This document shows, one piece after another, positions 1 through 2,827 of a DNA stretch of 2,827 nt (positions within the stretch are counted from its first letter, which is position 1; the number at the start of each line of letters is the position of its first letter). A program made the translations under genes and the position numbers. This DNA is from Enterobacteria phage CUS-3. The DNA lies in sequence record FN394987.1; one strand, given 5' to 3'. The notes below the pieces were generated by a model. It made no database searches. It saw nothing but the letters and a program-made list of their open reading frames with translations, and was not told the origin of the DNA.

Positions 1-543
1 ATGGCGCGCCCAACAAAGTATCAAGAGGCGTATGCCGAACAGGCACGCAAACTGTGCTTGCTGGGCTACACCGATGCAGAGCTTGCTGATTTCTTCGAAG
101 TCAGTGAGTCAACTATTAACAAGTGGAAGCTTGATTATCCTGAGTTTTCGGAGTCCATAAAAAAGGGTAAGGCCGTCGCTGATGCAGAAGTTAGTGACCG
201 TCTTTATCAACGCGCTATGGGCTTCGTGGCTCCAGACATCGATATTCGTGTTATTGAAAACAGAATTGTCGAAACTCCTCTTGAGAAGTATTACCCGCCT
301 GATACAACAGCTGCCATCTTCTGGCTTAAGAACCGACAGAAGGATAAATGGCGCGACAAGGTTGATCACGAGCTAACAGGCAAAGACGGCGGCGCAATCC
401 AGATTGAAACATCACCGATGAGTACTCTATTCGGAAAANNNNNNNNNNNNNNNNNNNNNNNNNNNNNNNNNNNNNNNNNNNNNNNNNNNNNNNNNNNNNN
501 NNNNNNNNNNNNNNNNNNNNNNNNNNNNNNNNNNNNNNTCTGA
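1..543 (+). CDS. Phage small terminase subunit-like protein (helix-turn-helix DNA-binding N-terminus); visible 1-438, 3' end hidden in N run
   Basis: ATG at 1-3 opens frame 1: MARPTKYQEAYAEQARKLCLLGYTDAELADFFEVSESTINKWKLDYPEFSESIKKGKAVADAEVSDRLYQRAMGF...WRDKVDHELTGKDGGAIQIETSPMSTLFGK. The layout (short N-terminal HTH-like segment, then a conserved core, ending in a GKDGG-type C-terminal region) matches what I remember of Sf6/lambdoid-type small terminase subunits. The first in-frame stop (TGA 541-543) lies just after the N run 439-538, so the true stop may be inside the masked 100 nt. No upstream context is available because the ORF starts at window position 1. Confidence 0.6.
   Translation: MARPTKYQEAYAEQARKLCLLGYTDAELADFFEVSESTINKWKLDYPEFSESIKKGKAVADAEVSDRLYQRAMGFVAPDIDIRVIENRIVETPLEKYYPPDTTAAIFWLKNRQKDKWRDKVDHELTGKDGGAIQIETSPMSTLFGKXXXXXXXXXXXXXXXXXXXXXXXXXXXXXXXXXX
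439..538. other. Run of 100 N (unresolved or masked bases)
   Basis: Directly visible in the sequence. It hides the 3' end of the terminase-like ORF and whatever lies upstream of the tailspike-like frame. Confidence 1.
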
Positions 544-1762
544 GCCATGTGTAAAATATTATGATGGCATTCTGTATCTGACGACCAGGGGGACATTAAG
601 TACTCAACCCGGTAGTTCATTGCACAGAAGCTCTGATTTAGGTACATCATGGAATTCTCTTCGCTTCCCAAATAATGTTCATCACTCAAACCTTCCTTTT
701 GCCAAAGTTGGCGATGAGCTGATTATTTTTGGCAGTGAGCGCGCATTTGGTGAGTGGGAAGGAGGAGAACCTGATAACCGTTATGCAGGAAACTATCCAA
801 GAACATTTATGACCAGAGTTAACGTCAATGAGTGGAGTCTGGATAATGTAGAGTGGGTTAATGTTACTGATCAGATTTATCAGGGCGGAATAGTTAACTC
901 TGCGGTTGGTGTTGGTTCAGTTTGTATCAAAGACAACTGGCTGTACTACATTTTCGGTGGGGAAGACTTTCTAAACCCATGGAGCATAGGGGATAACAAC
1001 AGAAAATATCCTTATGTTCACGATGGTCACNNNNNNNNNNNNNNNNNNNNNNNNNNNNNNNNNNNNNNNNNNNNNNNNNNNNNNNNNNNNNNNNNNNNNN
1101 NNNNNNNNNNNNNNNNNNNNNNNNNNNNNNNNNNNNNNNNNNNNNNNNNNNNNNNNNNNNNNNNNNNNNNNNNNNNNNNNNNNNNNNNNNNNNNNNNNNN
1201 NNNNNNNNNNNNNNNNNNNNNNNNNNNNNNNNNNNNNNNNNNNNNNNNNNNNNNNNNNNNNNNNNNNNNNNNNNNNNNNNNNNNNNNNNNNNNNNNNNNN
1301 NNNNNNNNNNNNNNNNNNNNNAGCGGCGGTGAAACAACGTCTTCAGCAGATGGTGCAATGATAACGTTGCATGGTTCCGGAAGCAGTACTCCACGTCGCG
1401 CGGTATATAACGCACTCGAACATCTTTTTGAGAACGGAGATGTTAAACCTTATCTTGATAATGTAAATGCTCTTGGTGGTCCGGGAAACAGGTTCTCGAC
1501 AGTTTATCTTGGCTCCAATCCTGTGGTTACCAGTGACGGAACATTAAAGACAGAGCCGGTCTCTCCTGACGAAGCATTGCTGGATGCCTGGGGTGACGTC
1601 AGGTATATCGCTTATAAATGGCTGAACGCTGTCGCTATAAAGGGGGAAGAAGGGGCGAGGATACATCATGGTGTAATCGCGCAGCAACTTCGTGATGTTC
1701 TTATTTCTCACGGACTCATGGAAGAAGAAAGCACAACATGCCGCTATGCCTTTCTTTGCTAT
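539..1762 (+). CDS. Tailspike/tail-fibre protein, endosialidase-like (sialidase Asp-box beta-propeller segment plus C-terminal intramolecular chaperone domain); partial at both ends, both ends inside N runs
   Basis: Frame 2 has no stop in any visible base from 539 to 1030 and from 1322 to 1762 (translated codon by codon). The two visible blocks are in the same frame across the 291-nt N run, which is a multiple of 3. Block 1: SEPCVKYYDGILYLTTRGTLSTQPGSSLHRSSDLGTSWNSLRFPNNVHHSNLPFAKVGDELIIFGSERAFGEWEGGEPDNRYAGNYPRTFMTRVNVNEWSLDNVEWVNVTDQIYQGGIVNSAVGVGSVCIKDNWLYYIFGGEDFLNPWSIGDNNRKYPYVHDGH. Block 2: SGGETTSSADGAMITLHGSGSSTPRRAVYNALEHLFENGDVKPYLDNVNALGGPGNRFSTVYLGSNPVVTSDGTLKTEPVSPDEALLDAWGDVRYIAYKWLNAVAIKGEEGARIHHGVIAQQLRDVLISHGLMEEESTTCRYAFLCY. 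The six-frame track lists no ORF here, apparently because no stop codon bounds it inside visible sequence. Start and stop are not visible; coordinates are the first and last visible codons. Confidence 0.7.
629..652 (+). other. Sialidase-type Asp-box (BNR) motif S-S-D-L-G-T-S-W
   Basis: Codons 629-652 read AGC TCT GAT TTA GGT ACA TCA TGG, i.e. SSDLGTSW. This fits the Asp-box consensus S-x-D-x-G-x-T/S-W that marks beta-propeller sialidases, including phage endosialidases. Only one copy is visible; others could lie in the masked 1031-1321. Confidence 0.6.
1031..1321. other. Run of 291 N (unresolved or masked), internal to the tailspike-like frame
   Basis: Directly visible. Length 291 = 97 codons, and the reading frame is the same on both sides. 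Confidence 1.
1532..1762 (+). other. C-terminal intramolecular chaperone domain (Peptidase S74, 'chaperone of endosialidase' type) with predicted Ser|Asp autoproteolytic site; domain continues into the N run
   Basis: Motif ...GSNPVVTS|DGTLKTEP...(about 35 aa)...IHHGVIAQQLRDVL. Ser is codon 1532-1534, Asp is codon 1535-1537, and GVIAQQ is 1670-1687. The pattern S-D-x-x-L-K followed 30-40 residues later by G-[LIV]-I-A-Q-[EQ] is the signature of the self-cleaving C-terminal chaperone of endosialidases, phage T5 L-shaped tail fibre and related tailspikes (family knowledge, from memory). Confidence 0.75.
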
Positions 1763-2179
1763 NNNNNNNNNNNNNNNNNNNNNNNNNNNNNNNNNNNNNN
1801 NNNNNNNNNNNNNNNNNNNNNNNNNNNNNNNNNNNNNNNNNNNNNNNNNNNNNNNNNNNNNNNNNNNNNNNNNNNNNNNNNNNNNNNNNNNNNNNNNNNN
1901 NNNNNNNNNNNNNNNNNNNNNNNNNNNNNNNNNNNNNNNNNNNNNNNNNNNNNNNNNNNNNNNNNNNNNNNNNNNNNNNNNNNNNNNNNNNNNNNNNNNN
2001 NNNNNNNNNNNNNNNNNNNNNNNNNNNNNNNNNNNNNNNNNNNNNNNNNNNNNNNNNNNNNNNNNNNNNNNNNNNNNNNNNNNNNNNNNNNNNNNNNNNN
2101 NNNNNNNNNNNNNNNNNNNNNNNNNNNNNNNNNNNNNNNNNNNNNNNNNNNNNNNNNNNNNNNNNNNNNNNNNNNNNNN
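1763..2179. other. Run of 417 N (unresolved or masked) hiding the tailspike 3' end, the intergenic region and the acetyltransferase 5' region
   Basis: Directly visible. It ends exactly one base before the ATG at 2180. Confidence 1.
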
Positions 2180-2827
2180 ATGTTGTTTTCCGTTGATGAT
2201 AATGGGTCAGGTAATGTTTTTGTATGTGGAGATCTTGTAAATAGCAAAGAGAATAAAGTTCAGTTCAATGGAAACAATAACAAACTTATTATAGAAGATG
2301 ATGTTGAGTGTCGATGGCTTACCGTAATATTTAGGGGTGATAATAATTACGTAAGAATACATAAAAACAGTAAGATTAAAGGTGATATTGTCGCAACAAA
2401 AGGTTCAAAAGTTATTATCGGTAGAAGAACGACAATAGGTGCAGGTTTTGAAGTCGTCACTGATAAGTGCAATGTTACAATTGGCCATGACTGCATGATA
2501 GCAAGAGATGTTATTTTGCGTGCATCAGATGGGCATCCTATATTTGATATTCATAGCAAAAAAAGGATTAATTGGGCAAAAGATATCATTATATCTAGTT
2601 ACGTATGGGTAGGGAGAAATGTCTCTATAATGAAAGGAGTATCTGTTGGAAGCGGATCTGTCATTGGGTATGGGAGTATTGTAACTAAAGATGTGCCATC
2701 TATGTGTGCAGCAGCCGGTAATCCAGCAAAAATAATAAAAAGAAATATAATATGGGCAAGAACGGATAAAGCGGAGCTAATTAGTGATGACAAGAGATGC
2801 TCCAGCTATCATGCGAAGCTCACGCAA
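2180..2827 (+). CDS. neuO: Hexapeptide-repeat (left-handed beta-helix) sugar O-acetyltransferase, NeuO-like polysialic acid O-acetyltransferase; 3' end runs off the window, true start may lie upstream in the N run
   Basis: Frame 2 is open from ATG 2180 to the window end (216 codons, no stop): MLFSVDDNGSGNVFVCGDLVNSKENKVQFNGNNNKLIIEDDVECRWLTVIFRGDNNYVRIHKNSKIKGDIVATKGSKVIIGRRTTIGAGFEVVTDKCNVTIGHDCMIARDVILRASDGHPIFDIHSKKRINWAKDIIISSYVWVGRNVSIMKGVSVGSGSVIGYGSIVTKDVPSMCAAAGNPAKIIKRNIIWARTDKAELISDDKRCSSYHAKLTQ. Repeated [LIV]-G-x-x-x-x-[IV] hexapeptide units (IGAGFEVV, IGHDCMI, VGRNVSI, VGSGSVI, IGYGSIV) and the C-terminal ...AAGNPAKIIK... are typical of LacA/Maa/NeuD-type acetyltransferases. A His sits in a DGHP loop (codon 2534-2536) with a Trp 24 residues later (codon 2606-2608). 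The gene is AT-rich (hand-sampled G+C about 30-35%, against about 45-50% upstream) and lies directly downstream of a sialidase-like tailspike, as neuO does in K1-specific P22-like prophage. The symbol is my best recognition; confidence in the acetyltransferase family is higher (about 0.8) than in the neuO identity. The six-frame track lists no ORF here, apparently because no stop codon lies inside the window. Confidence 0.55.
   Translation, partial: MLFSVDDNGSGNVFVCGDLVNSKENKVQFNGNNNKLIIEDDVECRWLTVIFRGDNNYVRIHKNSKIKGDIVATKGSKVIIGRRTTIGAGFEVVTDKCNVTIGHDCMIARDVILRASDGHPIFDIHSKKRINWAKDIIISSYVWVGRNVSIMKGVSVGSGSVIGYGSIVTKDVPSMCAAAGNPAKIIKRNIIWARTDKAELISDDKRCSSYHAKLTQ

What the first reader, a model, noticed from the sequence alone, without database searches (positions are those of the whole stretch)
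539..2827. Capsule-targeting tailspike and capsule-modifying acetyltransferase side by side (K1 polysialic-acid prophage module, CUS-3-like)
The visible sequence joins (a) a tailspike with a sialidase Asp-box and the self-cleaving C-terminal chaperone typical of endosialidases and (b) a low-GC hexapeptide-repeat O-acetyltransferase immediately downstream. This is the arrangement known for K1-specific P22-like prophage, where the endosialidase tailspike degrades polysialic acid and the adjacent NeuO O-acetylates the host's own capsule, a receptor-modifying lysogenic-conversion function. It is biologically notable because one module both recognises and alters the same surface polymer. It is a known system type, not a new one.
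Basis: partly seen in the sequence, partly recalled or inferred. Interest (0 to 1): 0.55.

Follow-up and report, generated by a model that had tools for sequence, protein, structure and literature searches.

The report
Known CUS-3 endosialidase–NeuO prophage module

Summary

**What the blocks are**
- Block 539-1030 is residues 487-650 of the CUS-3 endosialidase tailspike. It carries the beta-propeller, an Asp-box and three catalytic-site equivalents.
- Block 1322-1762 is residues 748-894. It holds the end of the stalk and the self-cleaving chaperone domain with its Ser/Lys dyad.
- Block 2180-2827 is NeuO. It is identical over 214 residues to the crystallised enzyme (3JQY), has His119 and Trp143, and is 36% GC.

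1. The window is not contiguous DNA. It matches a series of 2827-bp GenBank CUS-3 genotyping records in which separately sequenced pieces are joined by runs of N.
2. The terminase piece (1-438) lies about 16.8 kb from the tailspike in the real prophage.
3. The neuO phase-variation repeat (AAGACTC)n has been removed from the record. The join ATGTT|GTTTTCC at 2184/2185 is its site. In 54 of 55 E. coli genomes examined, the same locus is longer than the window by an exact multiple of 7 (5-53 copies), and 15 of those 54 are in frame.

In the complete CUS-3 genome, neuO starts 153 nt after the tailspike stop, and integrase and attL follow.

Verdict: already known, low interest.

The parts
1..438 (+). 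Complete coding sequence (without stop) of the CUS-3 terminase small subunit. It is not physically adjacent to the rest: about 16.8 kb away in the prophage.
   Evidence: 100% amino-acid identity over 146/146 residues to CP000711 22265-22705. PHROG 309, terminase small subunit, E=2e-68. No Pfam hit.
439..538 (.). Arbitrary spacer of 100 N that joins unlinked fragments in the deposited record.
   Evidence: The same N run and the same feature coordinates appear in FN394988.1 and its sister records. The real distance between terminase and siaK1 is 16.8 kb.
539..1030 (+). siaK1 fragment 1: endosialidase tailspike residues 487-650, the C-terminal part of the catalytic beta-propeller. Asp-box SSDLGTSW lies at 629-652. 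Equivalents of endoNF Glu581, Arg596 and Arg647 lie at 542-544, 587-589 and 740-742.
   Evidence: Pfam End_beta_propel E=1.6e-104. 164/164 identical to the CUS-3 endosialidase. Ungapped match to endoNF 1V0E chain positions 336-499. Residue mapping. The catalytic residue list is taken from PMC12632334.
1031..1321 (.). N run of 291 bases (97 codons, in frame) that stands for the unsequenced siaK1 residues 651-747.
   Evidence: Blocks 2 and 3 map to residues 487-650 and 748-894 of the 981-aa protein. 747-650 = 97 codons = 291 nt.
1322..1531 (+). siaK1 fragment 2a: the end of the tailspike stalk (residues 748-817). It ends at the Thr that is the last residue of the mature endoNF crystal chains.
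   Evidence: Pfam End_tail_spike E=7e-33 on block residues 1-70. The mature endoNF chains 1V0E and 3GVK end exactly at block residue 70.
1532..1762 (+). siaK1 fragment 2b: the start of the C-terminal intramolecular chaperone (autocleavage) domain. The cleavage-site Ser (CUS-3 Ser818) is at 1532-1534 and the dyad Lys (Lys823) at 1547-1549.
   Evidence: Pfam Peptidase_S74 E=8e-12 on block residues 71-132. 3GW6 E=4e-62; the crystal chain has Ala where this block has Ser71. Coordinates. The Ser/Lys dyad with i, i+5 spacing is described in PMC3742443.
1763..2179 (.). N run of 417 bases that keeps true length. By inference it hides the last 87 codons of siaK1 (stop at about 2024-2026), the 153-nt intergenic spacer, and the left junction of the neuO cassette (about 2140/2141).
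   Evidence: In CP000711 (locus L002), block 3 ends at 7224, the siaK1 stop is at 7486-7488 and the neuO ATG is at 7642. The gap 7225-7641 is 417 nt.
2180..2827 (+). neuO, polysialic acid O-acetyltransferase: the complete reading frame without its stop, in a zero-repeat form. The VNTR site lies between 2184 and 2185 (ATGTT|GTTTTCC). Catalytic His119 is at 2534-2536 and Trp143 at 2606-2608. The Pfam Hexapep match is at 2585-2689.
   Evidence: Identical to NeuO crystal chain 3JQY over residues 3-216, E=3e-142. Hexapep E=4e-11. His119 and Trp143 were found and match the numbering given in PMC3046976. CUS-3 has (AAGACTC)19 at exactly this join, and a TAA follows window base 2827. GC is 36.1%.

Best explanation

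**Tailspike (539-1762).** These two pieces belong to siaK1, the endosialidase tailspike. The established mechanism is as follows. A homotrimer is anchored to the virion by a P22 gp9-type head-binding domain. It cuts alpha-2,8-polysialic acid (the K1 capsule) in a beta-propeller active site. It folds with the help of a C-terminal chaperone domain, which then removes itself by Ser/Lys-dyad autoproteolysis.

**NeuO (2180-2827).** NeuO is a trimeric left-handed beta-helix enzyme. It transfers acetyl groups from acetyl-CoA to the capsule's sialic acids, using His119 and Trp143.

**Arrangement and phase variation.** In the real prophage, neuO sits 153 nt downstream of the tailspike stop, as an 850-bp low-GC cassette, and is followed by integrase and attL. 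Its expression is switched on and off by slippage of an (AAGACTC)n repeat placed 2 nt after the ATG. It is in frame only when n is divisible by 3. That repeat was left out of the deposited record, so the window shows an artificial zero-repeat, in-frame allele.

**Biological effect (shown by others).** Acetylation of the capsule lowers killing by K1-specific phages, which fits receptor modification and superinfection exclusion.

**Basis.** Shown here: identity, domain content, catalytic residues, spacing, repeat site and repeat-length variation. Taken from the literature: enzymatic activities, phase switching and phage protection.
For: Record identity:
- At least 17 listed CUS-3 records of 2827 bp share the same four features, and FN394988.1 differs from the window at 2 positions.

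Protein identity:
- The terminase block is 146/146 identical to CUS-3.
- The two siaK1 blocks are 164/164 and 144/147 identical to CUS-3.
- NeuO is identical to 3JQY.

Domains:
- End_beta_propel 1.6e-104, End_tail_spike 7e-33, Peptidase_S74 8e-12 and Hexapep 4e-11.
- The full CUS-3 protein has Head_binding, End_N_terminal, End_beta_propel with an End_beta_barrel insert, End_tail_spike and Peptidase_S74.

Catalytic equivalents:
- Glu, Arg and Arg of the endosialidase.
- The Ser/Lys dyad of the chaperone domain.
- His119 and Trp143 of NeuO.

Gene order and repeat:
- Gene order and the 19-copy repeat in CP000711.
- The locus is longer than the window by an exact multiple of 7 in 54 of 55 genomes. 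My figure of 21 copies for MS7163 equals the published value.

Literature:
- Phase variation and enzyme mechanism (PMC3046976).
- Phage protection (PMC9659370; PMC13001214).
Against: Nothing contradicts this reading. Its limits are these:
- The junction between the tailspike and neuO is masked in the window and is inferred from the reference genome.
- The on/off state of neuO in the source strain cannot be known from this record.
- The exact accession of the window was not found. The closest record in the collection differs by 2 nt.
- The endoNF residue numbering rests on the mature chain ending at Thr910, which I know from the endoNF literature but could not re-read here.
Confidence: 0.97

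Rival explanations
1. The window is a real contiguous stretch of a decayed prophage, in which a deletion has brought the small terminase gene next to a truncated tailspike.
For: CUS-3-like prophages do decay and lose content (PMC9659370). IAI39 carries a tailspike truncated by IS629 next to neuO.
Against: The spacer is exactly 100 N. At least 17 records from different strains have the same length and identical feature coordinates, and they are titled 'partial ... terminase gene, siaK1 gene and neuO gene'. No E. coli genome has one place that covers 80% or more of the query; matches cover either 539-2827 or the terminase piece separately.
Confidence: 0.02
2. The acetyltransferase is a housekeeping hexapeptide enzyme (LacA, Maa or CysE type) that merely lies near a generic tail fibre, with no link to the capsule.
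For: The hexapeptide-repeat fold is shared, and LacA and Maa do appear among the hits.
Against: NeuO (3JQY) matches at 3e-142 with full identity. OatWY is at 3e-31, LacA at 8e-19 and the serine acetyltransferases at about 1e-5. The tailspike blocks hit only endosialidase-specific Pfam families.
Confidence: 0.005
3. The source strain truly carries a neuO allele with zero repeats. That allele would be locked on, not phase-variable, and the window would show it faithfully.
For: The window reads ATGTTGTTTTCC with no repeat, and the frame is open through to the last base. Enzyme without heptads is active (PMC3046976).
Against: All the sister records, from different strains, have the same 2827-bp length. 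Natural alleles vary from 5 to 53 copies in the genomes sampled here, and from 2 to 93 in the literature. Identical lengths therefore mean the repeat was omitted on purpose. Excluding the repeat for typing is common practice (PMC13001214 methods).
Confidence: 0.02

Closest known systems
Enterobacteria phage CUS-3 (CP000711, E. coli RS218): siaK1 endosialidase tailspike followed by neuO
   Same: The terminase block is 100% identical and siaK1 residues 487-650 are 100% identical. Residues 748-894 are 98% identical. The neuO DNA is about 99.8% identical. The frame and spacing across the two length-preserving N runs are the same.
   Different: There are three amino-acid differences in the stalk and chaperone piece: window Gly, Thr and Ala against RS218 Arg766, Ile807 and Thr832. 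The window has no AAGACTC repeat, whereas RS218 has 19 copies and is out of frame. The window is a concatenate, not contiguous DNA.
GenBank CUS-3 genotyping records FN394986-FN395002 and FN394218 (these are probably the records of Mordhorst et al. 2009, Environ Microbiol 11:3154; I could not check that paper, so the attribution is my inference)
   Same: The same 2827-bp layout, the same N runs and the same four partial coding sequences. FN394988.1 differs at only 2 positions, 1500 and 1574.
   Different: None of the listed records is identical to the window. It is presumably a further genotype of the same series.
Endosialidase endoNF of phage K1F (PDB 1V0E, 3GVK, 3GW6) and the phi92 endosialidase (4HIZ)
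   Same: The same beta-propeller, stalk and chaperone-domain architecture. The Glu581, Arg596 and Arg647 equivalents, the cleavage-site Ser and the dyad Lys are all conserved.
   Different: A different virion adaptor. CUS-3 uses a P22 gp9-type Head_binding domain, while K1F is a T7-like phage. The sequences are clearly homologous but substantially diverged from the window blocks (alignments). K1F has no neuO.
OatWY, the polysialic acid O-acetyltransferase of Neisseria meningitidis (PDB 2WLC)
   Same: A hexapeptide left-handed beta-helix O-acetyltransferase that acts on polysialic acid, with conserved active-site His and Trp (PMC3046976).
   Different: A distant relative (E=3e-31). It is chromosomal and part of a capsule locus, not phage-borne, and it has no heptad VNTR.

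Membership tests
Phage endosialidase tailspike (endo-N-acetylneuraminidase, as in endoNF and CUS-3 SiaK1) | Catalytic beta-propeller domain specific to endosialidases | tested here: met
   Pfam End_beta_propel E=1.6e-104 on 539-1030. PDB endosialidases 4HIZ at 1.8e-83 and 1V0E at 3e-80.
Phage endosialidase tailspike (endo-N-acetylneuraminidase, as in endoNF and CUS-3 SiaK1) | Active-site residues equivalent to endoNF Glu581, Arg596 and Arg647 | tested here: met
   Glu at 542-544, Arg at 587-589 and Arg at 740-742 in an ungapped alignment to 1V0E. The residue list is from PMC12632334. The H350 and R549 equivalents lie outside the window and were not checked.
Phage endosialidase tailspike (endo-N-acetylneuraminidase, as in endoNF and CUS-3 SiaK1) | Sialidase Asp-box (S-x-D-x-G-x-x-W) | tested here: met
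   SSDLGTSW at 629-652. A second Asp-box-like motif, SGDDGKTW, lies in CUS-3 SiaK1 near residue 259, outside the window (seen in the alignment).
Phage endosialidase tailspike (endo-N-acetylneuraminidase, as in endoNF and CUS-3 SiaK1) | C-terminal intramolecular chaperone domain (Peptidase_S74) with the autocleavage Ser and a Lys five residues later | tested here: met
   Peptidase_S74 E=8e-12. 3GW6 E=4e-62. Mature endoNF chains end one residue before the Ser. Ser is at 1532-1534 and Lys at 1547-1549. The dyad is described in PMC3742443.
Phage endosialidase tailspike (endo-N-acetylneuraminidase, as in endoNF and CUS-3 SiaK1) | Endosialidase activity on alpha-2,8-polysialic acid | not testable with these tools
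   The CP000711 annotation cites direct assay evidence (PMID 16689790) for the nearly identical protein.
NeuO (CUS-3 polysialate O-acetyltransferase, hexapeptide left-handed beta-helix family) | Hexapeptide-repeat fold and near-identity to characterised NeuO | tested here: met
   Hexapep E=4e-11. 214/214 identical to the 3JQY chain. Six matches to [LIV][GAED]xx[STAV]x.
NeuO (CUS-3 polysialate O-acetyltransferase, hexapeptide left-handed beta-helix family) | Catalytic His and the opposing Trp (His119 and Trp143 in repeat-less numbering) | tested here: met
   Residue 119 is H and residue 143 is W in the window's translation. Numbering follows PMC3046976.
NeuO (CUS-3 polysialate O-acetyltransferase, hexapeptide left-handed beta-helix family) | Phase-variable 5'-AAGACTC-3' VNTR placed 2 nt after the start codon | tested here: inconclusive
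   The window holds zero copies and shows the exact empty site, ATGTT|GTTTTCC, at 2184/2185. The repeat is present in the genomic counterparts: 5-53 copies in 54 genomes and 19 in RS218. Its absence here is best explained by the way the record was built.
Prophage CUS-3 (P22-like, Lederbergvirus) | CUS-3 structural and packaging genes together with siaK1 and neuO | tested here: met
   The small terminase is 100% identical to CUS-3, and siaK1 and neuO are as described above. The closest records are annotated as CUS-3 provirus.
Prophage CUS-3 (P22-like, Lederbergvirus) | Integrase and an att site at argW next to neuO | not testable with these tools
   The window stops at the last neuO codon. In CP000711, int and attL follow neuO. 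Related prophages sit at a second site by bioA (PMC9659370), so the source strain's site is unknown.

The most novel reading that the evidence does not exclude
neuO may be an independently gained and lost cassette, not a fixed part of CUS-3.

- It is a discrete 850-bp low-GC insertion, 717 bp without the repeat.
- It has precise junctions between the tailspike stop and a shared downstream stem-loop.
- The same tailspike 3' end and downstream flank occur without it in a prophage at the lambda attachment site (strain Ecol_AZ159), and with it at that same site in IAI39.
- A promoter-like site straddles the left junction, with the -35 in the phage flank and an extended -10 in the cassette.

On this reading, the pairing of a receptor-cutting and a receptor-masking function would be assembled by recombination at the tailspike 3' end.
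Probability: 0.35. Interest if true: 0.2.

Novelty: already known. Interest (0 to 1): 0.07.

Why it matters
The module is a textbook case of a prophage that both recognises and rewrites its host's surface receptor. The tailspike degrades polysialic acid, and the neighbouring phase-variable NeuO acetylates it. That acetylation changes antigenicity, immune recognition and susceptibility to K1 phages.

All of this has been published: discovery in 2005, the phage genome in 2006-2007, the enzyme structure in 2011, and phage-protection studies in 2022 and 2026. This window adds nothing to it.

The practical lesson for the scan is that some windows are deposited concatenates. Their N runs and edited repeats can create false adjacency and can hide the key regulatory element.

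Tried and rejected
- **Local BLAST against the full CUS-3 genome.** The loci L002 and L003 were not exported to the script machine. I did the mapping by reading the sequence and by pairwise protein comparisons.
- **Primary papers.** I tried to read the endoNF chaperone-cleavage paper and the neuO discovery paper by PMC id (PMC2666599, PMC555961). Neither is held. I used PMC3742443, PMC12632334 and PMC3046976 instead.
- **Alignment of the neuO-less prophage.** MAFFT placed the left flank of that sequence wrongly inside neuO. I read the junctions by eye from the three sequences.
- **Promoter and terminator scan of the siaK1-neuO-int interval.** It found no more promoter-like sites than shuffles do (6 against 5.3). 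One terminator-like stem-loop lies on the minus strand downstream of neuO. The promoter suggestion is therefore only a lead.
- **Rejected readings.** I considered and rejected a real terminase-tailspike fusion, a housekeeping acetyltransferase, and a natural zero-repeat allele (see the rival explanations).


Full report
**What the window is.**
The 2827-base window has four readable blocks (1-438, 539-1030, 1322-1762, 2180-2827) separated by runs of N. Each block is open in one forward frame with no stop.

A megablast against phage records found at least 17 'Enterobacteria phage CUS-3' entries of exactly 2827 bp. They match end to end at 98-99.9% identity and carry the same four features. The closest is FN394988.1, titled 'partial proviral terminase gene, siaK1 gene and neuO gene, genotype GT_4'. 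Its coding sequences sit at 1-438, 539-1030, 1322-1762 and 2180-2827. It differs from the window at only two positions, 1500 and 1574, and has its N runs in the same places.

The window is therefore one more record of a CUS-3 genotyping series, made of separately sequenced fragments joined by N. It is not a contiguous piece of genome. These are probably the records of Mordhorst et al. 2009, cited as reference 13 in PMC3046976. I could not read that paper, so the attribution is my inference.

**How the pieces map to the real prophage.**
- In the complete CUS-3 genome (CP000711), the small terminase gene lies at 22265-22705 and siaK1 at 2526-5471, which puts them 16.8 kb apart.
- The window's block 1 is 146/146 identical to that terminase. 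The 100-N spacer at 439-538 therefore carries no distance information.
- Blocks 2 and 3 are residues 487-650 (164/164 identical) and 748-894 (144/147) of the 981-residue tailspike.
- The 291-N run equals the missing 97 codons exactly.
- The 417-N run equals the 417 nt between the end of block 3 and the neuO ATG in CP000711.
- It follows that the tailspike stop falls at about window 2024-2026, and that neuO begins 153 nt later, at 2180.
- The window ends on the last neuO codon. In CUS-3 a TAA follows directly, and then come the integrase and attL.

Every feature it named is there.
- 539-1030 matches the endosialidase-specific Pfam family End_beta_propel at E=1.6e-104.
- It contains the Asp-box SSDLGTSW at 629-652.
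- It aligns without gaps to the crystal chains of K1F endoNF and closely to the phi92 endosialidase.
- I numbered the endoNF chain from its last residue, the mature C-terminus Thr910. That residue number comes from my knowledge of the endoNF literature. On this numbering the window has Glu, Arg and Arg at the positions of Glu581, Arg596 and Arg647. A recent deep mutational scan lists these among the key catalytic residues (PMC12632334).
- 1322-1762 matches End_tail_spike on its first 70 residues and Peptidase_S74 from residue 71.
- The mature endoNF chains stop exactly at residue 70. The chaperone-domain crystal chain 3GW6 has Ala where the window has Ser71. A Lys follows five residues later, which is the Ser/Lys autocleavage dyad described for this domain (PMC3742443).
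- 2180-2827 matches Hexapep and is 36.1% GC, against 42.5-47.8% for the other blocks.
- It is identical over 214 residues to the crystallised NeuO (3JQY, E=3e-142). The meningococcal OatWY follows at 3e-31, and LacA and CysE-type enzymes lie far behind.
- His119 and Trp143, the catalytic pair in repeat-less numbering (PMC3046976), are present.

In CUS-3 the neuO start reads ATGTT(AAGACTC)19GTTTTCCGTTGATGAT. The window reads ATGTTGTTTTCCGTTGATGAT. [quoted passage not shown]

I compared the length of the matching locus in 55 complete E. coli genomes and phage CUS-3 with the length in the window.
- In 54 of them the excess is an exact multiple of 7, corresponding to 5-53 copies.
- Fifteen of the 54 (28%) have a copy number divisible by 3, which means in frame.
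- The single exception carries an IS1 insertion.
- My count for MS7163 (21 copies) and the overall range and off fraction agree with a 2026 survey: 3-53 repeats, 65.6% off, and MS7163 at 21 (PMC13001214).
- Two isolates that appear by name to be the same poultry strain differ, with 19 against 14 copies.

Because all the sister records share one length while natural alleles vary this much, the repeat must have been left out on purpose. The in-frame 'zero-repeat' NeuO in the window is an artefact of how the record was built.

**How the module works.**
*Shown here:* identity, domains, catalytic residues, spacing and repeat variation.

*From the literature:*
- The tailspike is a homotrimer. The full CUS-3 protein has a P22-type Head_binding domain, an N-terminal extension, the propeller with a beta-barrel insert, the stalk and the chaperone domain.
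- It cleaves alpha-2,8-polysialic acid and sheds its chaperone domain after folding.
- NeuO is an acetyl-CoA-dependent homotrimer specific for long polysialic acid.
- Its repeat is translated into RLKTQDS heptads that raise catalytic efficiency.
- Slipped-strand mispairing switches the gene on and off (PMC3046976).
- Deleting neuO makes K1 strains more sensitive to lytic K1 phage. The host regulator DsdC controls neuO (PMC9659370).
- Locked-on neuO increases survival against K1 phage and neutrophils but lowers serum resistance (PMC13001214).

**Side observations.**
- Aligning the region downstream of the tailspike in CUS-3, IAI39 and Ecol_AZ159 shows that neuO lies on a discrete insertion. In L002 coordinates this is 7603-8452, 850 bp including 133 bp of repeat. 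It sits between ...TTTTTAATGACA and CAATATTAATATAAGG....
- Ecol_AZ159 has the same tailspike and the same flanks but no cassette.
- Both IAI39 and Ecol_AZ159 carry the element beside ybhB-bioA, and the lambda att core GCTTTTTTATACTAA is visible. This agrees with the 'second, less common insertion site' between pgl and bioA reported in PMC9659370.
- A promoter-like site straddles the left junction. The scan found no more such sites than shuffles give, so this is only a lead.

**Verdict.**
The system is already known in detail. The window is an edited concatenate of it, and interest is low.

Noticed in passing
window 1-438 and 439-538: Block 1 is the complete CUS-3 small terminase gene without its stop. 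It is 100% identical in protein, hits PHROG 309 and has no Pfam hit. It is joined to the tailspike piece by an arbitrary 100-N spacer, although the two genes are 16.8 kb apart in the prophage. Near-identical terminase DNA also occurs in Klebsiella phage phiKp_30 (97%) and Escherichia phage N7 (98.6%).
   Followed up: yes
window 2184/2185 (L002 7647-7779): The neuO heptanucleotide repeat has been cut out of the record. In 54 of 55 genomes the locus is longer than the window by 7 x n, with n = 5-53, and 15 of the 54 are in frame. Two isolates that appear by name to be the same poultry strain (729_021014_1_4 and 729_xx_1_3_yolk) differ, with 19 against 14 copies.
   Followed up: yes
L002 7603-8452; L005 5706-6030; L004 5517-6700: neuO sits on a discrete 850-bp low-GC cassette with precise junctions between the tailspike stop and a shared stem-loop. 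Strain Ecol_AZ159 has the same 981-aa tailspike and the same flanks without the cassette.
   Followed up: partly
L004 (IAI39) 4213-6376; L005 (Ecol_AZ159) 6032-6430: In IAI39 and Ecol_AZ159 the tailspike end of the element abuts ybhB-bioA, and the lambda att core GCTTTTTTATACTAA is visible. This differs from the argW site of CUS-3. In IAI39 the tailspike is truncated by IS629 at about the stalk/chaperone boundary, while neuO is kept (8 repeats, out of frame). An 84-nt integrase remnant follows in both strains.
   Followed up: partly
L002 7597-7625: A promoter-like site scores 10 of 12 with a TG-extended -10. Its -35 (ATGACA) lies in the phage flank and its -10 (TAAAAT) inside the neuO cassette, with the -10 ending 16 nt before the ATG. 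The scan as a whole found no more sites than shuffles do.
   Followed up: no
window 539-1762: Phages vB_EcoP_ZX5 (39.6 kb), vB_EcoP-720R6 (46 kb) and two Phi05 contigs carry this tailspike DNA at 99.8-99.9% identity but show no neuO match. These may be free-living CUS-3 relatives or a tailspike exchange. I did not examine them.
   Followed up: no
window 1376-1378, 1499-1501, 1574-1576: The window's stalk and chaperone piece differs from RS218 CUS-3 by three amino acids: Gly, Thr and Ala against Arg766, Ile807 and Thr832. The propeller piece and NeuO show no amino-acid differences. Strain APEC O18 is 100% identical in DNA over 1322-2827.
   Followed up: partly
NZ_CP070066.1 (FDAARGOS_1296) 1627254-1629556: One genome has an IS1A element annotated between the tailspike and the acetyltransferase. 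It is the only locus whose extra length is not a multiple of 7.
   Followed up: no

Follow-up and report, generated by a model that had tools for sequence, protein, structure and literature searches.

In the window, the whole 2,827-nt stretch of DNA analyzed here, a small terminase gene stands directly next to a fragment of a tailspike gene, with a short run of Ns between them. Does this adjacency exist in any phage or prophage genome, or does it reflect the way in which the sequence was assembled for deposition? A first-pass annotation, made from the letters alone, had described the arrangement as not a normal phage gene order and offered several readings of it: the N run could be a gap of unknown true length, the window could have been masked or concatenated, or the DNA could be a deleted or rearranged prophage remnant that kept only the terminase, tailspike, and conversion genes. 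We conclude that the window is almost certainly a concatenated multi-locus typing record of CUS-3, a P22-like prophage of Escherichia coli K1, and not contiguous DNA. The terminase and tailspike genes would then appear adjacent because the record strings four separately sequenced pieces together with N runs. The prophage itself is ordinary and already described, and the odd gene order is no true property of it, its structure being read here from complete genomes and not from the source strain.

Results

Layout of the window and its counterpart in the CUS-3 genome

Four segments of the window are readable (1-438, 539-1030, 1322-1762, and 2180-2827); the N runs between them measure 100, 291, and 417 nt. 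We used as reference the complete genome of CUS-3 (CP000711.1; 40,207 nt), a prophage of E. coli K1 strain RS218, and mapped the segments to it by pattern searches. All four lie on its minus strand, with segment 1 at 22705-22268, segment 2 at 4013-3522, segment 3 at 3230-2790, and segment 4 at 2372-2368 plus 2234-1592, and the real intervals between consecutive segments are 18,254, 291, and 417 nt.

Segment 1 (window positions 1-438, plus strand) is the small terminase gene of prophage CUS-3, an ATG-started frame of 146 codons that meets no stop before the Ns and from which only the stop codon is missing. It is identical to the reference and falls within the CDS at 22265-22705, annotated as “phage terminase small subunit,” minus its stop. 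The spacer that follows (439-538) is exactly 100 N long; its length is arbitrary, and it stands for about 18.25 kb of unsequenced prophage DNA. Segment 2 (539-1030, plus strand) is an internal fragment of siaK1, the gene for the endosialidase tailspike, and holds codons 487-650 of 981, which encode the C-terminal half of the catalytic beta-propeller. A second internal fragment of the same gene, segment 3 (1322-1762, plus strand), holds codons 748-894, encoding the end of the stalk domain and the start of the C-terminal intramolecular chaperone domain. Both fragments map within the siaK1 CDS at 2526-5471 of CP000711.1. The N filler between them (1031-1321) has the true length of 291 nt, or 97 codons, found from 3522 to 3230 in the reference, and takes the place of the unsequenced siaK1 codons 651-747; the siaK1 frame is unbroken across it ((1322-539) mod 3 = 0). 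The last N run (1763-2179) is likewise of true length, its 417 nt corresponding to those that intervene in CP000711.1 between 2790 and the neuO ATG at 2372, and it covers what was left unsequenced between segment 3 and the start codon of neuO, namely, the 3' end of siaK1 and the intergenic region. Segment 4 (2180-2827, plus strand) is neuO, the gene for a polysialic acid O-acetyltransferase, which begins at its start codon, is partial at the 3' end, and has had its AAGACTC repeat removed. The order siaK1 then neuO, at the true spacing of 291 and 417 nt, is that of prophage CUS-3.

The terminase and tailspike pieces are far apart in complete genomes

The 18,254-nt interval of CP000711.1 is occupied by the genes for TerL, portal, scaffold, coat, three head-completion proteins, and three ejection proteins, and by immI with mnt and ant; it also includes the first 486 codons of siaK1. 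The chromosome of APEC O18 carries the same alleles at the same distance of 18,254 nt; between them lie the genes for TerL, portal, capsid, gp4, gp10, ejection proteins, Arc/Mnt, and Ant, and the prophage of this chromosome adjoins intS and a tRNA-Arg gene. The P22-type late operon and the tRNA-Arg integration that characterize CUS-3 are thus present in complete genomes with the same alleles, in regions that are absent from the window.

When positions from a whole-window search were combined with those from a segment-1 search in 18 complete E. coli chromosomes, the distance from the terminase to the tailspike segment ranged from 17,178 to 21,283 nt and was 18,254 nt in 10 of the 18. In ATCC 11775, where the distance is 21,243 nt, the additional length includes ISEc12, which sits between ant and the gene for the tailspike, and immI differs in gene content; the morphogenesis genes of this strain are all present. 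Segments 1 and 2, neighbors in the window, are therefore not adjacent in CP000711.1, in APEC O18, or in the 18 chromosomes. On a larger scale, a search of 5,426 complete E. coli genomes, which links matches lying up to about 1.9 kb apart, linked the terminase piece to the rest in none of them. The best-ranked places in these genomes cover only 539-2827 (56% of the query). A place with all four segments would head the ranking, at 71% coverage, like the FN records described below in the phage collection, and none of the 5,426 genomes has one.

These distances settle several points raised by the first-pass annotation. Its description of a terminase-like ORF followed by a 100-nt N run was accurate, and so was its suggestion that the run is a gap of unknown true length, given that 100 N correspond to 18,254 nt in CUS-3 and to 17.2-21.3 kb in the 18 chromosomes. 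That annotation had also named the finding that would make this an ordinary prophage, namely an unsized gap with the full morphogenesis gene set in between, and this is what CP000711.1, APEC O18, and ATCC 11775 contain. The notion of an abnormal gene order does not survive, the genomes having a canonical late operon with about 18 kb between the two pieces.

Seventeen sibling records share the layout

A megablast search of the phage collection found 17 records (FN394218, FN394986, and FN394988-FN395002), each exactly 2827 nt long, that match the window in four pieces over 1-2827 with identities of 98.1-99.9% and carry the same four gene annotations. Within the phage collection, all four segments are found in one place only in these 17 records. 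Their titles name the CUS-3 proviral terminase, siaK1, and neuO, declare them partial, and give a genotype of the form GT_n (GT_4, GT_7, and GT_1 were seen). The CDS coordinates (1-438, 539-1030, 1322-1762, and 2180-2827) are identical in FN394988, FN394991, and FN394218, where they are flagged as partial by “<” or “>”; these three records represent three different E. coli K1 host strains, whose names are IMT numbers. Segment boundaries and spacer lengths thus recur across strains.

The window is byte-identical to none of the 17 siblings in the collection, the closest differing at 2 bases. Their run of accessions skips FN394987, and the window may be that entry. In FN394988.1, whose GT_4 title and CDS flags show that the depositor declared the genes partial, the N runs stand at the positions they have in the window, 539-1030 is annotated as a partial siaK1 CDS, and the sequence has 2 base differences from the window (at 1500 and 1574). 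Because the Ns occur in the deposited sibling records, they belong to the deposits and were not added by the scan.

The small terminase segment

Small terminases recognize phage DNA, recruit the large terminase through a C-terminal tail, and initiate packaging together with TerL. The protein encoded by segment 1 matches PHROG 309, “terminase small subunit,” over residues 1-142 (E = 2e-68), and its last 38 residues (109-146) match the Sf6 gp1 small terminase (PDB 3HEF, 4DYC, and others; E ~6e-11), so that the match to a solved small terminase covers residues 109-146 only. A Pfam search with the whole protein matched no family. For the N-terminal residues 1-108, in which a helix-turn-helix domain of the Sf6 type was sought, there was likewise no Pfam family and no significant alignment to Sf6 gp1. 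At the DNA level, at least 60 complete E. coli chromosomes carry the segment at 100% identity. In genomes the gene ends in ...GGAAAATGA (seen in APEC O18), and its TGA stop overlaps the ATG of the large terminase gene. This 4-nt ATGA overlap, with a gene annotated as “PBSX family phage terminase large subunit,” is present in both APEC O18 and ATCC 11775, and places the small terminase gene immediately upstream of the large one. The label of small terminase for segment 1 holds on the evidence of PHROGs, PDB sequences, and gene position.

The tailspike segments

Endosialidase tailspikes bind and cleave the K1 capsule's alpha-2,8 polysialic acid; an N-terminal head-binding domain anchors them to the P22-type tail, and a C-terminal chaperone domain is needed for them to trimerize. 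Segment 2, read in frame 1 (164 aa), matches the Pfam family PF12217 (End_beta_propel) at profile positions 192-355 of 367 (E = 1.6e-104), in agreement with the earlier remark that the tailspike frame starts inside a beta-propeller. Segment 3 matches PF12219 (End_tail_spike) at profile positions 91-160 of 160 (E = 7e-33) and PF13884 (Peptidase_S74; E = 8e-12). In the full-length siaK1 protein, residues 1-113 match Pfam PF09008 (Head_binding), a P22-type head-binding domain. This domain lies upstream of window base 539, as do the N-terminal extension of the endosialidase and the propeller's first half. It had been argued from the window that there was no room for a head-binding domain; this is not so in the real gene, in which 486 codons, PF09008 among them, precede base 539. 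The “missing” domain is merely unsequenced for the record.

neuO and its excised repeat

Segment 4 encodes a hexapeptide-repeat acyltransferase (PF00132, Hexapep; E = 4e-11) with the left-handed beta-helix hexapeptide core of a NeuO polysialate O-acetyltransferase, and its DNA is 99.8% identical to the neuO of CUS-3. NeuO O-acetylates the K1 capsule; slippage of an AAGACTC repeat turns it on or off. In CP000711.1, the 5' end of neuO reads ATGTT-(AAGACTC)x19-GTTTTCC. In the window, ATGTT (2180-2184) is joined directly to GTTTTCC, and the AAGACTC heptamer occurs nowhere in it. An exact probe for the 5' end of neuO fails in CUS-3 only at the excised repeat, with no mismatch otherwise.

The repeat has been reported to lie two nucleotides past the start codon and to number 2-93 copies in natural isolates (PMC3046976). 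Its absence from this position in the window belongs to the record rather than to the gene: the zero-repeat junction occurs in the typing records only and is absent from the three genomes examined. Moreover, the span from 539 to 2827 is longer than that of the window by a whole number of heptamers in 18 of 18 chromosomes, which carry 8-49 copies of the repeat. The excess in strain MS7163 amounts to 21 heptamers, in agreement with the 21 repeats reported for it (PMC13001214). The sibling FN394991 has ATGTC in place of ATGTT before GTTTTCC, which could mean that the repeat was trimmed in a shifted register, or could be a SNP. Presumably the repeat was taken out of the records as being hypervariable and useless for genotyping.

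Discussion

How the record was probably made

The mapping, the distances, the identical layout of the siblings, and the partial-CDS annotation are direct observations, and together they fit a record composed from pieces. Four stretches, each sequenced on its own (one covering the small terminase gene, two from within siaK1, and one with the 5' two-thirds of neuO), would have been set down in the order of the prophage late region. The interval between terminase and tailspike, about 18 kb and unsequenced, would have been represented by a conventional 100-N spacer, and the two short gaps in the siaK1-neuO region by N runs exactly as long as the reference intervals (291 and 417). With the hypervariable heptanucleotide repeat deleted from neuO at its 5' end, all genotypes would have come out equally long. 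From the record titles, the partial-CDS flags, and the layout, we infer that PCR amplicons were produced for the GT_n scheme and then strung together by the depositor. This scheme is probably that of Mordhorst et al. (2009), because the IMT strain names and GT_n labels fit the E. coli K1 collection of that study. Passages in PMC13001214 and PMC3046976 cite Mordhorst et al. (2009) for the link of CUS-3 and neuO to sequence type complex 95; a literature search with the accession numbers of the typing records found no citing paper.

Alternative explanations

One alternative is that the window derives from a CUS-3 remnant shaped by deletion or rearrangement: some 18 kb of morphogenesis genes would be gone, along with the 5' half of the tailspike gene, and the terminase, the truncated tailspike, and neuO would have come to lie together. 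What speaks for it is the bare juxtaposition in the window, together with the fact that the interval does vary in CUS-3-like prophages, with ISEc12 in ATCC 11775 and a range of 17.2-21.3 kb. This range is still at least 17 kb in 18 of 18 measured chromosomes, and the terminase-tailspike join was found in none of the 5,426 complete E. coli genomes. Independent deletions would not give 17 records from different strains with a layout identical to the base; a deletion would explain neither the exact count of 100 Ns nor the precise excision of the repeat from neuO, and the records are titled and flagged as partial genes. The terminase and the truncated tailspike are not physically contiguous; in the window they are joined only by N. 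Because 17 records have identical layouts and the spacing was 17-21 kb in all complete genomes checked, we reject the remnant proposed in the first-pass annotation as exceedingly improbable. A related idea places the loss in the source isolate itself: this K1 strain would truly have lost the CUS-3 morphogenesis genes, and its terminase, tailspike, and neuO would form a defective capsule-conversion island. The typing PCRs would still work in such a strain and so could not reveal the loss; we give this idea a vanishingly small probability.

Two further readings concern how the Ns arose. A genomic stretch that is contiguous, with bases turned to N by the scan pipeline or by a repeat-masker, would have N runs that are all of true length. 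The second and third runs (291 and 417) are exactly so, and the siaK1 frame is continuous across the second; the first run, with 100 N for 18,254 nt, is not. Since the GenBank siblings were themselves deposited with these N runs, and the neuO repeat is deleted, not masked, this reading has next to no chance of being correct and is rejected. Of the earlier proposal that the window had been “masked or concatenated,” it is thus the concatenation that stands, on the sibling layout and the mapping. The other reading is a draft whole-genome or prophage scaffold, in which contigs were ordered on a reference and joined by gaps instead of amplicons being concatenated by hand. A gap whose size is not known is customarily written as 100 N, and the segments do follow the order of the reference prophage. 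Contig breaks would not, however, make segment ends coincide to the base in 17 records of different strains, and the ends fall at gene landmarks (the terminase from its ATG to its last sense codon, and neuO from its ATG). The records are named “genotype GT_n,” the repeat was excised in-frame, and the junction letter differs in one sibling. We therefore consider a draft scaffold very improbable, and retain the concatenated typing record as the explanation.

Implications for the use of public records

The relevance of this case is one of quality control only. A run of N in a public record may represent a distance of any size, and a multi-locus typing entry that is listed under the name of a phage can mimic an odd gene order in a sequence-only scan. 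In the window, two gaps are sized (291 and 417) but a third is not (100), and the phase-variation tract of neuO is left out without any sign; such records can therefore show neither distances nor whether neuO is on or off. There is no new biology here, CUS-3, its endosialidase tailspike, and NeuO being already well described.

Comparison with known systems

The closest relatives of the window are the typing records FN394218 and FN394986-FN395002, with which it shares the length of 2827 nt, the N runs, the four partial CDS coordinates, and the zero-repeat neuO junction. Compared with CUS-3 itself (CP000711.1; P22-like, Lederbergvirus), the gene identities are the same, seven matching end probes of 28-32 nt show no mismatch, and segments 2-4 are 99.8% identical; there, however, 18,254 nt of a canonical P22-type late operon separate the terminase and tailspike pieces, for which the window has 100 N. 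The beta-propeller, stalk, and C-terminal chaperone domains of the K1 phage endosialidases (K1F, K1E, and 63D) are recognized in the window fragments with E values from 1e-104 to 1e-12, whereas the P22-type head-binding domain (PF09008) at the N terminus of the CUS-3 enzyme lies outside the window. Finally, the small terminase of the window resembles Sf6 gp1 (PDB 3HEF, 4DYC) in its last 38 residues, which are near-identical (…GKDGGAIQIETSPMSTLFGK), in its size (146 vs. 140 aa), and in the position of its gene directly upstream of and overlapping that for TerL, but its residues 1-108 are not Sf6-like in sequence, and this N-terminal part appears to be of another type.

Sized and unsized gaps in a composite typing record

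The N runs in the window are not equivalent. Those at 1031-1321 (291 nt) and 1763-2179 (417 nt) have exactly the reference length, unlike the 100-N run that follows the small terminase gene, so sized and unsized gaps are mixed in one record, and the two kinds are indistinguishable from the sequence of the record itself. Across the run at 1031-1321, the reading frame of siaK1, the endosialidase tailspike gene, is unbroken.

The start of neuO, the capsule O-acetyltransferase gene, has also been edited. Its phase-variable AAGACTC repeat, present in 8-49 copies in genomes versus zero in the window, was removed from the record, leaving the junction ATGTT|GTTTTCC at 2180-2191 (the corresponding positions are 2235-2367 in the complete CUS-3 genome, CP000711.1, and 2180-2191 in a sibling typing record). 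The zero-repeat, always-in-frame neuO of the window is artificial. In the sibling FN394991, the junction reads ATGTC instead of ATGTT, reflecting either trimming in a shifted register or a single-nucleotide polymorphism.

Possible structural variants between terminase and tailspike

The distance from terminase to tailspike falls into discrete classes of 17,178, 18,254, 18,657, 20,213, 21,243, and 21,283 nt in 18 complete chromosomes, which suggests that the ejection-protein/immI region of CUS-3 exists in a few structural forms. The class examined, 21,243 nt, is that of ATCC 11775, the E. coli type strain, in which the IS21-family element ISEc12 lies between ant and the tailspike gene (18597-20899 and 20994-23906, respectively, for the element and the gene in the extracted region of NZ_CP033092.2). 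Because the tailspike CDS is annotated there as 2913 rather than 2946 nt, ISEc12 may have clipped its 5' end, where the head-binding domain is encoded, and the tail of this prophage may consequently be defective. This strain also differs in its immI region, with a Clp protease-like gene and other Arc-family genes.

Modules shared with other phages

Both endosialidase segments (539-1030 and 1322-1762) are 99.8%-99.9% identical in the phages vB_EcoP_ZX5, vB_EcoP-720R6, Phi05_2388 B, and Phi05_1999 B, where neuO is unmatched at the same place; some relatives thus appear to carry the siaK1 tailspike without an adjoining O-acetyltransferase gene.

The small terminase gene (window 1-438; 1309-1749 in the APEC O18 region; 738-1178 in that of ATCC 11775) was matched in 586 E. 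coli genomes and, in a search of a phage collection, at 97%-98.6% identity in phages with no match to the tailspike or neuO segments: Escherichia phage N7 (MH717096.1) and phiKp_30 (LC768498.2), whose listed host is Klebsiella. By these matches, the packaging module would circulate far outside CUS-3. Its product is a “hypothetical protein” (WP_000113731.1) in both RefSeq chromosomes whose annotation was inspected, and the feature beneath the match is so labeled in 60 of 60 chromosomes among the matches listed. Despite this label, and although no Pfam family was found for it, the protein matches PHROG 309 strongly. Its likeness to Sf6 gp1, a solved small terminase, is confined to the last 38 residues, so that it looks like a mosaic of a common TerL-binding tail and a distinct N-terminal part.

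Follow-up and report, generated by a model that had tools for sequence, protein, structure and literature searches.

What lies behind the 417 unread positions that separate a tailspike fragment from an acetyltransferase gene in a sequence record of Enterobacteria phage CUS-3 (FN394987.1), and do they conceal the beginning of that gene? The window analyzed here is the whole stretch of 2,827 nt. A sequence-only reading of it had proposed that, if the acetyltransferase is neuO-like, its true start codon and a phase-variable heptanucleotide tract must lie inside the N run, and that the end of the tailspike gene, the intergenic region and any promoter are hidden there as well.

In the window, four sequenced fragments – the small terminase, siaK1 (the endosialidase gene, in two pieces) and neuO – have been concatenated, with runs of N between them, into a typing record of prophage CUS-3 of Escherichia coli K1. 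A megablast search of the phage collection with the visible flanks recovered 18 sister records, all of exactly 2827 nt (accessions FN394218, FN394986 and FN394988-FN395002). They represent different E. coli K1 isolates and are titled 'Enterobacteria phage CUS-3 partial proviral terminase gene, siaK1 gene and neuO gene, genotype GT_x'. FN394218 (L001) differs from the window by only 4 SNPs, at 572, 1379, 1500 and 1574; its N runs are at the window's own coordinates and its ATGTTGTTTTCC junction is identical. Its annotated coding sequences are the terminase small subunit (1..>438), siaK1 (<539..>1030 and <1322..>1762) and neuO (2180..>2827), the last of which is annotated as 5'-complete. The features of the window that matter for the argument are these:

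439-538: N run of 100 nt
1031-1321: N run of 291 nt
1322-1762, + strand: third fragment, endosialidase tailspike siaK1, codons 748-894 of 981, an exact match to APEC O18 (L003 3001-3441)
1763-2179: N run of 417 nt, the unsequenced gap between two PCR fragments, of true genomic length
2180-2184, + strand: ATGTT, comprising the authentic start codon of neuO and the 2 nt between it and the position of the repeat tract
between 2184 and 2185, + strand: junction lacking (AAGACTC)n, with no placeholder
2185-2827, + strand: remainder of neuO to its last sense codon CAA, stop excluded, an exact match to APEC O18 (L003 3990-4632)

The 291-nt run inside siaK1 corresponds to the true genomic distance, as judged against APEC O18, and the 417-nt run is likewise of true length, while the 100-nt run is a nominal spacer that replaces approximately 18 kb between the terminase and siaK1 fragments (the terminase fragment is at 22268-22705 in CP000711). 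For this reason the window does not represent one contiguous segment of a genome. At its right end, the last neuO sense codon (CAA, Gln216, at 2825-2827) closes the record, and the genomic TAA stop sits just beyond it and is excluded.

The coordinates and the length given for the N run at 1763-2179 are correct, and the run is an ordinary unsequenced gap in the deposited record. Window position 1762 and the neuO ATG are separated by exactly 417 nt in both CUS-3/RS218 (CP000711) and E. coli APEC O18. In the CP000711 locus (L002) position 1762 corresponds to 4445 and the neuO ATG is at 4863, and the fragments that flank the gap, of siaK1 (window 1322-1762) and of neuO (2185-2827), are 100% identical between APEC O18 and the window. 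The content of the gap is taken here from the loci of relatives, not from the source strain. The 417-nt segment is identical in RS218, APEC O18 and IHE3034. Among 13 uninterrupted loci collected from genomes, IMG/VR and metagenomes, 12 have it unchanged and the 13th has one SNP. With high confidence, the hidden sequence is predicted to comprise the following, in window-equivalent coordinates:

1763-2026, + strand: the last 87 codons of siaK1 (DDYPAVYDDV...RLDLIEGKH) and its TAA stop at 2024-2026, translated from L002 4446-4709
2027-2179, + strand: the siaK1-neuO intergenic region, 153 nt, from L002 4710-4862
2168-2170, + strand: TAG in frame with neuO, four codons upstream of its ATG
2169-2172, + strand: AGGA ribosome-binding site, 7 nt before the neuO ATG

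The closing of the tailspike frame had been expected within the gap, after an estimated 70-80 further residues; the visible fragment stops at aa 894, and 87 residues precede the stop, which in the CP000711 locus occupies L002 4707-4709. Pfam recognizes End_beta_propel, End_tail_spike and Peptidase_S74 (aa 818-878 of 981) in the APEC O18 orthologue of the tailspike, and the entire Peptidase_S74 'chaperone of endosialidase' match is contained in the third fragment of the window. The relatives' sequence also bears out the view that the gap covers the intergenic region, any promoter that it may hold and the ribosome-binding site, and the stretch from siaK1 to neuO yielded no terminator on the + strand. 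A 12-codon open reading frame (MFRWRQKYELIT*) follows the tailspike gene at window-equivalent 2027-2065 (L002 4710-4748), with its ATG overlapping the tailspike stop (TAAATG). It is retained with one substitution in phage vB_EcoP-720R6, and it is probably a chance occurrence.

Beyond the gap, ATGTTGTTTTCCGTTGATGATAATGGG begins at window position 2180, where the ATG is followed by TTGTTTTCCGTTGATG. The neuO product is a left-handed beta-helix (hexapeptide-repeat) polysialic acid O-acetyltransferase (Pfam Hexapep, E = 4e-11), and residues 3-216 of the window protein are 100% identical to residues 31-244 of PDB 3JQY, the NeuO crystal structure (E = 3e-142). The supposition that the gene is neuO-like was thus right. 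CP000711 and APEC O18 provide the full context, with neuO immediately after the tailspike gene and next to int. Because the 417-nt spacing is exact in CUS-3/RS218 and APEC O18, ATG 2180 is the true start of neuO, and PGAP begins its in-frame neuO coding sequence at the equivalent ATG.

Where, then, is the repeat? The sequence-only reading had seen none downstream of ATG 2180, and Tandem Repeats Finder agrees, detecting no tandem repeat anywhere in the window. At the window junction ATGTT directly abuts GTTTTCC, whereas the natural loci examined read ATGTT(AAGACTC)nGTTTTCC. In CP000711 (RS218), 19 perfect AAGACTC copies are identified by Tandem Repeats Finder at L002 4868-5000, after ATGTT and before GTTTTCC, with GTTTTCCGTTGATG starting at L002 5001 right after the array. 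ATGTT stands immediately before (AAGACTC)n in CP000711, APEC O18, IHE3034 and FDAARGOS_1296, and in all of the natural loci examined the tract falls between the positions equivalent to 2184 and 2185 of the window, not in the region represented by the N run. The numbers of AAGACTC copies in individual loci are:

RS218: n = 19
APEC O18: n = 18
IHE3034: n = 13
FDAARGOS_1296: n = 3
three complete IMG/VR or metagenome loci: n = 32, 18 and 7

A broader view comes from 60 complete E. coli genomes sampled out of 196 matches. The span of the locus is exactly 1506+7n in 59 of them, with n = 5-53; the 60th, which falls outside this rule, has an IS1 insertion and n = 3. For MS7163 the span gives n = 21, which is the published value (PMC13001214).

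Several other accounts of the record can be weighed against these observations. Since some sequence collections are said to include masked stretches, the Ns might be a mask that a scanning pipeline put over real, available sequence, with no gap in the deposit at all; public sister records, however, have N at identical coordinates, and their coding features are flagged as partial exactly at the edges of the N runs. Because of this sharing we take the Ns to be gaps in the deposit, and a mask is extremely improbable. Equally improbable is the placement of both the true start and the heptanucleotide tract within the 417-nt run, with ATG 2180 as an internal codon. The lack of a visible repeat downstream of 2180 speaks for it, as does the fact that neuO is known for such a tract (PMC3046976), but there is no room for either element: 264 nt of siaK1 and 153 nt of spacer use up all 417 positions, and Tandem Repeats Finder, run on the relatives' sequence, detects no tandem repeat in them, heptanucleotide or other. 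An upstream in-frame ATG was also looked for in the recovered sequence, and there is none; the TAG four codons before ATG 2180 has no start codon between it and that ATG. At each locus examined the tract is downstream of the ATG, and a sister record has neuO complete at its 5' end from 2180. The spacing refutes this placement, with about 70 relatives examined.

A further possibility takes the record at its word: the source strain would carry a truly repeat-less neuO (n = 0), phase-locked ON with minimal activity. If so, this would be a permanently ON, low-activity allele in which phase variation has been lost. The literal ATGTT+GTTTTCC is in frame and recombinant NeuO+0 is active (PMC3046976), but the distribution of alleles argues against it. 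All 18 of the sister records agree in length and in junction across different isolates; n = 0 occurs in none of the 60 sampled complete genomes, among which the minimum is 3; and exact matches to the junction with the tract number 7 in viral_contigs and 3 in metagenome_contigs, but neither collection yields one for the repeat-less form. Moreover, a passage in PMC3046976 credits the study behind the typing records with finding 2-93 copies in natural isolates. We consider a natural n = 0 allele very unlikely. Instead, the tract is missing uniformly from all sister records, and because records from different isolates share a single length and a single junction, we infer that the depositors deliberately took it out before deposition, so that the record reads as an artificial 'neuO+0' allele.

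The reading that we favor, and hold with little doubt, is that the N run is a true-length gap covering the end of siaK1 and a spacer, that ATG 2180 is the real start codon, that (AAGACTC)n has been omitted after 2184, and that the gene is the known phase-variable neuO. The 417 Ns would then stand base for base for the stretch between the siaK1 amplicon and the neuO amplicon, made up of the end of the tailspike gene (its final 87 codons and the stop) and an intergenic region with the neuO ribosome-binding site and a presumed promoter. The tract would normally lie 2 nt past ATG 2180, and would have been removed by the depositors. In a living strain, slipped-strand mispairing would shift n, NeuO would be translated completely only at values of n divisible by 3, and every 3 units would add one RLKTQDS heptad and raise activity, with NeuO O-acetylating the K1 polysialic acid capsule. 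Of this scheme, the present analysis supplies the spacing, junction, copy-number polymorphism and reading-frame logic; the slippage and the enzymology are from the literature. According to that literature, n changes through slipped-strand mispairing, and catalytic efficiency increases with each RLKTQDS heptad; NeuO is a trimer with a left-handed beta-helix fold and acts on K1 polysialic acid, whose O-acetylation guards against K1 phages and neutrophils; and transcription is modulated by DsdC (PMC3046976, PMC13001214, PMC9659370).

The sequence-only reading had also held that a ribosome-binding site directly upstream of ATG 2180, with no tandem repeats and no upstream in-frame start in the unmasked sequence, would indicate a non-phase-variable acetyltransferase. 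The relatives' sequence has precisely this arrangement, yet the gene is the classic phase-variable neuO; the description was accurate and the conclusion attached to it false, and as a test it was unsound.

The dependence on copy number is evident in alleles constructed in silico with n = 0-24, in which a full-length protein results only when n is divisible by 3: the product is 216 aa at n = 0 and gains 7 aa per 3 units, and at other values of n translation stops after 7-73 codons. RefSeq annotations follow the same pattern. From the equivalent of ATG 2180, PGAP calls a coding sequence of 258 aa when n = 18 and one of 223 aa when n = 3, and at n = 13 RefSeq has only a 111-aa downstream remnant. 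Among the 59 sampled complete genomes that obey the 1506+7n rule, 18 are in frame and 41 out of frame, close to the 34%/66% split across 64 genomes in PMC13001214. In MS7163, fragment analysis put 93% at n = 21 and the rest at n = 20 and n = 22 (PMC13001214). Copy number ranges from n = 3 to n = 53 among genomes, and the upstream 417 nt are, as noted, identical in 12 of 13 loci. The annotation-based check of phase state used RefSeq coding-sequence lengths; the presence of an annotated acyltransferase under the match was dropped as an independent marker of the ON state, since off-phase genomes also have a truncated acyltransferase coding sequence further downstream. Two poultry isolates, 729_021014_1_4 and 729_xx_1_3_yolk (NZ_CP160125.1 and NZ_CP160116.1), have n = 19 and n = 14 with nearly equal locus coordinates, and the difference may reflect drift of the tract within a lineage.

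Other peculiarities of the tract were seen in individual loci. In IMGVR_UViG_2537562173_000011 (L008 2150-2045, minus strand) the neuO tract is interrupted and has 15 units, with AAGCCTC and AAGTCTC variants every 6 units that generate a 42-nt higher-order repeat; at the protein level, RLKTQDS-like and SLKTQVS-like heptads alternate. If slippage occurred in steps of 42 nt, the length would change and the frame would be kept. Of the 10 IMG/VR and metagenome contigs with the start of neuO, six (L009, L011, L012, L013, L015 and L016) terminate within the AAGACTC tract. Since short-read assemblies break there, such data usually lose the copy number and phase state. In FDAARGOS_1296 (NZ_CP070066.1, L007 1002-1778) the last codons of the tailspike gene are interrupted by IS1A, whose insertion duplicated a 9-bp target, GGGAAGCAC; the tailspike is a pseudogene according to RefSeq, and the neuO gene downstream of IS1A is intact, with 3 repeats, in frame, encoding 223 aa.

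The intergenic part of the gap presumably holds the neuO promoter. Two candidates match the consensus, and comparison with a relative places a boundary close to one of them:

2092-2120, + strand: promoter-like TTGACG-17-AAAAAT in the hidden spacer
2135-2163, + strand: promoter-like ATGACA-17-TAAAAT in the hidden spacer, with an upstream TG (TGgTAAAAT)
2141-2179, + strand: the neuO cassette's own upstream part, only 39 nt, everything leftward being common to the neuO-less vB_EcoP-720R6

A scan for sigma-70-like promoters returned 8 sites against 5.6 +/- 2.2 expected from shuffles, which is the background level, so neither promoter-like site is established; a literature search found no mapped neuO promoter. 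The Lederbergvirus vB_EcoP-720R6 lacks neuO and has the same tailspike as CUS-3. In an alignment of the two, homology ends after ATGACA (L002 4823), in the context ...TTTTT(A/G)ATGACA, and resumes at L002 5674, 31 nt past the neuO stop. The neuO cassette thus occupies L002 4824-5673, approximately 850 nt (717 nt without the repeats), opposite L006 2300-2330 on the 720R6 side, and its left edge falls at window-equivalent 2140/2141. The -35-like ATGACA is in the phage backbone and the -10-like TGgTAAAAT box is in the neuO cassette, so that a promoter could have been created at the insertion junction itself.

The value of these observations is mainly practical, as the biology is already fully described: the window contains the published neuO/CUS-3 contingency locus in the form of a typing record, and nothing in it is new. 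At face value the record would lead an annotator to call neuO a plain, non-phase-variable acetyltransferase, and the most interesting element of the locus has very probably been removed without any mark. That a typing or short-read record shows no contingency repeat is no evidence of its absence, and caution is warranted with deposited records and short-read contigs, in which repeats may have been edited or collapsed.

Three comparisons place the window among known systems. One is with the other CUS-3 genotyping records, a series reportedly stemming from the study of Mordhorst et al. 2009 (Environ Microbiol 11:3154), which are like the window in their 2827 nt, four fragments, three N runs and repeat-less neuO junction, and differ from it by a few SNPs each, none being 100% identical across all fragments in three fragment searches. 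The NeuO/CUS-3 contingency locus itself is said to have been described by Deszo 2005, King et al. 2007, Bergfeld et al. 2007 and Schulz et al. 2011. The window agrees with that system in its protein (3JQY-identical over residues 3-216), in the position of neuO after the endosialidase tailspike gene and before int/argW, and in the ATGTT start context and the GTTTTCC that follows the tract position; unlike that system, it has no AAGACTC tract, very probably a property of the deposit and not of the biology. More widely, slipped-strand contingency loci with repeats in the 5' coding region include Haemophilus lic1, with CAAT, and Neisseria opa, with CTCTT. These share with neuO a short tandem repeat just past the start codon, a copy number that sets the frame, and variation of that number among otherwise identical loci. 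In contrast to them, neuO has a 7-nt unit and is phage-borne, and its in-frame tracts are translated to RLKTQDS heptads that grade the activity of the enzyme (PMC3046976).
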